A DNA stretch of 64,000 bases from Pristiophorus japonicus (Eukaryota). Under the pieces are notes generated by a model. It had not been told where the DNA came from, made no database searches, and saw only the letters and a list, made by a program, of their open reading frames with translations. Positions 1 to 64,000 of the stretch are shown piece after piece. Numbering within the stretch: position 1 is the first letter of the stretch; every line of letters starts with the position of its first letter. The stretch lies in the NCBI RefSeq assembly GCF_044704955.1, contig NC_091990.1:179800001-179864000 (forward strand). The letters run 5' to 3'. The translations under genes were made by a program, and so were the position numbers.

Positions 1-500
1 ACTATTGTAGTCTGATCATTTGGTACGGTAACAATGTAGTCTGGTCATGTGATACGGTATCATTGTAGTCTGGTCATGTTGTATGGTATCATTGTAATCT
101 AGTCATATGGTACGGTGTCATTGTATCTGGTCATGTGGTACAATACCGTTGTAGTCGAGTCATGTGGTACGGTATCACTGTAGTCTGGTCATGTGGTACA
201 ATACCATTGTAGTCGAGTAATGTGGAATGGTATCACTGTAGTCTGGTCATGTGGTACGGTATCATTGTAATCCAGTCATGAGGTTCAGTATTATTGTACT
301 CTGGTCATACGATACAATATCATTGTAGTCTGGTCATGTGGTACATTATCACTGTAGTCTGGCCATGTAGTATGGTGTCATTGTAATCTGGTCATGTGGT
401 ACAATATAATTGTAGTCTAGTCATGTGGTACAATATAATTGTAGTCCAGTCATGTGGTACAATATCATTGTAGTCTGATCATGTGGTATGGTATCATTGT
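1..500. repeat. 29-bp tandem satellite, block 1 (runs off window start)
   Basis: Repeated unit ~TGTAGTCTGGTCATGTGGTACGGTATCAT; the 29-nt period is measurable in later blocks (e.g. cggtatcatt at 2101 and 2130). Confidence 0.95.
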
Positions 501-2074
501 CATCATCATCAACATCATAGGCAGTCCCTCAGAATCGAGGAAGACTTGCTTCCACTCTTAGAACGAGTCCTTAGGTGGCTGAACAGTCCAATATGAGAGC
601 CACAGTCCCTGCCACATGTGGGACAGACAGTCATTGAGGGTTAGAGAGGGTGGGACAGGTTTGCCGTGCGTTCTTTCCGCTGCCTGCACTTGTTTTCTGC
701 ATGCACTCAGTGATGAGACTCGAGGTGCTCAACGCCCTCCCGGATGCACTTCCTCCACTTAGGGCGGTCTTTGGCCAGGGACCCCAAGGTGTCGGTGGGG
801 CTTTGAGGATGTCCTTGTAACGTTTCCTTTGCCTACCCTTGGCTCGTTTCCCATGAGGAGTTCCGAGTAGAGCGCCTGCTTTGGGAGTCTCATGTCTGGC
901 ATGCGGACAATGTGGCCCGCCCAGCGGAGCTGACCATGCGTGGTAAGTGCCTCAATGCTGGGGATGTTGGCCTGGTCGAGGACGCTAACGTTGGTGCGTC
1001 TGTCCTCCCAAGGGATTTGTAGGATCTTGCGGAGGCATCGTTGATGGTATTTCTCCAGTGACTTGAGGTGTCTACTGTACATGGTCCATGCCTCTGAGCC
1101 ATACAGGAGGGCGGGTATGACTACAGCCCTGTAGACCATTGGCTTGGTGGTAAATTTGAGGGCCTGATCTTCGAACACTCTTTTCCTCAGGTGGCCGAAG
1201 TCTGCACTGGTGCACTGGAGGTGGTGTTGAACCTCCTCATCAAGGTCTGGTTTTGTTGATAAGAGGCTCCCGACGTATGGGAAATGGTCCAGGTTGTCCA
1301 GGGCCGCGCCCTGGAGGCCATTGCTGTGCGGTGAGGACAAGCTGGTGGAGGATCTTTCTCTTACGGATATTTAGCGTAAGGCCCATGCTTTCGTATGCCT
1401 CAGTAAATACGTTGACTATATCCGGGACTTCAGCCTCTAAGTGTGCGCAGACGCAGGCATCATCCGTGTACTGTAGCTCGACGACAGAGGTTGGGGTGGT
1501 CTTGGACCTGGCCTGGAGGCGGCGAAGGTTAAACAGCTTCCCACTGGTTCTGTAGTTTAGTTCCACTCCAGCGGGGACCTTGTTGACTGTGAGGTGGAGC
1601 ATGGCAGCGAGGAAGATTGAGCAGAGGGTTGGAGCGAAGACTCAGTCCTGTTTGACCCCGGTCCAGACGTGGATTGCATCTGTAATGGATCCGTTGGTAA
1701 GGATCACAGCCTGCATATCGTCGTGGAGCAGGCAAAGGATGTTGACGAACCTTTGGGGGCATCCAAAATGTGTGAGGACACTCCATAGACCCTCGCGGTT
1801 GACAGTGTCAAAGGCCTTTGTAAGGTCGAAGAAGGCCATGTATAAGGGCTGGCGCTTATCCCTGCATTTTTCCTGCAGCTGTCGCTCTGCAAAGATCATG
1901 TCCGTTTTGCCCGTAGGGGATGAAATCTGCACTGTGGTTCCGGGAGGAGCTCCTCGGCCACAGGGAGAAGATAGTTGAGGAGAACTCTAGCGACGATTTT
2001 CCCAGTGGCTGATATTTGATAGCAGGGAGATTCCTCTGCCGTTGCCACAGTCGGACTTGTCCCCTTTTTTAAAA
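501..2074 (-). mobile_element. RTE-clade LINE, 5'-truncated, frameshifted
   Basis: Minus-strand RT fragments (FFDLTKAFDTVNREGLW, ELQYTDD, LLYGSEAW, QLRWAGHIVRM); (GAT)n 3' tail at 501-518; candidate TSD tatcattgt (492-500)/taccattgt (2075-2083). Confidence 0.93.
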
Positions 2075-2240
2075 TACCATTGTTGTCCAGTCATGTGGTA
2101 CGGTATCATTGTAGTCTGGTCATGTGGTACGGTATCATTGTAGTCTGGTCATGTGGTACAGTATCATTGTAGTCTGGTCATGTGGTATGTTATCATTTTA
2201 GTCTAGTCATGTGGGACAATATAATTGTACTCTATCGATG
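2075..2240. repeat. 29-bp satellite, block 2
   Basis: Same unit as 1-500. Confidence 0.92.
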
Positions 2241-3129
2241 ACAGAGGTTGGGATGGTCTTGGACCTGGCCTGGAGATGGCGAAGGTTGAACAGCTTCCCA
2301 CTGGTTCTGTAGTTTAGTTCCACTCCAGCGGGGAGCTTATCAACTGTGAGGCGGAGCATGGCAGTGAGGAAGATTGAGAAGAGGGTTGGGGCAATGACGC
2401 AGCCCTGTTTGACCCCTGTCCGGACGTGGATTGGGTCTGTGATGGATCCGTTGGTAAGGATCACGGCCTGCATGTCGTCGTGGAGCAGGCGGAGGATGGT
2501 GACGAACTTTTGGGGGCATCCGAAATGGAGGAGGACGCTCCATAGACCCTCGCGGTTGACAGTGTCAAAGGCCTTTGTCAGGTCGAAGAAGGCCATGTAT
2601 AAGGGCTGGTGCTGCTCCCTGCATTTTTCCTGCAGCTGTCGCGCTGTACAAATCATGTCCATTGTACCCCGGAGGGGACGAAATCCACACTGTGACTCCG
2701 GGAGGAGCTCCTCGGCCACAGGGAGAAGACGGTTGAGGAGGACTCTAGCAACAACTTTCCCAGTGGTTGATAACAGGGAGATTCCTCTGTCGTTGCCGCA
2801 GTCGGACTTGTCCCCTTTTTTAAAGATGGTCACGATCACTGCATCTCTAAGATCTCCCGGCATGCTCTCCTCCCTCCAAATGAGAGAGACGAGGTTGTGT
2901 ATTTGCGCCAGTAATGCCTCTCCGCCATACTTCATTGCTTCAGCAGGAATTCCATCCGCTCCCATAGGCTTGTTGTTTTTTTAGCTGTCTTATGTCCTTT
3001 TCTACCTCGTGCAGTGTTGGGGTCTCAGTGAGGTGGTGGCGGGTCGCATGCTGCGGAATGGAGTCGTGAACACTCGAGTCAAAGGCAGAGTCTCGATTGA
3101 GGAGATCTCGAAGTGTTCCTTCCAGCGTA
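2241..3129 (-). mobile_element. RTE LINE, inverted 5' segment of a twin-primed insertion
   Basis: ORF 2207..2965(-) encodes the RT N-terminal half (GADGIPAE, RGISLLS, ESQCGFRP, GVKQGCVIAPTLF); it ends where the forward segment at 3130 begins. Confidence 0.92.
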
Positions 3130-4134
3130 CTGTCATCGTCGAGCTACAGTACGCGAGCGATGCCTGCGTCTGTGCACACACAGAGGCTGAACTCCGGACA
3201 TTGTTGACGTATTTACCGAGGCATATGAAAGCATGAGCCTTACGCGAAACATTAGTAAGACAAAGGTCCTCCACCAGCCTGTCCTCGCCGCACAGCACTG
3301 CCCCCCAGACATCAAGATCCACGGCGTGGCCCTGGACAACGTGGACCATTTCCCCTATCTCGGGAGCCTCCTATCAACACGAGCAGGCATCAACGACGAG
3401 ATCCAACACCACCCCCAGTGCGCCAGTGCAGCCTTCGGCCGCCTGAGGAAAAGAGTGTTTGAAGACCAGTCCGTCAAAACTGTCACCAAGCTCATGGTCT
3501 ACAGGGCCGTAGTAATACCCGCCCTCCTGTATGGCTCAGAGACGTGGACCATGTACAGTAGACACCTCAAGTCGCTGGAGAAGTACCGCCAGCGATGTTT
3601 CTGCAATATCCTGCAAATCCCCTGGGAGGACAGACACACAAACGTTAGCGTCCTCGTCCAGAACAACATCCCCAGCATTGAAGCACTGACCACACTTGGT
3701 CAGCTCCGCTGGGCCGGCCACATAGTTCGCATGGCAGACACGAGACTCAAAGCAAGCGCTCTACTCGGAACTCGTCCACGGCAAACGAGCCAAAAGCGGG
3801 CAGAGGAAACGTTACAAGGACACCCTCAAAGCCACCCTGATAAAGTGCGTCATCCCCACTGACACCTGGGAGTTCCTGGCCATAGACCACCCTAAGTGGA
3901 GAAAGTGCATTCGGGAGGGCACTGAGCTCCTCGAGTATCGTCGCCGAGAGCATGCAGAAATCAAGCGCAGGCAGCGGAAGGAGCGTGCGGCAAACCAGGT
4001 TCCCTGTCCACCCTTTCCCTCAACGACCATCTGTCCCCCTACCTGTGACAGGGACTGTTCAGCCACCTAAGAACTCATGTTAAGAGTGGAAGCAAGTCTG
4101 CCTCGATCCTGAGGGACTGCCTATGGTGATGATG
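3130..4134 (+). mobile_element. RTE LINE, forward 3' segment of the same insertion
   Basis: Starts at VELQYA(S)DD, continues through the RT C-terminus (ORF 3233..3862), ends in gactgcctatggtgatgatg; TSD actctatcgatg (2229-2240)/actttatcgatg (4135-4146). Confidence 0.92.
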
Positions 4135-4333
4135 ACTTTATCGATGTGGTACGGTATCATTTTAATTTAGTCATGTGATACGTTATCCTTGTAGTCTGTT
4201 CATGTGTTACAATATCACTGTAGTCTGGTCATGTACAAAACCATTGTACTCTGGTCATGTGGTATGGTGTCACTGTAGTTTGGTCATATGGTACAATATC
4301 ATTGTAGTCTAGTCATGTGATACAATATCATTG
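4135..4333. repeat. 29-bp satellite, block 3
   Basis: Same unit. Confidence 0.9.
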
Positions 4334-5223
4334 ACAAACTTCCTCCACCAGCCTGTCCTCACCGCACAGCACTGCCCCCCAGTCAGCAATATCCATGGAG
4401 TGGCCCTGGATACTGTGGACCACTTCCCATATCTCGGGAGCCTCCTATCAACAAGAGCAGGCATCAACGACGAGATCCAACACCGCCTCCAATGCGCTAG
4501 TGCAGCCTTCGGCCGCCTGAGGAAAAGAGTGTTTGAGGACCAGGCCCTCAAAACTGCCACCAAGCTCATGGTCTACAGGGCTGTAGTAATACCCGCCCTC
4601 CTGTATGGCTCAGAGACATGGAACATGTACAGCAGACACCTCAAGTTGCTGGATAAATATCACCAACGATGTCCCCGCAAGATGCTACAAATCCCCTGGG
4701 AGGACAGGTGCACCAACATCAGCGTCCTCGGCCAGGCCAACATCCCCAGCATTGAAGCACTGACCACACTCGATCAGCTCCGCTGGGCAGGCCACATAGT
4801 TCACATGCCAGACACGGGACCCCCAAAGCAAGTGCTCTACTCGGAGCTCCTTCACGGCCAACCAGCCAAAGGTGGGCAGCGGAAATGCTAAAAGGACACC
4901 CTCAAAGCCTCGCTGATAAAGTACGACATCCCCACTGACAACTGGGAGTCCCTGGCCCCAGACCGCCCTAAGTGGAGGAAGTGCATCCGAGAGGGCGCTG
5001 AGCACCTCGGTTTCTGTATGCTCTCGGCGTTGAGACTTAAGCGCAGGCAGCGGACGGAGTGTGCGGCAAACCAGTCCCACCCTCTCCTTCCCTCAACGAC
5101 TATCTGCCCCGCCTGTTACAGAGTCTGTGGCTCTCATATTCGACTGTTCAGCCACCACAGAACTCACTTCAGGAGTGGAAGCAAGTCTTCCTCGATTCTG
5201 AGGGACTGCCTATGATGATGATG
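4334..5223 (+). mobile_element. RTE LINE, 5'-truncated
   Basis: ORF 4331..4891 (FPYLGSLLS...LLYGSETW...QLRWAGH), C-terminal C2H2-like finger (CPACYRVCGSHIRLFSHHRTH), (GAT)n tail. Confidence 0.93.
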
Positions 5224-5332
5224 ACTATCAGTGTAGTCTGGTCATGTGCCACAATATCATTGGAGTCCAGTCATGTGGTACGGTATCATTGTAGTCTAGT
5301 CATGTGGTACATTATCACTATAGTCTAGTCAT
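5224..5332. repeat. 29-bp satellite, block 4
   Basis: Same unit. Confidence 0.88.
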
Positions 5333-5830
5333 TAGCCTCCTTGACCAGGCCAACGTCCCCAACATTGAAGCACTGACCACACTTGATCAGCTCCTCTTGG
5401 CAGGCCACATCGTTCACATGCCAGACACGAGATTCCCAAAGCAAGCGCTCTACTCAGAACTCCTTCACGGCAAACAAGCCAAAGGTGGGCAGAGGAAACA
5501 TTACAGGGACACTCTGAAAGCCTCCCTGATAACGTGCAACATCCCCACTGACACCTGGGAGTCCCGGGCCAAAGACTGCCCTAAGTGGAGGAAGTGCATC
5601 CGGAAGGGCGCCGGTCACCTCGAGTCTCATCGGCGAGAGCATGCAGAAATCAAGAGCAGGTAGCGGAAAGAGCGCGAGGCAAACCAGTCCCACCCACCTC
5701 TTCCCTCAATGCCTATCTGTCCCACCTATGACAGGGACTGTGGTTCTCATATTGGACTGTTCAGCCACCTGAGGACTCATTTTAAGAGTGGAAGCAAGTC
5801 TTCCTCGCTTCCAAGCGACTGCCTATGATG
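5333..5830 (+). mobile_element. RTE LINE 3' fragment
   Basis: Homologous to the 3' 500 bp of the other RTE copies; TSD agtctagtcat (5322-5332)/agcctagtcat (5831-5841). Confidence 0.92.
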
Positions 5831-6208
5831 AGCCTAGTCATGTGGTACTGTCTCACTGTAGTCTGGTCATGTGGTATGGTATCACTGTAGTCTGGTCATG
5901 TGGTACGGTATCATTGTAGTCTGGTCATGTGGTACGGTATCACTGTAGTCTGGTCATGTGATATGGTATTGTTGTCTGGTCATGTGGTACGGTATCACTG
6001 TAGTCTAGTCATGTGGTACGGTATCACTGTAGTCTGGTCATGTGGTACGGTATCACTGTAGTCTGGTCATGTGGTATGGTATCACTGTAGTCTGGTCATG
6101 TGGTACAATATGATTGTCGTCTGGTCATGTGGTACGGTATCACTGTAATCTGGTCATGTGGTACAATATGATTGTAGTCTGGTCATGTGGTACTGTATTC
6201 CAGTCATG
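5831..6208. repeat. 29-bp satellite, block 5 (array end)
   Basis: Highly homogeneous ggtatcactgtagtctggtcatgtggtac units. Confidence 0.95.
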
Positions 6209-6264
6209 CAACAGATTAACGTTATTACTGTAGTTTTCTGTTTCTGGGACCTTATTTGCAAGCG

Positions 6265-6360
6265 TGACTGCTGCATTGTTCTGCAGAACAACAGTGACTA
6301 CACATCAAAAGCACGTCGTTGGCTGTGAATCACTTTGGTATATCCTGAGGTTGTGAAATT
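6265..6360 (+). mobile_element. 3' fragment of the SINE family seen at 11230-11626
   Basis: caacagtgactacacatcaaaag...ttggctgtgaatcactttgg...tcctgaggttgtgaaa resembles the reverse complement of 11255-11330. Confidence 0.5.
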
Positions 6361-7438
6361 CTTTTGTCTTTTTATTAATTTGTCTGAGCTAAAAGAGTCT
6401 GTACCCACTTGCAGCCTGCAATCTCCATAACAGTGTGGTCCTGTATAGTATTTATGTATTTCAGATCACAGGATACAGCCCTTTTTACAGTTGATACCAC
6501 CTGTTAGTTTGAAATGGGCTTACCGTGGCATGTAGTGCAGTAAGCTGAAGTTCTGGCAGAGTAATTGGATGTGACATTCATGCCTGGGATTCCCCCACCT
6601 GCTGTGCTCTGAATCGCAGTGAGTGAATGAAGTTGGGGACTGACACAATCCCAATGGGAAGGAGGAAAGATTAATAGAGTGTCACCATGGGCCACACACA
6701 CTTTTTAGAGCAATTGGTGGAGATCTGGAGAGCAGTCTTACAGGGAAAGGGAGAAAATGCCTAATAAAGAGACTTCCTCATCAAAAGCTCAAGAAAAACT
6801 GAAGTGTAAAAATATAACCGAGGCTGAACAGTGTCTTGGAGCTGTAACACAGGGCTGAGTTTAGCTGGTGTTGATAAACTGCTTTGAGTTGTGGTTGGTG
6901 ACATCATCTGATGCTTTTGATGTGGTGATGCCGTGAACAGCTTTTAAATTAGGCTAGACCTCATTACAGGGACTGAGTAGAACGTTCCAATCATAGATTA
7001 GCTCAACAGGTGAGTTGAGTATCTTTTGTGTGTTGGGGCAGGGTGGGGTGAAGTTGGAGCTAACTATAGCTCAATGATTGATTGTTTGACAGGTTTCAGT
7101 GGCGATCACTATTGGTTTCTCAGTCAATCTCGCAGCACTGAACTTCAAACTGTTTAGCCTTATATAATGGAAGTTATATTACATGAAATCATACCTGTTA
7201 TCAAGAAGAAAATAGAAAATGCCAGAACTGTACTGCAGGTATGCAGGATCATTCCCTGGAATGCGAAACAATATTAACCTGTCTTTCTCTTTCAGTTCCT
7301 AACTGACCTACCACATATTTCCAATATTTTCCTTCATTTCAGATGGTCGGCATTTGTGTTTTTTTTCTTCTCTGTTTCTACGTGTGCAGTTAGAACCTTC
7401 TGAATTATAACACTCTTGCACGATAAGGGACATGAACT

Positions 7439-7834
7439 AACATAAGAACATAAGAACAAAAGAATTAGGAGCAGGAGTAGGCCATCTAGCCCCTCGAGCC
7501 TGCTCCGCCATTCAATAAGATCATGGCTGATCTGGCTCCACTTACCCGCCCGCTCCCCGTAACCCTTAATTCCCTTATTGGTTAAAAATCTATCTCTCTG
7601 TGACTTGAATACATTCAATGAGCTAGCCTCAACTGCTTCCTTGGGCAGAGAATTCCACAGATTCACAACCCTCTGGGAGAAGAAATTCCTTCTCAACTCG
7701 GTTTTAAATTGGCTCCCCCGTATTTTGAGGCTGTGCCCCCTAGTTCTAGTCTCCCCGACCAGTGGAAACAACCTCTCCGCCTCTATCTTGTCTATCCCTT
7801 TCATTATTTTAAATGTTTCTATAAGATCACCCCT
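7439..7834 (-). mobile_element. CR1 LINE 3' end
   Basis: ORF 7334..7804(-) with TRGHSLKI...RRNFFSQRVVNLWNSLP; (TTCTTATG)n tail. Confidence 0.92.
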
Positions 7835-8414
7835 AAGTTTTAGGCCTTGCGGTTACAATGAGGTATTAACCCAGGAATTCTTAACGTATTTGCATGCATT
7901 TCGTTTATGTGCTCTTTGAATTGTTTATTTTATACAGGTTAACATTGCACTACATTTTCAGATGAGGGAATTTCTTATGACTGTGTTAAGTGTTCAAGCG
8001 CTAAAAACTCTCAGCCTAATTTCAAGGCCCTCGAGTTTATTCAAAAAAAAAATGATGTAAAATTATCCTGGTGCTCACATTTTCCTTTAGTCAAAGATAC
8101 TTAATCCGTGTTCAGCAGGACAGCTTCAGAAATTGCTTTAGATCTGTGAATCTATATATTTTGACAAGATACGAAGGATTTTCAGAAAGGTTTAATTCGC
8201 AGGTGTAGATGTTTGGGAGGTGACACAATTGTGAGTTAGACTGAGGGATTTAGCAGCATTTCTCATCAACCTTTTTTTTAAAAGAGAAGAGCTGATTGAT
8301 TTTTCATGATGGTGTCATGTGCTTTCTTCGCATTCCCTAACCTAGAATCATCCTGCGGCATCTATTGTTCTCAACACATCCTTGTCACAAGATTACAACA
8401 TGAATACGAAAGAA

Positions 8415-9570
8415 TCATAGACGTATACAGCACAGAAGGAGGCTATTCAGTCCATCGTGTCTGTGCAGGCTTTGTGCTCGAGAAATCCAAAATAAATGCC
8501 ACTGTCCCGCTTTTTCTCCATAACCTTGTATCTTCCTCTGCTTCAAATATTTATCTAATTTTCCCCTAAAAGATGCAAGATGTCTGTGGCAATACATTCC
8601 CTGGTCCAACAACCCTCTGTGTAAAGAAATTCTTCCATTCCCTCTGCTCACTCTCTTAGTGAGTGTTTTTAAATTGATGATTTTTCACCACTAAACCTCG
8701 CAACCAGAGGGAAATATTCTTTCCTTATTCACTATATCAAAACCCTTAATAATGTTAAAAACTTCTATTAAATTTCCTGCAGATCTTCTCTGTTCCAGTG
8801 GAAGTATTCCTAGCATCTCAGGGCTCTACAGATGACTATAATTTTCCATCCCTAGCATTTTCCTGGGTAATCTACATTGCATGCCCACTGTGGTGCTCAT
8901 GTCCTTTTTACAATGAGCTGCCCAAAATTGCACACACAACTCTTACAATGCTTTTGTACACATTTATCATAACGGTTTTACTCTCATACTCTATGCCTCT
9001 ATTTATAGAACCCCAAATCATGTTAGCCTTTTTATTTATAGCTTTCTTCACCTGTGCTCACATTTTCAGGGAGTTCTGTTTGAACCCTTGGAATCTATTA
9101 GCATCCTTCAGCATCTTTCAATTGAGTGAGCATTGTATTTCTTGTTTTTCCTCCCAAATGTATTACCACATACTTAATCACACTTAATTAGACGTCCACC
9201 CATGTGCCTATTCTGATAGCCTGTCTATATCTTCCTGAAGTCTTTCTGTTTGCTAAACCTCCCTACTTTTGTGTCAGCAGAACATTTTGAGGTTGTGCTC
9301 CCTATACCCAAGTCCAAATCATCCAAATAACCCAAAGAACAAACGTGGGTACAGCGCTGATTCTTGCGATATACCACTTCCATCCCTTGTCTAATCACAG
9401 CAATGCCCATTTCCCTTAACCTTTTACATCCTATCCATCAAACAACTTCCTATCCATGCTGCTACATTTACTCTGAAACCATAGACCAGAATTTTTCGAA
9501 CAAATCTCTTGTGCAACACCTTGTCAAACATCATCTGAAAGTCCATATACAGGACATCTACTGAATTCCC
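8415..9570 (-). mobile_element. Old degenerate CR1 remnants
   Basis: Degenerate CR1 3' end at 8415-8780 and RT remnants (e.g. SKCSADTKVG, cf. SKFADDTKLG) at 9180-9560. Confidence 0.6.
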
Positions 9571-9738
9571 TTTATCTGTACAATTGGTGATTTCTTCTTG
9601 TGTGATTTCCTTTTCTACTTTTGGGGAGGTGATTCAACTCTAATTGATGTATCCTTCCATTTCTTTTGCTCATCCTATTGCCCAGCTGTCCTCCATGCAC
9701 TACCAATTCTTTGCTCAACTCTGGCCCCCTCTGCTTTC

Positions 9739-10068
9739 TCATCATCATCATAGGCAGTCCCTAGAAATGAGGATGACTTGCTTCCACACCAAAAAGGGAT
9801 GAATTCACAGGTGTTTCAATAAAGGACCGAATATTCCAGATCATGAACTACATCTTGAAAGGTGGAAGATGCCTGTGCGTGGATTTTTTTAACGTGTGGT
9901 GGCCGTTGCACACCAGCCACCACACGGGCTTGACAGAGCTAGGTCTTGGTCCAGTGGCAAGGATTACCCAAGACGACTGGAGACCTGCTCTGCTGCATGG
10001 GCCTAGTGCGCGCACATATCGCAGTGTGGGCTGGGCCCGTGCTGCCCCTGGGCCCTCACCTCTTCTGG
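9739..10068 (-). mobile_element. Non-autonomous RTE-tailed element (RTE-dependent SINE-like), 5'-truncated
   Basis: Shares the last ~50 nt (gtggaagcaagtcatcctc...agggactgcctatgatgatg) with the RTE LINEs; non-coding hairpin-rich body shared with 18813-19058 and 27015-27776. Confidence 0.85.
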
Positions 10069-10150
10069 TCCTTCTGTAAATCACCTTGGGACGTTTTAAT
10101 TAAAGGCGCTATATAAATACAAGTTGTTTTTGTGCCACCTCATTCCAACA

Positions 10151-11092
10151 TAATGTAGCCAAGTTTGCTGACGATACAAAGATGGGAGGAAAAGCAATGT
10201 GTGAGGAGGACACAAAAAATCTGCAAAAGGTCATAGACAGGCTAAGTGAGTGGGCAAAAATTTGGCAGATGGAGTATAATGTCGGAAAGTGTGAGGTCAT
10301 GCACTTTCGCAGAAAAGATCAAAGAGCAAGTTATTATTTAAATGGAGTAAGATTGCAAAGTGCCGCAGTACAGCAGGACCTGGAGGTACTTGTGCATGAA
10401 ACACAAAAGGATAGTATGCAGGTACAGCAAGTGATCAGGAAGGCCAATGGTATCTTGATCTTTATTGTAAAGGGGATGGAGTATAAAAGCAGGGAAGTCT
10501 TGCTACAGCTATATAAGGTATTGGTGAGGCCACACCTGGAATACTGCGTGCAGTTTTGGTTTCCATATTTACGAAAGGATATATATACTTGCTTTGGAGG
10601 CAGTTCAGAGAAGGTTCACTAGGTTGATTCCGGGGATGAGGGGGTTGACTTATGAGGGAAGGTTCAGTAGGTTGGGCCTCTACTCATTGTAATTCAGAAA
10701 AATTAGAGGTGATCTTATCGAAACGTACAAGATTATGAGGGGGCTTGACAAGGTGGATGCAGAGAGGATGTTTCCACTGATGGGGGAGACTAGAACTAGA
10801 GGTCATGATCTTAGAATAAGGAGCCACCCATTTAAAACAGAGATGAGGAGAAATTTCTTCTCTCAGAGGGTTGTAAATCTGTGGAATTCGCTGCCTCAGA
10901 GAGCTGTGGAAGCTGGGACATTGAATAAATTTAAGACAGAAATAGACAGTTTCTTAAATGCTAAGGGGATAAGGGGTTATGGGGAGCGGGCGGGGAAGTG
11001 GAGCTGAGTCCATGATCAGATCAGCCATGATCTTATTGAATGGCGGAGCAGGCTCGAGGGGCTGTATGGCCTACTCCTGTTCCTATTTCTTA
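10151..11092 (+). mobile_element. CR1 LINE, 5'-truncated
   Basis: [23 protein letters not shown] and RRNFFSQRVVNLWNSLP motifs; conserved CR1 3' hairpin region. Confidence 0.93.
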
Positions 11093-11229
11093 TACCTACA
11101 ACAGAATTTCACAGTTTCACATTCAGCACTTGTCACCAGCACATTCTCTTCTCTCCACTCAATATCCTCCATTCCCCCACTTGGCATCTACCCCCAGTGT
11201 GCCCTCTGCTCACAATATCCTCACCCGTA

Positions 11230-11626
11230 GAAAGAAAGAGAAAGCAATCAATCACATTTCATGATCACTGGACGTCTCAAAGCACTTTTCAGCTAATTAT
11301 GTACTTTTGGAGTGTAGTCACTGTTGTAATGTGAGAAACACAGCAAGCTCCCACAAACAGCACTGTGATTATAACCAGATAAACTGTTTTTTGTTATGTT
11401 GATTAAGGGATAAATATTGGCTCATCTTCAAAATAGTGCCATGGGATCTTTTACATCCATCTGAGGTCTCAGTTTAACATCATAACCAAGCAATGGCACC
11501 TCTGACAGTGTAGCAGTGTACTGGGGTGTCAGCCTAGATTTATCTGCTCAAGTCCCTGGAATGGGATTTGAACCCACAACCTTCTGACTCAGAAGCGAGT
11601 GTGCTCCCCACAGAGCCACAGCTGAC
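11230..11626 (-). mobile_element. tRNA-derived SINE, DeuSINE/SacSINE1-like
   Basis: Minus-strand head gtcagctgtggctctgtgg (A box)...gggttcaaatccc (B box); body gatgttaaactgagacc...gtaaaagatcccatggcactatttt resembles the Deu-type SINE body as I recall it; (TTTC)n-like tail. Confidence 0.7.
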
Positions 11627-12769
11627 ACATATGTCAGACTTGTCTCCCCTCACCAATTCCACTCAGTACCCTGTACCTGTCTCAGTACCCTGTCTCTCCT
11701 CCTGCCTTTGGGATCTCCCAGTGACAGATTGCTTCTTCACCATGATTGAGGGACAATCCAGTGGGATTTTGCATCCCAAAACAGTCTAATAGTATAGTAT
11801 ACAACAATAACTGGTTCTGGCAACATGAGAAATCGCAGCAAGCACCCAGTTTCTAACATGATCTTTCGATGCACATTTCATATCATTCCCAAAGACTGTG
11901 CTACTGAGAACTTCTATATCATTTGGAGTGCTTTATTTTAAAGAGTGTCTGGCATTATACTTTTTATTGATTGAGAAACCTAAACTGTTTTTAAAAGCCA
12001 ATAGGTTGTAGGAGGAAAGATACATGACAAATTCCACAGTTTTAAGGTTTAGGTAAAGAAATTAAATTGGAAGAACTCCCTTTTTAAAGTTGACTCTTAG
12101 CTTGTTGGCCCTGTATTGATACCGCAGTTCACCAGTCCCCAACCATAACAAAATCACAAACTTAAATTGATAATGAATCGATTTTCCTTCTGCTTGAAAT
12201 CTCTGACAGGGCCTTGCAACTAGTTTCCCATCCATTTAATAATATCTCTGATCTCTGCAGATGCAAACAATGGCCATCTCAATATCAGGATTACAAAAGT
12301 TAATATATGTATTGTATCTGCAGTGACAGCTTACGGTTCTTCAATATCTCATATCATCTTTGTTAATGTCTCCTGATATAATTCTGCAATATTCTGTCTC
12401 AGGTTTGAATTTACTCTTATTTGCAGTTGTAGGCTGGCTTTCCTAGTGTCTGATTTTCATTTTGCTCTGTGTGAGGGAGCAGCCTGAGCCACATTAATGT
12501 AAATGCTGCCTGATTGCGGCCGTTTGCAAACCGCTTCAAATTTTAGGATAGGGTAACTCTTTCCGAGAGGGATTGTGTTTCCAGATAGTTCTTAGTTTGA
12601 GTTGAAAAATAAGAGAGATAATATTAGATTAACAAAACTCATAGCCTTAAAACCAAAAAAATTACATTTAAGATCAAACTACTTTAACTACTGGGCCAAT
12701 ATTCTGGTAATTGAAACAAAATGTGACGAGATTACAAACACATTGTGGTGGGTTTTCCAGTGGTTTGGT

Positions 12770-12900
12770 TGGCAAATGCACTGCCCATCACAGTACTGAG
12801 CCATTCAAACCAGCAAAGGTTCCAGGTTCAATCCCTGATCTGTGCTCTGTTAGCTGGCCTCAGTTGGGGTGATAGGAGGGGCCCTACAATTGATAGCAGT
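12770..12900 (+). mobile_element. Old tRNA-derived SINE (second family), head fragment
   Basis: actgagccat...ggttccaggttcaatccc (B box)...tctgtgctctgttagctg...ctacaattg; related copies near 15740, 40780, 42400, 48830, 51275, 58540. Confidence 0.55.
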
Positions 12901-13339
12901 GCTCTTAAATTCCTTTGTCTGCAGTTTTAGCTGAGGCATTAACTCTTTTGAAATAAGTAAGTTGATGTTTGCCCAAACCAAAATGACATCCTTCTGTGGC
13001 TATGATTATGGGTGTTATCCCTCCTTGTCCTCCTCAATTTCTCAACAAATTTTGATACAGTTGACCATGCCATCCTTCTCTCTGGCTGTTCGACCAGTGG
13101 GATTGTACTTCTGTGGTTTCACTCCGACCTATCTGAACACAGATAGCAATGGCTTCTCTTCCTGTCCCTGCACTGCCATTTCCAGATTCTGCCCAAGGAC
13201 CTGTCCATGGCTTCACTTTGGCCTTATCTATGTTGGCCCATAGTGACATTATTTGCAGGCATGGGGTAAGTTTTCACATGTATGCTGTGACACTCAGCTC
13301 CACCACCACCCCACAATCAGCCCTGTAACCCTTATTGAC

Positions 13340-14050
13340 TGGTACATCAGTCATTGAAGGTTGGCATGCAGGTACAGCAGGCGGTTAAGAAAGCAAATGG
13401 CATGTTGGCCTTCATAGCGAGGGGATTTGAGTACAGGGGCAGGGAGGTGTTGCTACAGTTGTACAGGGCCTTGGTGAGGCCACACCTGGAGTATTGTGTA
13501 CAGTTTTGGTCTCCTAACTTGAGGAAGGACATTTTTGCTATTGAGGGAGTGCAGTTAAGGTTCACCAGACTGATTCCCGGGACGGCGGGACTGACATATC
13601 AAGAAAGACTGGATCAACTGGGCTTGTATTCACTGGAGTTCAGAAGAATGAGAGGGGATCCTCATAGAAACGTTTAAAATTCTGATGGGTTTAGACAGGT
13701 TAGATGCAGGAAGAATGTTCCCAATGTTGGGGAAGTCCAGAACCAGGGGTCACAGTCTAAGGATAAGGGGTAAGCCATTTAGGACCGAGATGAGGAGAAA
13801 CTTCTTCACCCAGAGAGTGGTGAACCTGTGGAATTCTCTGCCACAGAAAGTTGTTGAGGCCAATTCACTAAATATATTCAAAAAGGAGTTAGATGAAGTC
13901 CTTACTACTAGGGGGATCAAGGGGTATGGCGAGAAAGCAGGAATGGGGTACTGAAGTTGCATGTTCAGCCATGAACTCATTGAATGGCGGTGCAGGCTCG
14001 AAGGGCCGAATGGCCTACTCCTGCACCTATTTTCTATGTTTCTATGTTTC
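13340..14050 (+). mobile_element. CR1 LINE, young subfamily, 5'-truncated
   Basis: ORFs 13354..13677 and 13685..13954; (TTTCTATG)n tail; near-identical to 19894-20290 and to the reverse complement of 43161-43870. Confidence 0.95.
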
Positions 14051-15739
14051 AGTCAGGGTTTAATTTAATAGTGGGTCCGGGAACGTTCGGGTGGGTTGTC
14101 TCCCACACATTGCCGTGGTGAGTGCTAAAAAGAAAACCAGGCGAGCCCGCAGGGATTAAACCAGGCAGTCAGTCACTGATCACCCAATGACTAAAATTGG
14201 ATTTAGTTATGAATTTAATAGTGGGGCCAAAAACGATCTTTCCAGCAGGACATCCTCTCTCACATTGCTGTGGGAAATCGGGGAAAGAAAATCGGGCATG
14301 TGTTAAATTAAAATATATAGAGATATATGTATATATATGATATATATAAATTTAAATATCTGTAACTTTCCATCAGGACACCGGTGCAGGGTTCCAGGGG
14401 CGGCAGTGCCTCATTTGCCTCACCTGATAAGCCAACTCTGTTGGTGGAACTTGCTCCCTAAAGACCTCCACCTGTCCACTTTCCTCTGCACTTAAACTCT
14501 TTCTCAAAATCTACCTTTTCCACCAAGCTTTTGTTTCGCCTCTTAATCTTTCCTTCAGTGACTAAGTGTCCATTCCCTTAACGATTTCTGATCTCTTTTC
14601 TTCCTCCTCTGAGAAATGTCGTGGGATGGTTTCTAAATTAATGTAAGTGTAAATTAATGTAAATGAGAATCATATGTTAAGAGGTAAGTCATACAAATGT
14701 GTTAAGCATTCATTTGCTGATATCACTGACAGTAATTTCTGGGCTAGTATCTGCTTTGTCTATAATGTCACCATAGTTGAATAGTTTGCTATCACTCACT
14801 ATTTTGGATCACACATAGAGAATAGCCACTTGGATGAAGTAATGGAAGGATTTTGATGGCAATGGAACATTATCTTAGTGTTTTCAGGAGGAGAAGAAAA
14901 CTTTGTGGGAAGAAAAAAAATGAACAGTCTGCCTTTAAGACGCATTGGCTCATAACTTAATGGGGCATTATTCTGGAAATTGAAATTAAGGAAATGCTGG
15001 AAATATTTCTTCACATGCACTTTGTTGTTTTAATGAAAAATGAATTATTGTATTGTGAAGTCCCCTTCAAGAATGGAAAGTGAAATAATCGACCTGCAGG
15101 GAGTTAGTTGAATGTTGTGGCCTGATTTCTACCATGTGTGCAGCGTGAGAGATGACAAACATCTGGAGTAGAAGCCATTGGCATCCTTCAGATCAATCTA
15201 ACATATCCATGATTATGAAAAAAAACTCTATCAAATCATAAGGAAAAAAGCTGGAAAAAAATCAATGACAAATGGTGCCCTATTTTAACCTCCATCAGTC
15301 CATCTCACCTGGATAATCAGCTCAGCTCTACATGTATACCGCAAGTTCCATCATGTATCCTCATATCCCTTGGGCACAGCTCTACCATATAGAAAACAGG
15401 TTCCCGAAAGAACTATTAGGAAACAATGATTACAAGATGTTAAATCACCATTTGCTAGCTCCGAGTTTGGTTATTTGTAAAAGCCATTGTTTTCACAGTA
15501 GAGTACATTTTGTGAGGCTCTGCTCCTAGTAGACAGTCTCATTCAAAGCGAGTGTGAATCGGAGAATCAGGTGCAGCGGTCTGTGGGATCTCTTTGTGGC
15601 ACACCCAATTAATGAGTAGATAATCGGGCCCTATGTGCCCAGTTCTCTGATCCCCTCTCCTGTAACCTTGCCGTTCAGAATTTATCCATTGTAATCAACT
15701 CGTTGTCAATTCTCGCTTTATTGTCTTTTTCCCGTGCCA

Positions 15740-16010
15740 CTTTTTCCCTCTCCTCTCCTTCCATGAAAACAAACCTGTTGGGGTATGGTTTCACAGGTGC
15801 CAGTCGCCCTCCAGTACCTCACTCAACTGGCCATTGAGCATGCATCAATCTTGACAGCAAGTGTTTGTATACCATTCAACCAAGAGGCTATCACAGCCAA
15901 ACCGAAACCTATCCTGATCCGATGGTCTTGCATACCCACATTTCAGCAAGGTTTGCTCGCTAGCGATCAGGAGTGGGATGCCTGGTTGATATTCCTTTCT
16001 TGTTCCATGG
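15740..16010 (-). mobile_element. Old SINE (second family) body fragment
   Basis: Reverse complement matches the body of 48830-49215 (aatggcca...gaggtactggaggg; atcacagcc...atcctg). Confidence 0.5.
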
Positions 16011-17010
16011 TTTCTTGTGTGCTCATGCTTATTTGGCCACCAGCAATTTCCAGCTTATAAAAGGCAGACATTTTTCAATTTTGCGTACAAGGCGATCCTG
16101 TTTATTGCAGGAGGTAAGGCCAAATAGCCGTATTTAAACAGAGCTGCCTCCGATAGGAATAACTGTACCATTGTTGACTACATAAGGAACAAGCTTGGGA
16201 CTTAGAAACTACTTGCATATAACTGGAGTTAACTTCCATCAGTTTCCCTTTATACCTGTATTGATTTATCTGTGTTCAATAAGTAATAGTTGAGAGGAAG
16301 TTAAAGGCAGAGACAGCCTTTGGCTTCAGATAAAGTGTAAAAAGCACTTGTATTTTCTCTTGTGAGTTATGACAGTGTCTAAAGCTAAATCTAAAGATTT
16401 TGTTGCTTCTTTGTAACTGCCTGTCCATTATTCTGGATGTTACAGTGTTAAAGCTTGGAATCACCTTTCATTTGCTGTTCACTAACAGAAAGCAACCACC
16501 TCACTTACAGTAAGATTTGAGTAAAGTAGCTTTATGTTGTGAATCTCGGTTTCACTGAAAAATTTAGGATGTTCTGCAGGAGAAGTGGCAGCTTCTTAAT
16601 TTATCACATTTCTCCCAAAAGAGGGATTTGGCAGGAATGGGTCTGCATTTTACAACAGTGTTTTTTCAAATCTTATTGCACAGAGGGAGTGGAATGCATT
16701 GTGTACGCCGAACAATATGAGATGCATTAGGGAAGTCCGTATCTAATCAAAACATATTTAGTGCTTGTTATTTGACCTCTTCATGTTAGCTATGTGAGGA
16801 ATCCAGTAATAATTTTATTATTGCACCCTTGGGCCAAGATCTTGAAACTGGTTGGCTACAGTAAAAGTTAGATTGCAAATAATTGTTTTTTTACTCTTGA
16901 CTACGGCAGAACTTCCAGTTTAGTGACAGCGTCTGATCAGGGTACCCGTGATCTTGAAATGCTAAGTGACTTACTTACACAGTGTAACAGCCTACATATG
17001 AAATATTATA

Positions 17011-18025
17011 CAATCTATATTAATGACTTGGAACAATCTATATTAACGACTTAGAAGAAGGGACTGAGTGTAACGTAGCCAAGTTTGCTGACGATACAAA
17101 GATGGGAGGAAAAGCAATGTGTGAGGAGGACATAAAAAATCTACAAAAGGACATAGACAGGCTAAGTGAGTGGGCAAAAATTTGGCAAATGGAATATAAT
17201 GTTGGAAAGTGTGAGGTCATGCACTTTTGTAGAAAAAAATCAAAGAGCAAGTTAATATTTAAATGGAGAAAGATTGCAAAGTGCCGCAGTACAGTGGGAC
17301 CTGGAGGTAGTTGTGCATGAAATACAAAAGGATAGAATGCAGGTACAGAAAGTGATCAGGAAGGCCAATGGTATCTTGGCCTTTATTGCAAAGGGGATGG
17401 AGTATAAAAGCAGGGAAGTCTTGCTACAGTTATACGGGTATTGGTGAGGCCACACCTGGAATACTGCGTGCAGTTTTGGTTTCCATATTTACGAAAGGAT
17501 ATACTTGCTTTGGAGGCAGTACAGAGAAGGTTCACTAGGTTGATTCCAGGGATGAGGGGGTTGACTTGAGGAAAGGTTTGAGTAGTTTGGGCCTCTACTC
17601 ATTGGAATTCAGAAGAATGAGGGGTGATCTTATCGAAACGTATAAGATTATGAGGGGGCTTGACAAGGTGGATGCAGAGAGGATGTTTCCACTGATGGGG
17701 GAGACTAGAACTAGGGGGCATAATCTCAGAATAAGGGGCCGCCCATTTAAAACAGAGATGAGGAGAAATTTCTTCTATCAGAGGGTTGTAAATCTGTGGA
17801 ATTCGCTGCCTCAGAGAGCTGTGGAAGCTGGGACATTGAATAAATTTAAGACAGAAATAGACAGTTTCTTAAACAATAAGGGGATAGGGTGTTATGGGGA
17901 GCGGGTGGAGAAGTGGACCCGAGTCCATGATCAGATCAGGCATGATCTTATTGAATGGTGGAACAGGTTCGAGGGGTCGTACGGCCTACTCCTGTTCCTA
18001 TTTCTTATGTTCTTATGCTCTTATG
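17011..18025 (+). mobile_element. CR1 LINE, 5'-truncated, with a 23-bp tandem duplication at its 5' end
   Basis: TIYINDLEEG...FADDTK; ORF 17566..18060; (TTCTTATG)n tail; caatctatattaa(t/c)gactt(g/a)gaa repeated at 17011 and 17034. Confidence 0.93.
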
Positions 18026-18812
18026 TAATCTCAGGCGCTGCACTTATATGTGGAGAATGATGTGCAAGAGAGAAATGAGAGGGAGACCAACATTAGAAAG
18101 AAAATAAACACACAAGGGCAAAATTGCAACAGAGCGGCAAGCCACTTAGATTGTAGCCCACATTGCCTATGGGAAGTGAAGAATTGATCTCACCCCTATG
18201 TGTAACGGTATTGTAAATTCATTCAAAAAGACAACATTTATGATTTCATTACGCATTACACATAACCAGAGCAACTCTTCCCCTATGGTGAGTTCCTGAT
18301 TTCGGCTTAGTTGGTAAGGGATGAGGGCGAATCATATGAATCTTTTTCTCATCTCTCGCCTGCAGCCTTTGTCTATCATTATCTTTCACTTTATTCTATC
18401 TTATTAATACTACTATGATGACTATTGCTCTATTGGGTCTTATTTGGTTTCTCCTATGTTCTCCTAATATTATGATCTGCATCAGGGAAATAATATTTTG
18501 CTGGATGTTGATGTAAGCATCTCGGAAGGCATCAGCACATCCATTATTGTGTATGCAGCCTGTCAAAATATGATTGATTCATATGTCGTATTTTTCTTGG
18601 GAGTGAAAGGATCAATTGGGGCTTTCTTGGTCTTATTAGAGTCTGCATCATTTCCAGTATAAGAGTGCCAAATGTACCTTGCAATTGTTCTCCCTCATTA
18701 TGCAAAAGCAAAACCCTCTTTTGCATTTAATTGCACAGCTGATATTAAAACTTGTCATGACACATTCAAAGCATTCACTCATTTCTCCCATCTCAAAGGG
18801 ACTGAATTAAGA

Positions 18813-19058
18813 TCATTGAGTATTAGGCAGTCCCTCGTATCGAGGATGACCCACTTCCACACCAAAAAGGGATGAGTTCACAGGTGTTTCAATGAGGGAC
18901 CTGACACTCGAGGTTCCGAACTACATATTGAAGAGTGGAAGATGTCTCTGCATGGATTCTTTTAACGTGGGGTGGCCGTTGCACACCAGCCACCACACGG
19001 GCTTAACAGAGCTAGGTCTTGATCTAGTGGCAAGGGTTAACCAAGACGACTGGAGACC
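18813..19058 (-). mobile_element. Non-autonomous RTE-tailed element, short copy
   Basis: Colinear with 9750-9985. Confidence 0.85.
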
Positions 19059-19893
19059 AAGTCTAAGATGCATTACTAACATTCTCAAAGGATATTTGCT
19101 TATTGAATTGAGATAGAGGAAGCAATCCCGAAGCCGTGGTACTAGTAGAATTGTATTGTTACTCAGACGGAAACAGATATATGTAAAGGATACACTGGTT
19201 ACAACTTATTCCAGCCATACCCCGGCCTACAGCTAAACAAAACCTACATATGGGAGTTAATCATATTTTTACCTCCTGAATTCATCCTTAATTGCTTTTA
19301 TATTACTCGCGAACCTCTCATTAGTACTTTTTGAACTATCTTTGTCAACAAAATGTAATGTTTTCTTCATCAATACGTTATTTATTTGCGAAGAAATACC
19401 TTGGTCATTGCAATTAATAAAATCAGCACACTGTATTTGTGCCAATAGAAACTCCGAGTTCCCCCTCTAGTGTCTGGATGAATACAGTACAGGGCTTTGG
19501 CTCTTCACCTGGATTTCTCATAAAAAGAGAAAATCTGCAATTCTCGTATCTCCTAGTTGCCAATTAGAGAAACACATTGGCAGAAGCTTGGTAGCAGACA
19601 GTGATCCAGACGCCACTGGCCTGGATATCTGCGAAAGAAATTTGATGTATTCCAACACCACTTTTAGCAAAATGAAAAATTAATTTGCGGTAATTAACTG
19701 TCGGAAGCAACATTCAGAGAGAAACTGCCAAAAAGCCAGCCTGATGGTAATCTGTGAGTCACATATTGACCAGTGCTGGCTTGCGATAGAGTTAATGTTT
19801 GAGAAGGATAAAACGGCACTGCGGAGGAATGAACTATGAAGAACATTGTCAGGAATAATCCCTTTGCTGGTGATATCACTGAAGCTTCCTTAT

Positions 19894-20290
19894 GACCTCA
19901 TAGAAACATTTAAAATTCTGACGGGGTTAGACAGGTTAGATGCAGGAAGAATGTTCCCAATGTTGGGGAAGTCCAGAACCAGAGGTCACAGTCTAAGGAT
20001 AAGGGGTAAGCCATTTAGGACCGAGATGCGGAGGAACTTCTTCACCCAGAGAGTGGTGAACCTGTGGAATTCTCTACCACAGAAAGTTGTTGAGGCCAAT
20101 TCACTAAATATATTCAAAAAGGAGTTAGATGAGGTCCTTACTACTAGGGGGATCAAGGGGTATGGCGAGAAAACAGGAATGGGGTACTGAAGTTGAATGT
20201 TCAGCCATGAACTCATTGAATGGCGGTGCAGGCTAGAAGGGCCGAATGGCCTACTCCTGCACCTATTTTCTATGTTTCTATGTTTCTATG
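19894..20290 (+). mobile_element. CR1 LINE 3' end, young subfamily
   Basis: Nearly identical to 13660-14050; flanked by tatgac on both sides. Confidence 0.93.
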
Positions 20291-21712
20291 ACATTTTAAC
20301 GCGACTCAATTATCCTCAGCGTTTAAAACATGTAAATACCTGGAAATTACTGTTGCTGATAGTAACAGACTAACGCTTAACATGTTTACATGACATTCCT
20401 GTGTCTGCTACTTTAGCGGAGGTGTTAACCAGTTTAAGATGGAAAGGTAAAACCTGATGTAATAGCAGACAGAGGAATGTTACACGAAAGCTACTCAGTG
20501 TCTGTCTACTCATATCACTAACGGTAACTTCTAACCTAAAATGTTAATATTAAAAAGAGAGCGGAAGTTTAGAGGGAATGCTTTCAATTCAAAGTGCTCC
20601 TTTGTAAAAAAAAAACAGGAAGATATAAATGTGCTCTCTTTAAACAGGAAACTTCACATTTTCTCAACAGAGACCTTCTACATCCCACCAGAGCTGCTCT
20701 GCTGATATAGTTGGCAGTTGTTCTGTGCACCTTACTGGGGGATGGTAAATTCAGGCTGGCCTGTGAGCAGATTTGGACTCGGAGAAATATTGTTATCAGC
20801 TAAGTAAAGTGCCCAAATAACGAACACAGGTAGTTCCTTCCTATCAATGATGAGTGGCTCTGATTGGTAAAAAATCCAAATTAGGGGCTTGACAATGGGG
20901 CAGGAAATATGCATTTTTTTATAAAGGCAGTGCATACTTTTTTTGCTAAAAGACAATCGGGGAATACTTTGAATAGATAACACTTCCCTTAGACTTTCTT
21001 CCCCTTCAAGAAAATTGCCATTTTTACCACTTGTGATATAGATGCACAATGCCATGTGTAATGATGGAATGGAAGCTTCACTAGCAAGGATTATCTTACA
21101 AAAGTCACACATGATTTTGTTGTTTATGAATTATGAAGCCATTTTCAGCATTAGTATAATTAGGTATTTTAACATTTAAGTCTTTATTAGGAGAATGGAA
21201 TGATTAAGCTGGCATACCTTGATCTAACAACATTGGAATTTTTCCCTTGGCAATGTACTTTCAACACTTGGGTGATTGTATTACCTATCGTGCATACAGT
21301 TAAGTAGTTTTAGCCCAGTGGTACATTACAACATATAATGGTTTCAATTGTTCCGGCACCAGTGTTAAAATATTTTCCTCAAGTATCCACCATTTCCATT
21401 GTGCCTTAGCGCTCTCTTCAGTTATTATATTGACTGAGTTTTAAAATACTGACCTATGATAATGCATTGTTAAACACTTGAGATAATTTCTGCAATGTAA
21501 AGACCATTATTTCAGTAACTTCCATTGAGGATTATAGCAATGAGAATTTAAGCACTTTTCCTCATTTCATGATTATTGTCTGGTGAGTGCATACAAAATG
21601 TATTGATTATGAATGCTGATTTGAGACATTCTGACATTAGATCATGATGCAGAATAAAGTAGCTTATATATATATTAAAAAAAATATATATAATAGGGTT
21701 TATTTCTACAGG

Positions 21713-21875
21713 TAATAAAAACAGAAAATGCTGGAAATACTCAACAGGATCATCTGTGGAGAGAGAAACATAGGACTCTGTTTCTCTCTCCACAGATGCT
21801 GCCTGACCTGCTGAGTATTTCCAGCATTTGTGTTTGTTTTTCAAATTTCCAACATCCGCAGTATTTTTCTTTTAT
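21713..21875. mobile_element. Palindromic mini-element made of two inverted Penelope pLTR 3' ends
   Basis: aaaacagaaaatgctggaaatactca...catctgtggagagagaaaca / tgtttctctctccacagatgctgcctgacctgctgagtatttccagcattt; matches 47497-47590. Confidence 0.75.
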
Positions 21876-21946
21876 CTTGCAGAGAGCCGGCAGAGGCTTG
21901 ACGGGCTGAATGAACTCTTTCTTTGCTTTAACCATTCTACGATTTC

Positions 21947-22745
21947 TAAAGGGATAGAATTGAACAGTAGAAAAGTTATGCTAAACTTGTATCGAACCTT
22001 GGTTAGACCACACCTGGAGCACTGTGTTCTAGTCACGATGTAATGAAAAGGATATAGCGACACTGGAGAGGGTGCAAAAAGGATTTACAAGAATGATACC
22101 AGAAATGTGAGGTTATATCTATCAGGAAAGGATACACAGGGTCTCATTTCTCTTGACCTAATAGTGGTCTATAACATTATGAAAGGTTTTGATAGAGTAT
22201 TCACAGAGAGAGTGTTTCTATTTGTGGGGGAGAGCCAAACTAAAGGCTATCAATATTGTTATTGTATGCAACCCTGGGTAACCTGTATCATACCGCCTCC
22301 AGAGGCCTACCTGTTGGAGTCCCAAAGGATCCTGGCATCCCTTGGGAACACTGTATATAAGCAGCCCCCCTCCATGCTGTACCAACACTCTGGCATTTGA
22401 ATAAAGGAGCTAAGGTCACACTTACTCATGTCTACAGTACTCAGTTACATTACTTTATTATGAACATAACAAATATAAGATAGTCACCAAAAAATCAATT
22501 AGGGAATTCAGAAGAAATTCTTTACCAGAGAGTGGTGAGAATGTGGAACTCGCTACCACAGGGAGTAATTAATGCAAATAGTACAGATGCTTTTAAGGAT
22601 AAGCATATGAGGCAGAAGGGAATAGACGGTTATGCTGATAGAGTTAGATGAGGAAAGATGCGAGAAAAATGGGAGCAGAAATGCTGGCATGGACTTGTTG
22701 GGCCGAATGGCCTGTTTCTTTGCTGTATATTCTAAGTAATTTTAT
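21947..22745 (+). mobile_element. Older CR1 3' portion, interrupted by a solo LTR
   Basis: LYRTLVRPHLEHCV; agaaattctttaccagagagtggtgagaatgtggaactcgctacc; CR1-type 3' end. Confidence 0.8.
22257..22471 (+). mobile_element. Solo LTR (Gypsy-type), 215 bp
   Basis: TGTTAT...ATAACA termini, 5-bp TSD AATAT (22252-22256/22472-22476), internal TATATAA and AATAAA. Confidence 0.88.
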
Positions 22746-22854
22746 GAATATAGCTTATCACTAAAATCTAAACTTTCCTCGGTTTGCGAATATAGTAAAA
22801 AAATGTAGAAGTGAGTATAAAATGAGAGCACAGAGAAAAATCATGGATGTTCCT

Positions 22855-23057
22855 GCAGTCCATTATTAAGGAAGCAGTAGCAGAACATTTGGAAAAATAT
22901 AATACAGTCAAGCAGAGTCAGCATGGTTTTATGAAAGGGAAATCATGTTTGACATATTTGCTGGAGATCTTTGAGGATGTAATGAACAGGGTTGATAAGA
23001 GGGAACCTGTGGATGTGGTGTATTTGGATTTCTAGAAAGCATTCGATAAGGTGCCAC
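22855..23057 (+). mobile_element. CR1 RT fragment (5' part of host copy continuing at 25623)
   Basis: QSQHGFMKGKSCLT...VDVVYLDF.KAFDKVPH. Confidence 0.85.
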
Positions 23058-25622
23058 ATAGAAAAATAGAAAATAGGTGCAGGAATAGGCCATTCGGCCC
23101 TTCGAGCCTGCACCACATTCAATAAGATCATGGCTCATCATTCCCTCAGTACCCCTTTCCTGCTTTCTCTCCAAACCTCTTGATCCCTTTAGCTGTAAGG
23201 CCCATATCTAACTCCCTATTGAATATATCCAATGAACTGGCATGAACAACTCTCTGCGGTAGGGAATTCCACAGGGTAACAACTCTCTGAATGAAGAAGT
23301 TTCTCTTCATCGCAGTCCTACCCCTTATTCTTAGACTATGTCCCCTGGTTCTGGACTTCCCCAACATCGGGAATATTCTTCCTGCATCTAACCTGTCCAG
23401 TCCCGTCAGAATTTTATATGTTTCTATGAGATTCCCTCTCATCCTTCTAAACTCCAGTGAATACAGGCCCAGTCGATCCAGTCACTCCTCATATGTCAGT
23501 CCTGTCGTCCCAGGAATCAGTCTGGTGAACCTTCGCTGCACTCCCTCAATAACAAGAACATCCTTCCTCAGATTAGGAGACCAAAACTGAACACAATATT
23601 CCAGGTGAGGTCTCACTAAGGCCCTGTACAACTGCAGTAAGACCTCCCTGCTCCTATACTCAAATCCCTTAGCTATGAAGGCCAACATACCATTTGCCTT
23701 CTTCATGGCCTGCTGTGCCTGCATACCAACTTTCAATGACTGATATACCATGACACTCAGGTCTCGTTGCACCTCCCCTTTTCCTAATCTGCCGCCATTC
23801 AGATAATATGTTGCCTCCGTGTTTTTGCCCCCAAAATGGATAACCTCACATTTATGCACATTATACTGCATCTGCCATGCGCTTGCCCATTCATCTAACC
23901 TGTCCAAGTCACCCTGCAGCCTCTTAGCATCCTCCTCACAGCTCACACCGGCACCCAGCTTAATGTCATCTGCAAACTTGGAGATATTACACTCAATTCC
24001 TTCATCTAAATCATTAATGTATATTGTAAATATCTGGGGTCCCAGCACTGAGCCCTGTGGCACCCCACTAGTCACTGCCTGCCATTCTGAAAAGTACCCG
24101 TTTATCCCGACTCTCTGCTTCCTGTCTGCCAACCAGTTCTCTATCCACATCAGTACATTACCCACAATACCATGTGCTTTAACTTTGCACACCAATCTCT
24201 TGTGTGGGACCTTGTCAAAAGCCTTTTGAAAGTCCAAGTACACCACATCCACTGGTTCTCCCTTGTCCACTCTACCAGTTACATCCTCAAAAAATTCTAG
24301 AAGATTTGTCAAGCATGATTTCCCTTTCATAAATCCATGCTGACGGACCGAGTCTGTCACTGCTTTCCAAATGCGCTGCTTTTTCATCTTTAATAATTGA
24401 TTACAACATTTTCCCCACTACTGATGTCAGGCTAACCAGTCTATAATTACCCGTTTTCTCTCTCCCTCCTTTCTTAAACAGTGGTGTTACATTAGCTACC
24501 CTCCAGTCCATAGGAACTGATCCAGAGTCGATAGACTGTTGGAAAATGATCACCACTGCATCCACTATTTCTAGGGCTACTTCCTTAAGTACTCTGGGAT
24601 GCAGACTATCAGGCCACGGGGATTTATCTGCCTTCAATCCCCTCAATTTCCCTAATACAATTTCCCGCCTGATAAGGATTTCCTTCAGTTCCTGTTTTTC
24701 ACTAGACCCTCGGTCCCCTAGTATTTCCGAAAGATTATTTGTGTCTTTCTTCGTGAAGACAGAACCAAAGTATTTGTTCAACTGGTCTGCCATTTCTTTG
24801 TTCCCCATTATAAATTCACCTGAATCTGACTACATTGGACGTACATTTGTCTTCACTAATCTTTTTCTCTTCACATAGCTATAGAAGCTTTTGCAGTCAG
24901 TTTTTATGTTCCCAGCAAGCTTACTCTCACACTCTATTTTCCCCCTCCTAATTTAACCCTTTGTCCTCCTCTGCTGTATTATAAAATTCTCCCAGTCCTC
25001 AGGTTTGCTGCTTTTTCTGGCCAATTTATATGCCTCTTCCTTAGATTTAACACTATCCCTAATTTCCCTTGTTAGCTACAGTTGAGCCATTTTATTTTTA
25101 TTCCAGACAGGGATGTACAATTGTTGAAGTTCATCCTTGTGATCTTTAAATGTGTGCCATTGCCTATTCACCATCACCCCTTTAAGTATCACTTGCAGTC
25201 TATTCTAGCCAATTCACGTCTCATACCATCGAAGTTACCTTTCCTTAAGTTCAGGATCCTAGTCTCTGAATTAACTGTGTCACTCTCCATCTTAATAAAG
25301 GATTCTACCATATTATGGTCACTCTTCCCCAAGGGGCCTCGCACAACAAGATTGCTAATTAGTCCTTTCTCATTACACATCACCCAGTCTAGGATGGCCA
25401 GCCCTCTAGTTGGTTCCTCGACATATTGGTCTCGAAAACCATCCCTAATACACTCGAGGAAATTCTCCTCAATCACATTGCTACCAATTTGGTTAGCCCA
25501 ATCAATATGTAGATTAAAGTCGCCCATGATAACTGCCGTACCTTTATTGCACGCATCCCTAATTTCTTGTTTGATGCTGTCCCTGCCATCACTACTACTG
25601 TTTGGTGGTATGTACACAAATC
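23058..25622 (-). mobile_element. CR1 LINE, 2.56 kb, endonuclease C-terminus plus RT, nested in another CR1
   Basis: ORFs 25189..25626 (MGDFN...LDWV...SDHN, APE endonuclease), 24401..24808 and 23482..24387 (RT: QGSVLGP, FADD); tail at 23058-23075. Confidence 0.95.
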
Positions 25623-26590
25623 CCACTATTTACAATCTATATTCATGACTTGGAAGAAGGGACTGAGTGTAATGTAGCCAAGTTTACTGATGATACAAAG
25701 ATGGGTGGGAAAGCAAGTTGTGAGGAGGACACAAAGATTCTGCAAAGGGACATAGACAGGCTAAGTGAGTGGGCAAACATTTGGCAGATGGAGCATAATG
25801 TGGGAAAGTGTGAGGTTATCCACCTTATCAGGAAAAATAAAAAAAGCAAATTATTATTTAAATGGAGAGAGATTACTAAATGCTGCAGTACAGCAGGACC
25901 TGGGTGTCTTTGTGCATGAAACACAAAAAGTTAGTCTGCAGATCTGGCAAATAATCAGGAAGTCAAATGGAATGTTGGCCTTTATTGCAAGGGGGCTGGA
26001 GTATAAAAGCAGGGAAGTCCTGCTACAACTGTACAGGGTATTAGTGAGACCACACCTAGAGTACTGCGTACAGTTTTGGTCTCCTTATTTAAGGAGGGAT
26101 ATAATTGCACTGGATGCAGTTCAGAGAAGGTTCATTAGGTTGATTTCAGACTTAAAGGGGTTGACTTATGAAGAAAGGTTGAGCAGGTTGGGCCTATACT
26201 CATTGGAATTTAGAAGAATGAGAGGTGATTTTATTGAAACATGTAAGATACTGAGGAGGCTCAATAAGGTAGATGCAGAGAGGATGTTGCCACTCATAGG
26301 GGAACCTAGAACTAGGAGGCATAATTTTAGAATAAGGGGTCGCCCATTTAGAACTGAGATGAGGAGGAATTTCTTCTCTCAGAGAGTCATAAATCTGTGG
26401 AATTCTCTGCCTTTGAGTTCTGCGGAGGCTGGGTCATTGAATATCTTTAAGGTGGAGATAGTCAGATTTTCAAATGATAAGGTTATGGGAGCATGCAGGG
26501 AAGTGGATTAGCCATTATCTTATTGAATGGCGGAGCAGGCTCGAGGGGCCAAATGGCCTACTCCTGCTCCTATTTCTTATGTTCTTATGT
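25623..26590 (+). mobile_element. CR1 3' portion (host copy resumes)
   Basis: LFTIYIHDLEEG..KFTDDTK; ORF 25765..26511; (TTCTTATG)n tail. Confidence 0.92.
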
Positions 26591-27014
26591 TTCTCCAAAT
26601 TCTGCGAGATTTAGAATTTTCATAACATGCATTTTGTGTGCAATTACTTATCTATATTTCTACCATAATGAGTCAGTTCAGCAAATATTAGGACAATCTT
26701 TCCAGTGACATTAGAAGTCAAGGCCATTTTATTCTGACAAAAATCATTGGGCTATAGTCCTCATTGTGACATTGGAGGTTAATACCAATTCATTGTGGCA
26801 AAGCAGAAGGGCAGATATTTGTATTGTGACATTGTAAATCAGGAACATTTGATGGTAGCTGTCCTCGAGGTTATTGGCTTCTGTTCTGTTGATTTTACAT
26901 GTTACTTCTGGGAAAACTTTGGGGAGTAATTTTTCTGATGGTTGATTGGATGTTACCAATCATCTGAACAGCTAGATGCCATTCCTTAGGATAAAACATG
27001 CCATCAGTCCCACA

Positions 27015-27776
27015 GAGGCCGTGAGGGCCTTATCGGGGGCCACCCCGACCTGCAAGAGAACACCACCGCAGGTCGGGGCTATAAAAAGAGCTGGTGCGTG
27101 CCACTGCAGCTTCCAGCGTGAGCTGCTCTAAGTGTGCGATGGCTTTGAGATGACATCATCAGGACCCAGGTCGCTGTTTGGAGCGCGGGCAGGAGCATCA
27201 GCGGGGCCCTGGTACAGCAGAGGAGCGGGAAGGTCGTGGCGGACTTGCGACGAGTGATCGGGGCGGAGGAGCGATGAGGGATCGTGGCTGAGATTTGGTG
27301 GGTGATCGTGACGGAGGTTCGGCAAATGTTTGGTGTGGAGGTACGGCGGGAGATCGTAGCGGAGGTGCGGCGAGTGTTTTTGTGGTGGAGGAGCGGTGAG
27401 GGATCGTAGCAGAGGTGCAGCGAATGTTTGTGGCAGAGGAGCAGCAGAGAAGCGGCAAGAGATCGTGGTGGAGGTGCGGTCAATGGGGCCCAGAAGAGCC
27501 GAGGGCACAGGGGCAGCAAGGGCCTGCCCACACTGCGATATGTGTGCGCACTAGGTCCGTGCAGCGGAGCAGGTCTCCAGCCATCCTGGTTCAACCCTTG
27601 CCACTGGATAAAGGCCTAACTGATGTGCAATGGTCACCACACATTAAAACAATCCATGTACAGGCAACTTCCACCCCCTCAATTGGTGTTCAGGACTGGA
27701 ACATCCTTCACTGAAACATCTTTGAACTCATGTGGAAGGAAGTCATCATCGTTTGAGAGACTGCCTCTGATGATGA
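27015..27776 (+). mobile_element. Longest copy of the non-autonomous RTE-tailed element
   Basis: GC/CpG-rich 5' part with an 11-bp hairpin (27043-27078), TATAAAAA (27080-27087) and ~22-bp subrepeats (27220-27480); 3' part colinear with the reverse complement of 9739-10068; ends gactgcctctgatgatg. Confidence 0.8.
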
Positions 27777-27989
27777 GTACTATGAGTGACTTAGGAGGTG
27801 CTGGAATGCAAAGATGCCATTCCTTGGATAAAATGTCTAAACTGCCTGGCCTTTCTTAGGTGCATTGCTAAGTACTGAAAATAAAATAGAATGTAATAAC
27901 TGTAGTTCTCTGAGCAAAGTCCCACATAAACTCCTTTCTGTTGACTTCTACCCAGTGACTAAGGAGCACCCTGAATGTTATTATTCTGT

Positions 27990-28870
27990 AACTCTGTGCT
28001 TTATAAAAGGGATTAAGCGATGATAACAGTTGATAGTTGCGTAATATGTCTCTTTAAAGGCTTGCTGCTCTTTAAACCCAATGTAAATTGTGCTTCTCCA
28101 CTGGGGCAATGAATCAGGTATACATGTTGATTAACAACTCCTGTCTGTGAACGTGTGTGGTGGTGTGGTTGCTTTTTGGAATGTCTGCCAATAGATTTGA
28201 AAAACTGTCCTTGACTATGTGCACACAACACACAAGTACTTTTTTCCTGTTGGTATTCGCTTCATAATGCAATACAACAATAAAAGCCCTGCACGTCACT
28301 TGTCTGGAGAAAACAATACCTTAATTCTCTCAATACTGAGACTGAGGGAGGGGCTAAATGGTTTGGGTGCACTGATGAAAGAATCCCCTGACGAAGACGT
28401 GTACAATGTGTAACATGAATCGTGCAGTAAATCAGCCAGCATTCACTTTAGGCTTACTGCATTCCTGCATGTTTATAAGGATTATCTGTCTTGGTTTTCA
28501 GCCAACCCCTCTCCTCCTTTCTTTAATTTGTCTTCTCAATGTTCAAACTTTTATAAGTCAATTCAAGCTCTTAAAGGCCCAGCAACAACAGGCTGGACAT
28601 TTGAGGTGTTTGTGGAATCTATGCATCTACCTAATAATATTAAATAACTTGCAACAAATGGCTTTTAGGCACTGGAGTTTTTGGAAGGAACAATGATATT
28701 GCTTCGTGATGACATCTTTGTGCTACGTAGTTTATCAGTGGCAGCTTTTGCTTTGCATGGGATAAAATTATGCTAACACTTGAGTCTTTGACAAGCCAGC
28801 TTGGGGTATGTAACGACACAACACTCTCGATGGTTTGAAGTTGAACTGTATGTTTGAATTGCATCTGTTT
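27990..28870. promoter_or_regulatory. Candidate intronic enhancer/conserved non-coding element upstream of the sox6 exon
   Basis: No recognisable TE; RUNX-type TGTGGT at 28156 and 28164, SOX-type AACAAT at 28276, 28312 and 28689, CRE-like CACGTCA at 28292; conservation not tested. Confidence 0.35.
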
Positions 28871-31486
28871 GTCATGTGTCCCCCTCTCAGAATGCTATAC
28901 AGATGTGAAACAGGATTTATCTGGCAAAAGTAAGCCAGCAGCAGCACAAACTAACATCTAGGTTTATGGCATTCCAGCCTAAACATAGGTTTATGCTGGT
29001 GGAGGGGCATAAAACCCCCAGAAATGTTGTCAATGCATCATGGTCATATAACCGAGCAACAACTATGATAGAACTCCTGCTACATGATGTAATTAATACT
29101 CTTTAATTAAAATATTTAAAATAAAGGTAATTAAAAGATGCGTCTCCCTGTACCCATTATCTCTGGTTAGAAATTATCCCAAGATGTCTGTACTTGTTTG
29201 TACTTTGAGGGCCTGTGTAATATCTCTGTGGTTGCAAATGATAGGAGTGTTCAGTAGTAGAAGAGAAACCCACACTAATCTGAGCAGAAATAAGCTCTTT
29301 CTAATTAACTAAGTAATATTACACATGTGGGAGTGCGTTGCCTTGAGTTGAAGAAGCACTTGTTTGTACTGAGCGGGAACTAGCGGATCGCAAGCGTAAT
29401 TAAACATAGGAAACCGTGCTGCAATTGTTTTCGGGTTTATATCGCCAAGTGGAGTAAGAATTTCCCCTGTTTATGTTGCACATATGTTGTTTAAAATATG
29501 GTGAAGCTGGGCAGAAAAGATGACCACCTCTGTTTAGTTGAATGGTTCACTTCAAACTGTTGAGTATGTAGTATTAACATTTGTTTTCAAAGAAGATGTC
29601 TTGATTGCACTGTAAAAACATTAAACGGTAATTCTTAAGTAAGTGGAGCAATTAATTTCAAAAAGAAAGAAAAACTTGCATTTCTATAGTGCCCTTCGGA
29701 GGCGAGAGTGCTACAATTTCAATCAAAATGACTTAGTTTCCTCCCTCATGTCTCTTACTGGCTCAGTTTATTCAACCAGCTCCTGGCTATAATGCACAAT
29801 CTTATGTTAGCTGGCTGCTCCACATATGTCAGAAGGCAAATACGCAGTGAAAACAGATGCACTCTGCTGACATCATCGCCAGGTCTCGTCAGGGAGTGTG
29901 CCTGCAGGGAACAATGAAGTTCTGCATAGTTCCTATCTCAATCAGCCTCAAAAACCCAACCAAACAACCAACAACATGTATACAAAATTAATAGTTAGGA
30001 ACTTTATTTTGAGGATTAGTACAGTCTGTTTTGTAATACTTCAAATTGCTTAGTAACTCACTGCCATTCTTAAACATCCTTCATACAGTGGGACATGGCG
30101 GCACTTGCTACTTCTTGTGTTACTTCACTTAACCTCACATGAAAGATGCAACATTTGGCTTGGTCTTACTGTCAAAGAACACTGTTGCTTTAATCTCTGT
30201 GTGGGTATACCAGCAGAAACTTATGTATAGGGATCAGTTCTCACTTTAGGGGGTGCTGAAAAAGTTGTTAATCGCAGAGGAAATATCAGAATGGTAGAAA
30301 TTCACCCTTCGTGTTTTATCTAAAAGAAGGTCTTCGTTATAATTTGTCGCAAAGAAAGTCTGTTCCTGTTGATTAACAGTATTGGTTCTTCTTTCATTCC
30401 CTGCCCTAATACCATTTTCACAATACTTTTGTGGCATTAAGGTAATGAGAAGCACACTAATTTTATTTGCAAAATCCACAAGAGACTTAGTCAAGACTTA
30501 AAGGATGAAACTGTCAGCATTGCATACCCCTGAGAATGTTACTGACATTTGTATATGGTGTTATTTTAAAAGGGTCTTGTGTCAGCATATCCAGCCTTGG
30601 TTAAAGAGTGATTATGGATGTAGCAGTCTGGGGATGAAACCTCCCAGCCAAGCAGCATTCATGTGAGAAAGTGACATCACTGGTTTGAACTAACAACAAA
30701 TTTGCCAGAGTTATTGATCTGTTCACCTTGCTAAGTTTGCTTGAAATTTGTTCGAAGATTTCTTAAAAGTTATTAAATGTATAGAAAGGCAGAAGGAAAC
30801 TTTGAGTGCAGCATTTCCAGACCATTGCTAGATCTAGATCTCTGAAAATGGATTTCCTTCAGATTCTCACAGCAAAATTTCAGGAGTCCAATGCTGGGCC
30901 CAAGGATTAAAAGTGGAAAAACATTATTCCAGTGATGATGATCTGCCCCTAGGTACCTTTAACTACTGCAGATTGTCAATGCTGTACTGAGTGTTATTTT
31001 TAAAATAATAATTGACAGTCTATTCAATTTGATGTTTCTCTGGTGTCTAATTGTCTGGTAGACATATATGACTTCATCTAACAGCACTGCTTTTGTGACA
31101 AAACCAATCAAACCAGACACCACATTACTTGACTTGGTAGCTATCACAAGGATTAGGCTCCAGACTAAAAGACCTGTGTTGAATTCCAGTCTCAGCTGAT
31201 ATCTGGCATCGTGCCTTTCCGAGAGCTTTTGTTAGTCTTTTGTATGGGAAGGAAGGAAAGCTTTTCTGTTCGAATCCCTTTGAACAAATAATGGCACTAA
31301 TGGTGTCCATGGAGGTATCATTGAGCACTTGGTCCTCCCAGCTGAAGATAGCGGCAAGGGAAGGGAATGAAGAAAATAGCAGGGTGGAGGGGAAATGAAA
31401 CATTGTAAATGAAGATCCTCCAACTGTTCCATTTCAATGCTGAGTGTGACTGTGTCGATATAATCTTTTTTTTCTCCTTTTAATAG

Positions 31487-31697
31487 GATTCTGACAACAA
31501 CAAAGTCTGTTCCCTGTACTCCTTCCGCAATGCAACTACCTCACCACACAAGCCAGACGAAGGAGCCCGCGACCGCAGTGACATGATGACTGGTGCTGCT
31601 TTTGGAACACCTGAGCGCCGCAAAGGAAGCTTAGCTGACGTGGTGGACACACTGAAACAGAAGAAGCTCGAAGAAATGACAAAGACTGAACAAGACG
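31487..31697 (+). CDS. sox6: Internal coding exon of SoxD transcription factor SOX6 (N-terminal region upstream of the coiled coil)
   Basis: Polypyrimidine tract + taatAG acceptor (31485-31486), GTatgc donor (31698). Translation [70 protein letters not shown] matches the SOX6 segment I recall ([63 protein letters not shown]); phase 0 to 1, 211 nt. Confidence 0.95.
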
Positions 31698-33394
31698 GTA
31701 TGCATGGGCTACGTTTTCCTCTCGGGTTCCACAAATGGTTAACAAAAATGTGTTGGGTGTGTGGCCAAAACAAATTTGTAGAATTGGCAGTGGTTAAAAA
31801 AAGTTGTCCGATGGTCACTATGGCAACAGCACTTTGAGGTCCATTGGAGAGTTTAGCTAGTATCTCTTTCTTTGATATCTTAAAATTGTGTAATAAAACC
31901 CACTATCTAACTTCCAAAACCAAAACATTTCAATGTTCTTCTTCTCTTGTACCTAAGTTACAAAGCATATTTCTTTTTCTTTACTTTAAGGGGTGGTATC
32001 AGGATAATGAGACCCATCTTATCTGGGGTTTGCATTATGTGGCAGGAAGAGAGATGTTACACCATGTCATCAACCTTTTAAGTCTGTCTTTGATAAGAGA
32101 GCTTCAATCATTACACTGATTCACACTGAGAAACAAAGAAACAAAAGCTAAATGGGTTAGAATACGAAAAGTTTAATCAAACCCCTCCTCCAGCACAGAA
32201 ATAAGTTAATCTCTTATCATAAATGTACTTTTGGATGTTGATTATGAGACAGAGTGCCTGAAATGAGATATTTTGAAAATGCTGAGTCATTGTTGCAGGC
32301 AGGACAAGCTGAGATGTATATATTTACTTAATAGCTGGCCTTTCCAACCTCCACATGAAAGACCTCTTGTTAGACTATAATTCTAGCCTTCTTTTCTTGG
32401 AAATTAAAAGAGACTTTTCATTGTTCTGTTGAATGTCTAACTAAAACATCCTACGCATTGACTGACGACAAGAATATTTTGCTATAAGAATATGATGCAC
32501 ATTTCTAAGGTGAGTGTCTTATGATTGAAGGAACTATGACCAGCCGGTCTGGTAAAGAACAATGAATATCTTTAATTAAAGACCTCTATGCATGCTTTTT
32601 CTGCTCAGATATACAACTTGTTATTTACAAATTTGTATGTGTGTTACGATCACTGGTGCTTCAGTATATATATATATATATATATTTATGTTTTCAAAGT
32701 TTTGAATAGATTTTATGTTCTGCGTACTCCTAGATCAAGTGTAGAGTAACTGTCCCTCTACACAGCCCAATAATGCACCTCAGCTCCAAAATCAGACTAA
32801 CATTTTCCACATCACTGGTGTGACACATCGCACCATGAAGCTTCTAAGATTGTCTCGTTATTAGATCAGAATATTGTGGACTTGTAACACTAGGAACTGG
32901 GTTGAAGCCGTCCAGATTTATTTCATGTAGCACTCTTAAAACTGATAGATAACCAATCTGGTCAACTCTGTGAATAAACGGTCAGTATCAAGTCCCTGTA
33001 AAAAGTCTTTTGAGCATTTCATCAAACTCCTCAGTAGATTTCATCAATCAGTGATATGTCTATAAGCCAGAATTCCAGACCAGCACAAACTGTCTGAAAC
33101 CAGCCATCACTTTCAACAAAGTACACAAGGTTATCAATCAGCAATAACATCATAATATCAACTAGACTAGCAAGACACAAGGCTCAAATGGATTTTCAAC
33201 TGAAATATATAAGCATGCTAGGTCAGCCATTTCAAAATACCACTTCAGAATCTACACACAGATCTGTACTGAAGAAGTGGTTCCTGTATCGTTGAAGGAT
33301 ACATTTGGTGCCACACAGTACAAATCTAAGAGAGACTATGTGGAGATCAGTATTATATCTTGTTCCTGTCTATTATTGGAAGGTTCTTGCCAGG

Positions 33395-36300
33395 ACCTCC
33401 CTTTAAATACCTGGGTGACCAGGCGAGGAGTGTCTCCCACAAGTTCACCCCCTGTGGTCAAGGTGTGCATTTCTTACGTATATGCAGTATTGCAGTATTG
33501 TTACATAAAGGTTACATACATGGCATCACCTCCCCCTCAACATCTTATTAGGATCACAGGTTAAGTCTCTCGGATGGTCTGCACTCTCTCGTGGAGCGCC
33601 GCAGTTGGGGCTCTGGTTGTTGAGCCTTGGCCTGCGTGTCTGTCACCTGTGGTGATTCCGGCCTGTCCGGGCTGACCACAGGGACTGTGCATGCTGCTGA
33701 ATGTTCTTGTTGCTCGTTCTTGTTGCCGGTGGTGTGAATACCATCTCATGATCTTCCTCAGGTTCCTCAGTGTCCATGCTGAACCTTTCTTTTTACTTGG
33801 TCCAGATGCTTGCGGCATATCTGCCCATGGTTAAATTTAACCACTATGACCCTATTCCCCTCTTTGTCTATTACAGTACCTTCAAGCCATTTGGGCCCCA
33901 AAGCGTGATTGAGAACAAATACGGGGTCCTGAATTTCTATACACCTTCCCCTTGAATTTCGGTCATGGTACTCGTTTTGGGACTGGCGCTTGCCCTCAAC
34001 AATGTTGGACAGGACTGGATGAATTAGGGACAGCCGAGTTTTGAGTGTTTCATGAGTAGCTCCGCGGGCGGGACCCCCGTGAGCGAGTGCGGTCGGGACC
34101 TATAGGCCAGCAGGAGGCGCGATAGGTGGCATTGAAGGGAGGGTCCTTGAATCCAGAGCATGCCTTGCTTTATGATTTGGACCGCACGTTCCACCTGGCC
34201 ATTGGAGGCCGGCTTGAACGGTGCTGTCTTGGTATGGTTAATGCCATTACCTGACATGAACTCTCTGAATTTGTAGCTTGTGAAATATGGGCCATTATCG
34301 CTAACAAGGATGTCCGGCAAGCCGTGGGTCGCAAAGACCGCGTGCAGACTCTCCACAGTGGTGGATGTCTTGCACGAATTCAAAATGATGCACTCGATCC
34401 ATTTCGAGTACGCATCAACCACAATGAGAAACATTTTTCCCATGAATGGGCCCGCGTAGTCTACATGAATACATGACCATGGCCTGGTCTGAATCAATTC
34501 CCGGCCACCACACATGTGACCGGGCAATGGCCTTCATCAGCATGATGCCTGGGTGCTAGCTGTGGAGTTCCCTGGTGAATGCTTCCCTGCCCCTCTGGGG
34601 AATGACTACCCGGCAGCCCCATAGTAGGCAGTCGGCTTGGATGGAGAGCTCGTCCATCCGTCCATCCGCCTGTGAAACGGTCTGACCTCCTCAGGGCATG
34701 CTCCGTGTGCGGGCGCTCAATCCCCAGTCAGGACACATTTCTTAATCAAGGATAGGAGGGGATATCTGTTGGTCCAGATTTTGATCTGGCGGGCTGTGAT
34801 GGGGGAGCTGCGCTGTCAAAGGCATCGACAGCCATGACCATTTCAGCGCTTTGCTCCGCTGCCCCCTCAGTGGTGGCCAGTGGAAGCCTGCTGAGCGCGT
34901 CAGTGCAATTTTCGGTGCCTGGCCGGTGCCATATGGTGTAGTCATACGCAGCGAGCGTGAGAGCCCATCGCGGTATGCGAGCTGACGCATTGGCATTGAC
35001 AGCCTTGCTGTCTGACAGTTCAAGAGTCCCAGAAATGAACGCAACTCCGATGTGTTGCAGGGCCTGGGCGCTCGTTGAATCGCCTCCGTTTTGGATTCGG
35101 TGGGCCGAATCCCATCTGCACCATCTCCTGCCCAGAAACTCGAGCTCGGGAGCCAAAAACACATACTTAGACTTCTTGAGTCGCAGGCCTACCCGGTCCA
35201 GTCGGCGTAGCACCTCCTTCAGGTTGTGGAGGTGTTCCTCGGAGTCACGACCTGTGATGAGGATGTCGTCCTGAAATACGATTGTTTCAGGAATGGATTT
35301 GAGCAGGCTTTCCATGTTTCTTTGAAAAATCGTGGCCGCTGATCGAATGCCAAACGGACACCTGTTGTAGACAAACAGTCCCTTGTGCGTGGTGATGGTG
35401 GTCAGTAGTTTAGATTCGTCGGCCAGTTCTTGGGTCACATAGGCTGAAGTGAGGTCCAACTTGGTGAACAGCTTGCCGCCTGCCAGCGTGGCATAAAGGT
35501 TCTCCGCTCTCAGGAGCAGGTATTGGTCTTGTAGGGACACTCGGTTGATAGTGGCCTTGTAGTCGCCACAGATCCTGACCAAGCCATCCACTTTTAGGAC
35601 GGGAACGATGGGGCTTGCTCAGTCGCTGAAATCAACGGGCGAGATGATGCCCTCCCTCAACAACCGGTCCAACTCGCTCTCAATTTTCTTCTGCATCACA
35701 TACGGCACAGCACTGGCTTTGTGGTGCACTGGTCTGGCATCTGGGGTGATGCGTATCACTACTTTGGTACCTTTGAATGTCCTGACGCCAGGTTGAAATA
35801 GTGACTCAAATTGCTGTAGGACCTGTGAGCATGAACTTCGCTCCACAGATGACATGGCGTGCACATCCCCCCATTTCCAGTTCATCTCAGCTAACCAGCT
35901 CCTCCCCAACAGTGCGGGACCATTGCCCAGGACAATCCAGAGCGGCAGCTGGTTCACCGATCCATTGTGCGTGACCGCTAACATTGCACTGCCTAGCACT
36001 GGAATGATTTCTTTGGTGTATGTCCGTAATTGCGTCTCAATGCGTTCTAGTTTGGATCTGCTCGCTTTGAGTGGCCACAGCTTTTCGAATTGTTGAATAC
36101 TCATGAGTGACTGGCTGGCCCCCGTGTCCAGCTCCATGCGTACAGGGATGCAGTTTAATAGAACCTTCATCATCATAGGTGGCGTTTTGGTATATGAGCT
36201 GTGAATGTTTGCCACATGAACCCGCTGAATCTCAGCGTCCATTGTTTTGCCCCAAGCGTCAAGCTGCCTTGCAGACCCCTCAAGTGGTTCATCCACCTCG

Positions 36301-37530
36301 TATATTAGCCTGGTTACAGGCTTTCTGCACATTCTGGCTAAATGGCCAGTGAGGTTACAATTTCTGCAGGCGAACTGTTGAAACTTGCAAGTCCTGACAG
36401 CATGTCTGTCCCCACACCTCCAGCATGAACTGAGATTCCCATTGTTGTGAACAAAAGGGCTGTTGCAAGGCATTCCTCGCTGATTGTCCCTTTGACTGCT
36501 CTGGAGCACCCTGTTAGTGGGTGTCAATGGCCCCATCCCGGGCCGCATTGTCCACTGGGGTGGCGTAAATGTCTGTTCAGCCTGCCATTGTCTGTGTTGG
36601 AGACTTACTCTTGGGTCTGTTGCTGCCTGGGGTGTCTTGAACTGCCCTTGCCTGCCTGCGGGGCTCTGTGTCGCATTTATGATATTAACTCCCTGATCCA
36701 TCGCCACGTTGGAGGCAGAATTGCGCGCGTATATTATCTTGGTTTCCTCCTCCCCCGCCATAACTGTCTGAGTCATCAACGCCGCTGTTTCCAAGGTCAA
36801 GTCCTTGGTCTCAATTAGCTTTCTGAAAATCCCAGCATGACCGATGCCCTCAATAAAGAAATCCCTTAGCATCTCCCCCCTGCAGGCGTCTGTGAACTTA
36901 CAGAGGCTGGCTAAGCGCCGGAGGTCCGCAACGAAATCCGGTATGCTCTGTCCTCCCCGACGTCGGTGTGTATAGAATCTGTGTCGGGCCATGTGTACGC
37001 TGCTCGCCGGTTTGAGGTGCGCACCGATTAGTTTGCTGAGCTCTTCGAAGGTTTTGTCCGCCGGCTTCTCGGGTGCTAGCATGAGCGCCTAAGTCTTAGG
37101 TCCACAGCTGGTCAGCAGATGAGCCCTTCGCTTGTCGGCCGCTGCGTCTCCCAGCCAGTCCTTCGTGACAAAACTCTGCTGGAGCCTCTCAATGAAATCG
37201 TCCCGGTCCTCACCAACACAGTATCATTCATCTGTGCTGCCGGTGGCCATTCTCGTGGGTCGTTGATTCCCGTTTCTCGTCGCCAATGTAAAGTCCTTAC
37301 ACAATACCACAAATCCACACAAGGCACATTCTATGGACAAGGTCACTCCATGACCTGAACCTTTATTCACAGGACCAAGAAGTGATGACCCTGCGTGGGG
37401 CCTCCCTTTATATACCTGGGTGACCAGGTGAGAAGTGTCTCCCACAAGTTCACCCCCTGTGGTCAAGGTGTGCATTTCTTACGTATATACAGTATTACAG
37501 TGTTGTTACATAAAGGTTACATACTTGACA
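33395..37530 (-). mobile_element. Gypsy LTR retrotransposon (Mag-like), degenerate, 3' LTR partly deleted
   Basis: 5' LTR TG..CA 37287-37530; PBS tggcgacgag 37276-37285; PPT gagggggaggtga 33526-33538; partial 3' LTR 33395-33525; domain order Gag-PR-RT-RH-IN. Confidence 0.95.
34024..37250 (-). pseudogene. Disrupted gag-pol polyprotein of the Gypsy element
   Basis: ATG at 37250; two Zn knuckles (CWRCGDRHAVRTC, CRNCNLTGHLARMC); protease LDTGA; RT (KLDL..AY, PFGI, FQDD); truncated RNase H; integrase (HVDYAGP, SDNGP, NGQVER); stops, frameshifts and deletions. Confidence 0.92.
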
Positions 37531-37539
37531 CTGCCTATT

Positions 37540-38030
37540 ATGATTAATGTAGTAAAACATCCTAAAGCACTTCATCAGAGCATTATCAAACAAAATTTGA
37601 CACCGAGCCACATAAGGAGATAGTAGGACAAGTGACCAAAAGCTTGGTCTAAGATGTCGGTTTTAAGGATCTGGAGGCAGAGCAGCTTAGGGAAGGAATT
37701 CCAGAGCCTAGCTGAAGGCACAGCCACCAATCGTGGAGCGATTAAAATTGGGGATGCGCAAGAGGCCAGAATTGGAGGGCGCAGAGATCTCGGAGGGATG
37801 TAGAACTGGAGGAGGTTACATAGATAGGAAAGGGCGAGGCTAAGAAAGGATTTGAAAGCAAGAATGAGAATTTTCAAATCAAGGCATTGCTGGACCGGAA
37901 GACAATGTAAGCAAGTGAGCATAGAGGTGATGGGAAAACAGGACTTGGTGCACATTATGATACGGGCAGCAGAGTTTTGGATGAGTTCAAGTTGCTGGAG
38001 GATGGAAGATGGGATGCTGGCCAGGAATGC
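37540..38030 (-). mobile_element. L2-type LINE 3' end
   Basis: Minus-strand ITSMLTCLHCLPVQQCLDLKILIL..F; RLWNSFP; colinear with the reverse complement of 50330-50830. Confidence 0.8.
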
Positions 38031-38079
38031 AAGTTGATAAAATTATAAAAAATTAATTTGGGACCCTTGTTTTATAAAT

Positions 38080-38670
38080 ATGATCATAGAATTTAAAAAT
38101 TAAAGAAGAAATACTTAAGCTATAAAAACCATTGGTTAGGCTGCAGTTAAAATAATGTGTCCAGTTCCCTACTTTAGGTAGGATGTCAAGACCATGGAGA
38201 GGAGATAGAAAGTTTACCAAGGTGATATCAGGGGTGAGAGCCTTTAATTATGAGGATGGACCAGGAAAGCAGGCTCATTTCACTAAAAGGAGAAGGTTAA
38301 TAGAAGATTTGATAGAGATGTTCAAAATCATGAAGGGTTTGATGAGGTAAATTGGGTAAAACTATTTCCACTAGTACTTGAATCAGTAAGTTGAGGTCAT
38401 ACTTTTAAGATCATCACCAAAAGCGCAAACTGAGGGGTTAGACTTTTTTTTACACAGAGGGTTGATAGGATGTGCAATGCCCTACCAAATACAGTGGTGA
38501 AAGCAGAATCCATAATAACTTTTAAAAGGGAAGAGGATAAACATTTGGCAAATAATAAAAGGGTATGGGAAAATGCAGAGGAATGGGACGAACTGCATAG
38601 CTCTTTCAGAGAGCCAGCACAAATGGAACTAGTTAAATGACCTCCTTCTGTGCTGTGAATTTTTTAGACT
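38080..38670 (+). mobile_element. Old CR1 3' portion
   Basis: Degenerate LYK.LVR.QL..CVQF, DLIEMFKIMKG and FFTQRV..MCNALP motifs plus CR1 3' end. Confidence 0.7.
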
Positions 38671-38699
38671 TTCAGACCAAAATGAATCATTTTGCGCTT

Positions 38700-38975
38700 G
38701 CAGCCAAGAACCACAGTATCCATCAGTCTGAAGAAGATTGAGGCTTATTTCAGTCAGAACCGAGTACACAACCATCATTGTTCATTGAGGAAACACAGCT
38801 GGGTTCAGTCCAACTGTTTACCTCCCTGGGCAGAATACCATCACCAGATGCACATCTGGATAAAGAAATGTTTCATCAAGCAAGGAAGATCTGCTCTACT
38901 TTGGTTGTATGAAGAAAATGTATGGGATGAACATGGACTGAAAACCAAGATTAAAGCATTTAAAGCATAGAGGAC
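38700..38975 (+). mobile_element. Very old RTE fragment
   Basis: Degenerate ISLKKIE...ENVWDEHGLKTKIKAFKA resembles RTE (KRVFEDQ..KT.TKL.VYRA). Confidence 0.4.
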
Positions 38976-39098
38976 AGTTCATGGATTGTTAGGCCGCATC
39001 GGAAAGGAACCCGATGGAATCCAGTGAGCAGTCTTACACAAACCAGGACCAGTTCACGAATTCTATTCACTTAGTTGGGTGCCACTTTGAGAGACAGT

Positions 39099-39223
39099 GG
39101 GGTAGATTTCCGTCTTCACTGTTTGGGCAATAATCTGGAATGAAAATCAGGCGGACTCTATAAAAGGCATGCTATTTGCCCTGCCAGATTACTGTTCGGG
39201 CCATGAAGATGAAAATCTATCCC
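39099..39223. mobile_element. 125-bp MITE, PIF/Harbinger-type
   Basis: 20-bp TIRs ggggtagatttccgtcttca / tgaagatgaaaatctatccc (17/20) and an exact 3-bp TSD AGT. Confidence 0.8.
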
Positions 39224-40324
39224 AGTGTGTTGAAGCTGCGCGGGAGAAAAGAAGAAAAAAGAATTGAAAGAGGCGGGCGAAACTGTCGATCGGACTACAT
39301 CAGTCAATTCTGCTGTGACATGTACTAAAGGGTGGCTGCATCTATGTCTCATGCTTCAGAATAGTGTGCCATGCAAAAGCTCATGAGAGGATGCATACCA
39401 CCTCAATGTCCCAAGGAATACCTGATCAAGATGGCAGCAGTATTCCAACAGACAGCTGACCCGTGCTGGTATATATAGTTCTAGTTTATTCAGAAGGTTA
39501 TGGGTTACCATTAAATGGCCATTTCTTGTTTCGTGTCACCTCATTTATTGTCACTTCCTGTTTATACCCACTTTGTTATAAAATCCTAATTCTTTTTATT
39601 AGCTGCTCCAGTTTTTAAAATCCCTTCACTCCATTTCACAATATTTTGGTGCCCCCGTGCCATAAATTATTCTCCAACTTTGTGAGCAGGTCAAAAGATA
39701 TGCTTCAAGAGCCCTGCTAATGCCATTCTTGATCAAGCAAGCCAGGGTGACTTGTATCTTTGTTTTCCCTCTGCTTGGCCCCTCATTTCTGATGGCACTT
39801 ACAAGACAAGAAACTTACTGTGTAAGAGCCGGCAGATTTGAACTGATGTTCTTGTTGGACGGCCCCATTCATTTTGGATTGTGCAGTATTAATTATCATT
39901 GTCACAATTCCTGTGCATGTATTATTCCCATTGTGTTTTCTTGACTGTCAATAGGAGATGATCGTTGCTCCCTCTGAAGAAGCAGCCTAATCAGAATCTC
40001 CTCCAAGCTGTAGGTCTGAAGCAGTAACTGGAAAAATTGGCTGACTGACTTTATTGTGATTTTATTGTAAAATGGTTCATCTTCAATTATTCTCTGAGGA
40101 AAACTACATCATGTTGGAGAAAGACACTGTGGTTGTCACTATCGTGCATTCCTTTGCTGCAAAATGTTATATATTGATCCCATGCACTATGATTAATTGG
40201 TTGTCTGGCTAAGAGGATTTTCACACCAGTAAACATATTTTATACCCAGAAAATATGCATCATATCGGTTAAGGTGCACTGCTGCCAGTATCTCAATAGT
40301 TAGCTACACAAAATCATTACTGTA

Positions 40325-40670
40325 CAACAACAACTTATACATCACCCTTAGAAAACGTCCAAGGCGCTCCCTGAAGGCATAAGGAAAATAAAAAGGACAC
40401 TGAGCCAAGGAAGGAGGAGTGACTAAAAGCTTGGTCAAAACGATGTCTTTGAAGGAGGGTCTTAAAGGAAGAGAGGGAGGCAGAGGGGCTTTGGGAGAGA
40501 TTCCCAGAGCGTGGCACAGCCATCAATGATGGGGAGTAGGGAGAGGGGGAGGTGTGCAGAAGCCAGAGTCAAAAGAATTGCAGTGCTGGAGAGTTTACAA
40601 AGCTAGGGTCCACAGAGGGATTTAAACGCAGGATGAGAATTTTAAAATTGGAGGGGTGGGGGACCAGGTA
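40325..40670 (-). mobile_element. L2-type LINE 3' end, degenerate
   Basis: (CAA)n tail, aaaagcttggtcaaa, gtcttaaagga; same family as 37540-38030. Confidence 0.7.
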
Positions 40671-41854
40671 ATTCTAATAGCGCCAACCTGGGCAATATAT
40701 CGCTGAGTGTTATTCTCTTCCTCCAAATCAAGCTGGTGTTGAGTCCAAAAGTGGGGGCTCTTGTTGATTGTCTCCTCCACAACCCAAGAGCCCCGAGCTA
40801 ATTGTGGTACTTATACTGCTACCCTGGCTGAGATCAAACTCATTCATCATAGGTTAAGAATTGAACCTGGGACCTGATGGCCTCTGTGGTTCACTCACTT
40901 TCATCACTGATCCAGCGGTTGAGCCTTGGCAGTTGTGTCTATTTGCCTCTTTTCCCTCGCTCACCAAAAGATGCAGCAAGAGGAGTGCAGTGCTAAAGCT
41001 CCTTCAACAGGCTCACCATCTTGATATTGCAAATGTGCCTTTCCACTTGCACCTTGCTGTCATTTTTCTGACAGTACTTGGTACAGTGATGCCAACACTA
41101 CTGGGTCTGCCCTTGTCATTGTGGCTGGTAATTGGATCGTGGACTACTCTAAGAGCATTTTATATCCAATTTCATTCTGAAGAAAAGAAAATCTTGAAAG
41201 ATAAATCTTGATGCACTTATTTAGTTGCCCTGATGGAGAACTGGATCAGCTGAATTCAGTCTGTGTAAATGGGCGATGCAGTTCCTATTCGCTGCTGTTT
41301 TGGTAACTGGGACCTTTAGTGAGTCTGAAAGAGCCTTAAGTGCTTATGACCACAGTAATGAATGAAAATGGCTCCAGAGCACTCCATTAGTTTGAATTGT
41401 CACCTTAGAAATAAAGTGCTACTAGCAAAAGGGGGAGGAAGATCCAGTAAGTAAGAACTGTGTGCAGTATTTACTGTACAATGCTCATGTATTATTTATG
41501 AGGAGAGATCTAGCTGGAGCTTGTCCCAATTACAAAAAAATAATTTTAAAGTTTTAAAGCTACAATATTTTACAGGAAAAATGTCAAGATGTTCCCAGTT
41601 CTCATTTAGGACAGTATTTATTCTCTGCATGTTATGGACGTTTTTTCTTCCACAGTTCCCAAAGGTGATATTTCACACCAGTAACAACAAAACCATTTTG
41701 TACATGTGCGAAGTATCACCTAATGGGTCACAGCATGCTCAGCGTTCCAGGGAATATGGCCGTCTCTCTCAGAGATGAGACTGGTCCTAGAATAAAAACA
41801 ATGTTGAACAGTGTGTTCCAACTGATGTTTCTTTTAAATTGAGAAACGCAGGTG

Positions 41855-42170
41855 GAAGTTAAGAAGCATAGTGCAGGGCACTATCATGGTTCCAAAGATC
41901 AAGAAACACAAAGAGTTGAGTTAAGAAGTCATGGCTGGGGATGACAAGCTTGAGGTAGATTACAAGAGGAAGTAAAGTCATGAGTTCCATAGTCTTGAGA
42001 TCTAGGAAAGTGAGTGCAGAGGATGAGACAGTGCAATTGATGAATCTGTATTTCAATACATTCAGGATGTAGAGCAGTAAAAGTATAGGAGGCTAGGAGG
42101 GACAAGAGAAGAAAGTTCTGAGGAGCAATAACCATACAGAAACATGAGAAAGACTGCAATAGCGAGAGAG
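41855..42170 (-). mobile_element. Old LINE 3' remnant, same family as 54520-55015(+)
   Basis: Shared reverse-complement segments (attgcagtctt..; tcaagactatggaact / tcaaaactatggaatt; accatgatagtgccctgcact / accatagtggtgtcctgcact). Confidence 0.45.
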
Positions 42171-42577
42171 CAGCTGAAATTGAAGTTTAACACAAGATAT
42201 AGGCCATCAAAACTGAAGTCAAAGAACCTCGAGATGCCAATCCCTCACTCTCTATTGTTTTCATTCTCGCCTTTGTTTATATTATCATTAGATATCGGTG
42301 TGCCAGCATATTTTCATTGCTGATGACTCAACCAAATAGCACCATATTCTGAGTATAGTGTAGAATCATCCACTTGATGTGTAAAATTTGATTTCCATTC
42401 AATTAGCACAATGCAAGCTCTGTTCCTCACTTAGCCTGGCCAATTATAGCACCTGCACAGACAGCCTGGTCTGGCTGAGATTGGCCAACTTAGCACAATT
42501 GAAGAATTGAGCCCGAGAGTTTATAGTGCCACAACTTGCAGTGCTCTGAGCAATTTGGTAGCTTCCAAGTAGATATT

Positions 42578-44594
42578 GGGCCTAAGTTTGCAGTCTCGCC
42601 GGGTGCGTATGAAGTGCACATGCACCCGTCAAGGCCTCTCAAAAGCTAGTTCTCAGCGTGTGATGCGCCAAGAACTGGCTTTTCTGATCTGTTAAAATTT
42701 CTTTAGACAGATTCTACGCATCCCCGCAGGAAGGACATCCGCGGGGCAGAGATTGGGCTCTTTGCCCAACTCTTGCTCAACAAATGTCCTTCAAACTTTC
42801 ACACTTGGTAAAAGCATGTTACCAGCGTAACATTTTTAAAACATAGAAAAATTAAATTTAATCATTCATTTTTATATTAAAGACCCTGTCCATTAAGTAA
42901 GTTTATTTTTAACCCTATTAAAAAAAAATTCCCCCAAATAGATATTTTTTCTAAAACATTTAATTACATTTAATCTCAATTAATTCTAAATGTGTGAGTT
43001 TTTTTAAAATTTATTGTGCTGTGTTTCTTGTTTTGGGGGATATTCTCATTGATAGTAATGGGAACTTGCACAAACAGAGTTACCATTATTATTAATGAGA
43101 GTTGTAGATCGTGATTGGTGGTCCAGACCCATGTGATTCCAGCATACGCGTTCGTACGTGGAAACATAGAAACATAGAAACATAGAAAATAGGTGCAGGA
43201 GTAGGCCATTCGGCCCTTCTAGCCTGCACCGCCATTCAATGAGTTCATGGCTGAACATGCAACTTCAGTACCCCATTCCTGCTTTCTCACCATACCCCTT
43301 GATTCCCCTAGTAGTAAGGACTTCATCTAACTCCTTTTTGAATATATTTAGTGAACAACTTTCTGTGGTAGAGAATTCCACAGGTTCACCACTCTCTGGG
43401 TGAAGAAATTCCTCCTCATCTCGGTCCTAAATGGCTTACCCCTTATCCTTAGACTGTGTCCCCTGGTTCTGGACTTCCCCAACATCGGGAACATTCTTTC
43501 TGCATCTAACCTGTCTAACCCCGTCAGAATTTTAAACGTTTCCATGAGGTCCCCTCTGATTCTTCTGAACTCCAGTGAATACAAGCCCAGTTGATCCAGT
43601 CTTTCTTGATAGGTCAGTCCCGCCATCCCGGGAATCAGTCTGGTGAACCTTCGCTGCACTCCCTCAATAGCAAAAATGTCCTTCCTCAGGTTAGGAGACC
43701 AAAACTGTACACAATACTCCAGGTGTGGCCTCACCAAGGCCCTGTACAATTGTAGCAACACCTTCCTGCCCCTGTACTCAAATCCCCTCGCTATGAAGGC
43801 CAACATGCCATTTGCTTTCTTAACCGCCTGCTGTACCTGCATGCCAACCTTCAATGACTGATGTACCATGACACCCAGGTCTCTTTGCACCTCCCCTTTT
43901 CCTAATCTGTCACCATTCAGATAATAGTCTGTCTCTCTGTTTTTACCACCAAAGTGGATAACCTCACATTTATCCACATTATACTTCATCTGCCATGCAT
44001 TTGCCCACTCACCTAACCTATCCAAGTCGCTCTGCAGCCTCATAGCATCCTCCTCGCAGCTCACACTGCCACCCAACTTAGTGTCATCCACAAATTTGGA
44101 GATACTACATTTAATCCCCTCGTCTAAATCATTAATGTACAGTGTAAACAGCTGGGGCCCCAGCACAGAACCTTGCGGTACCCCACTAGTCACTGCCTGC
44201 CATTCTGAAAAGTCCCCATTTATTCCTACTCTTTGCTTCCTGTCTGACAACCAGTTCTCAATCCACATCAGCACACTACTCCCAATCCCATGTGCTTTAA
44301 CTTTGCACATTAATCTCTTGTGTGGGACCTTGTCGAAAGCCTTCTGAAAGTCCAAATATACCACATCAACTGGTTCTCCCTTGTCCACTCTACTGGAAAC
44401 ATCCTCAAAAAATTCCAGAAGATTTGTCAAGCATGATTGACAAATGATGGAAGACATCTTCCTGTGCGCTGCGCAGCGAATGAAGGCCTCAGACTCATCC
44501 TACGTTCCTCCGGGACCAACAGATATTTTTCTAGATTTTTTTCCGGATCAGCGGCGTTCATACGAAGGATGCCTCCAACCGCAATTTCCGGCCC
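42578..44594. mobile_element. Non-autonomous Harbinger-type DNA transposon interrupted by a CR1
   Basis: Imperfect TIRs gggcctaagtttgc (42578) / gcaatttccggccc (44581-44594); flanks att/agt. Confidence 0.6.
43161..44438 (-). mobile_element. CR1 LINE, young subfamily, RT ORF nearly intact
   Basis: ORF 43348..44457(-), 369 aa RT ([19 protein letters not shown]); (TTTCTATG)n tail. Confidence 0.96.
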
Positions 44595-45755
44595 AGTTGC
44601 GTACTTAAAATAGAGAAAGTGGAACTTAGGGATAGACACTAACAACTAGAGAGATAGAGCGGCACCTAACAAAGTTCTGTAATATGGTGAGAAAACTACT
44701 TTTAATATAGAAGGGATTTTATATAGCTCAGCAAGATGTCCCACTTCCCCTGGCAAATTTTTTTTCATTGCATAAATTGATATTCCTTCCTCCTGTTTAG
44801 CAGTGGTGATGGAGGGGAGAGGAGAACATTTTACAGCTGAAATAATCTGGATTCAAATCTATTTTGCAGAAACTTCTACTGTGGACAAGGATACTGTGGT
44901 TAGGGGGGTGGAAATGTCTTGGCAACATTAACTCAGGCTTGCCCTGAGATACTGTAGTTCAACTACCCCCATACCTCACCATATGCAGTTTAGTATCTTT
45001 CTCAAGCCTGCAGGAAAATCATGTTGGCTTAGGAACTGATGACTTTGAATTCTCTGGCTGATATTGTACGCAGTTCAGATGCTGTCTTTAAATCCATATG
45101 TTGTTATTTTTCAAACTGTTTGCATTTTAACTAGGCTTAATTTGCAGCATTTACATCTTGGATAAACTAAAAAAAGACAACTGTTCTGATTGTAGAGAAA
45201 TGCCAGGGAAGTGGATGCTTTTGCATAATTGTTGGATCCACTAATGATCAATCAAGTATAAAGGGGATAATAGGTTTTAACATTCTAATTATTGTTACTC
45301 CCTATTGTTCAGAAGATTTCCCACCTAGCTGCGGGATGGTCTGGTTGATTTTTGTTCTGTAACTCATATTTATTGATGCTGATTTTACTCTAGACTCTAA
45401 TCCCCCTCTCTCTCTCTATTGTAGTAATTCTCATCTTCGTATATTTTATCATTAGATTTCAGTGCTAGCATTTTTTCATTGCTAATGAATCAATTAAATG
45501 GCACCAAGTCTTGAGTGCAATGTAGAATCGTCCACCTCACTATACTCACTGATCCCAACGAGCGTTACAAATCTCATCCAAGGCCAATTTTTGCATGAGT
45601 TTGCCAGTCTTAACTCAAATAGTCACTGAAATAGATTTTAGTTCAATGAATCCAATACACTACTTCCAATGGAAGCAAGGTCCATTATGGGTGATTAAAA
45701 ACAGAAAATTCTGGAAATCTCAGCAGGTCTGGCAGCATTTGTGGAGAGGAAGCAG

Positions 45756-45792
45756 AGTTAACGTTTCGGCTAGGCGACCCTTCGTCAGAACT
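45756..45792 (-). ncRNA. Minimal type I hammerhead ribozyme motif (left pLTR)
   Basis: Minus strand AGTT-CTGACGA-AGGGTCGCCTAGCC-GAAA-CG-TT-AACT; stem II weakened. Confidence 0.7.
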
Positions 45793-47460
45793 GGAGAGTG
45801 TTCGAAAAGAACAGATTCTTAACGAGCACTGAAAGGGGGAGGGGAAGAAAGAACAAAAGGGAAGGTCTGTGATAGGTTGGAAGACAGGAGAGATTCGAGA
45901 GATAAAACGGATGATGGCTCGAATTCAAATGGTAATGCCAGGAATTAGAAAAACATTAGTCAAGATAGGGTGTGAATGGCAGAATAATGATCAGCTGCCT
46001 TTAACTCCACTCACTTCCTCCAAATTAAAGGTATTGCTATGGGAACCCGCATGGATCCTAGCTATGCCTGCCTTTTCGTGGGATATGTAGAACATTCTTT
46101 GTTCCAGTCCTACTTTGGTTCCCTCCCTCACCTCTTTTTCTGGTACATTGATGACTGTATCGGCGTCCTGAACTTGAAAATTTCATTCACTTTGCATCCA
46201 ATTTCCACCCTTCCCTCACCTTCACGTGGTCCATCTCTGACTCTTCCCTTCTCTTCGTCTCCATCTCTGGGATAGGCTTTCGACCAGTATCCACTATAAG
46301 CCCACTGACTCCCACAGCTATCTGGACTATACTTCCTCCCACCCGCATCCTGTAAGGACTCCATTGCATTCTCCAAGTTTCTCTGTCTCTGTCGCATCTG
46401 CTCTGACGATGCCACCTTTCACACTAGTGTCTCTGACATGTTTTCCTTTTTCCTCAACAGAGAATTCCCCTCCATCGTGGTTAACATGGCTCTCGACCGT
46501 GTCCGTTCTATTCCCACACCTCTGCACTCAACTCTTCCCCTCTCTCTCAGAACCATGACAGAGTTCCCCTTGTCCTCACCTTTCACCCCACCAGTCTCCA
46601 ATTTCAACGGATCATCCTCCGCCATTTCTGCCACCTCCAGCGTGATTCTACCACCAATCACATCTTCCCCTCCCCTCCCCTCTCATTCTGAAGGGACCGC
46701 TCCCTCGTGACACCCCGGTCCATTCTGCAGTCACTCCCAGCACCCCCGCCCCTTCCCACGGCACCTTCCTGTGTAAGCGTAGGAGATGCAACACCTGCCC
46801 TTTTACCTCCTCCCTTCCCACTATCCAGGCTCCCAAATACTCCTTCCAGGTGAATCAGCGATTTACTTGTACTTCTTTCAATTTAGACTACTGTATTCGC
46901 TGCTCACGATGTGGTCTCCTCTTACATTGGGGAGACCAAGCGTAGATTGGGTAACCACTTTGCAGAGCACCTCCATTCAGTCCGCAAGTGTGACCCTGAG
47001 CTTCTGGTCACCGGTCACCTCCACTCCACTCCCACTCTGACCTCTCCGTCGTCCTCAGTCTCCTACACTGTTCCAATGAAGCTCGAGGAACAGCAGCTTA
47101 TCTTTCGTTGAGGTACTTTACAGCCTTCTGGACTCAACATCGAGGTCAACAATTTCAGAACGTAACCTCTGCCAATCTTTGTTTCCCTTCCTCCCTCCGC
47201 ACCCCACCCCCCCCCACCCCCCCCCCCCCGCCGCTGCCGAGCCTGTTTCTTTTTTTCTTCTTGTCTCTAATGGCAGCTGGTCATTATTCTGCAATTCATA
47301 CCCTATCTTGACTAATGTTTTTTCTAATTCATGTCATTGCCATTTGAATTCAGCCCATCATCACTTTTGTCTCTCTAATCTCTCCTGCCTTCCCTTTTGT
47401 TCTTTCTTCCCCTCCCCCTTTCAGTGCTTGTTTAGAACGTGTTCTTTGCGAACACTCTCC

Positions 47461-47497
47461 AGTTCTGACGAAGGCTCATCGACCCGAAACGTTAACT
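47461..47497 (+). ncRNA. Minimal type I hammerhead ribozyme motif (right pLTR)
   Basis: AGTT-CTGACGA-AGGCTCATCGACCC-GAAA-CG-TT-AACT: CUGANGA and GAAA core, stem I AGTT/AACT, palindromic ACGT stem III, predicted cleavage after 47493. Confidence 0.8.
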
Positions 47498-48829
47498 CTG
47501 CTTCCTCTCCACAGATGCTGCCTGACCCGCTGAGATTTCCAGCATTTTCTGTTTTTATTCCAGATTCCAGCATCTGCAGTATTTTGCTTTTGTATCAGTT
47601 ATGGTTGACACTACATGGGGAGTGATGCGATGTCCTGGTACATGGACGCCACAATGTGGCAATGTGATGGGAAAACAGTGGTGGAGATCCCCGAGTATTG
47701 ATCGCTCATAGTCATGTTGTGTTATTCTTGATCCTCATAATTGAAGACTCCCTTCAGCAAACTGTGCCAGATTTGATTTGAATGCAGATACGATCAAAGT
47801 TCACAGCTTTGAAGAGAGTATGTTTGAATCAAACCACATATAGTAGCTGAAGGTTTAACTGTAGAGTGAATTTAATGTGTTTCTATAATGAGATTCTGAA
47901 GGAATGGATTTTACTGCTGTTTGAATCTCAGGCACATCCACCATAATTTTTTTATTGGTAGTCAGACAGTTCAGTTGTTAATTGTATAATTGTTTTGACT
48001 ACAACCTTAGCTTCAAAACTCTTATTGAACATTTTTGGCCTTTCTGTGAGAATTTCCTCTTTGTAGTTGGACAATCTGATCAGTGTTAATGAATAATGTG
48101 AGGCTAGGCTCTCAAAGATGAGCCTAGGCTCGCAAAAGTATTACAAGTTTGAAAATGAATCTTTTGGAATTGGATAGTTTACGTAAGTAAAGCAATTGGT
48201 AAAATAAATGCTATCAAGAAAATGGTGACGAAACATTGGATCGTTTTGAACAAGTCTTCTTGAGTTAAATCCAGATTCACTCCAAAGTAGAAATTCTGTA
48301 TGTGATTCTGAACTTTACAAGGTACCACATACAACTGAATCCCTTTTGGATGCAACCTGCCCCTTTAAGAGAAAGCCGTTTAAATATACATCTTTATTAG
48401 ACCATGGTTCTAACCCGTGGAACTGTGGTTGAAAATCATATACCACAGATGAGTCGCTCAACCCACAATAAAAAAAAGACTCCTGATATAAATAGAACAG
48501 ATGGCTGCCAGCTGTGGAATATGACTGCTATAGCACTCGCGAACACGACCAATGTAACCAACAAGCAGTGCTCTGGTTCACGTGGTATCGAATCTTATAC
48601 CACAGTCGGCAGCCATGCACCCCTCGTTAGCCTCTTCAGTTATTCCTTCTTTTTAATTATAAGTGGTGCTATTTTCAAAGTATGAGGAAAGGCGGGTACA
48701 TCAAAGGCCATTCTCTGATAAATTTGAAGAGGAGGGCAATCCATGTCCTACTCGTGCTTTGTCTACAATCGTAAAAAGATTGCAACTGAAAAATCATATC
48801 TGTTCAAAATGGCTGTCTAAGAAACTGCC

Positions 48830-49215
48830 CAATGTGAAACTGAGTCATACTAGGAAGGCCCCAGTTTTACTCCTTAATCTGTGCTCAGTTGGATGAGCTC
48901 ATATAAGGGCTTGGCAGTAATGCTCTAATTAGCCCCATTGCCCCTGAGCTAGGGTGAGAAAAAGAAAGCCATCAAAGTTGCCACTCAGGATTGCCATGTA
49001 GTGTTGGAAAGTGTGCATGTGGATGGATATGTGGTGAAAGCAGGATTGGGTTTGACAGTGATGTCCTCAGTGAAGTAGCCCGCCAACACTCACCATTTCT
49101 GCACCATCATGCATAAAGAATGGCCATTTGGGAACGTACTAAACAGCTGCCAGCACGCACGAAACTATTCCAGAATGAGTCAGTGCCTTCAGCAGGGAAG
49201 GAGAGAAAAGTGAAG
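48830..49215 (+). mobile_element. Old tRNA-derived SINE (second family), near full length
   Basis: actgagtcatac..ggaaggccccag...tctgtgctcagtt...tagcccgccaacactcac...aagaatggccatttggg. Confidence 0.6.
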
Positions 49216-49789
49216 GGAGAAGACTTTTCCTTAAAACCAAGTTCTAGTGGTGTGTTACTATGATGCAACATAACATTCTTGCTGTATTTGAAGCACTAAA
49301 ATGGAGTTAATGACACAAGCTTTAACAAATATGGCTGATTCACTGCAATACTGGGCAATCGAAGACTTTTCATTCGTATTGTTTTGCTCTGAGGTCTCAT
49401 CAGTTTCATTCCTTTCAATGACTAAGTTGTGTTGTATATATTATACAATATATTAAAAATCTTGCATCTGGGTGGAATTCCTGTTAACTTTTCCCATTAT
49501 AAATTCCTCTGCTGACATTTGTACTGGAAATATCTATATAAATTTCTCATGCTGTGATTACACTCTGTGTCTAGCGGAGGCAAATGCAATGCTGCCACTG
49601 GGGGCAACGGTGCAATTACAATGTGACGAGTTTACATCGGCAGTTTCCATTATATATGTGGATATAGGAGTTAATAATGGAAATATAAAAATAAGGAAAG
49701 ATTATTGAACTGTAAAATGGGAACTGAGGTATGTCTGTGGGCCTTGGTCCAATTATACCCTGCACACCAACCATGCTGACTCTTCCCGC

Positions 49790-50850
49790 TCCCACACCAT
49801 TATTTCTGGTGTCCCCAGCCAAGGATCTATCCCTGGCCCCCTCCTATTTCTCATCTACATGTTGCCCCTGAGTGACATCATCCAAAAACACAGCATCAGT
49901 TTCCAAACGTATGCTGACGATACCCAGCTCCACCTCCCCATCAACCCTCTTGGCGTCTCTAAATTGTCCGACTGCTTCTCCGACATCCAGTACTGGATGA
50001 GCAGAAATTTCCTCCGACTTAACATTGGGAAGTAAGAAGCCATTGTCTTCGGTCCCGGCGACTAACTATGTTCCCCAGTCACCCACTCCATCCCTCTCCG
50101 TGGCAACTGTTTGAGGCTGAATCAGAATGTTCACAACCTTGGTGTCATATTTGATGATGAGATGATCTTCTGACCACATATCCATGCCATCACTAAAACC
50201 ATCTATTTCCACCTCCAGAATATTGCCCGACTCTATCCCTGCCTCAGCTTATCTGCTGTTGAAACCCTCATCCATGCCTTTGTTACCTCTAGACTTGATT
50301 ATTCTAGTGCATTTCTGACTGGCCTCCCACATTCTACCCTCCATAAACTTGAGGTCATCCAAAACTCTGCTGCCTGTGTCCTAATTCGCACCAAGTCCCG
50401 CTCACCCATCACCCCTGTGCTCTCTGACCTACATTGGCTCGCAGTTAAACAACACCTCGATTTTAAAATTCTCATCCCCTCCATGGCCTTACCTTCCCTT
50501 TCTCTGCAATCTCCTCCAGCCCTACAAACCTCAGAGATATCTGTGCTCCACCAAATCAGGCCTCTTGAGCGTCCCTGATTATAATCGCTCCACCATTGGT
50601 GGCTGTGCCTTCAGCTGCCAAGGTCCTTAGATCTGGAATTCCCTCCCTAAACCTCTCCTCCTCTCTAACTCTCTTTCCCCCTTTAAAACGCTCCTTGAAA
50701 CTTATCTCTTTGACCAAGCTATTGGCCATCTGTGCTAATATTTCCTTATGTGACTCTGTCAAATTTTGTTTGATAACGCTCCTGTGAAGCACCTTGGGAC
50801 ATTTTACTACATTAAAGGTGATATATACATACAAAGTGTTGTTTTTGTTG
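49790..50850 (+). mobile_element. L2-type LINE, RT C-terminus to 3' tail
   Basis: GVPSQGSIPGPLLFLIYMLP...YADDTQL; LIHAFVTSRLDYS; HITPVLSDLHWL; (TTG)n-like tail. Confidence 0.88.
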
Positions 50851-51055
50851 CTTTACTTGACTCCTCATGTATAAAATGTATATCTGTATATAGATATATA
50901 TTGCATGTATGTGTGTGTAAAAAATCCCTCTAAAACATGACAACTTTGAATTAAAAAAAAAAGACATCAGATGTTCCGACAAAGTTTTAACAATTCACCA
51001 TCTGTAACTTTGAACCTGTCTGTGCATTTTAAACGAAAAATGATGTACTTGTAGA

Positions 51056-51225
51056 CAACGTTCTTCCAAAGCTGTGCGGCTTCATGGCTGCGCAGCTCTC
51101 TGCCGGCCCCACAAAGCCAGGACCGGATTTCCAATGTTACGTTTCACACATGCACAAAACTGTGAATGGGCCCCCGCAGCCCCTTAAAGGGCTCGCGACC
51201 CCAAAAAATATTAGGGGGAACATTG
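51056..51225. mobile_element. 170-bp MITE, possibly hAT-type
   Basis: TIRs caacgttcttccaa / ttagggggaacattg; flanks cttgtaga/cttaaagg (degenerate 8-bp TSD). Confidence 0.5.
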
Positions 51226-51274
51226 CTTAAAGGAGCACTCAAGTAACTTAGCTAATGCAATTGCTGCCTATTTT

Positions 51275-51478
51275 GAAACTGAGCCATCCAGACCAGGAAA
51301 GTTCCAGTTTCGACCTCGAGTCTGTGCTACCATTCGCTGATCTGCGTCAGGCTACCTGAAGGGGCACTACAATTGGTCGCAGTGCCGATGGGGTTGGGAG
51401 GGAAAATATCAGCCAGGAATCATGTTGTCAATCTGTATTCAATAACTCCTAACAGAACAGGCAGATGTAGATAGTACT
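51275..51478 (+). mobile_element. Old SINE (second family), 5' half; 3' half resumes at ~53321-53470
   Basis: actgagccatccagaccaggaaagttccagtttcgacc...ctacaattgg...atcagccagg; continuation aatgtgcacttgggcaaggtattg. Confidence 0.6.
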
Positions 51479-53313
51479 GAATAAAAAACAGAAAATGCTA
51501 GAAACACTCTAAGTCAGGCAGCATCTGTGGAGGGAAACAGAGTTAATGGCCGGAATCTTACCGGCGCTGCGAGTGTGAGTTTGGAGGTGGGTCCATTGTC
51601 AAAATGGCCATGATTGACAGCGGGGTGGAAGTCCGCTCTGAACCCGCCCCCATGTCAGTTTCTCAAGTGTTGGCTCTCCCTTTGGATTGTAGACCCGGCA
51701 TTCCGTGACATGTCAGGCAATTGAACTAGTTAAGAAGTTGCTTAAAGCTATTTAAGCAGCATTTTACCAGGTCCTAACAACCTTTCCAATTTTTTTTGAG
51801 ATTCCCGTCTCTTGGGGATCACGTCAGGTAAGTCTGCCGAGTTCTCGACAACTCTGGATTGGTTTGAATAATTGACAACAGCAAAAGTGCTATAAAAGCT
51901 ACCATTTCACAGCTGTTCAATTTCCAATCTCAAGATTTGGAGCACATCTTTCAGCTTTATGGAGGTTTGAAGTGTTTGCAGTGAACTCTCTAACCAGTGT
52001 CACCTCCTTTGAGCAATCTCTCTCACCATTGACCGATCGCTTCTGTCATCTCAGCTTCACCTGCCATCTGTTCCAGCAGCATGGGTGCCCTTGAAAAAAT
52101 CTCCCCTTGGTCCTCAGAATCCCACCATGAACAGCCCCAACATCAACATCACTAGGCACACCCGCATCACCAACAACAAAACCAACCTTCTGCGCAATCA
52201 CCTGATGTTGCACAGGGCACAGAGAGAGTATCAGTATCCGACCACCAGGGATGGCCTCACCATGGCCAGATTTACTTCACTTGACGCTGTACACCCAGGC
52301 TGCTACATGATGCGCCAGGTTGGCACCACCCCTCACCAAAACCATAAACATCCCGACAATGCCCAAGCCATCCCTTTCACACTCATCACCACTGGGTGGG
52401 AAGGGGCATACCCTTTTGTCTCACCATTCACTGCAACTCACTAAGCCACTTCCAAAGGTGCCCACAGATCTGTCCAAGAAGGCAAAGTGTTGAAAATAAA
52501 GATATCAATGTTTGACAACACATTAACAGAAACGTTACATGAACATTGCATAAAACACCCAAGTGCCTACCCTTGTGTGTTGTTAGTTGTTATGATTGGA
52601 CTAGGATGAGGGTGAGTGTGAGGGGTGGCTAATGAGATTGGAATGTGATAATGTAAATAGAGAGAGAGGGATGGGTGGAGGTGCAAGGTAAGTTGGTGTG
52701 AGCAAGGATGTGCAGGAGTAGGGTAGGTAAGGCAGAGTGATGGGGTCTGATGAGTGGCACAATAGGATGAGGTTTAGTGTGGCTTTGCAGCAAGGTTTCG
52801 TGATCGACTGAGATCATTGAAAGCTTTGTGCCACTGCAGCCAGGTCCTCCTGATGACATCCCTGCTTGTGCCCTCCTCTGCAATGTGCAACCAGGCTGTG
52901 TTGGTCTCCTGGGGAGGTCTCTTCCACCCAGTGGAAGGGAAGAGAACCTCCCTGCGAGTTGTGATTCCCTCCATAAGCATCTGGCGCGAGTCTTGGGAGA
53001 GCCTGGGGGCAGCCGTGCACCATTGTGCACTGTTTGCAGCATCTCAATGCTGTAGAACACTGAGAGCACATTTGTCAAAATTAACTTAGCACGGTCCCTT
53101 TAAGGAAACCGGCTAATGATGTGTCATCAAATGACATCATCAGACCCGCTTCCTTTTAATAGGCCGGGACCTCAGATAACAAGCCCGAGCCTCGTAAAAT
53201 CACTTGGAGAGAGCGGGCTGCAACTCGCACCCCAAGTCGCCCGTCTCACTCCCAACCCGGTATGTAAAATCACAGCCAACGTTTCAGATCGATGACCTTT
53301 CATCAGAACTGCT
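51479..53313 (-). mobile_element. ~105-bp Penelope-derived hammerhead mini-element (51479-51547 + 53278-53313), split by a Harbinger insertion
   Basis: Rejoined minus strand cagttctgatgaaaggtcatcgatctgaaacgttaactctgtttccctccacagatgctgcctgac...agcattttctgttttt; 7-bp TSD tagtact (51472-51478/53314-53320). Confidence 0.82.
51548..53277 (-). mobile_element. PIF/Harbinger DNA transposon, internally deleted, with Myb/SANT-like ORF remnant
   Basis: TIRs ggccggaatcttac / gtaaaatcacagcc; 3-bp TSD aat/aac; ORF 52774..52980(-) MLMEGITTRREVLFP...AWLHIAEEGTS....RTWLQWHKAFNDL is Myb/SANT-like, as in Harbinger ORF2. Confidence 0.82.
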
Positions 53314-54519
53314 TAGTACTACTTAGCAGTCCCAATGGTCGGGTAACCTGTGAACACAGTGTTTAGATGCACACATAAATAATGTGCACTTGGGCAAGGT
53401 ATTGTAGAGTGGTGAGTGCCTGTGGAGTCATAGTAGACTGTGGTTCTGGGCTTTCATAAGAAGAGAAGGATAAATTGTAGGGGATGTGTGAGGAACTGTG
53501 AAAATTAGTGAAATAATACAGCAGTGCGAAGATTTCCATTTGCCTTGCTGTTGGAGACTAACCTACCTTAGCAAAACACCATGTACAGGTGCTAGAGTCT
53601 TGTCTGCTCCTTATCTTTTGACGAACCAGCTCTGTCAGTCTAAATTGGTCCCAATAGACTTGAAATGGCAATAACTTGTGTTTTATTGCAATTTGCTCTC
53701 TCTCTGACTTTACACTACAATCGGGTTTTAAAAAGAAAAATTTACCCCAGTGATCCCTTAAAATATAGAAGACAGTATTGTGTTCAGCAAGGTGTTAGAC
53801 TTTGCAACAATGTAAAGTTCCCATAAACCTTCAATGTCTGTTTGGTATAGGAAGTATAAGATCTAAAAAAGTGCTGCCTCTCTAAAATTCACAGATTTTC
53901 CTCCTCCATGTCAAATATATTTTTTTCCCTTCTTCTCTGCCCTGCTCTCATCATTTCATGGTATTGTTCCCTGAACTGTATATTCATTGAAATCATTTTT
54001 ATTTTAAATAAAACACAGCAGACTCCTTTTGACAACTCTCCAGTACATTCATCCTCCCTCCTGATACATTCATTGATAGGGAATTCATGTCAATGAACCC
54101 TTAAAACACATATTTTTCAAATGACTGTACCTTATTGATTGCAAGGCATGTTTATTTCTTCATTCTGTTTTTATTATTTGAGGCAAAATGAATTTTAATT
54201 TAGTCATAGCAGCACAAATGCAACTGAATGAACAATCTAAAGTTACAGAAGTAACACAATTGCAGGGATTCCAGCACCACTAGGACTGCAGTGGTTCAAG
54301 AAGTTAAGGCCCACACCATAAATGGGGCTGGGCAATAAATGCAGTTTTGTCAGCATTGATTACATTCTGTGAGCAAATAAAGAGATGTTTGAGCATCAAG
54401 TTTATGGGTAACAGATTAGATTATAAAAGGTGATTGCAATGCTCATGTAAATGAGAAAACATGTACCTGTCCAGTATTGTTTCTGCAGTCATTGACTTCA
54501 TTGGCAGGAAGCAGAAAGT

Positions 54520-55015
54520 CTATTGATCTGTTCCAAGACCAAAATACTACTCCCACATCTGTGAAAGCTCTACTCACACTTCACTCACACTCCTGCACAG
54601 GCCGCAAGAAAAAGCCTGGCTCTCACTTTTAACCTCCAACCTCTCTTTCTCTTCATTGCAGTCTTCCTGGTCACTCTTTTATTGCTGCTACTACGGTCAT
54701 TACTCCTCCAAGCTTTCCTTCCTTGTTGCTCCTAAACAGCCTCCACATTTATCCTCCTCTGTGCAGTCTCACTGTGTTGTAATTTGAAATCTTGACATTG
54801 CATCATTCTTTCTCAGGACCTCAAAACTATGGAATTCCTCACATTTCTCAGTGCTTCCATTCTCTTACAACCCATAACGTTTTGAAGCTCAAAGTTGTGT
54901 CATTTAATCACTAGCAATTGATTTACTCCGTCTTCTCTCCCACTTTTTTAAACCATAGTGGTGTCCTGCACTTAGGGGCCTCTGACCTTATCCTAGAGAT
55001 CTATATCTTTAAAAA
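54520..55015 (+). mobile_element. Old LINE 3' remnant
   Basis: Degenerate F.RTSKLWNS motif and A-rich end; related to 41855-42170. Confidence 0.45.
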
Positions 55016-57002
55016 AAATGCATATTGTTGGCGCTAAATGTTGAACTACATTAGTTTGAGTGTGGAAAATTAAAATCTTGATTTATTGAATTGCAATACA
55101 TATGTCCTATTTATTTGCTTGAAATATACAGCATCTCTGAGCTATAATATCTCCCAGGTGAACCATACACTGATGTAACAGATCTTTTACCTGGCTCATG
55201 TGTTTAAAAAAAAAATCACCTTTTATGTCACACTGATATAAACATTGCTTCAGAGTTTTAAGGCAGATGACAGACAATATGTGGTTTATGATTGTACATA
55301 GGTCCATAAGCCTTTGAAACCAGTATGAAGATAGAAATGATACACTGGATCGTAAATAGCAAAAGTTCAGGGAAAACTTTTAAAACTGCTAATAGCTGAG
55401 CTACTTTTGAAAGTTTATTTGTGAATGCATGAACTTAGCATAGAAGATTCTCCAGCTTGCTGCAACAAGGAAGACTTGCATTTATATAATGGCTTATCCC
55501 GTCCCTCAGAAATATCTCTAAGCATACAATGAACCGCTTGGAAATGCAACGATAATAGTTCAGCACTTCATTCGTAGTTTGATATGTTTTCACATAAAAG
55601 TGGAAAACCACTCGAGTATGACATTGAAGTAACAGATGCTTTGTTTACAGAGAGAATTTCTCTCAGGAGTGGCATAGGAGAAGAGTAAACATCTAAGCAG
55701 CAGATGCAAATTTAATGTTGCTTTCAATTGCCACTAAATCTGGGTGTCTAATCTAGCAAAAAATATCCATTCGATTGAGCATCTTTTTCAGGCATAAAAT
55801 GGGCACAAAACATACCAATTTAGCAGTGTGACGGCTTGCACCCAATCTGTGCAGGCATTGGTCCCACTCCTAAATTTGTGGTGCCCATTTTGCAGGCAAT
55901 CTGAACAGATGCCTAAAGCAGGCGTTAAGCCGCTTGTTAACGAGGGCCTAAAGCCTGTTGAAGGACCCCTTTGCAAAATGTGTTTCTGCTGAGCAGGGCA
56001 GGTTTTGGGCCTCAGGACTCTTCAGTGGCCCCCAGTTTGAGACTATATATATATATATATTATTTTAAAGACCCTTTCAATGGAGTCAGAAGGAGCAGGA
56101 GTGCTCCCCTAAATCCCCAGGCATCGTGATCCTCCCTGTCGCAGCCCGCTCCAACTCCCCCTTCCGGAACTACTGTTACTTTAGGTAAAGAAATATCTGT
56201 CATACATAAATGTCTTTTCTCTTCAACAAAATAAAATAAGAATTGAAGCAATGAAACTCTATGCAAGATTTGCCTGAGCTTTCTTGACTGTCAGTCTGCA
56301 GCTCCCTAGAGCAATTCAAACTGATTTAACATCACTCAGTTTCATTTTTTCTCTTGTTTAATAATGTGCAGTTCACTCTGTCCAGCTTTGATTTAGACAA
56401 CCTGCTTGTCTTGAAAAGACCGATTCATTTGATCAGCAGCTTTCCAGTGTTTTGCCCATTGTATGAGATGAGAAGCAGAGTAGTGTAGTGGCCGGCCTGT
56501 CACTTTTGTCTGAATAGGTAATGTGGACTTGTTCAGCTGAAGAGGCAGGAGCACGAATCGCTTGTTAGGCCACACGATCAAAAGTCACTCTCCTGCTTTC
56601 TCCCAATCAGTCCTCTCACTGCCCTGCTAGGCAGACATGAAATAGATTTTTCTTCTCCTAGTAGAGGCACTGAGCCAACTCGACATATGAAATGTTACAA
56701 AATTTACAAGACACATTCCATTGTTAGGTGATTTGTTTAGCAGTTTGCCTTTTTGGCCTGTGAGAAGGTGATTTCAAAAACCCTAAAATATAACTTTGAC
56801 TGCCTACGGCAATATAACTGGCTTTTGTTGTTGCTGTTGTTATTGATATTTTATAGGGGCAGCGATACTTTTTGGTTTGATGCTTTACTTAGTACCTATC
56901 CCCAAATCTCGTGTGCAGTACCTAGAGGCTCTAAAAGAAGCTAAGTCTAACCCATGGTTGACTTTACTAATGACCTCTTTGTGCTGTTGCTACCTCCTTT
57001 AG

Positions 57003-57582
57003 TCGCTGGAGATATATCACCAACGATGTCTCCGCAAAATCCTGCAAATCCCCTGGGAGGACAGACGCACCAACATCCGTGTCCTTGCCCAGGCTAACAT
57101 CTCCAGCATTGAAGCACTGACCACACTCGATCAGCTTCGCTGGGCAGGCCACTTAGTTCGCATGCCAGACACGAGGCTCCCTAAGCAATGCGGAGCTTCA
57201 TCATGGCAAACGAGCTAAAGGTGGGCAGCGGAAACGTTACAGCGACACCCTCAAAGCCTCCCTGGTAAAGTGCGACATCACCACTGACGCCTGGGAGACC
57301 CTGGCCGAAGACCGCCCTAGTTGAAGAAAGTGCATCTGGGAAGGCGTTGAGCTCTTCGAGTCTCAACGCTGCGAGCGTGAAGAGGTCAGGCGCAGGCAGC
57401 GGAAGGAGCGTGCGGCAAATCAGTGCCACCCCCCCCCCCCCCCTTCTCCCGACGGATGTCTGTCCCACTTATGACAAGATCTGTGACTCTCCTGTTGGAC
57501 TGTTCAGCCACCAAAGAACTCACTTTAGGAGTGGGAGCAAGTCTTCCTCGATTCCGAGGGACTGCCTATGATGATGATGATG
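57003..57582 (+). mobile_element. RTE LINE 3' fragment
   Basis: YHQRCLRKILQIPWEDRRTN...QLRWAGH; (GAT)n tail; exact 11-bp TSD acctcctttag (56992-57002/57583-57593). Confidence 0.94.
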
Positions 57583-58539
57583 ACCTCCTTTAGAGCAGTA
57601 CCCAGTCAGCAGCACTGAGTTATACTGGCAGTTCTGCCTTACTACCCGCTTCAATCATCCAGAGCTCTGCACATGCACACTTAAACAATATATAATGGAT
57701 ATTATCGATTTTTAGACTTACTTTAGAGATCTGGGCAATCTTGATATTTTGATTATCAAAGAATTGAGTTGAGAAATTTCTGATAAGATGATGTAATCTG
57801 TTGTTCTATCTGCTTCCGCACAGACCAGTTTAAAATACTGGGGTGTTCATCAGTAGGATTAACACCCATTCCAAAAAAGCATTTGAAAAGGAAATGGTCC
57901 TTTCTTTTTGAAAACAGGAACAAGGCCATTGCTGTTATTAAACAAATACCGTCTTCTTGATTTCTAATTTACCAGTGTTCTCTTCTTGAGTTTGGATACT
58001 GTGCCCAGTTTACTTCTTTGTACTTTGGGTGACATCATTAAGATAGTGTCACTTTTGGAAATGACCCAGGCTGTTCCAGACATTGTGTAGCTTCAAATGG
58101 GCCTGTGGGACAACGCGAGTCCTTTCAAACATTATGATAAAATGTTTATTTGAAGAGAACAGAAGATCTCTTAAAAACACAAAAAAACCTCTGTAAATAG
58201 AATGCAGGAATGCCTAAAATGGAAACAGTTCAGCTTTAAATAACTTTATACAATGGTTTTAAAGTTTGCAGCTGGTCGCTAGATACGCTCTTCCTTTAGA
58301 AGCCATCCATGTGAGCCTGCCACTGTCTGAAATTCTGTTTAGTTAACGCTGGTGAATACTGCATGCCATTCCACTTTCCATCCTCCTCTCTTACCACACA
58401 GTCAACAACGTCTGATTGCCGCACAACTTGTGCTCCTCTTTATCCGTGTTATTATAGCCCTGCTCAAGGTTGGGAGTATCTCCCATTCATTAAGCAAATA
58501 CTTTATTAACAAAGAAAAGCAAACTGTATCCACCTTCTA

Positions 58540-58915
58540 ACTTGCTTCCGTCCTTCGCTGAAAGCACTGGCACAGCTCCATGGACCTTGGCCAGCCTCCG
58601 ATACCTTGCTCAAGTGGCCATTATGCATGCATGATTCTGGTCAGTGAGTGCCAGCAGGTTATTTGACATAGGAGGCATCACACCCAAGCCCGATCTTGTC
58701 CTCTCCTGACAACACACGATGCTCATTCCAGTAGGGGACACGGGAATGGAAAGCGTGCCTATTTTTTTTGTTGTTCCCTTTTTCTTTCCTAGCCAGGAGC
58801 GTTGAAGCCGATGATAACATCCCTACCACAGCCCTGCATGGGTTTACCTGACTCACTGCAGACCACATATAAAACCTGAGATGTTCCAGGACCGCATGCT
58901 GCAGTAACATATCGG
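58540..58915 (-). mobile_element. Old tRNA-derived SINE (second family)
   Basis: Reverse complement of the 48830-49215 type body (caagtggccatt...cagtgagtgccagcagg..atttgac...gcatcacacccaagcccgatcttgtcctc). Confidence 0.6.
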
Positions 58916-59199
58916 GACTGCAGCTACCAATTGAGTCCTTGGGAATGCTGGGAAACAAATTTTATAACATAGAGATTTAAAAAACATGCTGCCAAGTTAA
59001 GGCCGACAGTTGCTGGTGGCTCAATGGAATTTCTATGTAGTGTTGAATGTTGGAATTTAAGGTAGTGGTCTGACTATACTGTGGTTGTATCTCATCCACA
59101 ATAGTTGACCTTTGGGACTAAAAAAAAGTAACTGGACTAAACACTGAGTATTAAGTCACTTCCCCACGTTGATACGGAGACATGCACACGCAACACTCA

Positions 59200-59870
59200 C
59201 TCACACTCACACTGCACAATGAGAGGGCATACTCTCTGGTAAATTGGAGCACTGGAGAATAATTATAGCATTCTATTTAGATTGTGTTCAAATGTTGTCT
59301 TTGTGGTGAATGTACAAACAGCAATTTAATGTCGGCATTTTAATAAAAATGGCAGCATATTATATCCAGAGCAGACTCTAAATATAGGAGTGTCTTATTA
59401 AAAAGGCTTATTTAGTGCCTTAATATAGCACAAAGCATGCATACCTTTTAAATTCAGATGTAAAATTTCATACATAATAACTTACTTAGTGACTGATTGT
59501 CTGCTAATCGTATAATGAATGATCCTGCATGCCCTGTACTGAAATAGGGGACACAAAGCTGATTAAAGTATGAGGCAAAAACAGAACACTTTAATTAGTT
59601 TGGAGTCCTTCGTATCATTTATTACCCTATTAGTGGGTAGGCCCACGCACGTGATATTGGCTTTTAATTCAAAGTACGTTCTGAAGAACTGATTTTTAAC
59701 CGATTGCACTCACACTTGTCAATCAGATTTTCTGATTACTCTCTCCATTAATGCACCTTAATGTGCAATGATGTAAGTGAATACTGAATAACGTACAGTG
59801 ATATTTGTACTGCTTTGTTCTGGGTCAAAGGGCCCACCTGAATTGTTTTATTATTTTACTGTAAGTACAA
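59200..59870. promoter_or_regulatory. Candidate conserved intronic enhancer
   Basis: TE-free, AT-rich; MEF2 consensus CTAAATATAG 59378-59387, E-box CACGTG 59648, DR1-like GGGTCAAAGGGCC 59822-59834, several SOX-type (C/A)TTTGT/ATTGT and TAAT sites; conservation not tested. Confidence 0.4.
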
Positions 59871-60996
59871 TGAAATCTGTCTCTAATGACCACCATCAGT
59901 GAACTCCTAATTCTAGTTCCTATATAAGTCTAGTTAAGATCTGACTTAAAATTAAAACCTATCTTTTTTCTTTCAAGTGCTAACTAACATGCTGGGCACT
60001 TCCAGTATTTTCTGTTTTATTTCAGATTTCCTTCATTGACAGTTTTTTCCCCAACTCGCATCTGAATTATTGAGTTCCTGTTGAGACTGGCAATGAGGGT
60101 TCCCTCATAAAGTGGTCGTTATGATAGTTTTCATTGTACATGCTATATTATTTTCTTAGAAACGGGAAATTAATTCTTGATCCTGACTAATGTTCGTCCA
60201 CTTCTGATGCCAGCAGTCCATGATTCAGCAGGCAGGGAAGGGGCTGCAGAACTCGAGTCTCCTGCCTCTTTCTTTACCCTATCACTCTCAAGTGCCGGGG
60301 TTTTTGTTGACCCCAAACAGGTCAGCACTGGGACCTGTGGCTGTTGTGTGATGATGGTGCCAGTTCTGGTGTGTTTGGAGAGACCATTAGCAGCAGCAGT
60401 AGCTGTGTCATCAGTGGAGCCTAGGACCAGCTTGTGCTGGTCAATTGCTGCTTAGTTCTGTTCAAAAAAAAACAGGCGCATGACACCTAGTGATTGCTGC
60501 TTTGTCTGCCCTTGGTAACATTTCAGACTTCTTGTCTGCTCAAGACTGATTTTATGCTTGGAAAATGAGCCCTATCTGAGTATGATAATCATCAGTATGG
60601 ATACTGTATAGAGAATGCCAACGGTGGGAACCAACATTACATTGAAGACCTTAATCTGTCATTGTGCTATGGAATCTGGTACAGAAATAGCTAAGATTTT
60701 TTTTTAATGAAAAATCAGCGTGAACAAGAACAGATGTTGATGTGCTTAACTTTATCTGTTGTGATCCCATGTGCAGGGGTCAAGAAGGGCAAATGCTAGG
60801 AATTGTGCTTAACATGCCAATGACAAGATAGCCTGTGCAGCAATTTCCAGAGTTAGAGCTTAAATAAAATCTTCCATTTAAAATACTTTCAGTGCTTAAA
60901 TACATTCCACAAAGCCACAAGGTTTGCATGACAGATGTTTAAATGTCACATAACAGAGCTGAAGGAACCATGGCAAGCAGTGTGTATTCCTCCCCA

Positions 60997-61318
60997 TGTA
61001 CAGGATGGGAATTCTGGGAAAGGCTGTGGCCTCATGTACAGGATGGGAATTCTGGGAAAGGCTGTGGCCTCCTGTACAGGATGGGAATTCTGGGAAATGC
61101 TGTGGCTCAATGTACAGGATGGGAATTCTGGGAAATGCTGTGGCCTCATGTACAGGATGGGAATTCTGGGAAAGGCTGTGGCCTCATGTACAGGATGGGA
61201 ATTCTGGGAAAGGCTGTGGCCTCCTGTACAGGATGGGAATTCTGGGAAATGCTGCGGCTCAATGTACAGGATGGGAATTCTGGGAAAGGCTGTGGCCTCC
61301 TGTACAGGATGGAAAATT
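60997..61318. repeat. 38-bp minisatellite, ~8.4 units
   Basis: Unit TGTACAGGATGGGAATTCTGGGAAAGGCTGTGGCCTCA starting at 60997, 61035, 61073 ... 61301. Confidence 0.96.
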
Positions 61319-61475
61319 TGATTGATGCGAATTTATTTTCCTATTTTTCTGCAGCTTGATTAGGGGGCTAAGCCACATTTCACTTCTGTGTTACTGGCTA
61401 GTGTTATTTCCTCATTTACCTCCCTTCTCTGCTGCTCACACGAACTCATGTTGGGATTCAGCTCCGTGGGCGCTG

Positions 61476-61552
61476 ATCAGATCAGCCATGATCTTATTAA
61501 ATGGTGGAGCAGGCTTGAGGGGCCAAATAGCCTACTCCTGCTCATAATTCTT
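61476..61552 (+). mobile_element. Isolated CR1 3' terminal fragment
   Basis: gatcagatcagccatgatcttatt.aatggtggagcaggcttgaggggcc..atagcctactcctgctc matches 11014-11090. Confidence 0.8.
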
Positions 61553-61723
61553 ACTTTCTTCTGGGTACCTCATCAAGTGGGCATTCGTCATGCCATTTTT
61601 CAGAAGAGACCAAACCTATCCTCATCCATCGACCATGCACACTTAATTTACAGCTGTAAAATAGTCACTGTATACCGGACGTGATGTTTCCAATCTATCT
61701 GACGTAGAACTACACCTGGTCGT

Positions 61724-61902
61724 GGCCTGGAAATTCAGCAGGGAGGTTCTCTTGATGTAACATTGGCTGGAGGCGAGTAGAACTCCCTCACAGATGCATA
61801 AATGGCTGGCTGTTTGCACAGCTTCTCTGGGGATTCTTCCAGTCTCCCACGGAAGTTACGGTGGGAGACTGGAAGAGCCAGCCCCTGCGGAATTTCCAGG
61901 CC
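61724..61902. mobile_element. 179-bp MITE, Harbinger-type
   Basis: 20-bp TIRs ggcctggaaattcagcaggg / ccctgcggaatttccaggcc (19/20); flanks cgt/agt. Confidence 0.8.
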
Positions 61903-62997
61903 AGTGTATTTACTCACTAAGCCTACAGCTTAATGAACCCTTGAGCTGAATTAAAGTATATCCTCCTAACGAGGCACACTAAGACCCAGACTATCTGCTG
62001 AGTAGAAAGATCTTGTATTTCAAGGTGGATTTGAATTTGGTTCAAAATTCAATTCATTTTGGATTTTGCCTGTGGCAAATTGACAATGCTGAATTTGTAC
62101 CCATCAATGCATGCCGATATATATTGTGCCAAGAGCTGTGTATAAAATACTCATTGACACATGATAATAAGTCTATAGTGAGTGATCCAGCAGGTTTTAT
62201 GCTGGAATGGGACACAAAGAACTAATTCAAGCATGAAGTGAGAGCTGCTGCACACATTACCAGAGCTATTCATACATGGTGGGGGAGAACTCTCTCTCAA
62301 CATTTATTTTACATAAACAGTTAAGAATTTTGAGTTTGTTTTTGAAACATTGCTAGTTTGTTCAGTTCTTTTACACTGACCCTTAGGAATTCAGAATTTG
62401 TTCTACAATTCAAATATCATTCACAGGCATTGATGACTATTGCCAGATAAAGGAGAATATCAGCCATTTTCTCCGTGTGCAGTATTTAATCATTTGCAAA
62501 AACTGAAGCTAATACACCTTTAATTTGATGTGCATCGGTCATTTAAAAAGGAAGACATTTCCTATGGTCAAGTAGCCTGCCAACAGTCACTGTGTAGATT
62601 CAGACATGAAGAATTAACACTTGGGCAAAACTTCCATTGGGTATTATCTCAGCGGTGTCTTCAGAAGATTAGAGCAGAAAGTGGAAGATAGCAACAAACA
62701 AAAAAAATCAGACAGCATCGTAAATAGGAAAAAAATATGAGACTTCACTCAAAATATAGATTCAGCCAAGGTGGGGATTTTTATGATTTTGATCCTATTT
62801 AATGACCCTTTCATTGATTGCACAGTTCCGAATCTGAAGCTCCAAACCCAACAATGCATGAGACACAATTACATTAGGTGCTGATGCTGTTAACCTCTTT
62901 AGGCCATTGATTCCTGAAAAATGTAGAACTGATTGTACACTCACTCCAAGATGGTGTTGACAAGGTGATGACTACCTGAACAAATAGGAAATGTTTC

Positions 62998-63176
62998 TAC
63001 AACAACACAACTTGTATTTATATAGTGTCTTTAACAAAGTGAAACATCCCAAGGCTCTTCACAAGAGTATTGTGAGACAACAATTTGGCATAGAGCCACG
63101 TAAGGAGAAATTAGGGCAGGTGACCAAAAGCTTGGTCAAAGAGGTAGCTATTAAGGAGCGTCTTAAAGGAGGAAAG
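62998..63176 (-). mobile_element. L2-type LINE 3' end, interrupted by a Gypsy insertion
   Basis: (CAA)n tail, tgaccaaaagcttggtcaaagaggtag. Confidence 0.78.
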
Positions 63177-64000
63177 TGTCATGTATTCAACTATCATTGT
63201 AACCCATGTATAAGCTGACCTAAGTTGTACACCTTGAGAACATTGACCACAAGGGGGTGAACTTGTGGGAGACACTCCTAACCTGGACTTTCAGGTATAA
63301 AAAGGGAAGCTCCACCCACCTTCATCACTTGAGGTCTTGGTAATAAAGGTAACTGGTCACAGAGTGACCTTCTCTCAAGTATGGGTCTCGTGTGCATTTA
63401 TACTGTATAGTAAGGACATATCATTGGCGACAAGAAACTGGGATTTAAACCGCGCGAGCATGGCCACTAGCAGAACAGAAGAGAGGTACTGTGTTGGTGA
63501 TGATTGGGACGACTTTATTGAGAGACTACAACAAAGTTTTGTCACTAAGGAATGGTTGGGACAGGATTCGGCCGACAAACACAGGGCTCATCTCCTGATG
63601 GTTTGTGGATCCAGAACGTACTCCCTGATGAAGTACCTTCTAGCGCCAGAGAAGCCGGCAGACAAGACATTCGAAGAGCTCAGTAAGTTGATCGGGGAAT
63701 ACCTTAAACCGGCGAGCAGCATGCACATGGTGAGACACTGGTTTTACACGCACCGGCGGCAAGAAGGGCAAAGCGTTCCTGACTTCGTGGCAGATCTCCG
63801 GCGACTGGCGAGCCTATGTAAGTTCACAGATGCACGCAGAGCGGAGATGCTGCGAGACTTTTTTATTGAGGGCATCGTTTGTATTGAGGGCTGGAGTTTT
63901 CAGGAAATTGATTGAGACCAAACACTTGACCTTGGAAGCGGCAGCTCTGAGAGTCCAGACATTTATCTCAGGGGAGGAGGAGACCAGAATGATGTATGAC
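63177..64000 (+). mobile_element. Gypsy (Mag-like) LTR retrotransposon: 5' LTR, PBS and gag start; runs off the window
   Basis: LTR TG..CA 63177-63423 (247 bp) with TATA and AATAAA; PBS tggcgacaag from 63425; ATG 63460; gag (LAPEKPADKTFEELSKLIG...FVADLRRLASLCKFTD) homologous to the 33395-37530 element. Confidence 0.94.

Follow-up and report, generated by a model that had tools for sequence, protein, structure and literature searches.

A short hammerhead-bearing Penelope-like insertion split by a Harbinger-type element in Pristiophorus japonicus

In the genome of Pristiophorus japonicus, a unit of about 100 bp that carries a minimal hammerhead motif is interrupted by a DNA transposon at or beside its predicted cleavage site. 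This raises the question of whether the unit belongs to a small family of its own or is a fragment of a larger element. The original prediction, made from the letters of the window (the whole stretch of 64,000 nucleotides that was analysed, positions 179,800,001 to 179,864,000 of NC_091990.1), suggested a non-autonomous family defined by its ribozyme. We consider it probable that the unit is an extremely 5′-truncated insertion of an ordinary Penelope-like retrotransposon, which was later split by a Harbinger element. The nesting of the repeats, the two target-site duplications, and the homology of the unit to the ends of an element with RT and GIY-YIG are all directly observed.

Three nested repeats at one locus

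Three repeats are nested at 51472–53320: a SINE-like repeat contains a Penelope piece, which in turn contains a Harbinger-type element. The features are as follows.

51270–51471, plus strand: 5′ half of the older SINE-like repeat (blastn, 74% to 12795–12902, E 9e-11), with a B-box-like motif seen by eye near 51305–51317
51472–51478: left copy of the 7-bp target-site duplication TAGTACT, overlapping the 3′ end of the Penelope piece by 2 bases
51479–51544, minus strand: 3′ part of the Penelope end-piece, with the 3′ strand of stem I and the downstream hairpin region (84% to 47492–47560, 81% to 45694–45761)
51545–51547: left copy of the Harbinger 3-bp duplication, AAT, likely AAC with CpG-type decay (alternatively TAA at 51544–51546; the register is inferred from the junctions)
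51548–53277: PIF/Harbinger-type DNA transposon of 1,730 bp, read as non-autonomous, with weak TIRs (10/14) and a single copy in the window
52804–53007, minus strand: remnant of the Myb/SANT-like DNA-binding gene of Harbinger (Pfam PF13873, E 8e-06, 26.2 bits against a cut-off of 21.7)
53278–53280: right copy of the 3-bp duplication, AAC, which is the predicted GUU cleavage triplet on the minus strand
53278–53311, minus strand: 5′ part of the minimal type I hammerhead (5′ strand of stem I, CUGAUGA, bulge, stem II, GAAA, palindromic ACGU, U17), 85% to 47460–47493
53312–53313: two extra bases between stem I and the duplication, matching neither the pLTR copies in the window nor the duplication, and either untemplated or from an unseen subfamily
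53314–53320: right copy of the 7-bp duplication TAGTACT
53321–53435, plus strand: 3′ half of the SINE-like repeat (75% to 62561–62628)

The unit is thus bounded by the 7-bp direct repeat that had been predicted. When 51548–53277 and one 3-bp copy were removed by script, the rejoined minus-strand unit between the TAGTACT repeats measured 102 bp, a little less than the 105 bp first estimated, and rejoining restored both the hammerhead core and the Penelope 3′ hairpin, as originally described. Its 5′ end had been placed right at stem I; the boundary does lie within two bases of it, with 53312–53313 intervening. An exact repeat of at least 7 bp within 5 × 5 offsets of two random window points was found in 30 of 20,000 draws, and a looser scoring of the same test gave 0.58% of 5,000 draws.

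Two window copies, near 48810 and 62300, align with the empty site of the SINE-like repeat colinearly from one side of the junction to the other; their scores are 147 and 149.5, while the best of 100 shuffles for each reached 113 and 109.5 respectively. The copies near 12780 and 58600 exceeded their own shuffles as well, and in blastn each of them matched on one side only. The right half alone exceeded 200 of 200 shuffles against two of the three copies tested, and the approximately 100 bp directly left of the junction, taken alone, did not rise above shuffles against any of the three. The three proposed levels of nesting within an older SINE are therefore borne out by the alignment of the empty site, and the order of insertion is SINE before Penelope piece before Harbinger.

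The hammerhead motif and the site of the Harbinger insertion

On the minus strand, the 5′ strand of stem I (53311–53307) is followed by CUGAUGA (53306–53300) and one bulged A, then by stem II (53298–53286), which includes one G–U pair and closes on a 3-nt loop. After stem II come GAAA (53285–53282), a C and the triplet GUU (53280–53278), and beyond the insert the 4-bp partner of stem I. The core is complete: a pair check of the rejoined unit found every conserved core position present. Stem I has 4 bp and stem II 5 bp, and stem III is replaced by the palindrome ACGU at 15.2–16.2. The predicted cleavage position is internal, about 34 nt into the unit, so ribozyme cleavage can make neither of its ends; the idea that the ribozyme sets the boundaries of the unit was rejected on this ground.

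This organization resembles that of the minimal hammerheads described from metazoan PLEs, which have a 4-bp stem I, a bulged base before stem II, a palindromic ACGU, no stem III and a location in the pLTR, and which occur as dispersed single motifs from truncated PLEs (PMC4209133). The published motifs are mostly single and are described as “probably related to truncated PLEs” (Cervera and de la Pena 2014, PMC4209133). They usually have G–C at 10.1–11.1, whereas the split unit has A–U here and is in addition interrupted by Harbinger; G–C is present in both long window copies. The same paper describes the G10.1–C11.1 pair as highly conserved, without its being required by the descriptor, and in its accessible part neither cartilaginous fishes nor 5′-end positions are among the analyses.

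The Rfam comparison that had been proposed as a check returned no hammerhead match at the gathering score in the whole window, and no hammerhead family at E up to 10 in 45600–53500 with the insert in place. As even the two intact copies went unmatched, Rfam is blind to the minimal form. The double-hammerhead fold of the unit has a predicted energy of −5.7 kcal/mol compared with −22.6 kcal/mol for the dimer optimum, and the unit folds no better than its shuffles (z −0.42), both being weak tests for hammerheads. Lacking a stem III of its own, the hammerhead of the split unit would be expected to cut only as a dimer or with the help of protein. In vitro, the hammerhead activity of Penelopes is reported to be low (PMC4209133). 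We infer that the hammerhead is a passenger inherited from the Penelope parent, and in this copy it is now interrupted.

The inserted element has weak terminal inverted repeats, in which 10 of 14 bases match. No match to a DDE transposase was found in the 14 frames scanned, and it is read from its sequence as a non-autonomous derivative. There is no second full copy in the window, where a similar end at 44594 is truncated. In its presumed 3-bp duplication, its weak TIRs, its Myb/SANT-like remnant, its length of about 1.7 kb and the lack of a DDE match it resembles the non-autonomous PIF/Harbinger derivatives that retain only MADF/Myb genes (PMC13668399); it differs from them in that its TIRs are decayed and that its duplication, in the simpler register, is AAC rather than TWA.

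The insertion had been placed exactly at the GUU triplet. This holds in the simpler reading, in which the duplication is AAC and the left junction would have undergone a CpG-type C>T change, but the duplication is imperfect (AAT on the left and AAC on the right). In a second possible register the duplication is TAA, the element ends begin with TGGC, and the right end has lost two bases. Harbinger elements usually target TWA (PMC13668399), which AAC does not match. The unit holds four TWA triplets, two of which fall at the cut site because the dimerisation palindrome is followed by TTAA. The apparently exact hit is therefore likely to be a coincidence, and a single event among tens of thousands of targets calls for no further cause; the special meaning given to the position of the insertion is thus not upheld. 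We also rejected a transposase that recognises the RNA cut site, given that a transposase acts on DNA and that no position at 47490–94 appears among the 24 loose-end positions listed from the sequencing runs described below.

Related Penelope ends in the window and in sequencing runs

A longer Penelope-like element within the window, outside the nested locus, served as the comparison.

45694–47593, plus strand: 5′-truncated Penelope-like element of 1.9 kb, with RT and GIY-YIG
45694 to about 46000: inverted tail-less pLTR of this long copy (arms 45693–45865 and 47388–47560, at 91%)
45997–47156: decayed RT and then GIY-YIG frames (tblastn with homologues, E 8e-44 and 4e-16)
47460–47497: intact hammerhead in the 3′ pLTR of the long copy, which has the tail

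Aligned to the two ends of the long copy, the 102-bp unit gives 86 identities, 13 mismatches and 3 gaps with one, and 81, 18 and 3 with the other. At both ends of the long copy the hammerhead region extends upstream into the pLTR, so that only one of the three hammerhead-bearing copies in the window starts at stem I. The long copy is itself flanked by a direct repeat matching at 9 of 10 bases, a few bases off its end (chance 7 in 2,000), and a flanking duplication therefore marks no special family. The order of RT and then GIY-YIG in the parent was confirmed by RT-bearing and GIY-YIG-type protein homologues. Among the decayed Penelope frames of the window, none of seven was matched by Pfam and none of six by NCBIfam, and two of three homologue searches found nothing. 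The Atlas look-alikes of these frames are RT clusters and, weakly, GIY-YIG clusters, and serve as leads only.

A profile search of the window with nhmmer gave eight matches, comprising the two halves of the unit, the two ends of the long copy and four others. Of the four others, two are faint remnants and two form an inverted pair at 21717–21870 that lacks the hammerhead. No tandem arrangement of the unit was found at the locus or among the eight matches. Pattern scans for the Penelope end gave no matches in metagenome contigs, viral contigs or prokaryote genomes.

Contigs from four of 24 listed sequencing runs, representing four organisms, were aligned at 80% likeness to the intact end at 47250–47669, which belongs to a subfamily neighbouring that of the split unit and differing from it. 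The Penelope end is very abundant, since 41,765 contig pieces fit it in the best-matching run (X1), and 6,600, 16,843 and 14,280 in the three others. Loose 3′ ends cluster at 47559 in all four runs (508, 124, 210 and 243 contigs), and a second cluster lies at 47593–95 (430, 314 and 406 contigs in X1, and 107 in X11). The flanks at these ends are long and diverse, with an agreement of 0.35–0.39 and a median of 255 letters. The two clusters are about 35 bp apart, which matches the tail-less and tailed classes expected from two RT start sites; two such start sites, and an optional tail of 30–40 bp, are described for Penelopes (PMC11167929, PMC8557442). The split unit ends at the place matching 47559, that of the tail-less class.

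The 5′ side is less clear-cut, as contig alignment cannot separate true 5′ ends from subfamily divergence. In X1, six of the eight long pieces listed begin upstream of stem I. The summed depth in X1, which in a contig alignment is no copy number, is 418–438 thousand at 47362–47389, 519–795 thousand over the hammerhead and 2.8–3.3 million over the hairpin; it is a profile rising towards the 3′ end, with upstream depth of the same order as that over the hammerhead. Depth rises about 3-fold from 47446–59 to 47460–73 (178 to 519 thousand), in a region where the reference differs from most contigs. None of the six loose-end positions listed for X1 falls at stem I, which proves little because 1,066 further positions lie beyond the 24 listed.

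Among the listed positions of the three other runs, X5, X6 and X11, loose ends occur at 47458 (114, 172 and 160 contigs, agreement 0.53–0.55, median 16–27 letters). Judged by their common consensus, these probably represent mostly the pLTR of another subfamily and not unique flanks; the reference pLTR subfamily is largely missing from these runs, and alignments must therefore stop at stem I. Two neighbouring positions come near to what unique flanks give: 47460 in X5 (47 contigs, agreement 0.40, median 118 letters) and 47459 in X11 (75 contigs, agreement 0.43, median 54 letters). Five of the 32 pieces listed (17, 22 and 23 of X5, 29 of X6 and 14 of X11) start at 47457–61 and have 95–610 unlike letters before that point. 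We did not accept the loose ends before 47505 (128–544 contigs in each run) as true 5′ ends, since their consensus continues into the hammerhead.

Origin of the short unit

If the unit is a truncated insertion, the Penelope endonuclease would have nicked the target within the older SINE-like repeat, as published Penelope biochemistry suggests. Priming would then have used the inner (tail-less) start, overlapping the target by two bases, and reverse transcription would have proceeded on uncleaved RNA, because both sides of the cut site were copied. Copying would have stopped, or been joined off, about 100 nt later, with the 7-bp duplication as the result. Harbinger would have landed later, likely by chance and helped by the TTA/TAA at the hammerhead palindrome. 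The earlier suggestion that Penelope RT/GIY-YIG mobilised the unit is in keeping with these steps and is presumed here. The 5′ end of the unit lies within two bases of the first base of stem I, which counts against plain truncation.

A close comparison is Poseidon PAc of Anolis carolinensis (Frangieh et al. 2024, PMC11167929). Like the window parent, it has RT with a C-terminal GIY-YIG and a hammerhead followed by a hairpin; like the window elements, it has two classes of 3′ end about 30–35 bp apart, and, as proposed for the unit, it is inserted from uncleaved RNA. Its target preference is AT-rich. Hammerhead cleavage is dispensable for its insertion in vitro and hammerhead mutants still insert, and no RNA ends were seen at the hammerhead cut in Anolis (PMC11167929). 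Penelope copies that lack terminal repeats are also reported to have target duplications (PMC2377424).

A rather unlikely alternative to truncation is that autonomous Penelope transcripts preferentially yield short copies, whose 5′ ends would be fixed at stem I by RNA processing. RT would start at the hairpin near the 5′ end of the RNA and run off about 100 nt later, at a boundary formed by a splice acceptor or a transcript start beside stem I, giving a recurring size class with no master copy. Part of the loose ends at stem I do look diverse. Directly before stem I, both window copies have a stretch of pyrimidines that closes with CAG, and in the three other runs the loose-end consensus before stem I is CTAAC followed by a T run; we take the former to resemble a splice acceptor and the latter a branch point with its acceptor. 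Published elements offer parallels, in that RT of the Anolis element starts internally, about 110 nt into the ORF (PMC11167929), and the Penelope intron of Drosophila virilis ends at the 5′ end of helix I (PMC4209133). Against this, splicing joins an upstream exon and creates no end, the unit retains the CAG of the putative acceptor, and an upstream intron alone would explain why subfamily homology stops at stem I, without any true ends.

The family first proposed would be a self-standing, non-autonomous one of about 100 bp, a mini-retrozyme that has source loci of its own and depends for its mobility on Penelope proteins acting in trans; we regard this as highly improbable. The clean 7-bp duplication, the intact core and the boundary at stem I are what it would predict, and non-LTR retrozymes (PMC7229834; Li et al., bioRxiv 10.64898/2026.07.22.740005) are likewise non-coding, have a type I hammerhead, derive from pLTRs, can be about 100 bp long and occur also as monomers; vertebrate examples of 51–98 bp exist, again derived from pLTRs (bioRxiv 10.64898/2026.07.22.740005). 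Retrozymes are, however, defined by tandem hammerhead units and circular RNA (Cervera and de la Pena 2020, PMC7229834), and this locus holds one colinear copy with no tandem. In a monomer released by cleavage, the first base would follow GUU and the sequence would be circularly permuted, whereas the unit is colinear with its parent and has the cut inside it. Only one of the three hammerhead-bearing window copies has the short form, the other two continuing into the pLTR; there is no promoter within the unit; and the folding energies, weak tests as they are, lend no support. Least probable of all, in our view almost negligible, is that the unit was once longer and was trimmed by a later deletion, the 7-bp repeat being due to chance or repair. 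Other window copies exceed this SINE by about 20 bases around the junction, and the two bases at 53312–53313 are unassigned; both points would fit such a reading. An exact 7-bp repeat at both boundaries is nevertheless rare by chance, as the random draws show, and on either side of the unit the SINE continues in order.

Truncation of an ordinary Penelope is thus the reading that we prefer, and its meaning is modest. Solo minimal hammerheads from truncated Penelopes have already been published, and most likely there is no new mini-element family here. We see no sign of function in the locus, a single decayed repeat with three levels of nesting, whose only use is to order the ages of repeats. 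No report of short shark Penelope copies starting at stem I was found in the mostly open-access literature.

More would follow if the 5′ ends of short copies proved fixed: with so many copies in the genome, counting ends could then test what Penelope hammerheads do in vivo. We think it unlikely that the Penelopes of cartilaginous fishes shed discrete insertions of about 100 bp with 5′ ends defined by processing of the RNA at the hammerhead, one class starting at stem I, as the site of a splice acceptor or transcript start, and another starting at the ribozyme cut. Were such processing-defined classes real, tens of thousands of genomic fossils would record the processing of Penelope RNA in vivo, and would make it possible to test directly if cleavage by the minimal hammerhead ever occurs in cells. 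The inverted pair at 21717–21870 may illustrate a class that starts at the ribozyme cut.

Penelope-derived copies in the window

Further copies of Penelope sequence were identified:

45694-47593, truncated Penelope-like element whose 5' repeat is inverted and tail-less, whose RT and GIY-YIG frames are decayed, and whose 3' repeat has a tail
7207-7283, faint old remnant of the Penelope end that the hammerhead unit represents (nhmmer E 0.017)
59974-60024, another faint, old remnant of that end (nhmmer E 0.00013)

The truncated element is flanked by a direct repeat matching at 9 of 10 positions (45685-45694 and about 47599-47608). Separately, two Penelope 3' ends without the hammerhead core lie head to head in inverted orientation at 21717-21870. 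In this single case (n = 1) each arm ends about 2 bases or less from the predicted hammerhead cut site, and the pair could be a trace either of cleaved RNA or of rearrangement at the GTTAAC palindrome.

Stem I edge and depth across the Penelope end

At 47445-47463 and 45790-45810, stem I of the hammerhead has at its 5' edge a pyrimidine run and CAG, a putative splice-acceptor signal judged by its sequence. In another subfamily, seen in contigs of three public sequencing runs (X5, X6 and X11) whose alignment to the Penelope end stops before 47458, the acceptor-like sequence preceding stem I is CTAAC and a T run. The same coincidence of acceptor with stem I edge is reported for the Penelope intron of Drosophila virilis (PMC4209133).

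In X1, the best-matching run, summed depth (which is not copy number) is approximately 4-fold higher at the downstream hairpin than at the hammerhead core (47488-47557), whereas the rise in the other three runs is only 1.0-1.8-fold. The rise in X1 may reflect many Penelope copies that lack the core, or that have a divergent stem II.

Other repeats

Two repeats of other types were also found:

44440-44594, second Harbinger-like or MITE-like end, truncated by a LINE-like RT remnant; the minus strand reads GGGCCGGAAATT
500-5830, large, GC-richer nested inverted-repeat array, in which the arms are about 85% similar and the longest measure 460 bp
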